From: an uncultured Acidobacteriota bacterium
Lineage (GTDB): Bacteria; Acidobacteriota; Blastocatellia; Pyrinomonadales; Pyrinomonadaceae
Direction of reading: 5' to 3'
Assembly: GCA_963763355.1 (NCBI GenBank)
Contig: CAVXOI010000004.1
Coordinates: 123,514 to 187,513, forward strand
DNA: 64,000 nucleotides
Made by a program: the position numbers and the translations under genes. The notes beneath the pieces were generated by a model. The model was given only the letters and a program-made list of their open reading frames with translations, made no database searches and had not been told where the DNA came from. Below are positions 1-64,000 of the stretch, in pieces. Each line of letters starts with the position of its first letter. Positions within the stretch are counted from its first letter, which is position 1.

Positions 1-1547
1 CACCTACCTGCACCTCGCCTTCGTCTATCATGTCGCCGGCCACGTCGATAAATTCGCCTACCTTGATAAACGCCGCTAAAGTTTCATTCGCTCGCACGAT
101 CGTGTCCTCAAGAAGCGGAAATGCCTTTTCGGGGTCCGCTTCGGCATAGCCGGACGCGAGCATCCATGTCAGCAAAAAGTCCTGATAATTCTTGGGCTGC
201 GGATTAACCAGTGCCTGGGCTTCCTTCATTATTTCTGCGGCAAGTTCCCTGTCGCCCGCTTTTGCGACCTGTGCGGCGAGAGAGCTCAAGCCCACGATCT
301 TTTTGTCGCGGCCGGGTGTCTGCAAAAGGATGCGGCGAGCCTGTGCCACGATCTTTTCGCGCTCTTCTTTGGGAAGCTCCTTGTTGCCGAGCTTTTCGAC
401 ATTTTCCTGGAGTTCCTTTTCACTTTTTTCGCGGTTCAAGCCGCTCGCGTTCGGCTCGGCTGTTAACGTTCGAGCCATTAGCGGCTGTGTCCGCATCGCC
501 CATCGAATTCACGGCACTTGCCATCGCGTTCGTAGCATAAGTACGGTCTCCAGACGCAGCCGCGTTCTTAAACTTTGCGCGGATCTGTCTGGCACGGGCC
601 GGGTGGTATTTTCCGATCTGGTCGGCATATTGGGCACCGGTCGGATAATCGCGGTCGCTGTCCAGGATCGCCGCGGCGAACGCGTCGGCAAGGTCGCGAA
701 GGCCCTGCTGGTCAAGCATGGGCTTTTTGCCGCCTTCGCCTTTAGACTTGTCGAACGACTCGCCGGCCGTATTCAGGAACGAACTCGTCACCCAAAAATC
801 GGAGGCGCTGTCGCTGTCCGATCTGATCTTGCTGACCATTGCCGAGGCGAACTCGGCCCCTTTTTCGGGGTCTTTTTCGTGGATCTTCTTGAGCAGCTCG
901 ACGTGATAAAAGCTAATGCCGTCCGAGATGGATTTGACCGCGTATTGTGTCGCCTTGGCAGCGTTCGTTGCCGCTATCTGGGTCATCAGCTGCGTTTCAA
1001 AATGCTTGTCTCGGCTTTCCATCTGGCTGCGGAACTCGGGGTTCGTTAACGCCGAGAGGCTTTCGAAATAGAACGAGAACGCCAGTTCGGCATCGTGCTC
1101 AGCCAAGCTCATCGCTATTTGCTGCCGCACCTGCATCGCCGCCTGGAACCGTCGCGTCAGGCGGCCCTTTTCCGTGACATCACCGAACATTCCGCCGCTG
1201 TGAACCGGCTCCTCGTCGTCTTTCGGCTCGCCGAAGGCATTCATTTGCTGGTCATATTGGATAAGCAGTTCCTTGAAGTTTCCGAACGCGAGCAGATAAA
1301 GCGAGCGTGCTTCTTTTTCATCGTGAAACCACATCAGCCCGGCGAGTTCGGCCGAAAAGCTGATACGATTCTCGAGCGTGCGAAGGTTGTTGACATCGAC
1401 CAAGGTCTCCCGCAGGAAGGTCACCGCCTCTTTTTTCAAAGCGGCTTTGTCCTCGGTCGGCTTTTTATCGGGAACGGCCTGTCCGAACAACGTTGACGCG
1501 GTTACGGCAAGGAGTGTGAGAGAGCTTAGTAATTTCTTTATTTTCAT
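1..1547 (-). CDS. secreted hypothetical protein (helical-repeat-like); one frame break, C-terminal part runs off the window
   Basis: ORF 420..1547 starts MKIKKLLSSLTLLAVTASTLFGQ (signal peptide). Its stop (420-422) directly follows an A6 run (424-429). The +1 frame (EKELQENVEKLGNKELPKEEREKIVAQARRILLQTPGRDKK...) stays open to base 1. Confidence 0.45.
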
Positions 1548-1646
1548 TCTGTCTCCGGGCGGTCAATCGAATATGATAGGTTCGATACGTCAAATAGTAA
1601 ATAGATAACGTTGGCCGCCCGTGTTTTTGCCAAGGGGCCTGACCCT

Positions 1647-2219
1647 ATGCTGCTGGTCATAGACAACTACGATTCCTTTACCTATAACCTCGTCCAATAC
1701 CTGGGCGAACTCGGCGCCGAAATGCAAATTTTCCGGAACGACGAGATAACGGTGGGCGAAATCGAAGCGCTTTCGCCGGAAAAGATACTTATTTCGCCCG
1801 GCCCCGGAACACCTGACGGTGCCGGTATCACGCTGCCCGTGATCGACCGGTTTGCGGGTCGCGTGCCGATCCTGGGTGTTTGTCTCGGCCACCAGGCGAT
1901 CGGGCAGCATTTCGGCGGCAAGGTCGTCCGCGGCCCCGAACCGGTACACGGAAAACCGGTCACGGTAAAACACGACGGGAAATCGCTGTTCGCGGGCATC
2001 GAAGGCGAATTCCAGGCCGGGCGATATCATTCGCTCGTCGTCGAACGCGATTCACTGCCAGATTCTCTCGAAATTTCCGCCGAATCTCCCGACGGCCTGA
2101 TAATGGGCCTGCGACATAAAGAATTACCGGTCGAAGGCGTCCAATTCCACCCCGAATCGATCCTCACCGAACACGGGAAGGTAATGCTGGCCAATTTTCT
2201 TGGCCTCTCCCAGGAATAA
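1647..2219 (+). CDS. trpG: glutamine amidotransferase component II of anthranilate/aminodeoxychorismate synthase
   Basis: [33 protein letters not shown] (catalytic Cys), [16 protein letters not shown]. Start taken at internal ATG 1647 of ORF 1611..2219. trpG and pabA cannot be told apart from sequence alone. Confidence 0.9.
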
Positions 2220-2231
2220 TTAATAATCGGT

Positions 2232-2251
2232 TAATTAGTAATTACTAATTA
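2232..2251. repeat. perfect 20-nt AT-rich palindrome taattagtaattactaatta in the trpG-lpxK spacer
   Basis: Read directly: 10+10 nt self-complementary with no loop. Confidence 0.8.
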
Positions 2252-2272
2252 GTTTCAGTTACCCTCGTCCAT

Positions 2273-3371
2273 GTGAAAGTGCTGGCACCGGTTGGAATGC
2301 TATATGGCCTAATCATGGACTTGCGGAACTTACTATACGACCGCGGCATTTTCGGGTCGTATTCACTCGGTGCCCGGACGATCAGCATCGGTAATCTTAC
2401 GACCGGCGGAACCGGAAAGACGCCGCTTATTGCTTTCCTCGCAGAGATTCTTGCTGAAAAGGGCGAAAAGGTTTGCATTCTAATGCGAGGGTATGGACGC
2501 AAGAATTCGAATGAGCGGATACTCGTTTCCAACGGTGAAAAGGTTTTGGCCGATGCCGTAACGGGTGGCGACGAGCCGGTGGAGTTAGCTAATAAACTGC
2601 TCGGCAAAGCTGTCGTTGTCGCGGACGCGGACCGGGTCGGTGCTTCCCGATGGGCGAAGGAAAAATTCGGGGTAACGACTTTTCTTCTCGACGACGGGTT
2701 TCAACATCGACGCGTAAAACGTGATCTGGATATTGTGTGTGTTGACGCGATGCAGGGCATAAGCGGGATGCTTCCAGCCGGCCGTATGCGGGAACCGGCG
2801 GAGAACCTGAGGCGGGCCGATGCTGTCGTCATCACACGGGCCGATCTTGTTGAAAGTATCGAAGATCTGAGATCTCAGATCTCAAATTACGCTCCCGCGG
2901 CGTCTGTCTTCACCGCGGAAAATGCGGTCTCGGACATTGTGCCGCTCCACGAACACGAATCGAAAAAGGCCCCTAGGCCGGAAATTGGCCTTGATCGGGC
3001 GTGGGAGAAAATGCGTTGCGAAGGGCAATCCGACGATCCTGATAACGAGGTACGGGTCTTGGCCTTTTGCGCTGCTCGGAAATCCGGAGAACTTCTTTCT
3101 GCTTCTCGTTAGGAAATTTGATGAAGAGGCAATGGAAGAGTTCGATCTGTCGGCGACAAGAACCTTTCCGGACCACCATCGTTATACGCAAAAGGACATC
3201 GACGATATTCAAAAACAGGCCCGTGAGTGCAAGATCAATGCGTTCGTGACGACGGCGAAAGACGCGGTCAAGCTGCGGCACCTAAAGTTTGAAATTCCCT
3301 GCTACGTTGTCGAGATCGTGCCGCGTATCGATGATGAAAGAGGTTTTCGCGAAATGATCACTTCTTTTTAG
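2273..3371 (+). CDS. lpxK: tetraacyldisaccharide 4'-kinase (one frame break)
   Basis: P-loop GNLTTGGTGKTPLIAFLAEILAEKG, LLDDGFQHRR, C-terminus FPDHHRYTQKDI...TTAKDAVKL. ORFs 2273..3112 and 2922..3371 join near 3070-3090 (AFCA / LGNPENFF). Confidence 0.85.
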
Positions 3372-3486
3372 TCGGCGGGCCTTTCTTGTCTCCCCAGTAG
3401 TAAGCCCGCACGACGAGCACATACACGAGGATGCTCAGTCCGAGCAGCACAAAGAAAAAGACCACAAACCACGCGGTCGTAGACAT
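3358..3486 (-). CDS. possible 42-aa single-pass membrane peptide
   Basis: MSTTAWFVVFFFVLLGLSILVYVLVVRAYYWGDKKGPPTKKK. Its ATG overlaps the TAA of the upstream transporter gene (TAATG at 3484-3488). It is not in the supplied ORF track because it is under 60 aa. Confidence 0.35.
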   Translation of the reverse strand: MSTTAWFVVFFFVLLGLSILVYVLVVRAYYWGDKKGPPTKKK

Positions 3487-4709
3487 TAGACTTCGGCCTC
3501 CTTGTTTTCCTGAGCGGCAGACTCGATGATGTCTGCGACCAGGCCTTTGCTGCCTTTATATTCGACCACATGGCGATAGATCACGACCGCTATAGCAACG
3601 ATCGGTATCGCGAGGAAAACGCCCGGAATGCCAGCCACCTGTTCGCCCGCCAGGACCGAAAGGATTATCAGGACGGGGTGAAGATTTATGCCGCCCTGCA
3701 CGATCCGGGGGTATGTGATGTAGTCATGAAAAATGCGTAAGATAACGAGAAATATAAAGACATAAAGACCTTTCCACGGATTGTCCGAAAGCAACGCCAC
3801 GCTGGTGACAAAGATCCCGACCGCCGCCGGCCCGAGCAGCGGCACAAATTCCAGGATCCCGGCCAAAATTCCAAGCAGCAGGGCGTATTTCAGTCCGATC
3901 AGGTAAAAACCGATGGTGCAGATCGTACCGATGATAACGCACGAGATGATCTGCGCCCGCGTGTAAGCGGCGAGCGTGGAATTTACCTCCTGCATGACGG
4001 CGTCGGCACGTATCCGCCACGGGCCAGAGGGGAAAACGCGCAGTACCGCAAGCCGGATAAGCTCGACGTCCTTAAGGAAAAAGAATGCAAGGATCGGGAC
4101 AAGCACGAACCACGGCAGATAGGCCGCAAATCCCAGCAGAAAGGTGCCGAACGCCGCGGTGATGGCCGTGCCGAACGCTGAAGCCTGTTCGTTTATCCGG
4201 TTCTGAAAATCCTCTGGGACCCTCATCCTATCGAACCGGCGGTTGAGATCGTTGAAGCTCTGCCTTATCCCTGAGGCGTAGTTCGGCAAATTTGCGCCAA
4301 ACTCTTTTCCTTGTTCCGAGACAAGCGGTGCAACGCTCCAGATTCCCCCGCCCAAAACCGTAAAGACCGCGAGATACGCGATTATGATCGCCACCGAGCG
4401 GGGCATAAACCGTTCGGCGTTCCGAGCTTTAAATGGACTACGGAGAAGTTTTATCAGCGGATCGATCAGGTACGCGAAAAAGACCGATAGAACTATCAGG
4501 AAAAAAAGATATGTGAGCGACGCGATGATGCTCGCAAGGAACCCGCCGACGAACAAGAGGAGCAGCGTTATCGCGACGACGCGGACGATAGTACCCACCG
4601 AGATCGCCGAGCGGTCGAGTGTAACAATTACCGGCCTTTCAATTTCTTCCGAAACCGCTGGACGCGGCCGGTTGGCATGGGTCTTATGAATGTCCTCGAT
4701 CTCGTTCAT
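3486..4709 (-). CDS. AI-2E family (PerM/UPF0118-like) transporter
   Basis: 407-aa polytopic membrane ORF with the usual 7-8 TM layout of this family and a hydrophilic loop (RQSFNDLNRRFDRMRVPEDFQNR). Family call from overall pattern. Confidence 0.6.
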   Translation of the reverse strand: MNEIEDIHKTHANRPRPAVSEEIERPVIVTLDRSAISVGTIVRVVAITLLLLFVGGFLASIIASLTYLFFLIVLSVFFAYLIDPLIKLLRSPFKARNAERFMPRSVAIIIAYLAVFTVLGGGIWSVAPLVSEQGKEFGANLPNYASGIRQSFNDLNRRFDRMRVPEDFQNRINEQASAFGTAITAAFGTFLLGFAAYLPWFVLVPILAFFFLKDVELIRLAVLRVFPSGPWRIRADAVMQEVNSTLAAYTRAQIISCVIIGTICTIGFYLIGLKYALLLGILAGILEFVPLLGPAAVGIFVTSVALLSDNPWKGLYVFIFLVILRIFHDYITYPRIVQGGINLHPVLIILSVLAGEQVAGIPGVFLAIPIVAIAVVIYRHVVEYKGSKGLVADIIESAAQENKEAEV

Positions 4710-5149
4710 TTTTTTCGCTCGCCGTGTGCTGCGTTCCCGTTGGCCGGCGTCTCTATCTCAAGCGGGCCGGCTTCTGGTTTCGAATGGTCTTCCATAACGA
4801 ACCGGTTGGTAAGATTGCCGATGGTTCCCGGCATAAATGGGAAATTCGAGCCGATGATGACAGCCTTGCCGTCGTCGGAGAGTTTGCGGCGATTCACATC
4901 GGGCGGCGTATTCGCGTTTATCCACGCTTTGTCCTCGGCGTCCAACACGCCGCTGTCCTTGCGTCGAAATACAAGGACAAACTTGAAATCGGCCGTCCGC
5001 ATCGCTTCAAGATCGACCTCAAAGCCGGTCGGAACGGTCGACGACGCGACAGGCGCCGGCGTCTCGGCCGCCGAATTGATTATCCGCTGATTAGGCGTAC
5101 AGGCCATTACGGCCGCTGCGATAAAAATGAAAAATGTGGCGTATCTCAT
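4706..5149 (-). CDS. hypothetical lipoprotein
   Basis: MRYATFFIFIAAAVMACTPNQ has a lipobox-like AVMAC. Its stop overlaps the start of the downstream transporter gene (4706-4709). Confidence 0.5.
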   Translation of the reverse strand: MRYATFFIFIAAAVMACTPNQRIINSAAETPAPVASSTVPTGFEVDLEAMRTADFKFVLVFRRKDSGVLDAEDKAWINANTPPDVNRRKLSDDGKAVIIGSNFPFMPGTIGNLTNRFVMEDHSKPEAGPLEIETPANGNAAHGERKK

Positions 5150-5158
5150 TCGAGCCTA

Positions 5159-6994
5159 TCACGGCACTTCATTCTCTTCCACGTTCGCATTACCTAGGTT
5201 CCCGGCCTTTTCTTCCTCGTCGAGTATCCGTTTCTCCTCAGGAGTTTCCGGCGCTTGTTCGAGCGAGGCCGGGTCACCTTTCTGATCACGTATCTTCAAA
5301 ATTCGGGCTTCGCTGTCCTCATAGACCAAATCAACCCAGCCGCTTTCGAGCGCCTTTGCGATCATTTCCTCATTCTCGCCGGCGTCGGCAAAAATGTAAT
5401 CCGCCCCATATTTTTCACGAATTATCGGCCCGGCGTCCTCTGTCTTGCCGGCGGTTATGTCGAGAAGCAGCTTGTAAAGATCGGGGTTCTGCGAATAAAG
5501 ATAATTTGGGTCCAGGCCGTAGACGTAGCTGTGCTTGGTGTTAAAAAAGAACAGCTTTGGAAAGTCGTCCCAGTTGCAGTTGAATATCCGTGCTCCGGCC
5601 GGGATATTCTCTTTCCCGTTCTCATTAACGCCAGTCGCCCAGGCCATCGACCGCCGGTATTTGTCGTTCGCTTCGTTCTCAGCAAGCGTTTTCATCAAAC
5701 CGGGCTGATCTATATTGAGCCATCCCAGCCCAACCGTGTTGATGTAAAAGTAAGCGACCAGAATGATCCCAAGCACCCAAACGACGGCCGTCTTGCCGGC
5801 TTGCCACCATTCCTGACGCTGCGTAGGTTTCTCAGCATCAAGGTACGGCCCGATATCGCGTTTGAAATGTTCGGGAAGCTGGACCAGGTGCGGAACAAGG
5901 AACGCCTGCCAGCTGAACGCCGCGAAGAGAACGGCGAACGGCGGAAAATATTCGGCGTACCGCTTTGAGCTGAACTGTCCCATTAGCAGCATCGTGGCGA
6001 AAACCAGAAAGAAAGTGGCCTTTTCGGGCAATTTGCCGCCACGCGGTGCAAACAGGACGTACCCCAAAAGCATCGCCCCCATCGCAACCGGAAAATGGGT
6101 CATCAATTCCAGGCCCGAATATGGATACCATTCACCGCCCACCGAAACAGCGAAATTCCCCGCAACGGCTAGCTTTGTCTTGAAATGCTCATAGAAGAGG
6201 ATCAGGTTATTGGGAAAATAGGGATTAATTATATTCCCCATTATCATTCCGCCAAATGTGTAGGCGACGGGCTGCCACTCAAGCTTTCGTTCGTTCCAGC
6301 CGATGATGGCGGCCCATATTATGGCGGCAATGAACAACAGCGGGAACAGGCTATAGGTCCAGACAAACGCGAACATCAGCGGCAGCAGCCATTCGTATTT
6401 CCGCTCGAACAGCAGGTAGATGCCGGCGATGGTGATAATGATCGTCAGCGGCGGCGCCTTTGCCATGTTCATTCGGTAGTAGAACATGTTGGCACAGGTA
6501 AAGATCGCCGCGAGCCAGATCAACGGGTATTTGATCTTGTAGCGATGGATCAGCCAATAGACCGAAAAAATAGCGAACGTCGAAAAAACGACCGCGGCCA
6601 CTTTGGCTGCTGTTACGGGTTCAAAGAACCACAGGAACGGTATCTGCAGCAGATGGAACAGGAAATGGTGATCGTTGTAATGCTCGGGGTTCAAGACCGT
6701 CAAGGGCAGCCATTCGAACGTCGGCAGCCATTTCCCTTGCGAGAAATTTTCCCACAAAAGGCTGCTCCATTTAATGTGGTAATAGCCGTCCCAGTCGCCG
6801 CAGCAAATGGCCGCCGTGCGAAACTGCAAAATGCCCATCACCATCGCAATGGCAACGAACGCGAACACGAGGTAAACAAAACGCGTCGCGTCCTCAGACT
6901 CGAGATAATCACGCCAGGTCGACTTAGCTTTTGCTGGCGGAAAGGTCGTTTGTGCCGGCCGGCCGGCCGGCTTGGGATCATGAACTTCGTCCAT
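5159..6994 (-). CDS. large polytopic membrane protein with a soluble C-terminal domain (possibly GT-C-like glycosyltransferase)
   Basis: Intact 611-aa ORF with more than 10 hydrophobic segments, then a hydrophilic tail (NCNWDDFPKLFFFNTKHSYVYGLDPNYLY...). The functional call is weak. Confidence 0.4.
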   Translation of the reverse strand: MDEVHDPKPAGRPAQTTFPPAKAKSTWRDYLESEDATRFVYLVFAFVAIAMVMGILQFRTAAICCGDWDGYYHIKWSSLLWENFSQGKWLPTFEWLPLTVLNPEHYNDHHFLFHLLQIPFLWFFEPVTAAKVAAVVFSTFAIFSVYWLIHRYKIKYPLIWLAAIFTCANMFYYRMNMAKAPPLTIIITIAGIYLLFERKYEWLLPLMFAFVWTYSLFPLLFIAAIIWAAIIGWNERKLEWQPVAYTFGGMIMGNIINPYFPNNLILFYEHFKTKLAVAGNFAVSVGGEWYPYSGLELMTHFPVAMGAMLLGYVLFAPRGGKLPEKATFFLVFATMLLMGQFSSKRYAEYFPPFAVLFAAFSWQAFLVPHLVQLPEHFKRDIGPYLDAEKPTQRQEWWQAGKTAVVWVLGIILVAYFYINTVGLGWLNIDQPGLMKTLAENEANDKYRRSMAWATGVNENGKENIPAGARIFNCNWDDFPKLFFFNTKHSYVYGLDPNYLYSQNPDLYKLLLDITAGKTEDAGPIIREKYGADYIFADAGENEEMIAKALESGWVDLVYEDSEARILKIRDQKGDPASLEQAPETPEEKRILDEEEKAGNLGNANVEENEVP

Positions 6995-7084
6995 TTAATG
7001 CTTTCTTTACGAATATTTGAAGCGGTCTCGTCAACTTGAAAAAGTATCATAAAGGAGTTTCGTTTTTCTAATCAGCGATCAACC

Positions 7085-7164
7085 GATGCGGAAGCCCGCG
7101 CGTCAGCCAGGCGGATATGCTGATGTTGAGTGTTACGCCCTTGCTAACGCGCGGGCTTCCGCAT
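7085..7164. repeat. palindromic element, family REP-2
   Basis: Arms atgcggaagcccgcgcgtcagcc (7086-7108) and ttgctaacgcgcgggcttccgcat (7141-7164) are inverted complements. A related copy lies at 62172-62259. Confidence 0.75.
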
Positions 7165-7212
7165 TGGCGTTTGCTTATCTGAAACGCAGTACCTAAAATC
7201 GAAGTTTCGTTT

Positions 7213-7863
7213 ATGTATCCGAAAGGCAACCTGATGATCCCGGCTTCCCACGGGCAGCTTGAAGGAATACTGAAAGAGCCTGCGGGCGGGCGGCGCGGCG
7301 TCGCGCTTGTTTGCCACCCGCACCCGCTGGGCGGCGGGACAATGCACAATAAGGTGGTATTTCGGGCGGCGGCGGGCCTGGTCGACGCCGGGCTTGTTAC
7401 GCTGCGATTCAACTTTCGCGGAGTAGGAGCCTCGACCGGCGAGCACAACGAGATCGAAGGGGGGATCGAGGATGTTCGAGACGCGTTGGAATACATGGCT
7501 GCGAAATATCCGGACGAGGACCTGACTTTAGCAGGTTTTTCCTTCGGTTCGCGGACAGGACTGGCCGTGGGCAAGGATGACGACCGTGTAAAACGGCTAA
7601 TTAGTATCGGCACGCCGGTGGACAAATACCATGATTACGATTTTCTCGACGGCCTGAAAAAATCGATACTCTTCGTTCACGGCGACAGTGATGAATTCGG
7701 TTCGGTGGATAATTTGAAAAAGCTGGTCGATGAAGTTTCAAAGACAGCGGAAACCGAGCTGATCGTGCTTGAAAACTGCGGACATTTTTTTGATGAGCAT
7801 TTGAACCAGCTTCGGGATGCGGTGAAAAATTGGACCGTGATGCAACTCCGGAATAATGAATAA
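7213..7863 (+). CDS. alpha/beta hydrolase family protein
   Basis: VALVCHPHPLGGGTMHNKV, then the nucleophile elbow LAGFSFGS, then FVHGDSDEF and CGHFF. Confidence 0.7.
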   Translation: MYPKGNLMIPASHGQLEGILKEPAGGRRGVALVCHPHPLGGGTMHNKVVFRAAAGLVDAGLVTLRFNFRGVGASTGEHNEIEGGIEDVRDALEYMAAKYPDEDLTLAGFSFGSRTGLAVGKDDDRVKRLISIGTPVDKYHDYDFLDGLKKSILFVHGDSDEFGSVDNLKKLVDEVSKTAETELIVLENCGHFFDEHLNQLRDAVKNWTVMQLRNNE

Positions 7864-7923
7864 CGAATAGTGGAAAGTGAATAATGATGAAGACATTATT
7901 CATTCTTCAATATTCACTATTCA
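7864..7923. repeat. 3' hairpin with stuttered gaata-word arms
   Basis: gaatagtg...gaataatg (7865-7886) pairs with cattattc...cactattc (7895-7923). It starts right after the TAA at 7861-7863. Confidence 0.55.
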
Positions 7924-7941
7924 TTATTCCGAACAAAAAAT

Positions 7942-8331
7942 ATGGAAAAGCGGCCAAATGACAATCGCGATGCGGCAATTCGATTGACAATGATGCCTCG
8001 GGATACCAATGCTCATGGGACCGTCTTCGGCGGGATCATCTTGAGCTATATCGACGTCGCGGGTGGCGTCGAGGCGGTGAGGCATACAAAACACGAGCGT
8101 TTTGTGACGGTGGCCATGAACGAGGTCATCTTTCACGAGCCTGTGTTTATCGGTGATCTTGTAAGCTTTTACGCTCAAACTACGCGGGTCGGCAATACAT
8201 CGATCACGATCCACGTGGATGTCGAGGCCGAGCGGTTTGGAAATCACGGCCAGGTGGTCAAGGTCACGTCCGCGGATCTTACATTTGTCGCGATAAACGA
8301 AAAGCGGGAAAAGGTAAAGATCGGAAAGTAG
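7942..8331 (+). CDS. acyl-CoA thioesterase (hotdog fold, YciA-like)
   Basis: MMPRDTNAHGTVFGGIILSYIDVAGG and the overall 129-aa length. Confidence 0.75.
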   Translation: MEKRPNDNRDAAIRLTMMPRDTNAHGTVFGGIILSYIDVAGGVEAVRHTKHERFVTVAMNEVIFHEPVFIGDLVSFYAQTTRVGNTSITIHVDVEAERFGNHGQVVKVTSADLTFVAINEKREKVKIGK

Positions 8332-8394
8332 CCACGAATAACACAAATAACACGAAGGGTTTCTAGCGTTCGTGCAATTTGTGTAATTCGTGGC
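8331..8394. repeat. 26-bp-stem hairpin (23/26 paired) directly after the thioesterase stop
   Basis: gccacgaataacacaaataacacgaa / loop gggtttctagcg / ttcgtgcaatttgtgtaattcgtggc. Confidence 0.8.
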
Positions 8395-8402
8395 TGATCA
8401 TT

Positions 8403-9191
8403 ATGCCAACTTGGAAACTTGAACTCGAATACGAAGGCACGCGTTATCGCGGCTGGCAAATGCAGCATAACGCACGGACCATCCAGGGCGAGATGCAGGA
8501 CGCGGCGAGGAAATTGTTTGCCGGGAAATTCGAGCTCTACGGCTCGGGCCGGACAGATGCCGGCGTGCACGCGGTCGGTCAGATCGCACATTTGAAGGTG
8601 GACGAATTGCGTGTGAATATCACGCCCAGGCAGATCCAGTTCGGCTTCAACGATGTTCTTCCGCACGACATCAACATCCTGAAAGTTTCGAACGCTCCAG
8701 ATAACTTTCACGCCCGTCACGACGCCGTCTCACGCTATTACCTGTATCAAATTTCCCGCCGCCGAACGGCAATGGCGAAGAATTTCGTTTGGTGGATAAA
8801 GGACGAACTGGACGCGGCCGCGATGGCCGAAGCGGCGAAGATGCTGGTGGGCAAACACGATTTCGCATCATTCGCCGAGGTGGAAGAAGGCAAGAAACAG
8901 TCGACAAAGGTCGAGGTAGTGCACGCGGACGTTTTTACGGACGGCGATCTCATTTGCTTTCGTATCGGAGCGTCGCATTATTTGTGGAAAATGGTGAGAC
9001 GGATCGTCGGGATGCTCGCCGAAGTAGGCCGCGGGAACCTAACTTTCGATGCATTCGAGCGGCTGCTGAAGTTTCATTCCGACTCTCCGGCGAAATTTAC
9101 CGCTCCGCCGTCCGGGCTTTTTCTTGAAACCGTTTTGTACAAAGGTGATGCCGTACGGCATGAGAAAAAGGCAACTGTTCCAGTCAAATGA
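8403..9191 (+). CDS. truA: tRNA pseudouridine(38-40) synthase
   Basis: KLELEYEGTRYRGWQMQ and GSGRTDAGVHAVGQIAHL (catalytic Asp). Start at internal ATG 8403. Confidence 0.9.
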   Translation: MPTWKLELEYEGTRYRGWQMQHNARTIQGEMQDAARKLFAGKFELYGSGRTDAGVHAVGQIAHLKVDELRVNITPRQIQFGFNDVLPHDINILKVSNAPDNFHARHDAVSRYYLYQISRRRTAMAKNFVWWIKDELDAAAMAEAAKMLVGKHDFASFAEVEEGKKQSTKVEVVHADVFTDGDLICFRIGASHYLWKMVRRIVGMLAEVGRGNLTFDAFERLLKFHSDSPAKFTAPPSGLFLETVLYKGDAVRHEKKATVPVK

Positions 9192-9215
9192 CCCGCTTGC
9201 GTTCGACGGTCAGTT

Positions 9216-9617
9216 GTGACAAATTCAAATGATCCAGAATTACCATTTTCGACCTCGGGAGAATTCATATTAATGCCCAGAATAACTGCTGAAACGGCAA
9301 CAGGTACCCAGCCGTTTGACTGTGAGAGTGGCCGTAAACTTGTACTTTGCATTGAAGACAGCGGTATCGACATCCTGCACCGCTGCGGTGGGAACGCGCG
9401 TTGTACGACCTGCCGGATCGAGGTCCTTCACGGTGATCCGGGACCGATCCGCGAAGCGGAAAAGGCTGTCATGGCAACGAAACCCGACATGACCGACCAC
9501 ATGCGCCTTTCCTGCCAGGTCCGCGTCATCGACGACCTTCACATTCGCGTTATCAACCAATCAAGCGTTGCTGGTATGGATCCGGGCCCGAGGCCGGCGG
9601 ACGAAGACACACCCTAA
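9216..9617 (+). CDS. 2Fe-2S ferredoxin-like protein
   Basis: Cys pattern CGGNARCTTCRIEV ... LSCQV. The start may be the internal ATG 9273. Confidence 0.6.
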   Translation: MTNSNDPELPFSTSGEFILMPRITAETATGTQPFDCESGRKLVLCIEDSGIDILHRCGGNARCTTCRIEVLHGDPGPIREAEKAVMATKPDMTDHMRLSCQVRVIDDLHIRVINQSSVAGMDPGPRPADEDTP

Positions 9618-9670
9618 AACGGCAGATGGTATAATTACGGCACGGCCATTTTAATAAAGGAGAAACGACA

Positions 9671-10297
9671 ATGGGTTTGAAAACTGTTTACAAGGCAAGA
9701 TCGTTTGACCTGAGCGACCTGACTGGCATTTCCAATGAAACGCTTGCGATGCATTTCAAGCTTTACGAAGGTTACGTAACCAACACGAACACGCTTAACG
9801 AAAAGATCTCGGAGTTGATCAGCGGCGGCGAGTTGGACGCGACGAAAGCGGCGGCTTTCTCGGAGTTGCGGCGCCGTTATGGTTTCGAATACAACGGTAT
9901 GGTCCTGCATGAATATTATTTCGAGAACATGGTCAAGAACGGCACCGGCGACCCGGGCAAGGATTCCGCGTTTGTGAAAGCGGCAGAGGAGAGTTTCGGC
10001 AGTTACGACGTTTGGAAGGCCGATTTTGTCGCCACCGGCAAGATGCGTGGCGTAGGCTGGGCCGCGACATATCAGGACCCGTCGAACGGCGCGATCTCGA
10101 ACCACTGGATCAATCTGCACGAGACCGGGAACGTCGCGGGCTATACGCCTGTTCTGATAATGGACGTCTGGGAGCACGCGTTTATCAAGGACTACGCTCC
10201 CGCAGACAGGCCGAAATACATCGAGGCATTCTTTTCGAATATAGATTGGGATACTGTGAGCGGCAGGCTCTCAAAGGCTGGAAGCGCAAAGGCTTAA
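9671..10297 (+). CDS. Fe/Mn superoxide dismutase family protein
   Basis: HFKLYEGYVTNTN near the N-terminus, and LIMDVWEHAFIKDY matching the D-x-WEHAYY metal-ligand block. Confidence 0.65.
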   Translation: MGLKTVYKARSFDLSDLTGISNETLAMHFKLYEGYVTNTNTLNEKISELISGGELDATKAAAFSELRRRYGFEYNGMVLHEYYFENMVKNGTGDPGKDSAFVKAAEESFGSYDVWKADFVATGKMRGVGWAATYQDPSNGAISNHWINLHETGNVAGYTPVLIMDVWEHAFIKDYAPADRPKYIEAFFSNIDWDTVSGRLSKAGSAKA

Positions 10298-10316
10298 CGC
10301 TACGAAGTGCTATATA

Positions 10317-10348
10317 GACCGGCTGTGGGCTTCTACAGCCGGTCTTTT
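10317..10348 (+). terminator. intrinsic terminator after the SOD-like gene
   Basis: gaccggctgt / gggcttct / acagccggtc followed by tttt. Confidence 0.7.
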
Positions 10349-10355
10349 GAGTTCA

Positions 10356-10385
10356 TTGACATCTGATGCATTGATGCGATAGCAT
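10356..10385 (+). promoter_or_regulatory. candidate sigma70-type promoter of vapBC (TTGACA-N18-TAGCAT) with an internal gatgc/gcatc palindrome
   Basis: The -10 element ends 7 nt before the vapB ATG (10393) and there is no SD sequence, which implies a leaderless or nearly leaderless mRNA. Confidence 0.45.
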
Positions 10386-10392
10386 CAGCTAT

Positions 10393-10629
10393 ATGCGTAC
10401 TACGCTGGATATTGAAGAAGATGTTCTTCTGGCCGTGAAAGAGTTGGCGAGGCACGAAAAAACCACCGCCGGAAAGGTCATCTCGCGTCTCGTTCGTAAG
10501 GGTTTGAGCGGCGATACCAGCCGATCGAGAAAAATTACATACCGAAATGGCGTGCCTATACTCCCGTCGCGTGGGCGGATAATTACGAACGAACTTATCG
10601 ACCAGATCAGAGAAGAAGAAGGGATCTAA
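10393..10629 (+). CDS. vapB: type II antitoxin, VapB-like
   Basis: 78 aa, MRTTLDIEEDVLLAVKELARHEKTTAGKVISRLVRKGL. It lies 4 nt upstream of a PIN-domain gene. Confidence 0.75.
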   Translation: MRTTLDIEEDVLLAVKELARHEKTTAGKVISRLVRKGLSGDTSRSRKITYRNGVPILPSRGRIITNELIDQIREEEGI

Positions 10630-10633
10630 GAGC

Positions 10634-11071
10634 GTGCGGTCATTGCTGGATATAAATGTCATTCTTGCTCTGATCGATTTTGACCACGTTTTTCATGCGT
10701 CGGCTCACGCCTGGTGGGGCCGGGCGAAGAAAGACGGCTGGGCTAGCTGCCCTTTAACCGAGAATGGAGTCGTGCGAATAATGGTTCAACCGAGTTATTC
10801 TTCGCCCGATCAAAATTCTCCCGACGATGTGATAACCTGGCTGACCAGGTTCGCTGAAGATACGGATCACGAATTCTGGGCTGATGACATATCACTTCGG
10901 GACAAGAACCGCTTTGATACGAAACGCATATTTGGGCCAAAACAGTTGACGGACATCTACCTGCTCGGCCTCGCCGCATCCAAGGGTGGCAGGCTAATTA
11001 CATTCGATCGAAAAGTAACTCCAGCCGCGGTTCCAGGAGCGTCGGAAAAGAATCTTCTTGTGATCGTTTAG
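10634..11071 (+). CDS. vapC: type II toxin, PIN-domain ribonuclease VapC
   Basis: LLDINVILALID (first acidic residue), LTENGVVRIM, LTDIYLLGLAASKGGRLITFD (C-terminal acidic residue). Confidence 0.8.
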   Translation: MRSLLDINVILALIDFDHVFHASAHAWWGRAKKDGWASCPLTENGVVRIMVQPSYSSPDQNSPDDVITWLTRFAEDTDHEFWADDISLRDKNRFDTKRIFGPKQLTDIYLLGLAASKGGRLITFDRKVTPAAVPGASEKNLLVIV

Positions 11072-11102
11072 ATTGCAACAATCAGTAACCAGTTCTTGAC
11101 GT

Positions 11103-12272
11103 TTAGTATTTCGGAACGCTTGCGTCGACAGTGTCCGACCACGCACCGATTCCGCCCTTTAGATTTATTAATCTTCCCTCGAATCCCGCGTCTTTTAGAT
11201 ACTCGATCGCCTTGGCGCTTCGGACACCGCCCTTGCACTGAACCACCGTCGTCTTTCCTTTCTCGATCTCGCAGATACGGTTAACGACCTCACCGAGCGG
11301 GATGAGCTTCGCGTCGGGAATGCGGGCGATCTCGATACTCGTACGGTTCGCGAACGTCAATAAGCTGAAAGTCTTCTTTGCTGTCGAACAACGATCTCAA
11401 TTCGGTCGCGGTTATTTCTTCGAGCGCCGGCTTCTCGTCTACCGGAGCTTTCAGGCCGCAGAATTCTTCGTAATCGATCAGCTCTTTGATCGTCGGATTT
11501 TCACCGCAGAGCGGGCAGCTCGGATCTTTTCGCAGCTTCAGCTGGCGAAACGTCATCTTCCACGCGTCGAACAGCAGCAAGCGATTTAGCAGGATTCCTT
11601 CCGCTCCGAGAATCACCTTGATAACCTCGTTCGCCTGGATCGTTCCGACGATCCCCGGCAGAACGCCGAGCACTCCGCCTTCCGCACACGACGGCACAAG
11701 TCCCGGCGGCGGCGGCTCCGGGTAAAGGCAGCGGTAGCACGCTCCTTTTTCCGCCCAGAACACGCTCGCCTGCCCTTCGAAGCGGAAGATCGATCCGTAA
11801 ACATTCGGCTTGCCGGTCAGGACACTGGCGTCGTTTACCAGATAACGTGTCGGGAAATTGTCAGTGCCGTCGACGATCACGTCGAATTCGCTGAACAGCT
11901 CAAGGGCGTTCTCGCTCGTCAGTCGCGTTTCGAACGCCTCGACATTCGTGTTCGGGTTGATGTCGTGAAGGCGGTCGTTAGCCGACTCGATCTTCTTGCG
12001 GCCGACATCTTTAGTGCCGTGAATGATCTGCCGCTGAAGATTTGATACGTCAACGACATCGAAATCGACGATGCCGATCGTGCCGACGCCGGCCGCCGCG
12101 AGATACAGCCCGAGCGGCGAGCCGAGCCGCCCGTGCCGATCGTCAAGACACGGGCGGCCTTCAGCTTTTTCTGCCCCTCGAGTCCGACTTCCGGCAGGAT
12201 CAGATGCCGCGAATAACGAGCGATCTCTTCGTTCGAAAGCTCCGGCAGCGGATCGCGGACTTCAGTCCGCAA
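11103..12272 (-). CDS. moeB: E1-like adenylyltransferase/sulfurtransferase, MoeB/ThiF domain fused to C-terminal rhodanese (MoeZ-type); 2 or more frame breaks
   Basis: [73 protein letters not shown], then rhodanese [13 protein letters not shown]. Pieces 11919..12272, an unlisted frame, 11290..11880 and 11103..11360. Confidence 0.85.
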
Positions 12273-12577
12273 GCGGTGCTGACTGAAGTCCGTGTTCCAA
12301 CACTGCCGCCGGCGATCGACGGCACGATCATAATCGTCTCGCCATCCTTGACAGGCGTGTCCGGCCCGTCGAGATGGCGAATGTCTTCGTCGCCGACGTA
12401 AACATTGATGAAATTGCGGAGTTTGTCCTGCTCGTTATAAAGATGCTTGCGAAGCTCGGCGTGCGTCGTCGTCAGCTCCAGCAAAGCGTCGCCCGCTGTT
12501 GCGGCTTGTACTTCGATCTCCGAATTGCCGCCCGCAAACTGCCTAAGCGGCGTTGGTATAACAACCGTTACTCCCAT
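12200..12577 (-). CDS. ThiS/MoaD-fold sulfur-carrier protein (CysO/HcyS-like); Gly-Gly at codons 90-91, ORF continues 34 codons further
   Basis: [23 protein letters not shown]...[14 protein letters not shown]. The GG codons occupy 12305-12310 and the first in-frame stop is at 12200-12202. Confidence 0.75.
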
Positions 12578-12607
12578 ATGATGCTCTCCTTTTTCGGAAT
12601 AAGTGAT

Positions 12608-12668
12608 CACTGATAACTGAAAGCTGATAATGAAGTTGAGCTGGAATTATCAGTTATCAGCTATTCCG
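12608..12668. repeat. ctgataa-word hairpin, same family as 58016-58106
   Basis: cactgataactgaaagctgataat ... aattatcagttatcagctattcc. The 20-mer aattatcagttatcagctat (12645-12664) is identical to 58072-58091 and contains the stop codon of the JAMM gene. Confidence 0.75.
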
Positions 12669-13100
12669 AGTGTGTCAAAACTTTCTCAATTTCCTCCTCG
12701 TTGAATTTTGATCGATCGTTCTCCATCTCCCACGACCGGATATCGACGACCTTTCCTTCGATCACCGACGCGATGACGTACGACCAGACCGGCAGCGCGT
12801 GATCGAGATCGTACTGCGACGGCACCGCCTGGTCGTCCGGGTGCGAGTGATAATAGCCGACGACATCGAGCTTTTTCTCGCGAGCATACCGCTCGGCCCG
12901 CAGAACATCTTTCGGCAAGGATCAGCACGCGGTTGTGTCGTGCCTCTTCCTCGCGGGCGTTTTCGAGCGGGAAGATCTCAATTACCGTTTTTCGGTCGTC
13001 TTCGAACTTGGCCGATCAGCATACCGCCGCATTCGTGCGGATAGTCCCGCTCGGCGTGAGCCGCGATGCTCTTTGCTATACTTTCGTCAATACGGATCAC
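12661..13100 (-). CDS. JAMM/MPN+ metalloprotease (Mec/HcyD-like); frame break(s) between 12918 and 12978
   Basis: AHAERDYPHECGGMLIG (N-terminal Glu block) and VVGYYHSHPDDQAVPSQYD (HxHx7Sx2D). GTG start proposed at 13100. Confidence 0.8.
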
Positions 13101-13134
13101 TTTTTTCCCTTTCGATTTCTTGGCGTCTTCGCGA

Positions 13135-13167
13135 CTTTGCGGGAAACTAAGAATATTTCCCGCAAAG
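13135..13167. repeat. 12-bp perfect hairpin (ctttgcgggaaa / tttcccgcaaag) in the metY-JAMM spacer
   Basis: Read directly. The flanks add imperfect pairing (gcgtcttcgcga / acgcaaaggagc). Confidence 0.7.
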
Positions 13168-13218
13168 ACGCAAAGGAGCAAAGACGAATTTCAAACAGTG
13201 GCAGCCAGTGAGGCTTTC

Positions 13219-14426
13219 TCAGTCAGCGGCGCTGAGTGCCAATGCCTGTTCGATGTCCGCGCAGTATGTCGTTCACATCTTCGATTCCGACCGAAATGCG
13301 GATCAGCCCTTCTGTGATCCCGAGCGCTGCCCGTTTCGCCGGCGAAAGCTCGCGGTGCGTCGCGGTTGCCGGGTGGACGATGCCGGTAAACAGATCGCCG
13401 ACGCTGGCGGCACGCGTGCAAAGTTTCAGCGCGTTCAAGAATCTGTAGGCCGCCTCCCGCGTGTCTTCGGCCAGGCGGATGGTGACGATCGCGCCGAATT
13501 CGGAGCCGTGGAACGTGCTGTCGAGAGCGTTGCGCTTGCTCATCTTCAAAGAACTTCGGGTAGATCACTTCATCGATCTGCGGCAGCTTTCGCAGCTGAG
13601 CCGCGAGGCGTTCGGCGTTCGAGCATTGTTTTTCCATCCTCAGCCCAAGCGTCTTAATCCGCGCAGTATCGAATGAGCCTCCCACGGGCTCAGCACTCCG
13701 CCTGCCAGCGTCAACGCCCCCAGCAGTGCCGGGCTGGTCGAAATCCTCTTTCGCCACCACAACGCCGCCTGTCGCGTCGGCGTGCCCGCCCAGATACTTG
13801 GTCGCACTGTGAACGACGAAATCGGCTCCCAGATCGAGCGGCCGGCAAAGATACGGCGTCGCGAACGTGTTGTCAACGATCAGCTTCGCGCCGACCTCGC
13901 GGGCGATCTCGGCACATTCTTCGATATCGCAGACTTTCAAGAGCGGATTCGAAAGCGTTTCGCAGATCAATACCGTCGGCCTGAGCTCGAACGCCTTCGC
14001 CCGCAGGGCCGCGATATCGGTGAAATCTTCCGTAACGGTCTTTACCCCGAACGCTCCGAATAACGTGTAGAGCAGCTCGAACGTCGAGCCATAAAGGTCG
14101 CGTGAGGCGAGCACGACCGAGCCGCTCGACAGTTCGCACGCGAGCAAAGCAGCGTGCATCGCCGCCATTCCGGAGCCGTACGCATACGCGAATTTTCCAT
14201 GCTCGATCGCCGCCATCGCCTCCTCTAACGCCGCGACCGTCGGGTTGCCGTAACGGCTGTAAACAAAGCCGCTTGTCTCGCCCTCGACGATGCGGTCGAT
14301 GTCCTCGACCCGTTCGTAAATGAACGACGAGTCGCATAGATCGGGGTCGAAGCCGGAACGCCCGCCGGAGCAGTTCGCCGCTCGCCGGCGTGTACAAATT
14401 GCGTCGCTAATCGAAAAGTCGGTCAT
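13219..14426 (-). CDS. Cys/Met-metabolism PLP enzyme, O-acetylhomoserine sulfhydrylase / cystathionine gamma-synthase family (MetY/MetZ-like); 4 or more frame breaks
   Basis: YSRYGNPTVAALEEAMAAIEHG, GSGMAAMHAALLA, DNTFATPYLCRPLDLGADFVVHSATKYLGGH (PLP Lys), LRMEKQCSNAERLA, ATATHRELS, IRISVGIEDVNDI. These blocks are spread over three frames. Confidence 0.8.
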
Positions 14427-14455
14427 AATTTCCCCCGGACAACCTCCAAAACGAA

Positions 14456-14490
14456 AAAAGCTCTCGTGCCAAATAAGCACGAGAGCTTTT
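14456..14490 (-). terminator. intrinsic terminator in the leader, 30 nt upstream of the metY-like ATG (attenuator candidate)
   Basis: Minus strand reads aaaagctctcgtgc-ttatttg-gcacgagagctttt, then ttcgtttt, GGAGG and ATG (14426). Confidence 0.7.
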
Positions 14491-14739
14491 TAAAATCTCT
14501 TTGCGTTGTTTAGCAGTTTTTTTAGTGGAGCAAGTTAACCTTAAATCGCCACTGTCGTCGTTTCCCTCTATAGAAAAGCATGTAAAAGAACTAAAGGCAG
14601 ATTAACGGAAGCTTGACCGGCTTGTCAAGCGTGATCGCGAATTGATTTTCAAAGAACCATTTCACGGACCGGTATTAGCAAGTGTGTTCACAGAAGTTAC
14701 TGCATGAGTCAACTGCGTGCTAACGCGTGAGCCTGTGCA

Positions 14740-15704
14740 TTATTCGTTCCAAAATTCCTCGTGCATATACTTTCCGCCGCCGTCGCAAAGGATCGTTACG
14801 ACCACGGCGTCACCTTGTAACTTTTCGCCAGGTCGAATGGCAGCAAACACATTTGCCCCCGAGCTCGGCCCGACGAAAAGGCCCTCTTCGCGTGCAAGCC
14901 GCCGCGTCATCGCCTGGGCTTCCTCCGTCGATACCGTTTGATTCTCATCGGCCACCGATGCGTCGTAAATACCGGGGACGATCGCCGTGTCGAGATGCTT
15001 CAACCCTTCAAGCCCGTGCATCGGCGATTCGGGCTGGATCGAGATCGCATGCAGCTCTGGATTAAATTCCTTCAGCCGCCGTGTCGTCCCGACGAACGTT
15101 CCGGTCGTGCCTAGTCCGGCGACGAAAATGCGTAACACGGCCCTGTGTTTGCCACCAGATCTCGTGCGCGGTCGTCGCGTAATGGGCCTTCCAGTTCGCT
15201 TCGTTGTTGTACTGATCGGGATAGAAATACCTTTCCGGATGTTCGGCCGCGAGCTCGACGCGCAAGACGCTGGGCTCCGTCGGTAGCCTGCATCGGATCG
15301 GTTTCGATGATCTCGGCACCGTAAAGTTTCAGGATCCGCTTCCGGGCGGCACTGGCATTTTTCGGCAGCGCGAGCGTTACCCGATATCCGCGGGCGGCGC
15401 CGATCATCGCGTAGGCGATGCCGGTGTTTCCGCTCGTCGCGTCGAGGATGGTTTTATCGGGCGTCAACTCGCCGCTTTTTTCGCCTGCGAGGATCATCGC
15501 CAGCGCAGCACGGTCTTTGACGGAGCCGCCCGGATTCATGAACTCTGCCTTCGCGTAAACCTCGACGCCCTCGGGCAAGGCCGCTCGTCACACTTCGAAG
15601 CGGATCAGCGGCGTGTTGCCGACCGCGGCCTCGAGAAAGCCTTTCGATATCTCGTCCGCCCGAAAAGATCGTGCTACTTTCATTTCTTTTACTGCTGTTT
15701 GCAT
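14740..15704 (-). CDS. cysM: cysteine synthase family PLP enzyme (CysM/CysK-like); 2 or more frame breaks
   Basis: VGNTPLIRFE, AKAEFMNPGGSVKDRAAL (PLP Lys), DATSGNTGIAYAMIGAARGY, GLGTTGTFVGTTRRLKE, GPSSGANV. Pieces 15588..15866, 15111..15578, 15062..15319 and 14740..15138. Confidence 0.85.
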
Positions 15705-15772
15705 ATTTAGGTACGACGGACTTTCCAATTTGTCGTCGCGAACAGGCTGGAAAGCTTGTTCTACATACTCCC

Positions 15773-15788
15773 GCTGAAGCGTGAACTC
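15773..15788 (-). promoter_or_regulatory. 16-nt block gagttcacgcttcagc (minus strand), identical copy at 24943-24958
   Basis: At both sites it follows a hairpin plus T-run and precedes a TAGAAY hexamer and a minus-strand gene start. Confidence 0.35.
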
Positions 15789-15795
15789 CAAACAA

Positions 15796-15830
15796 AAAGC
15801 CGTGAATCCTGAGTTAGGCTTCACGGCTTT
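15796..15830 (-). terminator. terminator-like hairpin in the cysM-like leader
   Basis: aaagccgtgaa / gcctaactcagga / ttcacggcttt, then tttgtttgg on the minus strand. No minus-strand gene lies upstream of it. Confidence 0.55.
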
Positions 15831-16066
15831 CGGTCTTATTGATTGCGATCGTCTATCGTCACTCAACGCAACACCTCAGCCGCCGCGCCCAACAGGCGCA
15901 CTTGTAAGCAGCAACAACAAATGCAGTGAATCGGCTGAGAAAACTTCATATTTGAATCCTTACAAAAAAGTCTATATTCTGAAATATAGTGAATCCGGCC
16001 GTTCAATGTCAACTGATATTTTCGAGCGGTCGATGATAGACTTGAGGTTCGCAACTGATTAGTCAC

Positions 16067-17001
16067 ATGATCGAAGAAAAGGTCCTAGTACAAAAATTCC
16101 TCAACCGCAACCAGCGTGAGCGGCTGAAAAAGCCCGACTGGCTGAAGATCAAGCTCGGCGACCCGACGAATCAGAACGCGGTGCTCGACCTGATCGAGGG
16201 GCTGAATCTGCACACCGTCTGCCAGGAAGCGAAATGCCCGAACATTTTCGAATGCTGGACGGACAAAACCGCCACTTTCATGCTCGGCGGCGACACCTGC
16301 ACGCGGCATTGCGGATTCTGCGCGGTAAACAAGGGCAAGCCGATGGACCTCGACCCGATGGAGCCGACGCACGTCGCCGAGGCCGTTAAACATCTCGATC
16401 TTAAACACGCCGTTATCACTTCGGTGAATCGCGACGATCTCCCCGACGGCGGCTCGATGCATTGGGCGGAGACGATCATGAGGGTCCGCGAGATGAATCC
16501 GGAATGCAAGGTCGAGGTCCTGATCCCCGATTTCAACGGCGACGAAGACGCCTTGAACAACGTCCTTGACGCGCGCCCGGACGTTCTCAATCACAATACC
16601 GAAACGATCGCCCGCCTCTACCGCCGCGTTCGCCCCGATGCGAAATATGCCCAGTCGATGGAGTTGCTTACTCGTGCCGCGCATTTCCGCGACACCCAAA
16701 TGCCCGCCGATGCTCACCAAAAGCGGCATCATGGCCGGGCTTCGGCGAAACTTTCGAAGAGGTCGTCGACCTGATGCGGGATCTTCGCACAGCCTCGTGC
16801 GACATCATGACCATCGGCCAATACCTGCAGCCATACGAAAAACGCCTGCCGGTCGAGCGCTACGTCACGCCCGAAGAATTCGCCGAATGGAAAAAGATCG
16901 GCGAGGCAATGGGCTTCAAGCACGTCGAATCTTCGCCCCTGACGCGCAGCTCGTATCATGCGCGGCAGCAGACGGAAAACGGAGAAAGGGTTTCCGTTTA
17001 G
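16067..17001 (+). CDS. lipA: lipoyl synthase (one frame break near 16720-16775)
   Basis: CQEAKCPNIFECW and CTRHCGFCAV (radical-SAM CxxxCxxC), then MTIGQYLQP...RSSYHA. Pieces 16067..16774 and 16774..17001. Confidence 0.9.
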
Positions 17002-17022
17002 TCGTGTTATCATTCCGACGAT

Positions 17023-17478
17023 ATGAACGACACGGATAATCATAAGGCGATCGAGATCCTAAACCGGATCATGGAACTGGAGCTGGCGGGCGTGGTGCGT
17101 TATACGCATTATTCGCTGATGGTGTTCGGGTACAACCGGATCCCGATCGTTTCGTGGCTGAACGGGAATGCGAATGAAAGCCTGGCACATGCCAAAAGGG
17201 CGGGTGAGTTCGTGACGATGCTGGGCGGGCACCCGAGCTTGAAGATCGGAACGCTGCTTGAGACGCATAAGCATGATATCGGCGACATCCTGCGTGAGAG
17301 CTTTGAGCAGGAATCGACGACGCTTGCCGCTTACTACGATCTGCTCAAACTTGTCGAGGGCAACACCGTCGCACTTGAAGAATATTCCCGTGAGATGATC
17401 CTGCTCGAAGAGACGCATCTCGACGAGGTCAACAAAATGCTGCGAAAGCCCGGCGAGATAACCCCATTCAGCGAATGA
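17023..17478 (+). CDS. ferritin-like protein (bacterioferritin family)
   Basis: IEILNRIMELELAGVVRYTHY, ESLAHAKRAGEFV and LLEETHLDEVNKML fit a four-helix di-iron pattern. Confidence 0.55.
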   Translation: MNDTDNHKAIEILNRIMELELAGVVRYTHYSLMVFGYNRIPIVSWLNGNANESLAHAKRAGEFVTMLGGHPSLKIGTLLETHKHDIGDILRESFEQESTTLAAYYDLLKLVEGNTVALEEYSREMILLEETHLDEVNKMLRKPGEITPFSE

Positions 17479-18002
17479 ACTCGCCGCGACCGGTGAAAAT
17501 ACTCGAAACCGAACGCCTGCTCCTTCGCGAGGTCGAGCCTGACGACGCCGGCTTTGTGCTCGACCTTCTCAACCAGCCATCCTTCAAAAAATACATCGGC
17601 GATCGCGGCGTTCGCACCGTCGAGCAGGCACGCGAATATATCGCGACTCGCTTTACAAAGAGTTATGAAGAAAACGGCTTTGGCCTGTACCTCGTCGAAC
17701 TGAGAACGGACGCGACACCGATAGGCGTTTGCGGTCTTGTGAAACGCAACGAGTTGGACGATCCGGATATTGGTTTCGCCTTGCTACCGCAGTTCGAGAA
17801 AAGAGGCTATGCATTCGAGGCCGCCGACGCCGTGATGCGTTACGGCCGCGAAACGCTTGGGCTCTTGCGGGTGCTTGCTATTACAACCCTCGATAACGAA
17901 AGTTCCGGGCGGCTTCTGGAGAAGATCGGGCTATTGTTCAAGCACGAGATCGTACTCCGCGATGAAACGCTCAAACTGTTTTCGACTGTACATGAAGACT
18001 AA
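17475..18002 (+). CDS. GNAT family N-acetyltransferase (RimJ/RimL-like)
   Basis: LETERLLLREVEPDDA, IGVCGL and FEKRGYAFEAADAVMRYG. Its ATGA overlaps the upstream stop. Confidence 0.7.
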   Translation: MNSPRPVKILETERLLLREVEPDDAGFVLDLLNQPSFKKYIGDRGVRTVEQAREYIATRFTKSYEENGFGLYLVELRTDATPIGVCGLVKRNELDDPDIGFALLPQFEKRGYAFEAADAVMRYGRETLGLLRVLAITTLDNESSGRLLEKIGLLFKHEIVLRDETLKLFSTVHED

Positions 18003-18106
18003 TGCGTCGATGTAAAAAACCTGAGACCCGCAGTCCCGCGAAAGCAACGATAAACGCCCGTACCGCATCAATTTAGGCAGATCACCAAATATCTAGAGGT
18101 AACCGT

Positions 18107-18883
18107 ATGGGCAAAAGGCGATTGAAGGCCGCGATCACAGGCGGCTTCATGCTGGCGGCCGGTTTTTTCTATTTTTCCGATGCTGACGGCGCCCGGGCAC
18201 AACGGGCTCCGAAAACCGAGAAAAAGGAGACAGTACTTGCCTCGGTCGCTGGATACAGATCATGGAATTTAGTTAGCAAGCCCGCTCCCGGATTGGCGGA
18301 CGGTACGCTGAGGATCACCGATTCTTCGATCGCGGGCTGAACGTTCATTGTTGACGGCCTCGGTTCGGGGCTGAATGACGAACAGATCGTTAAGAAATTG
18401 GGATTCTCTGATGCAGAGAAGACAGGTGTGTTCAGGCCGGTCAAAGATACTGGCGCTGAGCCAGCCCTAACCGAAGGAAAACCTCCACAACGATCTGTAG
18501 GTAATTATGATTTTATAGTCCCGCCCGCCTATCGGCCCGACGACAGCGAACCTCGCGAAGATCACAAGACCGGCGAATCATTCGCGCGAGTTTATGCAAA
18601 CGAACAGGCTCGACCTGCGATGACAAAGCAGAACATAAGTTTCCCGCTTGGTTCCATCATCGTCAGGGAAAAACTTTGGCGGTCGGATTCCACCGAGCCG
18701 GCATTGGTCACGGCGATGATCAAACGGGAACGCGGTTTCAGCCCAGCGACGAACGATTGGGAATTCTTCGTCATCGACCGTGGGTTGACCCGCATCAAGG
18801 ACCGCGACACGGTTGGAAGTTGCGCTTCGTGCCACATCAACGCAAAAGAAACCGATTGGGTTTTCAAAACGTATTTACCGTAG
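18107..18883 (+). CDS. cytochrome P460-like haem protein (frame breaks between 18340 and 18400)
   Basis: Signal-like N-terminus, YRSWNLVS, FPLGSIIVREK, WEFFV and the haem motif CASCH. Pieces 18107..18340 and 18398..18883. Confidence 0.5.
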
Positions 18884-18963
18884 ATCGATCGGGTGGCTCG
18901 TGTTTCTAATTTACCGCGTTTACAAATACCTCGTTTCTTCCTGATAATAAATCCGCGAACTGT

Positions 18964-19783
18964 ATGAAATACGGACTGATCGCCGGAAACGGCGATTTCC
19001 CATTTCTTGTGCTTGACGGAGCCCGTAAGGCGGGCGAATCGCTGGCGGTCGTTGCGATCAACGAGGAAACGGACAAACGCATTGAACAAGCCGCGGCCGA
19101 GTTGAAATGGGTCGGCATTGGCCAGCTTGGAAAGATGATCGGTTATTTCAAAGACGCGGGTGTTTCAAAGGTGATCATGGCCGGTCAGGTAAAGCACGTC
19201 CAGCTTTTTTCGGGTGCTGTTCCAGACATGCGGATGCTGAAAATGCTCTGGGGCCTTCCTCGCCGCAATACCGATGCATTGATCGGCGGCATCGCGTCGG
19301 AGCTCGAAAAAGACGGCATAGAGTTGATTGATTCAACCTTCTTTCTACAGGACCATCTAGCCGCCGAAGGCGTGCTTACAAAACGCGGGCCGACGGATAT
19401 TGAAGCAGAAAATATAGAATACGGCCTCTATGTAGCAGGCGAGATAGCCCGACTCGACCTCGGGCAAACGATCGTAGTTCGGGCAAAAGCCTGTGTCGCA
19501 ATAGAAGCCATGGAAGGGACGGACGCGACAATTGCGCGTGCCGGGCAGCTTCCGCGAGGAAAGCTGACCGTCGTTAAAGTTGCAAAGCCCGACCAGGACA
19601 TGCGTCTTCGACGTGCCGGTTATCGGCCTGCCAACGATAAAGGCAATGGCCGAGGCTGGAGCGACCTGCTTGTCGGTGACGGCCGGCAAGACATTGATCA
19701 TCGGCCGAGATGAGATGCTCGCGGCCGCAAATAAAGAAAAGATCGCAATCGTCGGGTCCATCGGTCAGAACCGAGAGCCTTAG
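18964..19783 (+). CDS. lpxI: UDP-2,3-diacylglucosamine diphosphatase LpxI (DUF1009), one frame break near 19600-19700
   Basis: GLIAGNGDFPF, KVIMAGQVKH, and C-terminus DVPVIGLPTIKAMAEAGATCLSVTAGKTLII. Pieces 18964..19713 and 19580..19783. Confidence 0.75.
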
Positions 19784-19989
19784 CGAGCGCGGGAGTCGCA
19801 AAGATGTAAGCCCCGTGTCGCTAGTGTCCCGGTCTGACAAACCCGACGGCCTGAACTTTTGAAACAAAATACCTAAAAAGTCCGTAAAATTGGACGACGC
19901 TTAAATGCCGAGTGCCGCCGACACCGGTTCCTCGCATCAAAGTAGTATCCTTTGCCGCGGCGATCTAGCGGCCAAATAATGGAGAATAG

Positions 19990-21625
19990 ATGAAAAAGAC
20001 CTTTCTTACTTTGTTACTAGCTATTAGCCTGCTGCTGCCGACCCTCGCGTTCGGCCAGGTGGCGGTCAAGATCACGCCGAAAGAGCGTGAAATCGCCGAA
20101 GCGATCACCGCTTCGCAGTTGAGTTCGTATCTGCATTTCATCGCGTCCGACGCCCTCGGCGGCAGGGACACTCCTTCGCAGGGGTTGGACGTCGCGGCAG
20201 AGTTCCTGAAAATGAACGTAGAAAAGTGGGGTTTTAAGCCCGCGGGCGATAACGGCAGTTTCTTTCAGAAGATCGCCCTTACCCGCGAAAGCCTTGACCC
20301 GGCACAAACGACTCTCGAGATCGGAGGGCAGAACTACACGTTCGGAGATGACTTCTTCCGCGTCAGTGGTACCGGAACCGTGAGCGGCCCGGTCGTATTC
20401 GGTAAGGACGGCTGGCTGGTCAAGTCTAAGGGCATAGATGCCTACGCGGGAGTTGATGTCGCGGGTAAGGTCGTTGTTCTCTATAGCCCGACGTTCAGCC
20501 CACAGACGATGATCCCCAGGCCGGCGGGCGTCACCGACGACGACCTCAAAGGTGAGGTCGGGGTAGACTGGGCCAACCCGGTCGCCTATGCGAAGAAAAA
20601 GGGTGCGGCCGCGGTTATCGTGATAGCTCCGCCGCAGTTGCAGGGCATGTGGCCCCAGCTTCGCAATTTTCTCGGACGCGGCGGCACGTACCCGGAAAAG
20701 CTTCGCGACACGCCCAGTGAGGCGGGCCCGAACCCGCCGGCGTTCCTTGTTTCCGAGAAGGTAGGCACTGCTATTTTCGCCGGCGAGGCTGGTGATAAGA
20801 CTGCCGCCCGGGCGTTTGAAACCAAAAAGGCCGCGAAGCTAAGCTCGGCAAGTAAAAAGGAAACACTCTGGACACAGAACGTCGTCGCCCTTTGGGAAGG
20901 CAGCGATCCGGTTCTCAAATCGGAAATGGTCGCGGTCGGGGCCCATTACGATCACGACGGGACGCGGCCGAACGCACCCGGCGAGGACAAGATCTGGAAC
21001 GGTGCCGACGATGACGGTTCGGGCACGGTTGCCGTTCTCGCTATCGCCGAGGCTCTTGCTAAGGCCAAGGAAAGGCCGAAACGGTCGGTACTGCTCGTAT
21101 GGCACGCCGGCGAGGAAAAGGGCCTGTGGGGCGCCGACTATTTCAATCGTTTCCCGACGGTCGATATCAAAAAGGTCGTTGCTCAGTTGAATATCGACAT
21201 GATCGGCCGAAGCAAAAAGCCGGGCGACACTAACCCTAAGAACAAGGACCTTACCGGCGAGAATGCGATCTATGTGATCGGCTCGGAAATGATGAGCTCA
21301 ACACTCGGAGCAGTTACAAAAGGCACGAATGACGCGTTTCTAAAATTGGCCTACGATTATAAGTACGACGACCCGAATGACAAGGAACGGTTCTTTTTCC
21401 GCTCGGATCATTTCCACTATGCCCAGAACGGCATCCCGATCGCGTTCTGGTTCGACGGCGTCCACGAGGATTATCACCAGCCAGCGGATCACCGCAGACA
21501 AGATCGATTACCAGAAAATGGAAAAGGTAACGCGGACGATCTTTCTGACGATGTGGGAGCTTACGGACCTAAAGGAACGCCCCGCGGTGGACAAGAAACT
21601 GCCGGCGGAACTTACGCAGCGGTAA
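19990..21625 (+). CDS. secreted M28 family metallopeptidase with PA domain (one frame break near 21480)
   Basis: Signal peptide, HYDHDG, GADDDGSGTVAVLAIAEAL, WHAGEEKGLWGADYF and FRSDHFHYAQNGIP. The tail is read from ORF 21377..21625. Confidence 0.8.
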
Positions 21626-21631
21626 TAGTAA

Positions 21632-21668
21632 AGGGAGCCGACTGAACGGCTCCCTTTATTGCTTTTCG
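21632..21668 (+). terminator. intrinsic terminator after the M28 peptidase gene
   Basis: agggagccg / actgaa / cggctccct, then ttattgctttt. Confidence 0.7.
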
Positions 21669-21680
21669 ATAAAGCTACGA

Positions 21681-22338
21681 TCAGAACACGATACCGGCAC
21701 CGAACCGAACGTTATGCTGGGTGTTTCCCTCTATCCTGACCGGATTGTAATCCACCTGAAAGGCACGGACCTGGAACCTGTCGCCCACGCGAATATCCAA
21801 CCCACCGCCAAAAGCTCCGGCAAACCCGGTACCACTGGCTGTTTCATCCGGAACAAAGACCGCGGTACAAAGCGGGCCCGGCGAGCAGGCAAAGGCGCTG
21901 AACTTCGTCCGCGCGTGCCCGGCCCCGACCAGAGCGTGGGCAAACGGCTTGAAGCGGCCCGATCTCGCATTGTCCTTTACCTGGATGCCGCCGAGAAAAT
22001 TGTACAGCGAGCTGTCGGTATCAAAACTAACCGTCGCGGGAGATCCGCCCACGTCAAAATTGCCGGTGAACCGGGTACGAATTGTAAGTTCCCGAAATGT
22101 CGCCTTTAACGCCTAAGTAGCGGGTAAAATTGTAGACGCCCGAAACATTGAAGCCGTGAAAGGTCTCTCGGTCACGAAAGAAATCCGCCGCCGTACTGCC
22201 CGAATCCAGTCCGGTGTCGACTTGCCCGTTTGAATAGCCGACATAAAATTCACCCTTCTTGTGATCATCGACAGCCTGTGCCGAAACGAATACGGCCGAA
22301 AGGGCCGCGATAGAAAATAACAAAATTGCCTTTTTCAT
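21681..22338 (-). CDS. outer-membrane beta-barrel protein (one frame break at about 22053)
   Basis: Signal MKKAILLFSIAALSAVFVSAQA, alternating beta-strand pattern, C-terminal ...NVRFGAGIVF (terminal Phe). Pieces 22054..22338 and 21681..22052. Confidence 0.7.
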
Positions 22339-22482
22339 TAACCTTGTCTCCTTGTCTTAATTTGTGGGGGAGAGCGAATATAAACAAAAAGGCCCAACAA
22401 ATTCGATACTGCTAAATCCGTTGGGCCGTTACACTTAGAGGGTAACTGTTAATATTTGATGCCGGAAAACCGGTTCGGTTGT

Positions 22483-23931
22483 CTAGCGGGCGGCGTCGAT
22501 GGTTTTTTCTTTTTCGCGGTCTCCGATGACCTTGTCGCAGCGCGGAATGAACTTTTGTATCAGCTCGTCACGCAGCTCCTTATAAGTTTGTTTTTTTACA
22601 GCCGGAACGTCGCTGGTTTCGGGAGCCTCAGCGTCAGTTTCGGGTGGCGTCCTATCTTCGGCATCGGGCGGCGCGTCGGTCTCTGCCTGCGGCTGCTCGG
22701 TTTGTGAGTCAGCTTCCTCTTCCTCGGCTTCTTCCTCGTCGCTCCGTTCTCCGACTATGTCGGTTTCATTCTCCCATGCCGACTCCTGGTATTTATCGGC
22801 TAACGATCCGGCTTCATCGTCGTCGAGCAGCTCGGCAACGGTTCCCATCGTGTCGGCTTTGTAATAGGGCTCGTCGGAACCCGACCGAAGCGAATCAAGC
22901 AAATAGTTGAGCAGCCGCGGGTCGCCCCAACGTTTGATCAGTTCGATAAGTTCCCGGTCACCGCGGACCGATTCCTGCTTTCCGCTTTTTTCCGCGGCCG
23001 TCCGTGCACTGTCAAGCAGTATATCGGCCATCAATTGTTTCTGGTTCGGATCGATCATTTTGGCGAAAATGGTCGTGTCGATATTCTTTCGACGGCCTTG
23101 CACCGGCCCATCGTGCTCGCTCTCGGCCGGTTCAGCTGCCACTTCCTCGACGGGCTCACCGTTTGCGATCCGCTGGCGCCGGTGCTCAGCCGCCTGCTGC
23201 TGCCATTCCAGCTGCTGGACGCCGGACAGAAGCTCGTACGTTCCTTCCCAGCGGGTCAGCGGGTCCTGGGCACAGCGGATGATCCATTCAAGGATACGAT
23301 CATGATTTACCCTTTTTTCGGCAAAGATACCGTTCAGCTCGTTGATCCGTTTTTCGTACGCCGCCAGGCGTTCCGGTTCCAGCTTTTTCAGCCCGTCGCT
23401 GAAATCGGTCAATCGCGACGGCTCGCTATCGGACGCTTTTCTCACGAACAATAGAACGGCGTCGCCGGCCACCAGTTGGGGCTCGACACTGACAGATTCC
23501 ACTTCATCGTCCATTTCGGCCGTTTCCGGTTCGGTTTTATCCTCGCTCTCGGACTCCGGCTCCGATTGATCTGCGTCAGACGCGGGTGCCTCGGCCTGCT
23601 CGGCTTCCTCGGGCTCCTGAGGCCGTTCCTTATGACGGTATTCCACGTCCTCAACAACGAAGAACTTTTGGGCATCGCCCTTCAGCGTGGTCGAGATAAT
23701 GAAATGTTTCTTTCGCCCTATAGCTGTGTAATCGTCCGTATCCTCGATCACCTTGTCATCTTCCAGCCTGTCAAAAGCGGCAATATAGATGGAGTCGCTG
23801 TTCTGATAGAGCGACAGCAGCGTTTCAGGCATCTTCATGCCACACCGGCGGGCCATCGCATTTTGCGGGATGAGACAAACGGAAACGAGAAGAAAAAAGA
23901 TCGCGGCGGCGGATACGAGAGACCTGAGCAT
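22483..23931 (-). CDS. secreted, very acidic hypothetical protein
   Basis: Intact 482-aa ORF with an N-terminal hydrophobic signal and long E/D/P-rich low-complexity tracts. No recognisable motif. Confidence 0.5.
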   Translation of the reverse strand: MLRSLVSAAAIFFLLVSVCLIPQNAMARRCGMKMPETLLSLYQNSDSIYIAAFDRLEDDKVIEDTDDYTAIGRKKHFIISTTLKGDAQKFFVVEDVEYRHKERPQEPEEAEQAEAPASDADQSEPESESEDKTEPETAEMDDEVESVSVEPQLVAGDAVLLFVRKASDSEPSRLTDFSDGLKKLEPERLAAYEKRINELNGIFAEKRVNHDRILEWIIRCAQDPLTRWEGTYELLSGVQQLEWQQQAAEHRRQRIANGEPVEEVAAEPAESEHDGPVQGRRKNIDTTIFAKMIDPNQKQLMADILLDSARTAAEKSGKQESVRGDRELIELIKRWGDPRLLNYLLDSLRSGSDEPYYKADTMGTVAELLDDDEAGSLADKYQESAWENETDIVGERSDEEEAEEEEADSQTEQPQAETDAPPDAEDRTPPETDAEAPETSDVPAVKKQTYKELRDELIQKFIPRCDKVIGDREKEKTIDAAR

Positions 23932-24050
23932 ACAAGAAACTCCTCGGTTAAACTTTGACCTTTAGCGTGCTACTTTTCAGAATCGGCAATTCGAATTTTC
24001 GTTGCTTCGACCCGGAAAAAAATGTCCAAATTAATAGACACCGAAACCGG

Positions 24051-24893
24051 TCAATAAGTTCCTCTATTTCGCGAAGACTGAAGACGGCGATACGCCTCGG
24101 ACCGGCTGATGCCGAATTCTTTTGCGGCGGTTTTCAACGCTGCCTTTGCGTCCACGCCTGAATTTTCAAGCTCGCGGACGCGTTCATTGAGATCGTCGAG
24201 CGTGGCTGGCCGTGCTTCATCACCCGCCCGGTCAATTACAAGAACGAACTCGCCCCGCGGGTTTGCACTGGAAAAGTGATCGATAAGCTCAGACAGCGTT
24301 CCGCGAACGACCTGTTCGTGAAGCTTGGTCAACTCACGCGCCAACGCTGCCTTGCGGTCACCCAAAACAGCGAGACAATCGGCCAGCGAGCCTACCAGTC
24401 GATGGGGCGATTCGTAAAACACGAGCGTGGCCGGAACGTGTTTGATCTCATCCAGCCGCCGCTGCCGTTCGCCTTTTTTTGACGGCAGGAATCCGCCGAA
24501 GAAGATCGAATCGGCGGGGAGGCCTGAAACTATCACGGCATTGACGAACGCCGCCGCACCGGGGATCGAGACGACATCGATCTTGTTGTCGATCGCCTCT
24601 CGGACAATAAACTCGCCCGGATCGTTTATGCCCGGCGTTCCCGCATCGGAGATCAACGCGACCGAATGTCCGTTCAGCAGTTCACGCAAAAGTTCGTCTG
24701 CCCGCTGTTTTTCATTGTGCTCGTGATAGCTGACCAGCGACTTAGAAATACCGTAGTGGTTGAGGAGTTTTATAGAGTGACGCGTGTCCTCGCAAGCGAT
24801 CAGATCGACACTTTTCAGGACCTCGACGGCACGAAAAGACATATCGGTGAGATTGCCGATCGGCGTCGCGACAAGATAAAGGGTTCCGGGCAT
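24051..24893 (-). CDS. rsmI: 16S rRNA (cytidine1402-2'-O)-methyltransferase
   Basis: PGTLYLVATPIGNLTDMSFRAVEVLKSVDLIACEDTRHS and ISDAGTPGINDPG. Confidence 0.9.
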   Translation of the reverse strand: MPGTLYLVATPIGNLTDMSFRAVEVLKSVDLIACEDTRHSIKLLNHYGISKSLVSYHEHNEKQRADELLRELLNGHSVALISDAGTPGINDPGEFIVREAIDNKIDVVSIPGAAAFVNAVIVSGLPADSIFFGGFLPSKKGERQRRLDEIKHVPATLVFYESPHRLVGSLADCLAVLGDRKAALARELTKLHEQVVRGTLSELIDHFSSANPRGEFVLVIDRAGDEARPATLDDLNERVRELENSGVDAKAALKTAAKEFGISRSEAYRRLQSSRNRGTY

Positions 24894-24942
24894 ATCGGTG
24901 CTTCACGGTAAATCGTAATTTCTGATTCTACGGGAGAAGCAT

Positions 24943-24958
24943 GCTGAAGCGTGAACTC
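24943..24958 (-). promoter_or_regulatory. second copy of the 16-nt block gagttcacgcttcagc, upstream of rsmI
   Basis: Identical to 15773-15788. TAGAAT (24925-24930, minus strand) follows 19 nt later. Confidence 0.35.
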
Positions 24959-24975
24959 TAAACGAAAACAAAAAA

Positions 24976-24997
24976 GCCCGGGCTGTTAGACCCGGGC
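24976..24997 (-). terminator. intrinsic terminator after the Gly/Asn-rich protein gene
   Basis: gcccggg / tctaacag / cccgggc, then ttttttgttttcg on the minus strand. Confidence 0.65.
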
Positions 24998-25036
24998 CCC
25001 GAATGAAACTGCTTCGGGTCCAATTACTTTCCGATC

Positions 25037-25619
25037 TTAGAACGGAAGATTGTTTCGCCAGCCGCCGCCGCGGTTACCGCGGCCATTTCGGTTGTTGTTA
25101 TAACCGTAAGTATTGGCAAGAACATTCAGGTCCTGGCGCATGCTGTTCCACTGGCCGTGGAGATTGCCGGCGTCGGCCTCGCCGTGAATTGTTAAGCTCG
25201 CGGTCGATGGCGGACGCAAGATCCAGGACACGACGTGCTTCGTCGTCGCTATTCTCAAGATTGCGCCCGCGGCCGAACGCATCCTCAAGGTCGTCCGCAG
25301 CGTTTTTGAACTGGTCGGCCAGGTTCTCAAGATTCCCGCCGTAATTATTGTTGTTACCCCAACCGCCCCAGCCGCCGCGGTTGTTCCTGTTGTCGTTGCG
25401 GTCGTCAAAACGGTCGACCGCGTTCTCAAACCTTTCGGCCTTGTTCTTCAGGTTCCTTACCACCGATCGAACATTTCCGCCTCCGTAATAGCCGCCGGCA
25501 TTACCATAGCCGCCGTTGTTACCGTAACCGCCGTTCCACTGGGCGGAAGCAATTGCCGGCAAACCCAAAATTAATAAAGAAAAAGCGCTGATCGCGATCA
25601 TGCTTTTGGTCCTGTTCAT
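25037..25619 (-). CDS. secreted Gly/Asn/Tyr-rich repeat protein (one frame break near 25190)
   Basis: MNRTKSMIAISAFSLLILGLPAIASAQWNGGYGNNGGYGNAGGYYGGG... The tail is read from ORF 25037..25429 (...NNRNGRGNRGGGWRNNLPF). Confidence 0.55.
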
Positions 25620-25722
25620 TTGTTTCTCCAACTTTTATTAGTCTCAGGCAATGACCAGGCATTGCTCGGCGAATGGATGGCAAGGAATGTGCCAATGACG
25701 GTTAACGCTGGCACAAAAAGAA

Positions 25723-25745
25723 AAAGCCCTGATTTACAGGGCTTT
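25723..25745 (-). terminator. intrinsic terminator after the S8 protease gene
   Basis: aaagccctg / taaat / cagggcttt, then ttctttttgt on the minus strand. Confidence 0.7.
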
Positions 25746-25822
25746 AGCTTAATAAGCTGTTGTGGGTTTCGAACGGATCCGCACGTTTTCGGCAGTCAGC
25801 TAAACCAAAACGTCAATCCGTT

Positions 25823-27247
25823 TTACTTCAGGCCCAAAGCCTTTGCAGCGTTTATCCTGCCGCCGCTTGCGACCTTTCCGTTAAGCGAATCGATCTTGTC
25901 GACCGACTTGATTATGCGATCACGAAGTTTCTCGAGCGAGATGTTCGGCTCGTTCGCGATGATCAGGGCCGCGACACCCGAGACATACGGCGTGGCCATC
26001 GACGTCCCGGACGCTTCACGATAAGCGTTGCCCAGCCACGTCGAAACGATCTCGCGTCCGGGTGCGGCGACGTGCACGGTCTTAACCCCGAAATTCGAGA
26101 ACGAAGCGAGCGAGTCAGTTCGGTCGAGAGCCGCGACGCTGATCACGTTCGGCAGGTCGTAATTCGACGGATAATGCGGACGCTTGTCGTTGTCTGTCGA
26201 CGCATTTCCGGCGGCGGCGACGAAAAGAATGCCGTGTTCACCGGCCGCCCGGATCGCGTCTTCAAGCGGTTTGGAATATGCGGTCGAACCCCAGCTTGCG
26301 CTGATCACGCGAATATTCACGCCTTTTTGCTTGCGGTCGATGGCGTAGTTGATCGATTCGATGGCGTCTTTGGTCGAGCCAAAACCGCCGCGGCCCAGGA
26401 ACTTGAGCGGCATGATCTGGACATTCCAGTTGATGCCGGCAATGCCTTCGTTATTGTCGCCCTCGGCTCCGACGATACCGGAGCAATGCGTGCCGTGGCC
26501 GTTGTCGTCCATCGGGTCGGCGGCATTGATGTTGGCGTCATAACCTCGTTCGTCATTGAACGAACCAAGCTCGGTATCGGCGTATTGCGGGATGTTGTCG
26601 GGCCTGGACCACATGTTTGCGGTCAGATCAAGGTGATTATAATCAACACCGGTGTCCAGCACCGCGACGACCACATCGCGGCTTCCCTTCGTTTTGGCCC
26701 AAGCCTGCAAAGCGTCGAGGTCGGCACCGGCCTTACCGCCATCCTGGCCGATATTATTCAGGGCCCATTGCTCGCCGAACTGCGGGTCATTGGGAATATT
26801 CGGTTCTGGACGATCTAAAAGGTCGCGGGCCATCAAGCCTTCGGCGGGGTCGTCGAGCTGGATAACCTCGTTCCGCTCTGCGTATTCGACCATGTCGGTC
26901 ATGCCTTTATACTGGTCGACCACAAGGCTTACATCGGCTCCGTCAAGATCGTCTATCGCTACAAGGCCTTTGACGGCTTCGATATTATCTTCGACGCGAT
27001 CGTTATTTCGGGCGGCGATCTTTTTGATGTCCGAAAGCTTTATGCCGGGCTTGAATCGGACGAGGACCTCGGGTTCCGCATCCTTAAGGCTTCGCGCCGC
27101 TGTGCGCGGTTTATGCGTGGACGAATGATCGACCTCGACATTAAAGAACGGCTTGGTCTGCCACCGCCTGATCTGGCCGAGCACGGCCGCCGTGACGATC
27201 AAAATACCGACGATCCCGATTCGTATCCAAATATTGCTGCGATTCAT
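25823..27247 (-). CDS. secreted subtilisin-like serine protease (S8) with N-terminal I9-type propeptide
   Basis: Catalytic triad blocks VAVLDTGVDYNH (Asp), HGTHCSGIVGA (His) and SGTSMATPYVSGVAAL (Ser). Confidence 0.9.
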   Translation of the reverse strand: MNRSNIWIRIGIVGILIVTAAVLGQIRRWQTKPFFNVEVDHSSTHKPRTAARSLKDAEPEVLVRFKPGIKLSDIKKIAARNNDRVEDNIEAVKGLVAIDDLDGADVSLVVDQYKGMTDMVEYAERNEVIQLDDPAEGLMARDLLDRPEPNIPNDPQFGEQWALNNIGQDGGKAGADLDALQAWAKTKGSRDVVVAVLDTGVDYNHLDLTANMWSRPDNIPQYADTELGSFNDERGYDANINAADPMDDNGHGTHCSGIVGAEGDNNEGIAGINWNVQIMPLKFLGRGGFGSTKDAIESINYAIDRKQKGVNIRVISASWGSTAYSKPLEDAIRAAGEHGILFVAAAGNASTDNDKRPHYPSNYDLPNVISVAALDRTDSLASFSNFGVKTVHVAAPGREIVSTWLGNAYREASGTSMATPYVSGVAALIIANEPNISLEKLRDRIIKSVDKIDSLNGKVASGGRINAAKALGLK

Positions 27248-27279
27248 ATTAAAAGCTCCTGAATCAAAATCCTGTTTAT

Positions 27280-27561
27280 TTATGAAACGATGACGTAGTT
27301 CTCACCGTCCGAGCCCTTTAGGCGAAGCTGATATTTGTCAGCCCGATATTCGTAATTCTTGTCCTTAGCATTAAGGTTGATCCGCCACCCGGTCGAGATC
27401 ATCTGCGCCGACATTTCACCCTCGGCCGGCGCGCCTAACGACATATCCGGAAAATCGACCTTCGAAACCGTTCCTTCGCCGATCTCGCTCTCATTGATCC
27501 CTAGCCGTTTTGCCAGGTCCTGTTTGGCCCGTTCAACGGCGCTTTCCTGCGTAAATCCCAT
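27280..27561 (-). CDS. hypothetical 93-aa protein upstream of the S8 protease
   Basis: Intact ORF with clean codon pattern and no recognised motif. Confidence 0.45.
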   Translation of the reverse strand: MGFTQESAVERAKQDLAKRLGINESEIGEGTVSKVDFPDMSLGAPAEGEMSAQMISTGWRINLNAKDKNYEYRADKYQLRLKGSDGENYVIVS

Positions 27562-27615
27562 ATATTTCCAAACCTCACAATCTTGCTACTTCTACGACCA
27601 TAAGTCAACAAAAGT

Positions 27616-28147
27616 TCAGGCCGCCGCACGCCGCCGGTGAGCGAGATTTCGCCTTATTTCCACCAACGCCGGAACGATGTAAGTCGCGCATGCGGCACCG
27701 AGAACAAGCCCGGTTATGAACCGCGACAGATGCGTATTTTCCCAGATGCCGAAAACGGTGAGGGACCAGTCAATTGAGATCGGAATTAGCGAGAGTATCA
27801 GCCATATCCGCGGCAGCGGCTCGACATCTTCCATCCTTCGCCACACCGGATAAATCAGCAGGCCGGCCAACAGGCCAAAGTAAACGCCAAAGCAACGCGA
27901 ACACACCGCCAGCGGCTCAGCCCCCAAGTGAAACGACCGCTCTGTTAATTGATGACAAATGTAACTGAAAAAAGTATAGATCGGCGGGTCGATGCCCCAT
28001 GCCAACATTTCGTGAGATCGGGCCGAGAACGATCGCCCCGACCCATACCGTTACGATGGCGGCCGTCACCGCCCAGACACGAAACGCCTGAGCGCGGAAA
28101 TAGCCAGGATAATAAGGCGAAACGTAATTTTCAGCCGGTTCGGTCAT
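27616..28147 (-). CDS. DUF2085-like membrane protein (one frame break near 27960)
   Basis: CHQLTERSFHLGAEPLAVCSRCFGVYFG plus flanking TM helices. Pieces 27917..28198 (start at ATG 28147) and 27616..28008. Confidence 0.6.
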
Positions 28148-28154
28148 AGAGGAT

Positions 28155-28263
28155 GTAAGAGTTACGCCTTTAGGCGTGAATCTGCGTCGCGCTAACACCG
28201 CGAGGCTTAACGCGTAAACGCGTAACTCTTACCCGTTGCTTCACGCGTCAACGCGTAACTATT
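28155..28263. repeat. acgcgtaa-word hairpin filling the ppsA-DUF2085 spacer
   Basis: 13-bp perfect outer stem gtaagagttacgc (28155-28167) / gcgtaactcttac (28220-28232). The word acgcgtaact is repeated again at 28251-28260, against the ppsA stop. Confidence 0.7.
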
Positions 28264-30702
28264 ACTCGCGGCCCATCACCGCAGCGGCGCTCAACGCCTT
28301 TTCGGTCTCTAATATATGATGCGTGGTTTGAATCACCGTATCCGGATTAAGTGAGATCGAATTGATCCCGCGCTCGACCAGAAACTCGCGCAAATTCCGG
28401 ATAATCCGACGGCGCCTGCCCGCAGATTCCGATTTTCTTCCCGTTTCGTTTCGCGGCATCGATCGCCATCGCGACCATTTTTTCGACCGCTCCGTTCCGC
28501 TCGTCGAACAGATGGGCGACCATCTCGGAATCGCGATCAAGCCCCAGGGCAAGCTGCGTCAGATCGTTCGAACCGATCGAATAGCCATCGAATACCTCAA
28601 GGAACTCATCCGCGAAAACCACGTTCGCCGGCAGCTCGCACATCGCGTAGATCTCAAGGTCGTTTTCGCCCTGCACAAGTCCGAACTCGCGCCATCAGCG
28701 CGATCGACCTTTTCGCCTTCTTCGACCGTACGGCAGAAAGGGATCATCGGCTTTCACGTTCGTCAGGCCCATGTCTTCGCGGACGCGTGACCATAGCCAG
28801 ACATTCCAGCCTGAAATCCGGCTTTGTACCGGTCGTCGTAATAGCGGGACGCACCGCGAAAACCGATCATCGGATTTTCCTCGATCGGCTCGAACTCCTT
28901 TCCGCCGATAAGCATCGCGTATTCGTTCGATTTGAAATCCGACATTCTGACGATCACCGGCTTCGGATAAAACGCCGCGGCGATACGGCCGATACCTTCC
29001 GGCAAGCGAGCGGACAAAGAATTCCTTCGGGTCTTCTTCGAGAATTCGTCCGGCGATCACATCGATATCGGCCTGCTTTCTCAGATTCGGATAATTGACC
29101 AGCGCCATCGGGTGAATGCCGATGTGGTTGTTGATGATGAACTCAAGCCGGGCAAGCCCGACGCCGTCGTTCGGCAGCCGCGAAACGGCGAACGCGTGGT
29201 CCGGGTCGCCGACGTTCATCATGACCTGTGTTTCGGGGCGTTCGTTGTCTGTTATCTCGTGCTTTTTCGACCTTGAAATCGACCTTGCCGTAATAAACGT
29301 TTCCGCCGCTCGCCTTCGGCGCACGAAACCGTTACTTCCGTGCCGGTCCTGATCGCCTCGGTCGCGTTGCCGGTGCCGACGATGCACGGAATGCCCAAGT
29401 TCGCGGCTGATGATCGCGCTGTGACATGTCCGCCCGCCGCGTTCGGTGACGATCGCGGAGGCGCGTTTCATGATCGGTTCCCACGCCGGATCGGTCATCG
29501 TCGTGACAAGGATCTCGCCTTCCTTAAAGGTATTCAGCTTTGAAGGGTCAAGCATGACGTGGGCAGCACCGTTTCCGATCTTTTCGCCGACGGCGACGCC
29601 CGTCGCCAGCGGCGCTCCGTGATCGCCCGTAAGGCGATAGGTTTCGATGAAATTTGTATCCGTTTTGAGTGTGAACCGTTTCGGGCCGGGCCTGAAGGAT
29701 GAACAGCTCGCCGGTGATCCCGTCCTTTGCCCATTCGATGTCCATCGGCTGGTGCTGGCCCGCAAGATTCGAATAATGGTCCTCGATCGCGCATGCCCAT
29801 TTTGCGAGCTGCAGCACTTCAAAACCGGCAAGACAAAAACGTTTTCGCTGCGACTCGACCACATCGCGGACCTGTGTGCCGGTCCCGTCGTCGGCAAAAA
29901 CCATTTTTACTTCTTTTACGCCAAGCTTTCGCGTAACGATCGGCCGAAAACCGAGTTTGAGCGTCGGCTTAAAAACGATCCATTCGTCCGGCGTCGCCAT
30001 TCCCTGCACGACCGCTTCGCCGAGGCCCCAGGCACCGTTGATGACGACTGCCTCGCGAAAACCGCTTTCCGTATCGAGCGTGAACATCACGCCCGAACAG
30101 GCCGCGTCGGAACGCACCATCGGCTGGATACCGATCGACAGTGCAACATCGAAATGGTCGAAGCCTTTTGCGGTTCGATAAGAGATGGCCCGGTCGGTCC
30201 AGAGCGACGCAAAGCATTCGTGGCAGGCCTCGATGAGCCGCTGTTCGCCGCGGACATTCAGGATCGTATCCTGCTGTCCGGCGAACGATGCGTCGGGAAG
30301 GTCTTCGGCAGTCGCCGAGGAACGCACCGCGACCTCGAAGTTCTTTTTCCCGATACGCTCGCCCAGGCGCTTGTATCCATCGTGGATGGCGGCCTCAACC
30401 TCAGGCGGGAATGGCGTTTCGAGCATCAACGCTCTTGCCTCGCCCCCGACGCGGGCCAGCTCGTCGAGATCATTTACATCGAGGCCTTTGAGCAATTTTT
30501 GGAGCTTTTTGCGTAAGCCGTTTGTCTCAAGAAGTAGCTCGTAAGCAAAGCTGGTCGTCGAAAAACCATCTACCGCGCGGACACCCTGTGTCGTCAACTC
30601 ACGAAACAACTCACCCAGGCTGGCGCACTTGCCGCCAACGAGGGCAACGTCTTTATTGCCGACCTGGCTGAAATCTAGTACGTATGAATTTCCGTTTGTC
30701 AT
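28262..30702 (-). CDS. ppsA: phosphoenolpyruvate synthase (about 5 or more frame breaks)
   Basis: N-terminus [34 protein letters not shown]; central swivelling His region [15 protein letters not shown]; C-terminus [10 protein letters not shown] and [12 protein letters not shown]. Pieces include 29548..30927, 28695..29897, 28763..29017, 28347..28676 and 28262..28552. Confidence 0.85.
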
Positions 30703-30729
30703 TCGCCTGCCTTCTTGCGGCTGTGCCGC

Positions 30730-30872
30730 CCGATGTGCGGAAAAGCTGTGCTTTTCCGAAAGCCAACCAAGGCCCGATGCGGCTATGCCGCCGCTCTCTT
30801 GTTCAACCAACGACGGCATAGCCGCAGGAGGTTGAAGTTCGCTCGGAAAAGCGTAGCTTTTCCGCACATCGG
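30730..30872. promoter_or_regulatory. 143-nt nested palindrome upstream of ppsA containing two identical-arm 21-bp palindromes
   Basis: cggaaaagc-tgt-gcttttccg (30738-30758), cggaaaagc-gta-gcttttccg (30844-30864), inner 12-bp pair gcggctatgccg / cggcatagccgc, and outer 18-bp pair 30730-30747 / 30855-30872. Confidence 0.6.
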
Positions 30873-30988
30873 TGGCGCATAGCCCCAAAAACTCAAGAAC
30901 CGGCTTATGCTCTCGCCGCAAAGGCATTCGTCAAATATTCCGCGATACTCACTGAATTCCTCCCAATTCAAGCTGGTGTCCTTAGAGC

Positions 30989-31333
30989 CTAAACTCCTCT
31001 CGATGAGATTTGAAACGGGTTTCCGTCCGGGTCACGCCCGTCGCATAAATGAATGTCGCCGAATTCGACCACTTCCGACATTTCAACCCCGTGCCCGATC
31101 AGCCGTTCGCGTTCCGCGGCCACGTCTTTTGATCCAAAAACGATCTTGATCCAGCCGCCTCGTCCTTCCCCAGCTTCGCCATACTTATGAAAGGCGATGT
31201 TGCTTTTGCCCGATCTAAGCTCGGCCCAATCCGGCCCCGGTTCGCCGACATTTTCAAGGCCAAAGTTCGAGCGATAAAACTCGCAAAGCCGAGCAACATC
31301 GTGAGTGAAGATTATCACGCGAGACAAGTCCAT
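30989..31333 (-). CDS. VOC (glyoxalase/bleomycin-resistance) family protein
   Basis: 114 aa, VIIFTHDVARLCEFYRSNFGL ... HLCDGRDPDGNPFQI. Confidence 0.65.
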   Translation of the reverse strand: MDLSRVIIFTHDVARLCEFYRSNFGLENVGEPGPDWAELRSGKSNIAFHKYGEAGEGRGGWIKIVFGSKDVAAERERLIGHGVEMSEVVEFGDIHLCDGRDPDGNPFQISSRGV

Positions 31334-31353
31334 ACCGGCCGATTGTGACAGTG

Positions 31354-32398
31354 TTAAAAACGTATTACGGCATCCGGCCCGCCTTCGACGTGGACGGTGT
31401 CGACAAAACGGATGCTCTTTGAATCGGTGGTCATCACGACCGAATGCGTGCGTTTGCCGGCACCGAAAAAGCGTACGCCGCGGAGCAATGCCCCGTCGGT
31501 AACGCCGGTCGCGGCAAAGATGACCTTCTTTCCGGGCGCCAGATCGTTCGTATCGTAAATCTTTTCAGGGTCGCTGATCCCCATCTCTTTGAGCCGTTCT
31601 TTTACTTTGTCGGCGGGCGGCACCTTTGATTTGTCGACGCCGAGACGCTCGGGATCGAAAATAAGCTTTGCCTGGATCTCGCCGTTGAGGCATTTCATCG
31701 CCGCGGCTGTTATGACGCCTTCGGGCGCTCCGCCGATTCCCATCAGCGCATGAATGTTCGTACCGGCGACGGCCGCCGAAATTCCGGCCGAAAGGTCGCC
31801 ATCCGAAATAAGCCTGATGCGTGCACCGGTCGCGCGGACATCGGCAATGAGCTGCTTGTGACGAGGACGGTCGAGACAGATCACTGTTAGATCGTCTACA
31901 TCTCGTCCGAGGCGACGTGCGATGTTTTTCAAGTTATCGGCCACCGGCGCTTCGATATCGACAACGCCCCGCGACGACGGACCGACGACGATCTTGTCCA
32001 TGTAGATGTCCGGAGCATTTAGCAAACCGCCGCGTTCGGCCGCGGCGAGCACGGCGATAGCGTTATTTGCACCGAGAGCACACAGGTTCGTGCCTTCGAG
32101 CGGATCGACCGCTATATCAACTTCAGGGAACTCACTCCGGGCTTCGTCGGAAAATATTCCCGCCGCCGACCTCTTCACCGATATAGAGCATCGGGGCTTC
32201 GTCGCGTTCGCCTTCGCCGATGACGATGCGGCCGCGCATCGGGACGGTGTCCATTACCTCGCGCATGGCCTCGACCGCTACATGGTCGGAATGTTTGCGG
32301 TCGCCCTGCCCCATTGTCTTGGCGGATTCGATGGCCGCGGCCTCGGTCACGCGCAGAAAATCAAGAGATAATTCGCGCTCCGCTTTGATGTCTTTCAT
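31354..32398 (-). CDS. glpX: class II fructose-1,6-bisphosphatase (one frame break near 32150)
   Basis: [45 protein letters not shown]. Pieces 32132..32398 and 31354..32178. Confidence 0.85.
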
Positions 32399-32578
32399 CT
32401 GTTTTTCCTTATATTTAACGACCCGTCGAGAATCAGTGATTCAGGCATTCTACCACTTGTCTAACCTCATTTGACAAGTTATGCTCTGGATATTACGGTT
32501 TTAGTTTGCTGCGTTTGAGCGGAAGGCCCCGTAGGGTGAAACCCCGGGGTTTTCAAAGGAGGAGAGTGTTTTGAATCG

Positions 32579-32875
32579 ATGACCTATATTGTCACTGAGC
32601 CCTGTATTGACTGTAAATATACCGACTGTGCCGCCGTTTGCCCCGTCGAGGCCTTTCACGAACTGCCCGATCGATTGCTGATCAATCCGGACACCTGTAT
32701 CGACTGCGACGCGTGCATTCCTGAATGCCCGGTGGAAGCGATCTTTTCGGACATGTCGGTCCCAGAGGAGTATCTTTCCTGGCTCGAGATCAATAAAGAG
32801 GCCGAGAATTATCCGATCATTAGTACAAAACAGCCGGCCCTTTTTGCCTCCGCCTGCAAGGGCCAGCCGGAATAG
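32579..32875 (+). CDS. fdxA: 7Fe (3Fe-4S + 4Fe-4S) ferredoxin
   Basis: CIDCKYTDCAAVCPVEAF and CIDCDACIPECPVEAI. Confidence 0.85.
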   Translation: MTYIVTEPCIDCKYTDCAAVCPVEAFHELPDRLLINPDTCIDCDACIPECPVEAIFSDMSVPEEYLSWLEINKEAENYPIISTKQPALFASACKGQPE

Positions 32876-32892
32876 AAGGTCCTTTAAACGAT

Positions 32893-32927
32893 GACAGCGG
32901 CCGCAATCAAAGGATCCGGCCGCTGTC
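32893..32927. terminator. 11-bp hairpin between convergent genes (no clear U-tract)
   Basis: gacagcggccg ... cggccgctgtc. Confidence 0.4.
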
Positions 32928-32944
32928 GCTGCGCTCGCGTGTGG

Positions 32945-34225
32945 TTACGGCTCGGCTATAAAGCTAAGGTCGGTCACGGAGTCGCCGGCATTTACCAGGT
33001 GGTGTGACTCAGCGAACCGATATTGCTTAGATCTTACCGATACGATATACGCCTCGCCTGCCTGAACGCCGTCGAACCGGAAATAGCCAAATGCATTCGT
33101 TATAGCGCGAAGCGGTTCCTCGAGACCTCCGCCCGAGAGTGTGACCGTCACCCGCCCGAGCCCACGGCCATTCGCTGTCATAACTCGACCGCCGATCGAA
33201 ATATCGGCCGCGGTCTGGACGCCAGCTGTCACTGGAACGGTAGCAATACCGAACGGACATGCTCCCGTGGTCGGGATCTCGGCTATGACGGCCAGCGTGG
33301 TGGCATTTATTACGGAAACGGTGCCTGAACCCTGATTCGTGACCAAGATAGTTCCGCTGGCGCCCAGGGCGATGCCGCTCGGGAATGCCCCGACTATTAC
33401 ATTACTGATGATCGTGTTGGTCGCTGTATCGATAACCGAAACAGCGTGCGAACCTTGGTTGGCGACGTAAACACGGTTCCCGCTCGCAGTGACCGCGATA
33501 GCGATCGGGGCATTCAAGACCGGAATGGTCGCGACGACCGAATTCGATGTGGTATCGATCACCGAAACATCATCCGACCCGCCATTCGCAACATAGGCGC
33601 GTCCTCCGGCCGAGTCGAGAGCGATGGCCCATGGGATAGTACCGACCGGGATGGTCGCCTCCACAAGGCCCGTCGATGTATTGATCACCGAAACCGATCC
33701 CGACAACCGGTTCGTTACGTAAGCTCGAGTGCCGGCCTGATTGACCTTGACGCCGAACGGTGCCACGCCGACGGGAATGGTTCCGACAACAGTGTTTGTG
33801 GCAGTATCGATGACGGAAACATTATCGTTGCCCTGATTGGTCACGTATACCCGCTGATTGTTGGGTGACGCGGCGACGCCGCTCGGCCCGAGCCCGACCG
33901 GAACCGTTGCGATCACGGACTGTGTCGCGGTACTGATCACCGAAACGCTTGAACCGTTTTGATTTGCGACATAGGCGCGTGTTCCGTTCGGCAGCAGAGC
34001 GACCGCAATAGGCCGCGAACCGACCGGAATAACCGCTATCTCGGCATTAACTCCTGTATCGATGACGGAAACAGTGTCCGCGGCGATATTCGTTACATAC
34101 GCACGGTTCTGCGCCGCGGCAGTCCCGATTCCGATCGTGAGAAGAAGAAAAACCAACAACGAGATGACAAAATATTGTGAGAAAACAGAGACGTCGAAAC
34201 GTCGTGAGAGGCGGTGGGCATACAT
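32945..34225 (-). CDS. YVTN-family beta-propeller repeat protein with C-terminal CarboxypepD_reg-like domain
   Basis: About 7 repeats of the type RAYVANQNGSSVSVIDT / RVYVTNQGNDNVSVIDT. The tail GRV...AFGYFRFDGVQAGEAYIVSVRSKQYRF is typical of the carboxypeptidase-regulatory fold. Confidence 0.75.
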   Translation of the reverse strand: MYAHRLSRRFDVSVFSQYFVISLLVFLLLTIGIGTAAAQNRAYVTNIAADTVSVIDTGVNAEIAVIPVGSRPIAVALLPNGTRAYVANQNGSSVSVISTATQSVIATVPVGLGPSGVAASPNNQRVYVTNQGNDNVSVIDTATNTVVGTIPVGVAPFGVKVNQAGTRAYVTNRLSGSVSVINTSTGLVEATIPVGTIPWAIALDSAGGRAYVANGGSDDVSVIDTTSNSVVATIPVLNAPIAIAVTASGNRVYVANQGSHAVSVIDTATNTIISNVIVGAFPSGIALGASGTILVTNQGSGTVSVINATTLAVIAEIPTTGACPFGIATVPVTAGVQTAADISIGGRVMTANGRGLGRVTVTLSGGGLEEPLRAITNAFGYFRFDGVQAGEAYIVSVRSKQYRFAESHHLVNAGDSVTDLSFIAEP

Positions 34226-34388
34226 ACTCCTAAAAACCCCCTATTTAAACTACAGTTCCCTCACATTATGGAGTCCCGAGGCCAGAGCCTTTGTACCCGA
34301 GGAGACAAATGCCTTTTGGCAAACACGGCCACGGCGAACTACACTATTCCTCGAAGTCGCGATAAATTCTCGTGAAGAGCACCTTAAT

Positions 34389-34598
34389 ATGGTTGAATCC
34401 ACTGATCCGAAGAATACTGCGAAACCGCCGATGCGCTGTACTGAATGCGACCGGGAAATGGATCACTATAATGTTTGGCTGAGGCCGAACGGCGAAGAAG
34501 TGGTTGTGTGCTGGGAATGTAAGGCACGCGAAGAGAAAGGCTTCTTTGCCCAACGAGGCTTCCGCCGCGGCGCCCGGGGCGGTTATATCCCGAGATAG
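34389..34598 (+). CDS. small zinc-ribbon-like hypothetical protein (69 aa)
   Basis: MVESTDPKNTAKPPMRCTECDREMDHYNVWLRPNGEEVVVCWECKAREEKG (CxxC...CxxC). Internal start of ORF 34062..34598. Confidence 0.45.
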   Translation: MVESTDPKNTAKPPMRCTECDREMDHYNVWLRPNGEEVVVCWECKAREEKGFFAQRGFRRGARGGYIPR

Positions 34599-34602
34599 GT
34601 TT

Positions 34603-34676
34603 GGCCCGCGAATTACGCGGATCTTCGCGAATGAAGAACGTATCTTTATTCGCGTTTGTTCGCGTAATTCGCGGGC
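34603..34676. repeat. 33-nt-arm hairpin (16 bp perfect at the base) between the zinc-ribbon gene and def
   Basis: gcccgcgaattacgcg... / ...cgcgtaattcgcgggc, with cgcgaat words repeated within each arm. Confidence 0.75.
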
Positions 34677-34684
34677 AAAATTGT

Positions 34685-35176
34685 ATGGCCGTAAGAAAGA
34701 TCACCGAATATCCCGAAAAGGTGCTTGCCGAGGTTGGAAAGCCGGTCACCGAGTTTGACGATGATCTGGCAGCGCTCTGCGCCGATATGTTCGACACGAT
34801 GTACGACGCCGAGGGCGTTGGCCTCGCGGCACCGCAGATCGGGCTAAACCTCCGCTTGTTCGTTATGGATTGCGACGGTGTAAAGCTGATCGCCGCCAAT
34901 CCTGAGATAACCCATACCGAGGGCGAACAGTCCGGACCCGAGGGCTGCCTCTCGATCGGCAAGATCACCGCAGTCGTCCCGCGTCCTCAAAAAGCGACAC
35001 TGCGAGCACAGGACGAAAACGGCAACTGGTTCGAACGCGAGGCCGAAGGCTACGCCGCCCGAGCCTTCCTCCACGAAACCGACCACTGCAACGGCACACT
35101 CTTCATCGATCGATTGCCGAAACTCCGGCGGGAAATGATAGTAAAGAGATTTAAGAAAGAGAAAAGCTGGAAGTAG
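34685..35176 (+). CDS. def: peptide deformylase
   Basis: GVGLAAPQIG, EGCLSIG and HETDHCNG (the three metal-site motifs). Confidence 0.9.
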   Translation: MAVRKITEYPEKVLAEVGKPVTEFDDDLAALCADMFDTMYDAEGVGLAAPQIGLNLRLFVMDCDGVKLIAANPEITHTEGEQSGPEGCLSIGKITAVVPRPQKATLRAQDENGNWFEREAEGYAARAFLHETDHCNGTLFIDRLPKLRREMIVKRFKKEKSWK

Positions 35177-35199
35177 CGACGGAGCCTAAGCGCGAAAAC

Positions 35200-36422
35200 C
35201 TATTTGCCCATCTCCTTAGCATTGCCCTCGAGCGAGATCGTCGTTACGATCGCGCTGAAGCCGGTTGAGTCGCACTCGTATTTGCCGTTGCTTCCATAAC
35301 CGACCGAAAAGTCGACAGTTTGGCCAGCAGCACATTTAAATACTGAATCGAATGTTTTTTCGAGATTGTATCCTTCAACTTCCGCTGAAAATCTAACTGT
35401 TGATCCGTTTTCGATCACCATCGCGTCGGTTGACCCATAGCAAGCCGCATTCAGACCGCGCCACTGTGCCTGAACACGATAAAACCCGTTCACCGGTGCG
35501 ATCCATCGAACAACACTTCGCTCGCCCTCCGGCCCAGGATGCACCTCGAACATGCTCGGTGGTACAGCTATCGCGTTTTGAGTAAGGAATACGACGTTGG
35601 AAGTATTCTTTAGGACGAACGGGAACCACTCGTCGGGGCGGCTCCACCAATCAACGGGAACTTCGGGGGAACCAAAGTGATTGTTATGATTTGCCTTCTC
35701 GAAAAGTATGAATTTTGAAGGATCATCCTTCGGCGAATAACCATAAGCCCAGTTCCCGTTCGGGTTAGAGGTTGACGCGAAAGACTTAACCGCATCGTCA
35801 CATCCGCCCACTACCAGATTTGTCGTCTCAGTATCTCTTAGGCACTCCTGCCGATCCCAATTAAACCCAGTTTTTCGATTGCCCACATTACTGCCCGCAT
35901 CCAGGGAAAACCACCACGCGCTCGCCGCGGCACCCACGACAAGCCCTGCAAGTCCAGCCCAGATCCATGTTAGCCGATATCGTTTCGGAGTTTCGGTGGC
36001 GGCGGAAACTGCGGGTACGACGTCTACCGATGCCTGCGACCCTGCCGCCCGGAGCCGAACTCGGTAGTTCACGAACTTCCGCATTCAGTCTGTAACCGGT
36101 CTTGGGGAAAGTCTCGATGGAAACCCCCGAGTCCGACTCCATTGCTAAATATCCTTCTTAATGCGGAAACGTGAACAACCAAATTTGCGTCTTCAACAAA
36201 GGAATTACCCCAGACATTTTCGAAGACCTCTTCCTTTTTTACGACCCGATTTCTGCGCTCGACCAGAAAGAGAAGGAGGTCGAATGTCTTTGGCGCCAGG
36301 TGGATCGGTTCCCCGTCGCGGGTCAACAGCCGTTGTTCGACATCGAGGCGATAGCCGCCGAACTCGTAAACCGCTGCACCAAGATTTTTATTTTCCTGTG
36401 AATTACTCCCGTTTTCCGACAT
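35200..36422 (-). CDS. CadC/ToxR-like membrane-anchored regulator: OmpR-type winged helix, one TM, unknown extracytoplasmic domain (2 frame breaks near 36070-36140)
   Basis: YEFGGYRLDVEQRLLTRDGEPIHLAPKTFDLLLFLVERRNRVVKKEEVFENVW, SIETFPKTGYRL (alternative frame), then TM WIWAGLAGLVVGAAASAWWF. Confidence 0.7.
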
Positions 36423-36693
36423 TTAGAAAAAATTTAGATTTCGTTTGAGACACGGCTGCTACGGAAACGATACAAATAGCACGCCCGAAAAGAAATAACA
36501 CAAGTTATTGGAAACATAAATAGGCGGCTCGCATTGTGCGAGATCCGAACAGTACTTTTTGTTTTCACAACTACTCTTCTTACAACGAGGTTTCGGCAGG
36601 AAACTATTGCCATCAACATAAAGTTTCTCGGCTGTTTTCTACATTGAAACTTTGCTCAAGAAATTTTGTCACCTAATTGAAGGAGTTTACACA

Positions 36694-38580
36694 ATGAAAT
36701 CGATCATTCTTTTTTGCTCGAGTTTGCTTTTTGTTGCGAGCATCAGTTTGCAAGCAATGGCCGCAACATACAATGTTGCAGATGGAGATGTAACCGGTTT
36801 GATCGCCGCCGTAAACGCTTCAAATGCGAACGTTGGACCCGACACGATCAACCTTGCCTACGGTGGGACCTACACCCTGACTTATATTGCCGGGCCCGAC
36901 GGGTGGCACGGTGACACAGGACTTCCTATTGTACAAGGCCCGTCTCAGGCACAGCCTGAGACGCTTACAATAAATGGAAATGGTTCCACGATCCAGCGAA
37001 GCCAATCTCCCGGCACACCGGATTTTCGGATCTTTCACGCCCTCTACGCAAATGTGACTATTGATAGCCTGATCATAAAAGGTGGTCGCGGTCAGGGAAG
37101 TCGTTGTGGCGGCGGCGGTTTATACCTAAACGTCTCCAACACGGTGATCAGGAACAGCACAATCACAGAGAATTTTGGCATAGAGGGCGGCGGTATTTGC
37201 AACAACAATGGGAGTACTCTGGCGATCGAGAACAGCACTATAAGCCATAATACTGCTATAGGCGGACGGACCGGCGGAGGGATTCTTAATTTCGCCGCTA
37301 CCCAACTCTCGATCAGCAACAGCACGATTTACGAAAATCAAGCTGGGGGCAGCCCGGGTTTCGAAGGCCGAGGTGACTCGATCGCTGATGATTTTAGCCC
37401 ACCTGGAAGTATCTCGATCAAGAACAGTATTTTGGCGAGCCCTACTCGCGGTATCGGGAACGAGTGTATCTGGTTTACGCCTGTTTCTGGTGGGCATAAT
37501 ATTCTCGGTGATAGCACCTGCGGCCAGAACGTCGCTGGCGGCGACTTAATTGTACCGGACCTCCAACTAGATTCGCTTACGAACAACGGTGGTTTGACGC
37601 CTACACACGCGTTGCCACCCGGAAGTCCTGCTGTAGATGCTATTCCAATTGCTAATTGTACGACCGTCGCTGGGTCACCAGTCTTAACCGACCAACGGGG
37701 AGTAGCGAGGCCGTTCGGATCGGGCTGTGATATTGGGGCCTACGAGTCCGACGTAGTCGAAGATTCGACTCCACCGGAGATCTCGCCATCCGTTACCGGC
37801 ACGCTCGGAAACAATGGCTGGTATACAGGCGATGTCGCAATCCACTGGGAGGTGAGCGGACCCTGAGTCCGACGTCTCTTCTTACACCGGGTGCGACTCG
37901 TCAAGCGTGACGAGCAGATACAGGCGGCGTAACGTTCACATGTTCCGCGACAAGCAGCGGTGGAACGAACTCTGAGTCCTTACGGTCAAGCGTGACGCTA
38001 CGGCGCCTGTAATCACTGTCAATTCGCCAACGGCGAGGAAATTATCTACTAAATCAAGCGGTCACCGTCAATTTCTTCATGCACTGAGGTGCCCACTCGG
38101 ATGTCGCAACCTGCTTCGGTTCGACGTCTAGCGGAGGATGCACTCGACACGGCAAGCGTTGGTGCAAAGGTCATCACCGTCAACGCTTCGGACAATGCCG
38201 GTAACAATGCTGCACCTTTGGTGGTCAACTACACCGTAGGATACGCGATCCAAGTCTTGTTTGATCAAACCAAGGCCCATAAGTCCGGCAGTACCGTGCC
38301 GATCAAGCTACGGCTTATTGACGCTAACGGTTCGAATATGTCGTCATCCTCGATCGTGCTTCATGCAGTTTCCGTCGTTCAGGTGAGCAGTCAAGCCTCG
38401 ACTATTCTCGACGACACGGGTAATTCAAATCCTGATTTTGACTTTAGATTTGATAGTGAACTTGGTGGTTATATCTTTAACCTCAAGACGACCGGCTATG
38501 GGACAGGTACCTATCTACTGAGTTATACGGCCGGCGCGGATCCATATCTCCATTCCGTAGGGTTTCAGGTAAGACAGTAG
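36694..38580 (+). CDS. secreted right-handed beta-helix protein (choice-of-anchor-Q-like) with C-terminal Ig-like domains; several frame breaks in 37866-38090
   Basis: Signal MKSIILFCSSLLFVASISLQAMA, repeated NSTI.xN units, GGHNILGDSTCG, DQRGVARPFGSGCDIGAYE. Pieces 36652..37866 and 38089..38580. Confidence 0.6.
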
Positions 38581-38629
38581 TTCACCTGATCCTGGAGACA
38601 TTTCTCTTTTAACGAATCTGAGATTTGAA

Positions 38630-39253
38630 TTACTCGTGAATCGCGGTTGAGCGAAAAACCGAAAGTCCCTTTTCCTCAACCGCTTTTTCGCGCTCAGTTT
38701 TCACAGGGAATGGGTTACCGTCGATGTTCGAAATCCGGAACTGTCTGTGGGCACCAAAGAGTTGACCGACTTCCTCAGCCAAGAATTCGATATCCGTCTG
38801 CACGAAGACCTGACCGCCTGGCGCAAGGTGGCGGGCGATGGTGTCGACCATTTCATCGTTCACCATCCGTCGTTTCGCGTGCTTTCGCTTGAACCACGGA
38901 TCGGGAAATTGAATTGTCACTTTTTGCAGCAATCCGGCGGGCAAGGCTTCTAGCAGGCGGTCGAGCCAGAGCATTGCGTTGCAGAATGTGTAGTGGAGAT
39001 TTTCCAGGCCTCGTTCGTCGGCCAGGCGGTTCGCTTCTTCGACAAGGGGCTCGCGAATCTCGACGCCGAGGTAGTTCCATGCCGGTTCGGCTTCGGCCAT
39101 TCTTAACAGAAACCTTCCGCGCGCGCATCCGATATCGAGCAGGAGTGGGCGTTCAGGATCGGCGAACACGGACTCAACATCGACGGGCTTTGGGGCCTGG
39201 CGGTAGAACGGGGAAAGCGGATTTACGTGTTGATGAACGCGGACTCGCGGCAT
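38630..39253 (-). CDS. trmB: tRNA (guanine46-N7)-methyltransferase
   Basis: LLDIGCARGRFLL, YLGVEIR and FPDPWFKRKHAKRR. Confidence 0.9.
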   Translation of the reverse strand: MPRVRVHQHVNPLSPFYRQAPKPVDVESVFADPERPLLLDIGCARGRFLLRMAEAEPAWNYLGVEIREPLVEEANRLADERGLENLHYTFCNAMLWLDRLLEALPAGLLQKVTIQFPDPWFKRKHAKRRMVNDEMVDTIARHLAPGGQVFVQTDIEFLAEEVGQLFGAHRQFRISNIDGNPFPVKTEREKAVEEKGLSVFRSTAIHE

Positions 39254-39269
39254 TATTGATCGAGGGCCT

Positions 39270-39998
39270 TTAGGAAAGATTCAGCGTGATCAGGATGCTG
39301 AAAGCACAAGCGGCAAGATAAATACCGAGACAGACGACTCCAAGCACCTCGACAGTGCGGCCCGCGCTTCGCGGGTCGACGTATTCGTCACCCGGTATCT
39401 GAAGCAGGCCGTATACGGCACCTGCAAGCAGGCCGCCGATATGCGCAGCGTTATCGATGACGTCGAACAAAACAAAGCCAAAAATAAGTATAAATCCGAT
39501 GTTTATAAGCAGGTTCTTGCGAAATTCCGGTGCTATGAATTTTCGACGCTTGAAGGCATAAACGGCCAGGTACGAGATCAAGCCGACTATACCGCCCGAC
39601 GCTCCGACCGACCTGCCGTCGGGGGTATACAACAAACTCAGTATACCGCCGCCCAAAACAGACATAAGAAACACGATCGCAAGGTGCGCGCGGTTCGACA
39701 GCAGTTCGACAAAACCGCCAAAGCTGAACAACGCATAGCCGTTCATTACCAAATGCAGCGGTCCGCCGTGGACCGCGGCCCCAGTTAAAATGAGCCAGTA
39801 CGAGCCGTATCGAAACAACGGCTTGTCGAATGCCGCGGCGTAGGCCTGTTCGTTATATGGCCCGACGTAAAGCTGGGCCGCGAACGCCGCGAGGATCCCG
39901 GCCAGTAACACGTAGGTATAAACAGGGACCGGAAGAAGAACCGCCGGCGACACTTCTTGACTGTACGCCTCGTCTTCGTCTCTAAATTCTAATGACAT
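39270..39998 (-). CDS. rhomboid family intramembrane serine protease
   Basis: HGGPLHLVMNGYALF, GASGGIVGL (GxSG) and the downstream AAHIGGLLAG (His). Confidence 0.8.
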   Translation of the reverse strand: MSLEFRDEDEAYSQEVSPAVLLPVPVYTYVLLAGILAAFAAQLYVGPYNEQAYAAAFDKPLFRYGSYWLILTGAAVHGGPLHLVMNGYALFSFGGFVELLSNRAHLAIVFLMSVLGGGILSLLYTPDGRSVGASGGIVGLISYLAVYAFKRRKFIAPEFRKNLLINIGFILIFGFVLFDVIDNAAHIGGLLAGAVYGLLQIPGDEYVDPRSAGRTVEVLGVVCLGIYLAACAFSILITLNLS

Positions 39999-40011
39999 CC
40001 CCAGTTCACCC

Positions 40012-40832
40012 TCACATCGCTAAACCGCCGTCGGCCTGAACGACCTGACCTGTTATATATCGCGCCGAATCGGAAAGCAGAAAGCAAACGATATCAGCCG
40101 CTTCCTGCACCGTGCCGAGCCGGCCGAGCGGGATCTGGGAGAGTATCTTGTCGCGGTATTCAGCGTTCATTTCAGAGGCCATCTCCGTTTCGACCAGGCC
40201 TAACGCTACGGCGTTGACCGTGATCTTGCGGCTTGCCACTTCTTTCGCGAGCGATTTGGTCAGGCCGATCATGCCGGCCTTTGATGCCGAATAGTTCGAT
40301 TGCCCGATCATCCCGACAACACCGCTGATCGACGAGATATTCACGATCGCCCCGCCATTCGCGTTACGCATCATCGGCCGCACAACGGCCTTGCAAAAAT
40401 TCCACGCTCCTTTAAGATTTGTGTCGATGACGGCGTCCCAGTCTTCTTCCTTCATTCGAAGAATAAGCTGGTCGCGAGTGATGCCCGCGTTGTTCACCAG
40501 CAGATCGATCGTGCCGAAGGCTTCTTTTACAAGGCGACGTAATCGGCGACAAGGTCCGTGGCCGCGACGTCGCATTGAGCGGAAAATGCCTTGACGCCAA
40601 GCGCCTCGACCTCGTGTTTGAGCTTTTCCGCCTCGTCGGCGCTTTTGGCGTAGTTGAACGCCACGTTCGCTCCGCGCTTTGCCAATTCAAGAACGGTCGC
40701 CTTCCCGATACCGCGCGTGCCGCCGGTCACTATCGCGGACAGCCCGCTAAATTGTTTTTCTTCCAATGTTTTATTTTCTCCCGCTATGATCTTAGATTCT
40801 AGTTTCGCTTCGGGGCCCGCGTCAAAACGCAT
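40012..40832 (-). CDS. fabG: 3-oxoacyl-ACP reductase (SDR), one frame break near 40550
   Basis: AIVTGGTRGIGKA, LVNNAGIT, NISSISGVVGMIGQSNYSASKAG (YxxxK), ITGQVVQADGGLAM. The true start is probably TTG 40765, preceded by GGGAGA. Confidence 0.8.
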
Positions 40833-40881
40833 TGATTACGGTTGGACGATTAAACCGGGTTTCATTATCATTTGCCTGCAT

Positions 40882-42367
40882 ATGCCAAAAAGAATTTCGG
40901 TCCTGCTTGTTGCTGTTTTAGTTTTGCTCAACGCGCCGGCGTCCGCTCAAACCCGTTCGGTCGTTATAAACAACGCTCGTATAGTCGATGGTTCGGGCCG
41001 ACCGGCCTTCATCGGAAGCATCAGGATAAAGGGCGACAGGATAGAAAAGATCGGAAAGATCAAAGGCTCGTCATCCGACGAGGTCATCGACGCTGCGGGC
41101 CTCGTGCTGGCACCAGGATTTATCGATATCCACAACCACTCGGAATCGGGATTGCTCCGCGACGGCCATGCACCAACGCAGGTCTCCCAGGGCATTACGA
41201 CCGTGATCGTCGGGCCTGACGGCGGATCGCCTTTCCCGCTGAAGGACTATTTTGCAAAGCTCGAAGGAAAGATCGCGGTCAACGTCGGCGCATTTATCGG
41301 CCACGCAACGCTCCGTCAGCAAGTAATGGCGCGAGACTATATGCGTAAGGCGGCCGACACCGAGATCGCCGATATGCAAATGCTCCTCACGCAGAATATG
41401 CTTCAGGGAGCGTTCGGCTTGTCGTCCGGCCTGGAGTACGACGTGGGTTTCTCGGCATCGACCGAAGAGATGATCGCCCTTGCGAAGATCGCCGCAAAGC
41501 ATCACGGGATCTATATGACGCACATGCGCGATGAAGAAGAAGGGATGCTCAATGCACTGCGCGAAGCCATTCGCATAGGGCGCGAGGCAGGCCTTCCGGT
41601 CCAGATTTCGCATATAAAAATGGGCAACCGCAATGTGTGGGGCCGTTCGGCGGACGCGATCGCCATTGTCGAAGAGTCGCGGAAAAGCGGGCTCGACATA
41701 ACTGCTGACGCTTATCCTTACACTGCCTGGGCGTCGACGATAACGGTGCTGGTGTCGAGCCGCAAGCATGAAGATCGTGCCGAGATCGAAAAAGGATTGA
41801 GAAACGTGGGCGGCGCCGACAAAGTGCTGATAACGAACCACGCCGCAAATCGGTCTTATGAAATGCGAACGATGGAAGATATTGCTGCGTCTAAGAACGT
41901 TTCGCCCGTCGATCTTTACATTGAAATAGTAAAGAACGGCGGTGCCGCTGTCGTTTGCAATTCTATGAACGAGGCAGACGTAAAGGCGTTTTACACCCAG
42001 CCGTGGACGATGGTCTCAAGCGACGGCGGGATCGGCAGCCGCCACCCGCGAGGTGCCGGAACGTTTACGCGCGTGCTCGCTAAATTCGTGCGGGAGGAGA
42101 ATTGGTTTGGGCTCGAAGAAGCCGTGCCGCAAAATGACCTCGATGCCGGCGGCCAGACTGGGCTTGAAGGATCGCGGGTTAATAAAAAAGGGAATGAAAG
42201 CGGACCTTGTCCTTTTCGACCCGGCGGCGGTCGCCGACCGTTCGACTTTTGCCGAGCCTCAGCTTTTATCGGATGGCATTAGAACAGTATTTGTTAATGG
42301 GGCTAAAGTGTGGGATGGCGGCAAAACGACGGGCGCTGTGACGGGCGGTATCCTGCGCCGAAAATAA
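40882..42367 (+). CDS. N-acyl-D-amino-acid deacylase (D-aminoacylase, amidohydrolase superfamily), one frame break near 42100
   Basis: Signal peptide, GFIDIHNHSE, tail ...GLIKKGMKADLVLFDPAAVADRSTFAEP...VFVNG. Pieces 40654..42282 (ATG 40882) and 42053..42367. Confidence 0.75.
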
Positions 42368-42368
42368 C

Positions 42369-43094
42369 TCAACTACCTATCGCTAATGCGTTCCTTTGAA
42401 TCTCGAACAGCTTGCCAATACCGGTTTCCGCAAGGACAAGCATTTCATCCATTTCCTCTCGCGAAAACGGCTCACGCTCGGCGGTTCCCTGAAGCTCGAT
42501 GAACTTGCCTTTGCCCGTACAGACAACATTCATATCGACGTCGGCGTTGGAATCTTCGGTATAGGCGAGGTCGAGGACAGGCGTGCCGTCAACAATTCCG
42601 ACACTCACGGCAGCCACTTCGCTCAGGATCGGCGATGTTTTGATCGTTGCCTGTTTTAACAGCTTTCGGCAGGCCAGAGCAAGAGCCACATAGGCTCCGG
42701 TTATCGACGCGCATCGTGTACCGCCGTCTGCTTGGATAACGTCACAATCCAGAAAGATCTGTCGTTCACCAAGCAGTTTTGTATCGACGATCGCACGCAG
42801 GCTGCGGCCGATAAGCCGCTGGATCTCCTGGGTCCGGCCGGCGGGCCGCTGCGTTTCGCGTTGTGTGCGCGTGCTGGTGGCGCGCGGCAGCATCGCATAT
42901 TCGGCGGTCACCCAGCCAACGCCTTTGTTCCTCAGAAACATCGGTACGCGGTCTTCGACCGAAGCCGTGCAGATCACCTTCGTCCCGCCTACCTCGATCA
43001 ACGCCGAGCCTTCGGCATAAGGCGAGATATTAGGCGTGATCTTTGTGTTCCGAATTTGATCAAAGGTCCGGCCGTCGAGTCTTTCGTAGCTCAT
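42369..43094 (-). CDS. rph: ribonuclease PH
   Basis: [30 protein letters not shown] and [19 protein letters not shown]. Confidence 0.9.
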
Positions 43095-43964
43095 AAATGA
43101 TTTTGGTCGAGTTTATCTATCCCGTAGACCTCGATAGCCTCCAGCCGCGACGGCTGTGAGCCGAGAAATCGTTCGGCAACGCGGGCAAACCTTTCAGCAG
43201 CGTCCGTAACGTAAAAATGGTCGAGGTCGTCGCAGAGCGTCCGCTGCCCCGTGATCGTGATCTCGCTCGCGAGCCCTTTCCGAGCAAGAAGCGTCTCTAC
43301 CTCTTCCGCCGCCGCTTCTCCGGAATCGATAAGTCTAACACTTTCACCGACCGTTTTCTGTATGACGTCGCGCAATATCGGGTAGTGCGTGCAGCCAAGA
43401 ACGAGTGCGTCAGGACGGAAGTCTACAACGTCGCGGCAAATGCTTCGCCGCTATCGCATAAGTTTCTGCCTCGTGAAGCCAGTTCTCCTCGGCCAGCGGA
43501 ACAAAAAGCGGGCACGCCGCCTGGACGACCTCGGCATTGTCCGATGCCTTTCGGATCGCGTTTAAATACGCGTTGCTCGAAACGGTCGCCTCGGTCGCGA
43601 TAACGCCGATTCGAGCTTCCGGAAGATGTTTCGTCACCTCGACGGCCTTTCGTGCTCCGGGCCCGATCACCCCGACCACGTCTAAACCGATTCCTTCGCG
43701 GATCTTCGGCAATGCAAGGGCGGACGCCGTATTGCATGCCACGACAAGAAGCTTGATGCCGATCGACGCAAGGAACAGCGAATTCTCGATCGCGTATCGC
43801 TCGACCGTTCTCAACGATTTGGTCCCGTACGGCACACGGGCCGTATCGCCGAGATAAACAAATCGCTCGTCCGGCAGTCGGTCATGCAGCGCACGGTAAA
43901 CCGTAAGACCGCCTACGCCCGAATCGAAGATGCCTATCGGCAATTCGTGTTTGTTTAGACCCAT
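43091..43964 (-). CDS. murI: glutamate racemase (one frame break near 43380-43410)
   Basis: [22 protein letters not shown] and (alternative frame across the break) GCTHYP. Pieces 43410..43964 and 43091..43375. Confidence 0.85.
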
Positions 43965-44191
43965 TACAGAAAAACAAGCCTACCTAAACGCGGAAATAGC
44001 GGCAACTCCCGCGATGCCAAAAACAAAGGAAGGTACCGGTCCGTGAGATCGCGGTAGATAAAAATGCTTTACAACGCAAAACGCTGTTGTTACGATGAAA
44101 GGGATACTCGCCACCGGCCCTCCGGTGTGCGGCTCACAAACCTGCCACCCGGATCGACTTACGCCGGCCTCCTCGGCCCTTCCCAAAACAA

Positions 44192-46154
44192 ATGAAAAAA
44201 GCAATTTTTACGTTTCTAGCTGCGGTTTGCGGCGTCTTCGCCGTTAGTAACTTAGATCGGGGATCGCTCCTCACGAACGCCCAGGCCCCTGAAAAAAAGG
44301 GCAATTCCACGACCTTTTCCAACGAAAAGGACCGCGAAATGGCCTCGGAGTTGAAGCGGCTAACTAACCGCGAAACGACCTTACTTTCGCAAAAGCACTT
44401 CGCATATGGTATCGCTTTGGACCTGGACGGTGGATTTCACAGCGTGGCATTGCTGCGGTCCGAGCCTGACGGAGACAGCTCATCGTTTTGCGCGACAAGT
44501 CTTGCCGAAGCGAACCGATTTTTCGGCCGGGACCTCGAAACGGCGGAAAGTCTGCCCCGCCTCGAGCGTCCGAAGCGAAACACTGCAAAACTGGCTGAGG
44601 ACCACGAAATGTCAGAGGCCGAGTTCATTTTTTACACGAATCTTATCGAGGAAGCCCGCCAGAACCGGCTAATGTCGCCCAATTCGGCAACGATAAACAT
44701 TGTGAATGGCGACGGAGCCGGAGAAGGCTTTAATGATGCGACAGCGGCTTTCGCCAATCCTGAAGGCGGCAACACTGGAGCGACCAGAGGCGAGCAAAGA
44801 CTCAATGTTTTCAATTTTGCCGCCGGCATTTGGGGTGCATTTCTCGACACCAGCGTTCCGATCGTTGTAAATTCGCAATTCAATCCGCAGACCTGCTCAA
44901 CAGGCAGTGCCGTACTCGGCTCGGCCGGCGCTTTTACGGGCGTTAGCGGTTTTCCGGGGCAGGCTGTTCCCGGGGCATGGCATCACATTTCGCTTGCGAA
45001 TAAACAGGCGGGAGCCGATTTATTTCCGGCAGACCCCGACATTAACGCGACGTTCAATCTCAGCATCGATTCAAGCTGCTTCGCCGCCGGCCACAGATGG
45101 TATTACGGCTTGGACAACGCGACGCCGGCCAACAGGACGAACCTTCTTGTCGTGCTGCTTCATGAAATGGGGCATGGGCTCGGGTTCTCTACATTTGCCA
45201 ACGGTTCTACCGGAGCCCTGGCAGGCGGGTCACCGGATGTTTGGAACCACCTAATGTTTGACAGCGCGACCGGCCAGTACTGGAGCTCAGCCGCAATGAC
45301 GAACGCACAGCGGAAGGCGTCGGCGACCAGCAACGGAGCGCTTCGCTGGGACGGCCCGAGTGTAAAAATGGCGTCCAGCTATCTTACCGGGGGCCGTGAT
45401 GCCGCGTCCGGGCAAGTTCAGCTTTATGCACCTACTACATTCTCGCGCCGGTTCTTCGGTTTCCCATTTCACGACGGCGGCATCTCCGAACTTGCTTATG
45501 GAGCCGTTCATCAACGCCGGCCTGCCGATCGACGGAGACCTTACCCGTCAACTTTTGCGAGATATAGGGTGGTTTCGCGATACTACCGCGGACGTAACGC
45601 CGGATACTATCTCCGGGGTGACGCCGAACAGCGGCGCCGCCGTGATCGGCTCGGTGGCGTCCATCACATGGACTAACGGCGGAAGCTTCAACCGCAACGT
45701 CAAGATCGAGCTTTCTACCGACGGCGGAGCAACCTACCCGACAGTGATCGCGGCAAACGCGGCGAACACCGGTACTTTTGCCTGGACCGTGCCTAATATG
45801 CCGACCGCGACGGCCCGTATTCGGGTCCGGGAAGCGGATTTTGCGGCCCCGTCGGGCTCTTCGTCGGCCAACTTTGCGATCAGCTCCAGCCCGCTTGCGG
45901 GCGGAGCTGTCGTGTCCGGCCGGGTCCTGGATCAAAACGGCAGGGCGATCTCGCGAGCGATGGTCGTTCTTAACGACGCGAGCGGCGCATCTCGGACCGC
46001 TGTTTCAAATCCCTTCGGATACTTTACGTTTGATGATGTGCCGGTTGGCGAGACCTATGTCGTAAATGTTAGGCACAAGCGATACCGATTCGAAGCCCAG
46101 GTGATCAACCTGAGCGACAGCTTCGCCGGGCTGGTATTCATGGCCTCGGAGTGA
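44192..46154 (+). CDS. secreted zinc-metalloprotease-like protein with C-terminal CarboxypepD_reg-like domain (one frame break near 45450)
   Basis: Signal peptide, LLHEMGHGLGF (HExxH), tail GRVLDQNGRAI...PFGYFTFDDVPVGETYVVNVRHKRYRF. Pieces 44192..45676 and 45396..46154. Confidence 0.65.
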
Positions 46155-46179
46155 ATCGATTACAAGGACTTGATCAGAT

Positions 46180-46206
46180 AACGGCCTTTCGGGGCCGTTT
46201 TTTTTA
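46180..46206 (+). terminator. intrinsic terminator
   Basis: aacggcc / tttcgg / ggccgtt followed by a T-run of about 7. Confidence 0.75.
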
Positions 46207-46253
46207 CGTTCGAAGCTTCTTGTCGGGCCGCGGCTAAGTTGCGCCTCCCATAG

Positions 46254-46838
46254 TCAACTCCTTAACTGGGTCAACACCCGCTCTATATTGCGTTCGACCG
46301 CGGCGTCCGATCTCAACGAACCGAGGTATCGCAGGATCTCTTTCTTCCGGCCCGGCGTTAACTTGTCGAATGCCTCCGCGACGCGCGGATCCGAATCGAG
46401 TGCCGCACGAAACTTTGGCGGGACCGGCACAATTCTTTCGCTCGGATCGAACTCGATCTCAAAATGGGCGGTATCGCCCACGTTCAGGCCCGAGGCCTTC
46501 AACATTTCGCCGTTGACGTACAGACGCCACTGGCCGCGGTATCGTACGAGCGTCTGCACAAATTCGGCACCGTTGAGCGTTCCGCGCACGGGGATCGGCC
46601 CCTTCGACCTTCCGGCCTGCTCAAAGATCACTGCCAGCACTTCTTCGGCCGGATCGACCACTGGATTGATACCGAGCTTATATATTTTCGCCGAAAATTT
46701 GATCACGTCTATTCGCACTTCCCGCCCATCGACCCTATCCGGCGCGCCTTGCGGCTTCGCGAGAAGCGGTCCGGAACTGAAAGGAACTTCCGGCCGATTT
46801 TGAGCGTAAGGCATCGAGGCTATAATACTAATTACCAT
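46254..46838 (-). CDS. DUF1905 plus YdeI/OmpD-associated domain protein
   Basis: FSAKIYKLGINPVVDP, VRGTLNGAEF and PGRKKEILRYLGSLRSDAAVERNIERV. The start may be ATG 46814. Confidence 0.55.
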   Translation of the reverse strand: MVISIIASMPYAQNRPEVPFSSGPLLAKPQGAPDRVDGREVRIDVIKFSAKIYKLGINPVVDPAEEVLAVIFEQAGRSKGPIPVRGTLNGAEFVQTLVRYRGQWRLYVNGEMLKASGLNVGDTAHFEIEFDPSERIVPVPPKFRAALDSDPRVAEAFDKLTPGRKKEILRYLGSLRSDAAVERNIERVLTQLRS

Positions 46839-47466
46839 GTTTTGTCCTCAGTGCGGCTCAACGCAAAGCGATGAATTAAGATTCTGCAAGTCCTGCGGCG
46901 CGAACCTTCAGGCCCTGCGGCAGGTGATGGCGTCGCGGGAAACCGACGAAAAATTTGACTGGAGCAAGACCTGGCTCGCCGAAATGTTTCAGTCCGGCGA
47001 GGTTGCCACGAAGCGGGCTGCTGAGATCGACTTGCTGATGGGACGAACTCCCGAAGAAAAGCGGCTGATCGAGATCAAGGCGGGCGTCATTACCGCCAGT
47101 GTCGGCATAGGTGTCGCGGTCCTGCTCTTTGTTCTCATGGGAGGCATTATTGCCAGCGGCCGTGTTTCTGATGCAGCCGCCGAGATACTTAGCCGCATCT
47201 GGATTGTCGGTATTCTCCCGCTCATGATCGGTGTCGCATTGATAATAAACGGCGTGTTAGTAAGCAAGAGACGCGGCGAAAGCGAGAACGTTGTATCGGC
47301 AGCGGGAAAGCTACCTCAAGCCGAGGGTGCTTCACCAAGTGAGACCCAAAGGCTCCATGATGCCGAGGCCGGCGGCTACCTTTCACCCGCCGATACGAAC
47401 GAGCTTATCGGCACGCCGTTAAGTGTCACAGACGAGACCACCCGACACTTGAAACAACCCCGTTAA
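46837..47466 (+). CDS. zinc-ribbon membrane protein
   Basis: MFCPQCGSTQSDELRFCKSCGANL followed by two TM helices. Confidence 0.6.
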   Translation: MFCPQCGSTQSDELRFCKSCGANLQALRQVMASRETDEKFDWSKTWLAEMFQSGEVATKRAAEIDLLMGRTPEEKRLIEIKAGVITASVGIGVAVLLFVLMGGIIASGRVSDAAAEILSRIWIVGILPLMIGVALIINGVLVSKRRGESENVVSAAGKLPQAEGASPSETQRLHDAEAGGYLSPADTNELIGTPLSVTDETTRHLKQPR

Positions 47467-47472
47467 AAGCAA

Positions 47473-47506
47473 TTGCGGATTTTGGCTTTCAATCCAAAAT
47501 CCGCAA
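47473..47506. repeat. 13-bp perfect hairpin ttgcggattttgg / ccaaaatccgcaa after the zinc-ribbon gene
   Basis: Read directly. A third partial word, atccaaaat, follows at 47512-47520. Confidence 0.75.
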
Positions 47507-47558
47507 ATTAAGATCCAAAATCGAACTGGACAGGCCGGCCTTGCTCTGCTCCCGTTTG

Positions 47559-48792
47559 CTACTCGAGAGGCTGAAAATAGTCCTTCGCGACAAGACGCCC
47601 GATCTTCTTTCCCATGTTAACGCCGTGTACGTCGGCGGTCCGGAAATGGTACCCGACGTAAACGCGGGCGTCGATCATTTCATGGTTGATATCATCGGTG
47701 CTGGCGAAATTGCGCGTTGTGCCCGTTACGACGCTCGTCATTGTAAAGTTGACAAATTTGGTCCCGAAGAATTGGTGGATCGTTTCTGAGAACGCTCCCC
47801 ATGTGGCCGAGTGGGTGGAAACGTAGTCGGGGAAATTAGGCGTCGCGGCGAGCGGCGTCCAGGTCGGGTCCGCGACAGTGTCCGGATTGCCGTCTGTGTC
47901 CGCATTGCGGACCGCAGTGATCGGCCGCCAAAAACCGAAGTAGTATTTCGACTCGACGCTTGCGATCGCTGAATCGCCGAGAGCCACGTAAAGCATCGCG
48001 AACAGCCGGGCGTTGTCTTCCAAACTCATTGCTTTGTCGAACGCCAGCTGCCGAAACCCGCGTGCGGTTTGTGCCGGTCCGTTGTCGGTATAGAAAAGTC
48101 CGATCACCCGTTGTTCTTCTGTACGATCCGGGCAGTTGAAACATCCGAGTCGTTTGATCTCGTTAAAATCTGCGGTGTATTGATCGCTGGTCAATGCCGG
48201 CGGGCCGTCCGCCCGAAACTGTGACGCGGTCTCCATCGCAAATGGGCGCATCTGGCCGAGGTAAACAACAATTGGCGGAACGGGCGACGTTGGGATCCAC
48301 GCCCCTGGCCCGCTGCCGGGAGTGTAGGTCACAGGTGCGTTACGCCCGTCGCCAACCCGAGAAGCCAAGAATAGATTCGCGACCTCGGTACCGACCGCGA
48401 TCCCGTCAGTTTTAGCCTGCCCGTCAGGTATCAACGCCAGCGAACTCGCATATCGAGCGTCGAATGTAGCCGCCTGTGCCGGCAAGATCGCCCGCAACAC
48501 CGTATAGGCAGCCGCAACCGCGGCCGCGTCCTTTGACGCTCCCCGCAGGTACGCTCGACGGCGTAACCGCAAACGGCGTATACCGTCCGTCTATAGCATT
48601 TACAGCGTCATACACGGCTATGTGCATGTACGCGAGATCGACGTAACCTCCCGGTCCTCTGCCTCCGGATACCACGGCCGAAGCGGCGTAAGAATTCCAG
48701 TCTGTAATAGGATCGGCATTTGCCGACGCGGAAAATCCGGCCATTGCTACAAATACAAGGGCCTTCGTTATGACGTTTGTCCGTATACTCAT
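47559..48792 (-). CDS. PAP2 / vanadium-haloperoxidase-related phosphatase family protein (one frame break near 48500)
   Basis: Signal MSIRTNVITKALVFVAMAGFSASANA, PDYVSTHSATWGA, ARVYVGYHFRTADVHG. Pieces 48424..48819 and 47559..48572. Confidence 0.55.
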
Positions 48793-49046
48793 CGTAAGTC
48801 TCCTCTGTTGAAAAAGCATCAGCGATCTTCAGGTGATTGGTTCGAAAAATGTGTTGCTTTTGCCTGGTTGCGAGCATAGAATGCTCGCGAAAGCCCTATT
48901 GTTTTTGCGTAAAGCTATCCCTCCCGGCATGGGGCCGGTTTCATCAATTCTGTCTCGGAATAGGTTGAGTCCAACTTAGCGGGTCGAGGCGGAAAAAGTC
49001 CTTGAAAAATTATTTAAGATTTCTGAAAGATTTCTCTATGAATTAA

Positions 49047-51245
49047 GTGGCCGCCAACCCCAAGCAAATCTACGAGTTCGGAACCTTTCGCCTTGACCTG
49101 ACGGATCGTTTGTTAACACAAAAAGGAAAGCCGATCGCGCTGACGCCAAAAGCGTTCGAGGTTTTAGTGTGCCTGGTCGAGCGTCGCGGGCACCTCGTTG
49201 AGAAGGACGAGTTGATGAATGCGGTCTGGGCCGACTCGATAGTCGAAGAAGGCAACCTCTCGCGAACTATCTGGATGCTGCGCCAGGCACTGGGCGACGA
49301 CCGAAACGGCCACGGTATTATTCATACCGTGCCGAAACACGGTTATCGGTTTGTCGCGGACGTAAAAGAGCGATTTGCCGACGTGGCTGGCGACGAGGTT
49401 AGTTCCGACTATTATGGTAAGGACGATGCTTGCGGTGAAACCGAGTACCTTTCAAATCGATCGTCTCGCGGTCCGGTCGGCGTTCTGTTGGTCCCTGCAC
49501 CACCCCGTCGGCGTTTCTGGTTATGGACGACCGCCGTTTCCAGTTTGATTGGCATCGCAATCATCGTGATTCAGTTCGGCTTCTCTACGACAAGATCGAG
49601 CAGCCCGATTTCATTTGAACGAATGAATCTCACGCGGTTGACCCAGACGGGACGCGTTCATTCCCCTACCATCTCACCCGATGGTCAGTACGTAGCCTAC
49701 GTTTCCATTGACAACAGATTAACCCTTCAACAAATTGCGACCGGGAGCACTCAACAGATCGTGCCACATCGTAGCGACGTTCAATATTGGGACTGGAAAT
49801 TTGCCCCGGACAACAGCAATTTCTATTTTGTTGCGGCCGAGCGATCCACCGACATAGGGATCCTTTACCAAACCTCAACGCTTGGTGGTCAGCCCAGGAA
49901 GATAATCGAATTTGTAAATGGCGGCCTGGCGTTGTCTCCCGACGGACTGCAAATTGCGTTCAAGAGAATTGACCTAAAAAAACAGGAGACATCGATCGTC
50001 GTTATAGGAATTGATGGCACGGGCGAACACGCGATAGCTTCTGTTAACTCGAATTCGGATTACTGGTCGCTCGATTGGTCGCCTGACGGCTCGACGATCG
50101 CTTACACGATCAGGCGACGGGAACCTGAGAATGAATCGTGGTATGTCGCCGAAATCCCCGCATCGGGCGGGACGGAGCAACGTATAGGCGAACAACACAA
50201 TTCACAGATCTGCTGCGCTCGCTGGCTTCCCAATAAAAGCGGGTTGTTGTTAAACGCGATGGACCCAATCACCCACCAACCGCAGATCTATCATTTGTCG
50301 TACCCCGATGGATCGGAACGGCGCGTAACAAATGACACTGACCACTACGGTTATCTCAGCGTTAGTGCCGATGGAAAGTCAATCGTTACCCAACGGTTCG
50401 ATTGGGATAGGCAAATATGGATCGAGCCCGTCGAAGGTCCCGGCCTTGCTCAGCAGCTCACAACGGCTATTGGTACAAACTTTGATACGGTTGTTTGGTC
50501 AGTAAATAATCATATAGTCTTTGATTGGGACGAAAAGGGTAATTACGGCCACAATAACATTTGGCGAATGGAGGCCGATGGAAGCAGCCTTCGGCAGCTA
50601 ACCTTTGGGGCGAGCCGCGATTTCTCACCTACCGTTTCGCCTGATGGACAAACTATTGTCTTTGTTTCAAGTCGAAGTGGGACAAAGCAGCTTTGGAGCA
50701 TAAACATCGACGGTGGTCAGCCAACGCAAGTGACTAACGTCCCGTACGGTATTACCTATCCGCGATTCGCATCAGACGGACAAACGGTTTTCTTTACTGC
50801 TTCCGTGGGCGGCGAAGGTCGCTTGTGGCGGGCCTCTCTTTCCGGCGGCGAGCCGACCGAGGTCAGCGACGCACATATCGGTTTCTGGGCGATCTCGCCC
50901 GAAGGCGGACGTGCGGCGTACAGCTTCCTTAATAAAGAAACCGGAAAAACGCAGGTAAGAGTTCATGCGCTGAGTGAAGACCGGTCAGATGTGGTTTTGG
51001 ATATTCCGCCTTTGTCCTGGATAGTGTGGTCAAAAGGTGGCACAGCGATCTACTTCAACAGCTATGAGGATCACGGTTTGAACATATGGCGGCAGGAGAT
51101 CGACAGCGAGCGAGCGAAACCGGTTACAGATTTTACCCGGGACGGACAGACGCTGCGGTTTTCCCTTTCACCCGATAGCAAGAAACTAGTTTGCATTCGC
51201 CAAAAACATACAGTTGATGCTGTGCTGATTCGTTTTGAAAAGTGA
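49047..51245 (+). CDS. CadC-like winged-helix regulator fused to one TM and a TolB-like (PD40/WD40-like) beta-propeller
   Basis: YEFGTFRLDLTDRLLTQKGKPIALTPKAFEVLVCLVERRGHLVEKDELMNAVW, HTVPKHGYRF, then repeated SPDG(Q/S)xIA(Y/F) propeller units. Intact 732 aa with a GTG start. Confidence 0.75.
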   Translation: MAANPKQIYEFGTFRLDLTDRLLTQKGKPIALTPKAFEVLVCLVERRGHLVEKDELMNAVWADSIVEEGNLSRTIWMLRQALGDDRNGHGIIHTVPKHGYRFVADVKERFADVAGDEVSSDYYGKDDACGETEYLSNRSSRGPVGVLLVPAPPRRRFWLWTTAVSSLIGIAIIVIQFGFSTTRSSSPISFERMNLTRLTQTGRVHSPTISPDGQYVAYVSIDNRLTLQQIATGSTQQIVPHRSDVQYWDWKFAPDNSNFYFVAAERSTDIGILYQTSTLGGQPRKIIEFVNGGLALSPDGLQIAFKRIDLKKQETSIVVIGIDGTGEHAIASVNSNSDYWSLDWSPDGSTIAYTIRRREPENESWYVAEIPASGGTEQRIGEQHNSQICCARWLPNKSGLLLNAMDPITHQPQIYHLSYPDGSERRVTNDTDHYGYLSVSADGKSIVTQRFDWDRQIWIEPVEGPGLAQQLTTAIGTNFDTVVWSVNNHIVFDWDEKGNYGHNNIWRMEADGSSLRQLTFGASRDFSPTVSPDGQTIVFVSSRSGTKQLWSINIDGGQPTQVTNVPYGITYPRFASDGQTVFFTASVGGEGRLWRASLSGGEPTEVSDAHIGFWAISPEGGRAAYSFLNKETGKTQVRVHALSEDRSDVVLDIPPLSWIVWSKGGTAIYFNSYEDHGLNIWRQEIDSERAKPVTDFTRDGQTLRFSLSPDSKKLVCIRQKHTVDAVLIRFEK

Positions 51246-51379
51246 AGGTCGGCGTCTTGGAAGCGATCCCGCAGTTCCGCGGCCCGCAACTTCAGGATCT
51301 GTTATGCGGGTGGGACTTGAATCTTTGAAATGAATTTTACTTTCGGTCCCAAATCTAGCGTGCAAATTCGAACATAAAT

Positions 51380-51754
51380 TGGTGGAGGCGGCGGGAATCG
51401 AACCCGCATCCAAAGGTTGCGACCAGTGAAATCTACACGTTTAGCCCGTTTGCTCGGTTCTCATTTTCGGCAAGTAAGCAAGCGGGCAAGACCTTGCCGA
51501 AAACCAGCCTGACTAACATTTCAGACGCGTCCGCAGGCGGTGGACGTGCCCTAGCCTGGACTGAGTTATGCCTTATCCGGTCGCTCTAGGCTGACTTCCG
51601 GTAAGACATTGCTGTAGCTAAAGTTAATTAGGCAGCAAGAGCTAATTCTTGATTAGCATTTGTGTTTTGCAAGTTTTGTTAACGAGCTCACCTACAAAAA
51701 GCCCGACGTGCATCCAAAGATCTATACAAGCCCCTGTCGAAGCCTGTCGCCCCC
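51380..51754 (-). ncRNA. ssrA: tmRNA
   Basis: Minus strand starts GGGGGCGACAGGCTTCGACAGGGG and ends GGATGCGGGTTCGATTCCCGCCGCCTCCACCA. The internal tag frame ends ...AAT GCT AAT CAA GAA TTA GCT CTT GCT GCC TAA (...NANQELALAA*). Confidence 0.9.
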
Positions 51755-51867
51755 ATAGCGAGGACTGCTAGTTTACGAAATTTAGATGAAAATAGAAAGC
51801 GTTACGTTGGGCGGTTTTGTGCCCGTCCTCTCATTTTGCGGGTAATTCACGTTATACTTTAACTGAT

Positions 51868-52869
51868 ATGAATATGGATTCGAAGAAGATCATGGTTGCC
51901 GGAGCAAGCGGTTTGGTCGGGCGTGCGGTCGTTAACCGCCTGGCCGAGGCGGGCTATGGTGAGATATTGAAGCCTGCTTCCTCGGAACTTGATCTGATCC
52001 GCCAGGAGCAGGTCGAGGATTATTTCGATACCCATCGGCCTCAGGCCGTGATCGTCGCCGCGGCAAAGGTCGGCGGGATCGCCGCGAACAATGCTTACCG
52101 TGCCGATTTTATCTACCAGAACTTGATGATCGAAGCGAATGTGATCCATTCAGCGTTCCGAACGCGCGTCGAAAAGCTTATTCTGCTCGGCAGTTCGTGC
52201 ATTTACCCGAAACAAGCGAGTTATCCGATCCGCGAAGAGGAACTATTGGCGAGCCCTCTTGAATTTACAAATGAACCGTACGCCATAGCAAAAATTGCCG
52301 GGATCAAGCTGTGTGAGAGCTATTACCGGCAGCACGGGTGCAATTTCTTTTCGGTGATGCCGACAAACCTATATGGTCCCCACGATAATTTCGATCTTGA
52401 AACCTCGCACGTGATACCAGCCCTTATGCGAAAATTTCACGAAGCAAAAATATCAAACGCGCCGTTCGTCACGATATGGGGGACCGGCAAGCCGATGCGG
52501 GAATTTATGTATGTCAAAGATATGGCGGACGCGATCTTTTTTGTATCTCAGAATCTGAACGCCGACGATATCTACAACCGCGGCATTTCACATATCAACA
52601 TCGGCACCAGCGAGGAAATTTCGATCAGCGAAACGGCGCGGCTGATCTCCGAGATAGTCGGTTACCAGGGCAACATCGAATTTGACGGTTCGCGGCCTGA
52701 CGGCACAATGCGAAAAGTAATGGACGTATCTCGTTTGCACGAACTCGGGTGGCGACACAGTACGGGGTTACGCGACGGGCTGGCTGAAGTCTATGGCTGG
52801 TACTCGCAAAATTACCGCCCTGCCGTTAACGGGGCAGTTCCGGCATTAAAACATATGAAAAAGCCCTGA
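51868..52869 (+). CDS. fcl: GDP-L-fucose synthase
   Basis: KIMVAGASGLVGRAV, AAAKVGGIAANNAYRADFIYQNLMIE, GSSCIYPK and YAIAKIAG (YxxxK). Confidence 0.85.
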   Translation: MNMDSKKIMVAGASGLVGRAVVNRLAEAGYGEILKPASSELDLIRQEQVEDYFDTHRPQAVIVAAAKVGGIAANNAYRADFIYQNLMIEANVIHSAFRTRVEKLILLGSSCIYPKQASYPIREEELLASPLEFTNEPYAIAKIAGIKLCESYYRQHGCNFFSVMPTNLYGPHDNFDLETSHVIPALMRKFHEAKISNAPFVTIWGTGKPMREFMYVKDMADAIFFVSQNLNADDIYNRGISHINIGTSEEISISETARLISEIVGYQGNIEFDGSRPDGTMRKVMDVSRLHELGWRHSTGLRDGLAEVYGWYSQNYRPAVNGAVPALKHMKKP

Positions 52870-52936
52870 TATGGGAGTTACGGGCCAGGAGGTCAGTCCT
52901 TTGACCGGTCCCCACTAACAGAGTCGCGAACAAACA

Positions 52937-52965
52937 ATGCTGCCATTTTGGCGGCATTTTTATTT
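52937..52965 (+). terminator. intrinsic terminator after fcl
   Basis: atgctgcc / atttt / ggcggcat, then ttttatttcc. Confidence 0.65.
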
Positions 52966-53076
52966 CCGGGGTCTGCTGACGCGGCCAAATTACGGCAGAT
53001 TTGATAGAAGTGTACGCTACCGCACACAACCATCATTTCGCAGGCTCTATCATTTATTTGCACGAAGAGAAAAACG

Positions 53077-53319
53077 ATGGAATCTGCGATCTCAATACTC
53101 CGCCGAAGGGCACTTCAGCATTCAAGGCAGGCCACCCGATTGTGGAAACGCTCTACACAATTGCTCGTTTCACAAGATCTCGTAGACCGGCATTCTGCGG
53201 TCCGAACTGCGGTAGAGATGAATGAACGGGCGATCGACGAGTGTAAAAAGGCCCTTAATACGATCGATTTTCTTCGCCGCTATCAGGACCCCAAGCCACT
53301 TCGCGGCGATCGGAATTAA
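53077..53319 (+). CDS. possible 80-aa hypothetical protein in an otherwise unassigned 0.55-kb spacer
   Basis: ORF only (MESAISILRRRALQHSRQ...), with a weak purine-rich stretch before the ATG and no motif. Confidence 0.2.
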   Translation: MESAISILRRRALQHSRQATRLWKRSTQLLVSQDLVDRHSAVRTAVEMNERAIDECKKALNTIDFLRRYQDPKPLRGDRN

Positions 53320-53415
53320 GTCGGCTCAAATTCCTCGAAAGAGAACGGTGAACACCAGGACCAAACTATCGCTAGCGGTGTGGCCTGAAAAGCTGCACGT
53401 TTACCGTACTGTAGC

Positions 53416-54806
53416 CTACGCGGCCTGTCCGTTCGCTATAAGCGTTGGGTAAGCGCCGGTCCAGCAGGCGGTGCAGGACGATGTGGCGTCGATGCCGATC
53501 GCGGCCAGCATTCCTTCAAGCGAGAGATAACCGAGGCTGTCAGCTCCGATGTATTCGCAGACCTCTTTGATGTTCATCCGCGACGCGATCAGGTCCTGGC
53601 GGTGCGGGCGTGTCCACCCCGTAATAGCACGAATGTGTGGTCGGCGGACAGGAGATGCGCATATGAACTTCTTTGGCACCGGATTCGCGGACCATTTCGA
53701 CGAGCTTTTTTGAAGTCGTGCCGCGGACGATCGAATCGTCGACCAGCACGACACGTTGATCGCGGATAAGGTCCTTGATCGGATTAAGTTTCAGACGGAC
53801 GCCGAACGACCGGATCGACTGTGACGGCTCGATAAACGTGCGGCCGACGTAGTGATTTCGGATTATTGCCTGGCGGAAATTGATGCCCGACTGTTTCGCG
53901 AACCCGATCGCGGCGGCGACGCCCGAATCGGGAACCGGCACGACAAGGTCGCGCCTCGACCGGCTGCTCGATCGCGAGCTGCTTGCCCATTTTATGCCGT
54001 GATTCATTTACCGACCGCCCGAATATTATCGAATCGGGACGCGAAAAATAAACGTGTTCGAACGTGCAAACGGCCGCAGGTTTCTTATCGAAGGGCATTC
54101 GCGATTCGATACCGTTTTCCGTGATAACTATCATTTCGCCCGGCTCTACTTCACGGACGTATTGAGCATCGATCAGATCGAACGCACATGTTTCTGACGC
54201 GATGCAAAAGGCGTCCTTAAGTTTACCGAGGACGAGCGGGCGAAACCCGCGCGGATCGCGAACGGCTACCAGCGCATTCGGCATCAGAAACAGCAGCGAA
54301 AATGCGCCGTCGGTTTGTTTCAGCACCGTCTCGATCGCCTCGATCGCATTCGCGGCCTGGGTTCGGGCAATGCCGTGAAGGATGGTTTCGGTATCCGAGG
54401 TCGATGAGAAAATGGCGCCTTCCTTTTCAAGCTCCCGCCGGCGCGCCTTTGCAAACGGCAGGTTTCCGTTGTGACAAACAGCGATATCGCCGTGCTGGCA
54501 GGTGACCGAAAAAGGCTGCACTTCCTTTATCGTGTTGTGGCCGGTCGTCGAATATCGCGTGTGCCCGATCGCGCTCGAGCCCCTCAATTTGCGAAGAACA
54601 TCTTCATTCAGCACATCCGCGACCAAGCCCTGCGAGCGAAACTGGTGAAGATCGCCGCCGTCGCTTGAAACGATACCGCAAGCTTCCTGCCCCCGGTGCT
54701 GGAGTGCAAAAAGCCCTAACTGCGTCAGCGTCGAAGCCTCGGCATGTCCGAAAATGCCGAAAATACCGCATTCTTCCTTAAATTTGTCCAAAACCACATC
54801 CATCAT
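53416..54806 (-). CDS. purF: amidophosphoribosyltransferase (2 or more frame breaks)
   Basis: [21 protein letters not shown] (N-terminal Cys), [31 protein letters not shown], and tail [10 protein letters not shown]. Pieces 53784..54839, 53540..54007 and 53416..53754. Confidence 0.85.
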
Positions 54807-54911
54807 TTCTATTTTAACCGCTGGGCCCGCGGAGGGCACGAAGGGAAATTACTTTCTATCTTTGTCCCGCTTTCTCTCTTTGTCCCCGCTTGATTAGATT
54901 TAGCCGCCGCC

Positions 54912-55547
54912 TCAAAGTTTGCGTTCTATTTCACGTGCCTGCTCCAGATCTTGTTCGGTATTGATGTTTGCAAAATAATTTACCGGCGGCGCGGTCAAGG
55001 ATTTGTACTCGTCGGGTTTGACTATAAGGGGATGAAGTTGCTCCACGACCTCGTGCATAGGCGGGGAGACGCGAGGGCGGTGGATTATCTCATCCACGAC
55101 AGCTTTCACCTTTTTGACGTCATAAAAGGCACAAAGCGGCTGAAGGCGGCCATCGGGCTGCTCGGGGACGATCGCGCCAAAGCTTTCGTATTCACCATTG
55201 GTGTAACGAGATAGATTGGTTATCAGATCCCGCGTTACAAAGGGAAGATCGCAAGCGACCAGAAAGACCCAATCGGCGGAAGCGTGTGTCAAGGCGGTGT
55301 ACAGCCCGCCAAGCGGGCCGCGGCCTTCGATAACGTCGAAGACGAACAGGGCATCGAGCCTTGCGGCCTCGATGGCGAACTGGACCTCATTTCCGGTCAC
55401 GAAATAGATCTTCGACGCGATCTCGGAATCGCGAACTGTTTGGAGTGCACGTTCAGCGAGAGTCTTGCCGCCGATCCGTTCGAATGCCTTGTCGCGTCCG
55501 AGCCGGCTCGAACGCCCGCCGACCAGAATAAAAGCTTCGATGTTCAT
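54912..55547 (-). CDS. mobA: molybdenum cofactor guanylyltransferase
   Basis: MNIEAFILVGGRSSRLGRDK, GPLGGLYTAL and LVACDLPF. Its ATG overlaps the stop of the upstream oxidoreductase (ATGA, 55544-55547). Confidence 0.85.
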   Translation of the reverse strand: MNIEAFILVGGRSSRLGRDKAFERIGGKTLAERALQTVRDSEIASKIYFVTGNEVQFAIEAARLDALFVFDVIEGRGPLGGLYTALTHASADWVFLVACDLPFVTRDLITNLSRYTNGEYESFGAIVPEQPDGRLQPLCAFYDVKKVKAVVDEIIHRPRVSPPMHEVVEQLHPLIVKPDEYKSLTAPPVNYFANINTEQDLEQAREIERKL

Positions 55548-58011
55548 GGGGCATACTTGCTGCTCGTGTTTCCGGCTGTTGGTTTGACAGAGACGATCAC
55601 ACATTTTGACGTCGGCGTGTTGCTGCGGCGGGCGATACTGCCAAGGGGAACAAGCGGGTTTGCCTCGGGGAAATATGTTGCGCAACAGTCGAGCGGGATG
55701 TCGTAAGGTACAACAGTAAAAGCCTTTACCTGACGTTCGCCGTCATCGAAATGGCTTGTAATATCCACCGGCTGGCCCACCTCAAGACCGCGATCAGTAA
55801 TGTCCTTTTTGTTCATAAAGATCACCCGTCGGCTGCCGTCGATCCCGCGGTAACGGTCGCGGTTATCGTAAATGGTCGTATTAAATTGCCCGTGCGAGCG
55901 TATGGTCGTCATCAAAAGCCTGCCAGGTTCGAGGCGGATGGTTTCGAGCGGAGCCGGGCGGAACAGAGCTTTGCCGGAGGGTGTTTTGAAGATGCCCTCG
56001 CGTCGGCGGGTTTGGCATATAGAAGCCGCCATCCGTGCGGATGCGTTCGTTGTAGTTCTCGCATCCGGGCACGACCCGCGATATAGCGTCGCGAATGTTA
56101 TCGTAATCGGCTGCCATTGCGTCCCAGTGGACGGTGGTTCGCGTCCCAAGCGTCGCCTTAGCCAGCTGAGCGACGATCCACGGCTCGCTGCGAAGATGCT
56201 CGGACGCGGGTTCAAAGACGCCGCGTGAAGATTGAACACTGAGCATTGTGCTTTCGGTCGAGACGAATTGGTCGACAAGCATACGCCCTCCGGGCACACT
56301 GCCTAGCGGATGTTTTTCCACCTTCGCAGGCGGAAACCTGAGTAGTAGCGAGGGTGCGCCATGTGGAACATCATCCAACTTGCGCACACTCCCTACCGGT
56401 CGTGTTTCCGCCTGTGGTTGTCGGTCAATTTCGGTACGGCCGAGGCATGGGAGGATAATCGAAACTCTTCCGGGCGTTACCGCCGTCCGGTTCAGTTTAG
56501 TCAGAACGTTTACTGTCAGGGCGCAATTACGGACCGCAGTTTCAACAACGTTGGTGTCTGGAGACGCTGCGACGAAGTTGCCGCCCATGGCGAGGAACAC
56601 CTTCAGACGGCCGTCTCGCATCGCCGCGATGCTCTCGACCGTGTTGTACCCGTCCTTTTCCGGGGCCGTGAATCCAAATTCCCTTTCAAGATTTTCGCGA
56701 AAAACCGGATTCATTTTCTCCCAAATACCCATAGTCCGGTCGCCCTGCACATTCGAATGTCCGCGGACCGGGCACAACCCAGCGCCGGGATGGCCGATCG
56801 CGCCGCGTAGCAGATGCAGGTTAACTATGTCCTGAATGGTCGCGACCGCGTCCGTGTGCTGCGTAACGCCCATTGCCCAGCAGGTGACGAATTTGTCGGC
56901 AGACATTATCATCTCGGCCGCTTTCGAGATCTGTTCGTGTGTAAGACCTGAGGACTCGCGGATGTCGTCCCACGGTGTAGCGTCAAGCGTTTTAACCAGA
57001 TCTTCGTAACCTTCCGTCTTCGCCTGAATGAAGTCGTGATCGAAAACAGTGCCGGGCTTTTCACGCTCGCGTTCGAGCATTGTTTTCATCAGACCCTTCA
57101 ACACAGCCATATCCCCGCCGATCCGGAGCGGAAGGTGAAGGTCTGCAAGCTTCACCGGCTTTCCACCGATCAGCGAGAACGGATTGCCGTGCTGCGGGTT
57201 AGGGTCCTTGAAATTCATCAATCCGGCTTCCGGCAACGGGTTGATGGCGATCATCTTCGCTCCATTCTTTTTTGCGGCAGCCAGCGACGTCATCATCCGC
57301 GGAGCATTTGTTCCCGGGTTCTGGCCGATGACGATGATCAGATCGGTGTTCTCGAGGTCTTCCATCCGCACGGTCGCTTTGCCGAGACCGATAGACTCGG
57401 TCAACGCGACGCTCGTCGATTCATGACACATATTCGAGCAATCGGGCAAATTGTTCGTGCCGAATTGGCGGACGAAAAGCTGGTAGAGAAATGCCGCTTC
57501 GTTCGAGGTGCGTCCTGAGGTGTAAAAGACCGCCTCATCGGGCGAGGCGAGCGAGTTTAGTTTGCCGCCGATCGTTTCGAAAGCATTTTCCCACGATATC
57601 GGCTCATAATGCCGGCTGCCCTCGCGCATGATCAAAGGCTCGGTCAGTCGGCCCTGGTCGTTCAGCCATTGATCGCTTTGCCGGGCCAGTTCGTCTATCG
57701 AATACTTCGCGAAAAATTCGGCGGCCGATGCGTTTCGTCGTCGCCTCGTCCGCCATCGCCTTGGCACCGTTCTCGCAAAATTCGGCAAACGTCCGGTGGC
57801 TTTCCGGGTCGGGCCATGCGCACGACGGGCAATCGAACCCGCCCGCCTGGTTGATCTTCAGCATCCCGCGGGTCCCGCGCACGACGCCCATCTTTCCGAA
57901 AACATTCCGCGCCGTGCTGATGGCCGCGTCGAGGCCTGCCGCGGTTTCTTCAGGTTTCGAGATCTCGAGTTTTTCTTTTTCTTCAGACACGGAAGTTTCG
58001 ATAGACTTCAT
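55544..58011 (-). CDS. molybdopterin (bis-MGD) oxidoreductase, FdhF/YdeP-like alpha subunit; 2 frame breaks plus a REP insertion
   Basis: GGFDCPSCAWPDP, YTSGRTSNEAAFLYQLFVRQFGTNNLPDCSNMCHESTS, VIGQNPGTNAPRM, GHSNVQGDRTMG, and C-terminus GQFNTTIY...ATYFPEANPLV. Pieces 57604..58053, 55881..57788 and 55544..56299. Confidence 0.8.
56292..56412. repeat. REP-1 cluster inside the oxidoreductase CDS: 84-nt inverted doublet (56329-56412) plus a degenerate third copy (56292-56322)
   Basis: ggcggaaacctgagtagtagcgagggtgcgc ... gcgcacactccctaccggtcgtgtttccgcc. It has the same length and about 90 percent arm identity to the intergenic doublet at 59001-59084. Confidence 0.8.
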
Positions 58012-58015
58012 TCGG

Positions 58016-58106
58016 AATAACTGATAGCTGGTAGCTGAAAACTGATAATTCAACCCAACTTTGATTGCTTTAATTATCAGTTATCAGCTATCAGTTTTCA
58101 GCTATT
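58016..58106. repeat. ctgataa-word hairpin between fdhD and the oxidoreductase gene
   Basis: aataactgatagctggtagctgaaaactgataatt / aattatcagttatcagctatcagttttcagctatt, about 21 bp paired with 2 mismatches. It shares a 20-mer with 12645-12664. Confidence 0.75.
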
Positions 58107-58980
58107 CCCGATCGGGCTCTGACTCGCTGGCCGCAATAAATATTAAACCTCTCTTCCCTGACAAACCCGATCAGCGTCATACCGAACTCGCGTGCCAATT
58201 CGACCGCCAGGCTGGACGGCGCTCCGACCGCAGCCAGTATCGGAATGCCCGCCATCAGCGCTTTTTGCACGAGTTCGAAACTGGCGCGGCCGCTGACCAG
58301 CAAAATGCTGTCGCTGAGCGGCAGTCCGTTCGCCAGGAATTTTGAACCGATCACTTTGTCGAGAGCGTTATGACGACCAACATCTTCGCGGACGATATCC
58401 AGCGTGCCGTCCAGGTGGAACAAGGCCGAGGCATGAAGGCCGCCGGTTCTGTCGAAAGTTTCCTGTTCACGGCGCAGCGCGTCCGGCAAACGGTTTATGA
58501 ATTCCGGATCGATCAACGGCAGGTCGGAAACCGGCAGCTATTCGCGCCGGTTTTCAAAGCTTCGATCGAGCTTTTGCCGCAAACGCCGCAGCTTGACGAT
58601 GTATAGAAATGGCGTTCAAGACGTTTGAAATCGATGTCCACCCCGTCTTTCAGATCAACCCGGATCGTGTTTGAGTTGAGCGCCCCGGCCCGATCAAGCG
58701 TGCCTGAGCCCTTGCCGATCTTCAGCCCGCAGTGGCGGATCTGTTTGATCTGATCGGGCGATTTGATTATTCCTTCCGTGAAAAGAAATCCGGCGGCAAG
58801 GTCGGCATCCTCGCCGGGTGTCCGCATCGTGATCGAGATCGCTTTGTGCGTTCCGTCGGGAAATCCAAGGCGTATCTCAAGCGGCTCTTCGACCGCGAGC
58901 ACGTCGGCGAGGTCCCGTTCATCCGAGCCCGACTCGACACGCCGAACGGTGATTTCGAAGATCGCGGATGCCGGTTTCAC
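58091..58980 (-). CDS. fdhD: formate dehydrogenase accessory sulfurtransferase (one frame break near 58515-58540)
   Basis: LAVEEPLEIRL, MRTPGEDADLAAGFLFTEGII, SSSCGVCGK, GGLHASALF, EDVGRHNALDKVIG and VSGRASFELVQKA. Pieces 58513..58980 and 58091..58516. Confidence 0.85.
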
Positions 58981-59000
58981 AGTTCAAGTTTAGCAGAACA

Positions 59001-59084
59001 GGCGGAAACCCGAGCTGTAGCGAGGGTGCGCGACGTTGAATGGCAGCCGCATTGCGCACCCTCCCTACCGGTCGGGTTTCCGCC
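59001..59084. repeat. REP-1 inverted doublet (REPIN), intergenic
   Basis: ggcggaaacccgagctgtagcgagggtgcgc (59001-59031) / gcgcaccctccctaccggtcgggtttccgcc (59054-59084). Confidence 0.85.
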
Positions 59085-59110
59085 TTTTGCTTTAGCAAGG
59101 AGGCAGTACC

Positions 59111-59174
59111 GCAGAGACGCGGAGACGCAGAGGAAGCGTGGTCCGAGCTGTCCTCTGCATCTCCGCGTCTCTGC
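59111..59174. repeat. 23-bp hairpin (22/23) gcagagacgcggagacgcagagg / cctctgcatctccgcgtctctgc
   Basis: Read directly. It lies immediately downstream of the fumarylacetoacetase stop. Confidence 0.8.
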
Positions 59175-59181
59175 GTTGAAA

Positions 59182-60523
59182 TCAGCCGGCCGGGAGGATA
59201 CGGCCGCGGCATTCGCCGAAGCCGATGCGGCGGAAGCCTTCGCGTTCGCAGTAGCCTTTCATGATGATCTCGTCGCCGTCTTCGAGGAAGCGGCGTGTTT
59301 CGCCCGATGGCAGTTCGATCGGCTCGGTGCCACGCCAGGTCAGCTCCAGCATGCAGCCGCGTTCGGTCTTTTCCTTGCCGCTGACCGTGCCGGTGGCCAT
59401 CAGGTCGCCGGTCTGCAGGTTGCAGCCGTTCGAGGCGTGGTGCGTGAGCATCTGGCCGATGGTCCAGTAGAGGTCTTTCGTGTTCGAGCGGCGAAGGCGA
59501 TGCGGTTCGATGTTTTCGTTCCGCATCTTTTCGGTCTGGATATAAACCTCAAGATTGATATCGAGCCCGCCGAATTTTTGGTTCTGCTCGTCGCTCAGAT
59601 AATCAAGCGGCTGCGGATCGTCCGGATCGCGTTCGAACGCCTTTGTCCTGAACGGAGCAAGCGCCTCCATCGTCACAACGAACGGCGAGATCGTCGTCGC
59701 AAAATTCTTTGCGAGAAACGGCCCGAGCGGCTGGTACTCCCACGCCTGTATGTCGCGTGCCGACCAGTCGTTCACAAGGCACAGGCCGAAGATATGCTCC
59801 TCGGCCTCGCCGATCGGGATCGACTGTTCCGAGCTCATTTCCCTGCCCGACAAAAAACCCGAGCTCCATCTCGTAATCGAGATTCTTCGCACGGGATAAA
59901 AACCGGCGGCTTCTCCGCATCGCTCCGGTTCTGCCCATTCGGCCGTTTGATATCGGTCCCGCTTATCACAATACTCGAAGCCCGCCCGTGATACCCGATC
60001 GGCACATATTTGTAATTCGGCAGCAGCGGATTGTCCGGCCGGAACATCGAGCCGACATTCGTGGCGTGGAAGATGGAGCAGTAGAAGTCGGTGTAGTCGC
60101 CGATGTTGAACGGGCTATGAGAATTGCAACATCAGTCGAGTCGTAAAGGAACGCTTCTGAGTTCGACTGCCTCGGCCTTGCGAATCACCTGACAAGTCAG
60201 CTCAGAGAGCCTTTGTCTCGAACTTCGAACGAAACATCCTCGGTCCGACATACCGTACGTCAACATCCAGTCAGACGGTGTCCTGCTAATACGTGTTCAG
60301 GATATGAATCTCGAAATGAAATCCAGCTGCATTCGTCAGCAACTAGACATCGAGTACCCTGATCACCAATTCTGACACCGATGCTCCGTATGATCGTGCA
60401 ATCTCGGATCTTCGAAAACACAAAACGGCAGATTCTGTATCGGAAAATCCGTATTCGGGTCGTTGGCGGATTCGACCCAGCTTTTGAGGTAGGGTCGTGG
60501 GTTTCGTTGATCTCGTAGGTCAT
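59182..60523 (-). pseudogene. fumarylacetoacetase (FAH); C-terminal two thirds need 1-2 frame changes, N-terminal ~420 nt needs 5 or more and carries stops
   Basis: SWVESANDPNTDFPIQNLPFCVF, IGVRIGDQ / [78 protein letters not shown], and tail GFGECRGRILPA. Confidence 0.8.
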
Positions 60524-61117
60524 ATTCGACTGTCGGGTCGATAAAGGCAGAAACACGACCGGTAGGGAGTGTGCCCCGTAGCATTCGGCCTATTTAGAAC
60601 TTCGGTAGATCTATCTCCTTGTCCGTTCACGGTGTAATCAACGGCGGCCTCCACACTGATGTGGTTTCCATAAATATCTTGTGCTGCCTCCACGCGACCA
60701 GATCGCAAGCTCTTTCGCCACTAAACCCGCTTCGCGAAGTTCCCGCGTCGCATTCGCTTTAAAGGCATTCATTATCGAGGCGGGTGTCGAAATCGCGGAA
60801 ACGACAACGTGGACATGGTTGGTTCTCACATTGATCGCCAACAGCCTGTAACCGCGGATTCTGCAGACTTCACGAATCGCGGATTCACACAGCCGCTCGC
60901 TGGCGGCCATTCAGTAACACCGGCTCCGAATCCATATTCCGTTGCCATCTTTACCGAAAAAACGGGATCAAGTGACGATTCGTTCGGCGCCGTAGATATT
61001 CTGCCCGTGTCGGTCGACCGAACCTCTCTGATCGCCATGAAGCCAAGTACCGTGCGTTCTGAACGTGATAAAGTATGCAAGCGGATATTCGTTGTCGTCC
61101 CATTCGTTGTTAGACAT
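60520..61117 (-). mobile_element. REP-associated tyrosine transposase (RAYT; IS200/IS605 Y1 HUH family), 3 or more frame breaks
   Basis: MSNNEWDDNEYPLAYFITFRTHGTWLHGDQRGSVDRHGQNIYGA / PNESSLDPVFSVKMATEYGF / SERLCESAIREVCRIRGYRLLAINVRTNHVHVVVSA...WSRGGSTRYLWKP / VEAAVDYTVNGQGD, read from successive frames. Confidence 0.75.
60546..60576. repeat. REP-1 copy flanking the RAYT (inverted orientation)
   Basis: ggcagaaacacgaccggtagggagtgtgccc. Confidence 0.85.
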
Positions 61118-61131
61118 CTTGTTTTGTTGCA

Positions 61132-61162
61132 GGGCACACTCGCTACCGGTCGTGTTTCTGCC
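61132..61162. repeat. REP-1 copy flanking the RAYT (direct orientation)
   Basis: gggcacactcgctaccggtcgtgtttctgcc, 15 nt upstream of the RAYT ATG. Confidence 0.85.
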
Positions 61163-61187
61163 TGTGTGGGCTACGACCGCCTGCTGG

Positions 61188-62111
61188 TCATAGAAGTCCC
61201 AAACTCTGCAGGTCTTCCACCGGTTCCGTGAATGAGCATGATCCGAACGAGATCATGCCTTTTCGGCGGAGGAAATCGAGGTTGGCGGCGGTCAGGATGT
61301 GTTCGTTGCGCCAGAGGACCGAATCGTTCTGGAACGCAAATGCCTCGTCAAACTCCTCTTCCATCAGCTCTTCCAGCAGGGCCACGCGGTAGCTTTCACG
61401 CGCAAAGGCGGTCATCAGCAGGACGTTCAAAAAGCCGTGCATTGTCCCTTGCGGCGCGTTTGCGGCGTAGGTTAGCGGGCGAAAACAGCGGATCGGGTGG
61501 TGCAGGCCGGCTGTTGCCTTGAACGGCACGTTCGCGGCCATGCACGTGCGGACAAAGCGTACGACGTCACGAGTCGGCGGAAATTCTTCCCGTGTCGTTC
61601 CGCCTGTTCGCAATTTTGCACGCTGTCCCTTAATGGAAAGCATCGCCACGAGCTCGGCAAAATTCTCGCCGGTCGAGATCTCAAAAAAGGCCGTTAGATC
61701 CTCGGGCAATGCAGCGACGGTGTTCTCGATCTTAGAAACCGTATTCGCCTTTACTTCCAGCGAATCGCAAACCGCTCGGCCTGCGTTTTCGGAGTTAAAG
61801 ATCTTTATATCTCGAAGCGTCTGAGTAATGTCCTCGCCTGCGAGCACGCTCAGCCGAAACGGATCGCCGTCAATCAAATGACCATCGGCGGCCTCGAGAA
61901 ACTCATTGAGCCGGGCCGCGGGCAGGACGAACCGCCCCAGCATCCATCCGTGCTCGCTACGACGGTACGACGCAAAATTTTCGACAGCCTCATTCATCGT
62001 CACCATCGACGGCGGAAAAAGGCCGGCGTAATCGACGATATCTGCTAACAGCGTGCGGACAGATTGTTTAGGCGGCGGGGCCACGGCTTGAATACTCATT
62101 TTATTCGTCAT
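61188..62111 (-). CDS. conserved-looking hypothetical protein (307 aa)
   Basis: Intact ORF, start taken at MTNKMSIQ. Blocks such as AKLRTGGTTREEFPP and FKATAGLHHPIR look enzyme-like, but I cannot name a family. Confidence 0.5.
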   Translation of the reverse strand: MTNKMSIQAVAPPPKQSVRTLLADIVDYAGLFPPSMVTMNEAVENFASYRRSEHGWMLGRFVLPAARLNEFLEAADGHLIDGDPFRLSVLAGEDITQTLRDIKIFNSENAGRAVCDSLEVKANTVSKIENTVAALPEDLTAFFEISTGENFAELVAMLSIKGQRAKLRTGGTTREEFPPTRDVVRFVRTCMAANVPFKATAGLHHPIRCFRPLTYAANAPQGTMHGFLNVLLMTAFARESYRVALLEELMEEEFDEAFAFQNDSVLWRNEHILTAANLDFLRRKGMISFGSCSFTEPVEDLQSLGLL

Positions 62112-62171
62112 GGGGGAACCGAGTATCCTGAAATCATAAGATTTATTCCGGCGTTTTACAACTGACTTCGA

Positions 62172-62259
62172 ATGCGGAGGCCCGCGCGTCAGCAAGGGCG
62201 ATATACGAACCTAGAGTAATTCGCCGGTGCCACGCGCACGGGCTTGGGCTGAGTTGCAT
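62172..62259. repeat. palindromic element, family REP-2 (second, more degenerate copy)
   Basis: atgcggaggcccgcgcgtcagcaagggcgatat... ...ccacgcgcacgggcttgggctgagttgcat. Compare 7085-7164. Confidence 0.6.
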
Positions 62260-62314
62260 TTAGCGGAAAAGTTAGGCTATCTTGTCACTATTCGGCTCCC
62301 GGAAATGTTATGAA

Positions 62315-62824
62315 ATGAGAGTTTTGGGTATCGACCCCGGCAGTGAAACGCTCGGTTGGGGTGTTGTCGACGGCAGCGGCAGCAAATACTCGCTTGTCGA
62401 ATTCGGCACGGTCCGCTCGAACCCCCGTCATGCGTTTTCGAAACGGCTGGCCCGAATTTTTGCCGAGGTCGATGAGATCGCGGAGCGTTTCAAGCCGGAT
62501 GCTTTTGCCATCGAAGAGGCCTTTTATTCCGTAAACGTAAACGTCGCGATGAAGCTCGGGCAAGTCCGCGGCGTGATGCTCCTGCTGGCGGAACAGCGGG
62601 GCCTGGACATCGCCGAGTACGCCCCGCGTTTGATAAAGAAAACCGTGGTCGGATACGGCAACGCCGAAAAACACCAGGTCGGCGAAATGGTCCGGCTGCT
62701 ATTGAATTTAAAGGCCGCGCCTACGCCGCACGACGCCGCGGACGCCCTAGCCATCGCGATCTGCCATTTTCACCATCACGGTTTGAGCGACCGGATCGGC
62801 AAAGCGATGCGAGGTGCGAAGTGA
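62315..62824 (+). CDS. ruvC: crossover junction endodeoxyribonuclease
   Basis: MRVLGIDPGSETLGWGVV, FAIEEAFY and PHDAADALAIAICH. Confidence 0.9.
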   Translation: MRVLGIDPGSETLGWGVVDGSGSKYSLVEFGTVRSNPRHAFSKRLARIFAEVDEIAERFKPDAFAIEEAFYSVNVNVAMKLGQVRGVMLLLAEQRGLDIAEYAPRLIKKTVVGYGNAEKHQVGEMVRLLLNLKAAPTPHDAADALAIAICHFHHHGLSDRIGKAMRGAK

Positions 62825-62880
62825 AGATCCGTCCCTCCACCTAAGGCGGGGCAATTATGAAGCTGTGAGTTTAGACGGCA

Positions 62881-63657
62881 ATGAAATTCTCACACAAAAT
62901 CGTAGCCTTGATCTTGTTTACATTCGTCTTCGCTTCTGAATCCGAAGCTCAGAGACGAGCGCGGCCTACAGCCTCAAAGTACGCCGCTCCCGCGAAACCG
63001 AAAGAAATAGGCAGTACCGCGGTAGTTTTAGATGAGACCTTGTCCGTCCTCCGTGTGAAACCAAGCCTGTTTGCCGATTCGGTTCAGCGGATGCGTCGGG
63101 GGAGAACGGTAAAGATACTCGGCGTCACCGAGGCTGACGGCGTCAGGTTTTATCGGGTCTCGGCCCCGCCGAATAATACGGGCTGGGTGCAGGCGGACGC
63201 GTTGTTTGGCAGGTTTCGCGAGACTGATGACGACAGGCTTGCCCGCCTGGTGAGGGCGTCGAACGGTTTCGATCAGATCGAGCTGGCCGTTGCCTTTTCC
63301 GAGGTTTTTCCGGCTTCGAAACAGCGTCCGGGCGTCCTGTTGCTTCTGGGCGACTTGCTCGAAGACGCGGCTACGAAGCTTTCAAAGGATGCGGGATCGC
63401 GGCTCGACCGTCGTGAGATGGCAGCTTCAGCTGCGCCGATGCACAGCTATTACCTGAATTTCAACATGCTTGACCGCTACCGTAAACTCGGCATAATTTT
63501 TCTCTTCAATCCCAACACCCGGCAATACCATTACGAGGGTGCCTGCTGGCGCGAGCTTACGGCTAAGTTTCCCGACGCGGCCGAGGCTGTCGAGGCCCGC
63601 AATCGAATCGATTCGCTGAAGAACAAGATGGAACGTGGAACGGCGGCGATACCGTAA
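62881..63657 (+). CDS. secreted hypothetical protein (possible SH3-like N-terminal domain)
   Basis: Signal MKFSHKIVALILFTFVFASESEAQ and VKILGVTEADGVRFYRVSAPPNNTGWVQADALF. Confidence 0.5.
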   Translation: MKFSHKIVALILFTFVFASESEAQRRARPTASKYAAPAKPKEIGSTAVVLDETLSVLRVKPSLFADSVQRMRRGRTVKILGVTEADGVRFYRVSAPPNNTGWVQADALFGRFRETDDDRLARLVRASNGFDQIELAVAFSEVFPASKQRPGVLLLLGDLLEDAATKLSKDAGSRLDRREMAASAAPMHSYYLNFNMLDRYRKLGIIFLFNPNTRQYHYEGACWRELTAKFPDAAEAVEARNRIDSLKNKMERGTAAIP

Positions 63658-63786
63658 GCTTTCCTTTTTTCCTCTTATTCCTCTTATTCCGCTACCTCGG
63701 TGGTCAAGTCGGACCCAACCGCAGACTAAGAGGAGAAGAGAACGGCACGCGCCGGATGAAGCTCCCGGTGCTCAATACTACTGATT

Positions 63787-64000
63787 TTAACGTTCTATTA
63801 TGCACGACACCTCTGCTGCGATCCGTGCGTTGTTCTCAAGCAGGGCAATATTTGCGGCCAGGGTCCGCCCTTCGCTGATCTCGGACATCTGAGAAAGTAA
63901 GAAGGGAGTTATCTCTTTTCCGCTGATAGATCTTTCATTCGCAAGACGCAGAGCGTTTTTCAGCATTTCCTCAACCTCGCTCGAGTCCAGGGCGGCGGCT
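63787..64000 (-). CDS. psuG: pseudouridine-5'-phosphate glycosidase, C-terminal fragment (gene continues beyond the window)
   Basis: Minus-strand frame ...EMLKNALRLANERSISGKEITPFLLSQMSEISEGRTLAANIALLENNARIAAEVSCIIER*. It is not in the ORF track because it is truncated. Confidence 0.55.
   Translation of the reverse strand, partial: AAALDSSEVEEMLKNALRLANERSISGKEITPFLLSQMSEISEGRTLAANIALLENNARIAAEVSCIIER

Follow-up and report, generated by a model that had tools for sequence, protein, structure and literature searches.

The window analysed here is a 64-kb stretch of DNA in which an inverted pair of REP units lies inside ydeP, a gene for a molybdopterin oxidoreductase. This location raises the question of what the element is, how it came to lie within an enzyme gene and whether the enzyme can accommodate it. 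REPINs, which are inverted REP doublets with a long hairpin, have been described as extragenic (Bertels & Rainey 2011, PMC3116915). The first-pass annotation, made from the same stretch, had left three readings of the locus, namely a tolerated loop insertion, an inactivation of the gene and an assembly chimera.

Table 1. Host gene, REP elements and transposase gene in the window
Feature	Position	Strand	Evidence or remark
Host gene, FdhF/YdeP-family molybdopterin oxidoreductase (ydeP)	55544..58011	-	Pfam domains, tblastn frames, indels, dN/dS, fold
Decayed REP arm encoding the YdeP C-terminal tail (..KPTAGNTSSKYAP, then stop)	55549..55577	-	L001 alignment; pattern match with 2 mismatches
Degenerate single REP arm (..KVEKHPLGSVP..)	56292..56323	-	Positional orthologue of the P0002/L001 arm
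Joint, 4 nt, GCGA on the coding strand	56324..56327	-	Between doublet and older arm; direct reading
REPIN doublet, 86 nt	56328..56413	-	Inverted repeat, arm matches, hairpin z, absence from L001
Doublet arms, 32 nt each	56328-56359; 56382-56413	+; -	22-nt spacer between
Intergenic REPIN, same family	59000..59085	+	Between FAA-hydrolase gene and fdhD
REP arm beside transposase gene	60545..60576	+	Pattern and arm matches
RAYT-like Y1 (HUH) transposase gene	60638..61117	-	Pfam Y1_Tnp; at least one frameshift splits the gene
REP arm beside transposase gene, inverted relative to 60545-60576	61132..61163	-	Pattern and arm matches

The doublet in ydeP, whose inverted repeat extends over 56327-56367 / 56374-56414, has the architecture of a REPIN, with inverted REP units that are separated by a short spacer and can form one long hairpin. 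Folded as single-stranded DNA, it reaches -24.5 kcal/mol (z = -5.4 against shuffles), and for the intergenic copy at 59000-59085 z is -8.7, also against shuffles. These two doublets had been presented as equal in length with about 90% identity between their arms, and this is borne out: both measure 86 nt, their arms agree at 29/32 and 30/32 positions, and 71/87 positions are identical when the whole elements are compared in the same orientation. An origin of the doublet by fold-back duplication of the older arm beside it was rejected, given that its arm differences are the same as in the doublet at 59000; it is also opposed by the spacer, in which about half of the positions match that doublet (by eye, from the alignment). 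No direct repeat abuts the ends of the ydeP doublet as a target-site duplication (..CCAC/AGGCGG...CCGCCT/GCGA.., slashes marking the ends), so that it has the terminal inverted repeats of a MITE without the duplication. A search of Rfam returned sub-threshold microRNA-like hairpin look-alikes alone.

The repeat is enriched in the window, where the 14-mer core of the REP arm occurs 8 times with up to two mismatches against 0.93 occurrences expected, a count that none of 100 shuffles reached. In the whole 64 kb there are six arms at three loci and two decayed arms. A scan for the family gave more than 119 matching stretches. Among the matches listed all are from Acidobacteriota, mostly from MAGs of Pyrinomonadaceae and 'Chloracidobacterium sp.' (about 70, counted by eye), and several relatives' MAGs contribute multiple loci each. 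Across 211 arms the two position pairs with the highest mutual information are 11:26 (AT in 130, CG in 73) and 15:22 (CG in 148, GC in 51). This covariation indicates that each arm is a conserved stem-loop in the form of an imperfect palindrome, as expected of a REP unit. The folding energy of single arms is no better than that of shuffles (z from -0.3 to -1.1). The tetranucleotide GTAG is invariant and extends from the loop into the 3' stem (arm positions 18-21), unlike in GTAG/CGTC REPs, where it lies at the end of the hairpin, and the arms are accordingly not of the GTAG type. The motif of a second palindromic family (family B, GCGGACA....TGTCCGC) was not found in the window.

The host protein contains Molybdopterin and Molydop_binding domains (Pfam) and has an FdhF-like fold, which places it in the FdhF/YdeP family; identity to the best full-length relatives is 77-83%. 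The first-pass annotation had proposed that the element is in frame and free of stops within this gene. Indeed, the reading frame is open through the doublet and the older arm and is identical on both flanks, and the doublet is translated on the coding (minus) strand as ..QAETRPVGSVRKLDDVPHGAPSLLLRFPP.. Doublet and joint together make up 90 nt, or 30 codons. The frame is open locally, across the element, but the first-pass annotation had overlooked that the rest of the gene contains two frameshifts of 1 nt each: ydeP is not a single ORF in the assembly, where one extra nucleotide near 57724 and another near 56003 divide it among three frames. In-frame stop codons are absent from all three pieces. 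Comparable 1-nt indels break purF (two), ppsA, fdhD (one), the FAA hydrolase gene (at least two) and the transposase gene, at a density of about one per kb. Since these genes are broken likewise, the two frameshifts in ydeP are probably assembly errors. The dN/dS ratio of ydeP against L001, its closest full-length relative, is 0.067, which reflects strong purifying selection on the gene.

Comparison with 120 homologues revealed that the site of the element is highly variable. The loop is empty in 89 of them, where it consists of four residues (QASG); 7, including the window, are of the A type, 20 are of the B type with an unrelated palindromic doublet, and 4 carry other inserts. Besides the window there are thus 6 A-type homologues, each with a single REP arm at the loop. 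The window exceeds L001, from which the doublet is absent, by exactly 90 nt. In the protein the insert amounts to 30 additional residues relative to the closest relative, P0002, and to 45 relative to the empty-site orthologues (210 nt vs 75 nt from LPCLGR to STESTM). The QASG-type, single-arm and unrelated-doublet homologues, taken with the 90-nt excess, indicate that the doublet is a lineage-specific insertion in a hypervariable loop. None of the homologues has the same ~40 residues at this position, so the earlier claim of an insertion holds in the alignment, and the alternative that these residues are ancestral to the family was rejected in view of the QASG-type loops. The orthologues that bear inserts are full-length proteins of 760-806 aa with both domains. 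The doublet allele was seen once, its protein (P0001) forming a one-member cluster. Two metagenome scans, one for the junction between doublet and old arm and one with a gapped pattern that would match whatever doublet lay in the ydeP loop, gave zero matches. The closest loci compared with the window share 81-85% DNA identity with it.

The degenerate third copy that had been noticed next to the doublet is real, as 56294-56323 directly repeats 56384-56413 with 80% identity at a spacing of 90 nt, but it stems from a separate event, being the orthologue of the older arm found in relatives. It matches the family consensus at 26/32 positions and differs from the L001 arm at 6/31 (both by eye), the latter corresponding to the gene-wide divergence. 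Downstream of this arm the window and L001 share the same flank in the alignment, and a single arm is also present at this position in the other A-type alleles.

An AlphaFold2 model of YdeP (pTM 0.82) placed the insert in a loop modelled as disordered, in line with one of the earlier readings. Residues 533-578 have pLDDT values below 50 and are modelled without secondary structure between more confident strands. This suggests that the insert is most likely a floppy, disordered extension of the loop by about 30-45 residues, and the low pLDDT together with the variability in length suggests that the loop is exposed at the surface. The protein may still be made and active with the insert in place, for which the intact orthologues, the low dN/dS and the predicted disorder of the loop are indirect evidence. 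Of the three readings, a tolerated loop insertion has the best support, given the hypervariability of the loop among intact orthologues and its disorder in the model.

The notion that REPs and REPINs are normally extragenic, which the first-pass annotation had taken over, does not apply to this family, of which about 40% of the relatives' copies are intragenic; intragenic REPs have also been described elsewhere (PMC3733652). Clusters of the repeat lie within long open frames in 65 of 150 cases, and the intragenic fraction of clusters in related genomes is 40-48%, compared with 41-58% for random placement. At least 41 families of host ORFs carry the repeat, and all 20 of the host genes tested are conserved and have Pfam domains; the conserved hosts include uvrA, uvrD, mfd, metH, pepN, carA, coaBC, murC-like, gcvP and aspS-like genes. 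Orthologues of the M1 peptidase show presence or absence of repeats at four sites, where a third type of repeat appears. The repeat thus lies in frame in conserved genes, namely ydeP, the M1 peptidase gene and the 20 hosts, and in ydeP and the M1 peptidase gene it is missing from orthologues. In-frame insertions are routine, and not exceptional, in this clade of soil Acidobacteria. Intragenic single arms are found 28 times in sense and 6 times in antisense orientation (p = 5e-7, with an expectation from open frames of 0.4), and arm cores remain near consensus although the host genes differ by ~20% in DNA.

A candidate for the mobilisation of the repeat lies 4 kb from the ydeP doublet in the same window. 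The gene encodes a Y1_Tnp domain (33.7 bits, Pfam cut-off 23) with the motifs YFITFRTHGTWLHGD and NHVHVVV, and it is located between two arms of the same family, which is the arrangement of a REP-RAYT unit. The curated RAYT model NF047646 (REP_Tyr_transpos, NCBIfam) gives 18.6-19.9 bits where 80 are required, the intact orthologue in L090 included, so the protein falls outside the RAYT family as defined by that model; the IS200 model of NCBIfam gives 22-33 bits against a cut-off of 55. Intact syntenic orthologues occur in L090, where the protein has 179 aa, in L074 and at the start of L122. The gene keeps its place in the synteny, with REPs on both sides, in each relative in which it was found (L090, L122 and L123). 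The Y1/HUH transposase is likely the cognate of this REPIN family, which it may mobilise as single-stranded DNA.

We consider it probable that the element is a genuine REPIN that was added beside an older arm and kept in a tolerant loop of YdeP. A piece of 90 nt, comprising the 86-nt doublet and 4 nt, would have been added directly upstream (in the coding sense) of a single REP arm that already occupied the loop between the ..ILPCLGRxEIDR strand and ..EQFVSTESTML. The product would be a YdeP with a disordered loop that is longer by 30 aa than in the closest relatives and by 45 aa than in empty-site orthologues. The copy would have persisted because its length is divisible by three, its frame is stop-free and the loop accepts residues. 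If ydeP, perhaps with fdhD, were instead a decaying pseudogene, the REPIN would be one lesion among several and its open frame incidental. The two +1 frameshifts in ydeP and the one in the adjacent fdhD would fit with such decay, and there is nothing improbable in an open frame as such, since five of the six frames of an arm lack a stop (direct reading of the consensus). However, indels at the same density also interrupt purF, ppsA, the FAA hydrolase gene and the transposase gene, several of which act in core metabolism, and neither the stop-free pieces of ydeP nor its dN/dS resemble decay. Moreover, in-frame copies of the repeat occur in intact orthologues and in the conserved genes tested in relatives, whose assemblies are mostly short-read-like, as judged from contig names. 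Decay of the gene is therefore improbable. Less credible still is an artefact in which the 90 nt arose as a chimera or through the collapse of repeat copies into one another. Noise in the assembly is evident and the doublet allele has been found in no other assembly, but this noise takes the form of 1-nt indels; blocks of 90 nt are not part of it. What was inserted is a whole unit, similar and yet non-identical to 59000-59085; their match lies in the arm pattern and part of the spacer, so that the block is not a copy-paste of the neighbouring repeat. The block also adjoins an orthologous arm that has diverged and whose flanks are normal, and a repeat of 86 nt is well under typical read lengths.

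An explanation that goes beyond tolerance is that the insertion was targeted, by the transposase or by DNA structure, or that it was co-opted for its REP peptide or as an mRNA hairpin. Families A and B, both palindromic but unrelated to each other, occur at one codon position of ydeP, as do four other inserts, and the four M1 peptidase sites, with their third repeat type, behave alike; re-use of sites is, however, explicable by permissive loops alone. The states of the loop are scattered on the tree, with a minimum of 25 changes compared with 29.6 for shuffled labels, which could also reflect recombination of alleles or a weak NJ tree. The preference of intragenic single arms for the sense strand would fit with targeting or co-option, but could equally arise from selection for peptide composition. 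The conservation of arm cores in diverged host genes points in the same direction as targeting, as does the empty site CAGGCGAGCGGCGAG, which by eye resembles an arm with two internal gaps; the outer flanks of the 211 arms, on the other hand, contain no conserved target motif. Taken together, targeting or co-option in ydeP appears unlikely, and tolerance of an in-frame REPIN remains the preferred reading. For the clade as a whole, we raise only tentatively the idea that a REPIN/RAYT-like system of Pyrinomonadaceae ignores gene boundaries, its loops being recolonised by at least three palindromic families in a site- or strand-directed manner. If insertion were directed in this way, the elements would be a major and mechanistically directed source of variation in protein loop length, and 'selfish DNA in genes' of the kind known from Rickettsia palindromic elements (RPEs) would be linked to a known transposase family.

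In-frame intragenic REP insertion as such is already documented, in the Rickettsia RPEs and by Di Nocera et al. (2013). The latter authors described intragenic GTAG/CGTC REPs and 'REP-decorated proteins' (BMC Genomics 14:522; PMC3733652). These REPs are short palindromes, single or in dimers, located in ORFs of known proteins, with repair genes such as uvrA and uvrD often among them, and the dimers encode 20-30 aa; tyrosine transposases flanked by REPs were termed 'REPtrons', and in Xanthomonas recB different REPs are found at about one site (PMC3733652). Most GTAG/CGTC REPs were nevertheless described as intergenic (PMC3733652), whereas the intragenic share in the sampled Pyrinomonadaceae relatives equals that of random placement. 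The repeat described here is likewise hosted by uvrA, uvrD, mfd and mutS2, but belongs to another phylum and another sequence family. RPEs, reportedly described by Ogata et al. in 2000, are ~100-150 bp long and reside in a reduced intracellular genome, and we know of no dedicated RPE transposase. These palindromic repeats lie in frame in many unrelated conserved genes, with nearly half of the copies in ORFs, and are thought to be compatible with protein fold and function (PMC10969869). The Pyrinomonadaceae repeat is similar in being in frame in many conserved genes and missing from orthologues, a likeness at the level of description. It differs in its unit, a 32-nt REP or 86-nt REPIN with a RAYT-like gene between the same arms, and in its hosts, which are free-living soil and water Acidobacteria. 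REPIN-RAYT systems, on which Nunvar et al. are said to have reported in 2010, share with it the inverted doublet with a long hairpin, the coexistence of single arms with doublets, the REP-flanked transposase with conserved synteny, and the persistence of copies at orthologous sites, as for the doublet at 59000-59085, whose orthologous arm in L001 is bordered by the same 16 nt. Unlike in those systems, this family is not extragenic and the transposase scores far under the curated RAYT model.

A REPIN can thus occupy an enzyme gene in frame in a free-living bacterium, and the usual description of REPINs as extragenic is not valid for this family. For annotation, this means that loops of 10-45 aa in uvrA, uvrD, mfd, metH, ydeP and other genes are encoded by repeats, and for protein evolution it makes REPINs a source of lineage-specific disordered loops. 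The YdeP loop, with its empty, single-arm, doublet and foreign-family alleles, is a hotspot that offers a tractable case for asking whether the choice of site is mechanistic or selective. The loop is not the only part of YdeP with a REP arm. The arm that encodes the C-terminal tail, decayed in the window, is intact in L001 and P0002, where the protein ends in ..KPTGGNTSGSECVP followed by the stop. By pattern, REP-like C-terminal tails are present in 7 of the 120 homologues, six of them in the form GGNTS[GS]SEC.

Inverted- and direct-repeat detection bore out the first-pass annotation of 56292-56413 as an inverted doublet accompanied by a third, degenerate copy. The inverted repeat is centred on 56370 and has 41-nt arms that are 76% complementary and lie 6 nt apart. 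In the same orientation, the 86-nt unit shares 71 of 87 positions with the intergenic doublet at 59000-59085. The arm identity of about 90% proposed for the two was recovered (29/32 and 30/32 positions match). Folded as single-stranded DNA, the unit in the host gene, ydeP, reaches −24.5 kcal/mol (z = −5.4) and the intergenic unit −35.6 kcal/mol (z = −8.7). The 14-nt core occurs eight times in the window at ≤2 mismatches versus 0.93 expected, a count reached in 0 of 100 shuffles.

Coordinates of the repeat arms and the genes associated with them
Feature	Coordinates	Strand	Basis or remark
REPIN arms, 32 nt conserved	56328-56359; 56382-56413	+; −	arm matching
Degenerate third arm	56292-56323		80% identical to 56384-56413 in direct orientation, 90 nt apart
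ydeP N-terminal piece	57993-57712	−	frame mapping
ydeP middle piece, containing the element	57722-55995	−	frame mapping
ydeP C-terminal piece	56002-55562	−	frame mapping
REP-arm-encoded YdeP C-terminal tail	55549-55577 (decayed); L001:3687-3718 (GGNTSGSECVP*)		alignment
Arms flanking the Y1/IS200-like gene, inverted, same family	60545-60576; 61132-61163	+; −	arm matching
ppsA	28695-30927		split by 1-nt indels
purF	53419-54803		split by 1-nt indels
fdhD	58127-58980		split by 1-nt indels
FAA-hydrolase gene	59188-60524		split by 1-nt indels
Transposase gene	60638-61117		split by 1-nt indels

An arm pattern with 21 specified bases was scanned against one genome per species and returned at least 119 stretches. 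All matches listed are Acidobacteriota; most (by eye, roughly 70) bear a Pyrinomonadaceae or 'Chloracidobacterium sp.' MAG label. The 211 arms from these stretches have a 29-nt core in common and no conserved outer flank. Among them, positions 11:26 (AT in 130, CG in 73) and 15:22 (CG in 148, GC in 51) are the top two mutual-information pairs, and the covarying pairs set a stem-loop, CAC-GA-CC / GGTA / GG-GA-GTG, with tandem G.A pairs. These pairs show every arm to be a true REP-like hairpin, which makes the doublet a REPIN.

The host is a minus-strand FdhF/YdeP-family gene with the Pfam domains Molybdopterin and Molydop_binding; its homologues number thousands, with 77-83% identity for the best of full length. 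A single frame runs open through the element and both its flanks, as originally described. The description of an in-frame gene holds locally, but it overlooked that the gene spans three frames in the assembly, because of single-base insertions relative to L001, the closest orthologous contig, near 57724 (GGC[C]GCC) and near 56003 (CCG[A]CGC). Indels of 1 nt also split purF (twice), fdhD, the FAA-hydrolase gene (at least twice), ppsA and the transposase gene; they occur at about 1 per kb, are mostly single-base insertions and hit core metabolic genes too. The assembly resembles a long-read consensus that was left unpolished or had low coverage. Given this indel rate, the absence of in-frame stop codons within the ydeP pieces and a dN/dS of 0.067 between the window and L001 ydeP, the ydeP frameshifts are read as probable consensus errors of a noisy assembly rather than as marks of a pseudogene. 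In the fdhD-ydeP spacer (58019-58096) there is an AT-rich hairpin, whose place in L001 is taken by an unrelated palindrome.

To class the loop between LPCLGRxEIDR and EQFVSTESTML, the 120 best homologues were aligned. The proposed insertion relative to homologues was confirmed, since 89 of the 120 have a four-residue loop (QASG or similar; empty-site DNA in L121, GACCGG CAGGCGAGCGGC GAGCAG). Inserts of the window's own arm family (A-type, containing AETRPVGSV) are present in 7, the window included, and other inserts in 4. B-type inserts (S[AG]DT[PL]VR ... DADKSVRAP) are present in 20, at exactly the same codon position. At the DNA level, L001, L122 and L123 carry one A arm in this loop, and L124 and L125 (ydeP loop in L124:10001-12406 and L125:10001-12343) an unrelated inverted doublet with GGAGCGCGGACACTCYTGTCCGCAT arms, the B-type element, from a second palindromic family that is absent from the window. 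Each of these arms has a GCGGAC/GTCCGC stem.

The window exceeds L001 by exactly 90 nt. The degenerate arm and its L001 counterpart disagree at 6 of 31 positions (by eye), which equals the gene-wide divergence, and both are followed by the same downstream flank; this identifies the degenerate arm as the positional orthologue of an older single arm. Together with 4 nt, the 86-nt doublet is an addition specific to the window's lineage, though not necessarily a recent one, since dS to L001 is about 1. Local fold-back copying is probably not the origin of the doublet: the differences between its two arms, at positions 15 and 22, recur in the 59000 doublet, with which it also shares about half of its spacer positions (by eye). 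The doublet allele was seen once, in the window, with no second sighting in the cluster look-up or metagenome scans. Loop states on the tree require a minimum of 25 changes versus 29.6 for shuffled labels, and their scatter could stem from repeated insertion, from exchange of alleles or from weakness of the tree. About 50 nt (56391-56441), spanning the 5′ flank (SEIDRQPQ codons, unchanged even at every synonymous site) and the first arm, are identical by eye to L001 (about 2920-2970) in genes with dS of about 1; constraint, gene conversion or recent segment exchange may lie behind this.

Orthologues with inserts are full-length (760-806 aa) and have both domains. The window protein, repaired to 821 aa, was modelled with AlphaFold2 using 40 homologues; the model (pTM 0.82, mean pLDDT 78.6) matches the fold of formate dehydrogenases. 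Residues 533-578 have pLDDT <50 and no secondary structure, and lie between more confidently modelled strands.

The 8-kb stretches fetched from the listed matches contain 150 repeat clusters, and for 65 of them a reading frame stays open for at least 60 codons to either side. Restricting the count to the 122 clusters well away from stretch ends gives an intragenic-like share of 40% with a 100-codon threshold and 48% with a 60-codon threshold, versus 41% to 58% for random placements. The host ORFs belong to at least 41 families, and all 20 hosts tested are conserved genes: Mfd (two loci), UvrA, UvrD and MutS2 in repair; aminopeptidase N and alpha-2-macroglobulin (two loci); MetH, CarA, CoaBC, GcvP, Mur ligase (two loci), homogentisate dioxygenase and a class II aminoacyl-tRNA synthetase; and a beta-lactamase/NamZ fusion, M28 peptidase, M14 carboxypeptidase and DNA methylase. 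The relatives' host ORFs are intact, and most such contigs look short-read-assembled, judged by contig names. Five of the six arm frames lack a stop, including all three antisense frames. Intragenic single arms in loci L002-L120 are 28 sense versus 6 antisense (p = 5e-7 against the 0.4 expected from open frames), and nearly all are read in one of two frames, AETRPVGSV and GGNxxGxEG.

In M1 peptidase orthologues (L083, L019, L014, L046, L068, L103), four in-frame insertion sites are filled in some species and empty in others, and a third repeat type, encoding PPA[SVTN]AGG, occurs at the same sites. A second REP-derived piece in ydeP encodes the C-terminal tail GGNTS[GS]SEC in 6 of 120 homologues (7 with a broader REP-like pattern). 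The end of the tail-encoding arm, intact in those 6, overlaps both the ydeP stop codon and the beginning of the gene that follows.

The segment 60545-61163 is a REPtron, that is, a tyrosine transposase gene with two flanking inverted REP arms. The minus-strand Y1/IS200-like gene scores 33.7 bits against Pfam Y1_Tnp (cut-off 23), and its protein has the motifs YFITFRTHGTWLHGD and NHVHVVV. It is called RAYT-like, since it scores far under the curated RAYT model. Intact orthologues occupy the same syntenic position, among FAA-hydrolase, fdhD, ydeP, mobA-like and purF genes, in L090 (179 aa), L122 and L123, which suggests vertical inheritance of the REPtron; another intact homologue is found in L074.

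REPs had been presented as normally extragenic. REPIN-RAYT systems are indeed so described (PMC3116915), but Di Nocera et al. 2013 (PMC3733652) document single and dimeric GTAG/CGTC REPs within ORFs, notably uvrA, uvrD and recBCD. They note that roughly one site in Xanthomonas recB carries different REPs, and they connect REPs with tyrosine transposase genes that REPs flank. The classic in-frame case is that of the Rickettsia palindromic elements (PMC10969869). Intragenic REPs are thus already known, and the ydeP element adds one more such case. It probably works like these systems and has the inverted hairpin doublet of a REPIN and the flanked Y1 transposase gene of a REPtron, departing from them in extragenic location, curated RAYT score and terminal GTAG.

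Other inverted repeats in the window lie at 7083-7167, 7849-7931 and 34600-34680. A strong hairpin adjoining the intergenic REPIN (59110-59175; 25-nt arms, 96% complementary, CGCAGAGACGCGGAGACGCAGAGGA) could be a terminator or belong to another repeat family. At an intergenic site, 30730-30872 holds another kind of palindrome, with 30-nt arms that are 93% complementary, where the related genome L016 has an A-type REPIN (L016:3893-3968), a further example of a single site with different palindromes.
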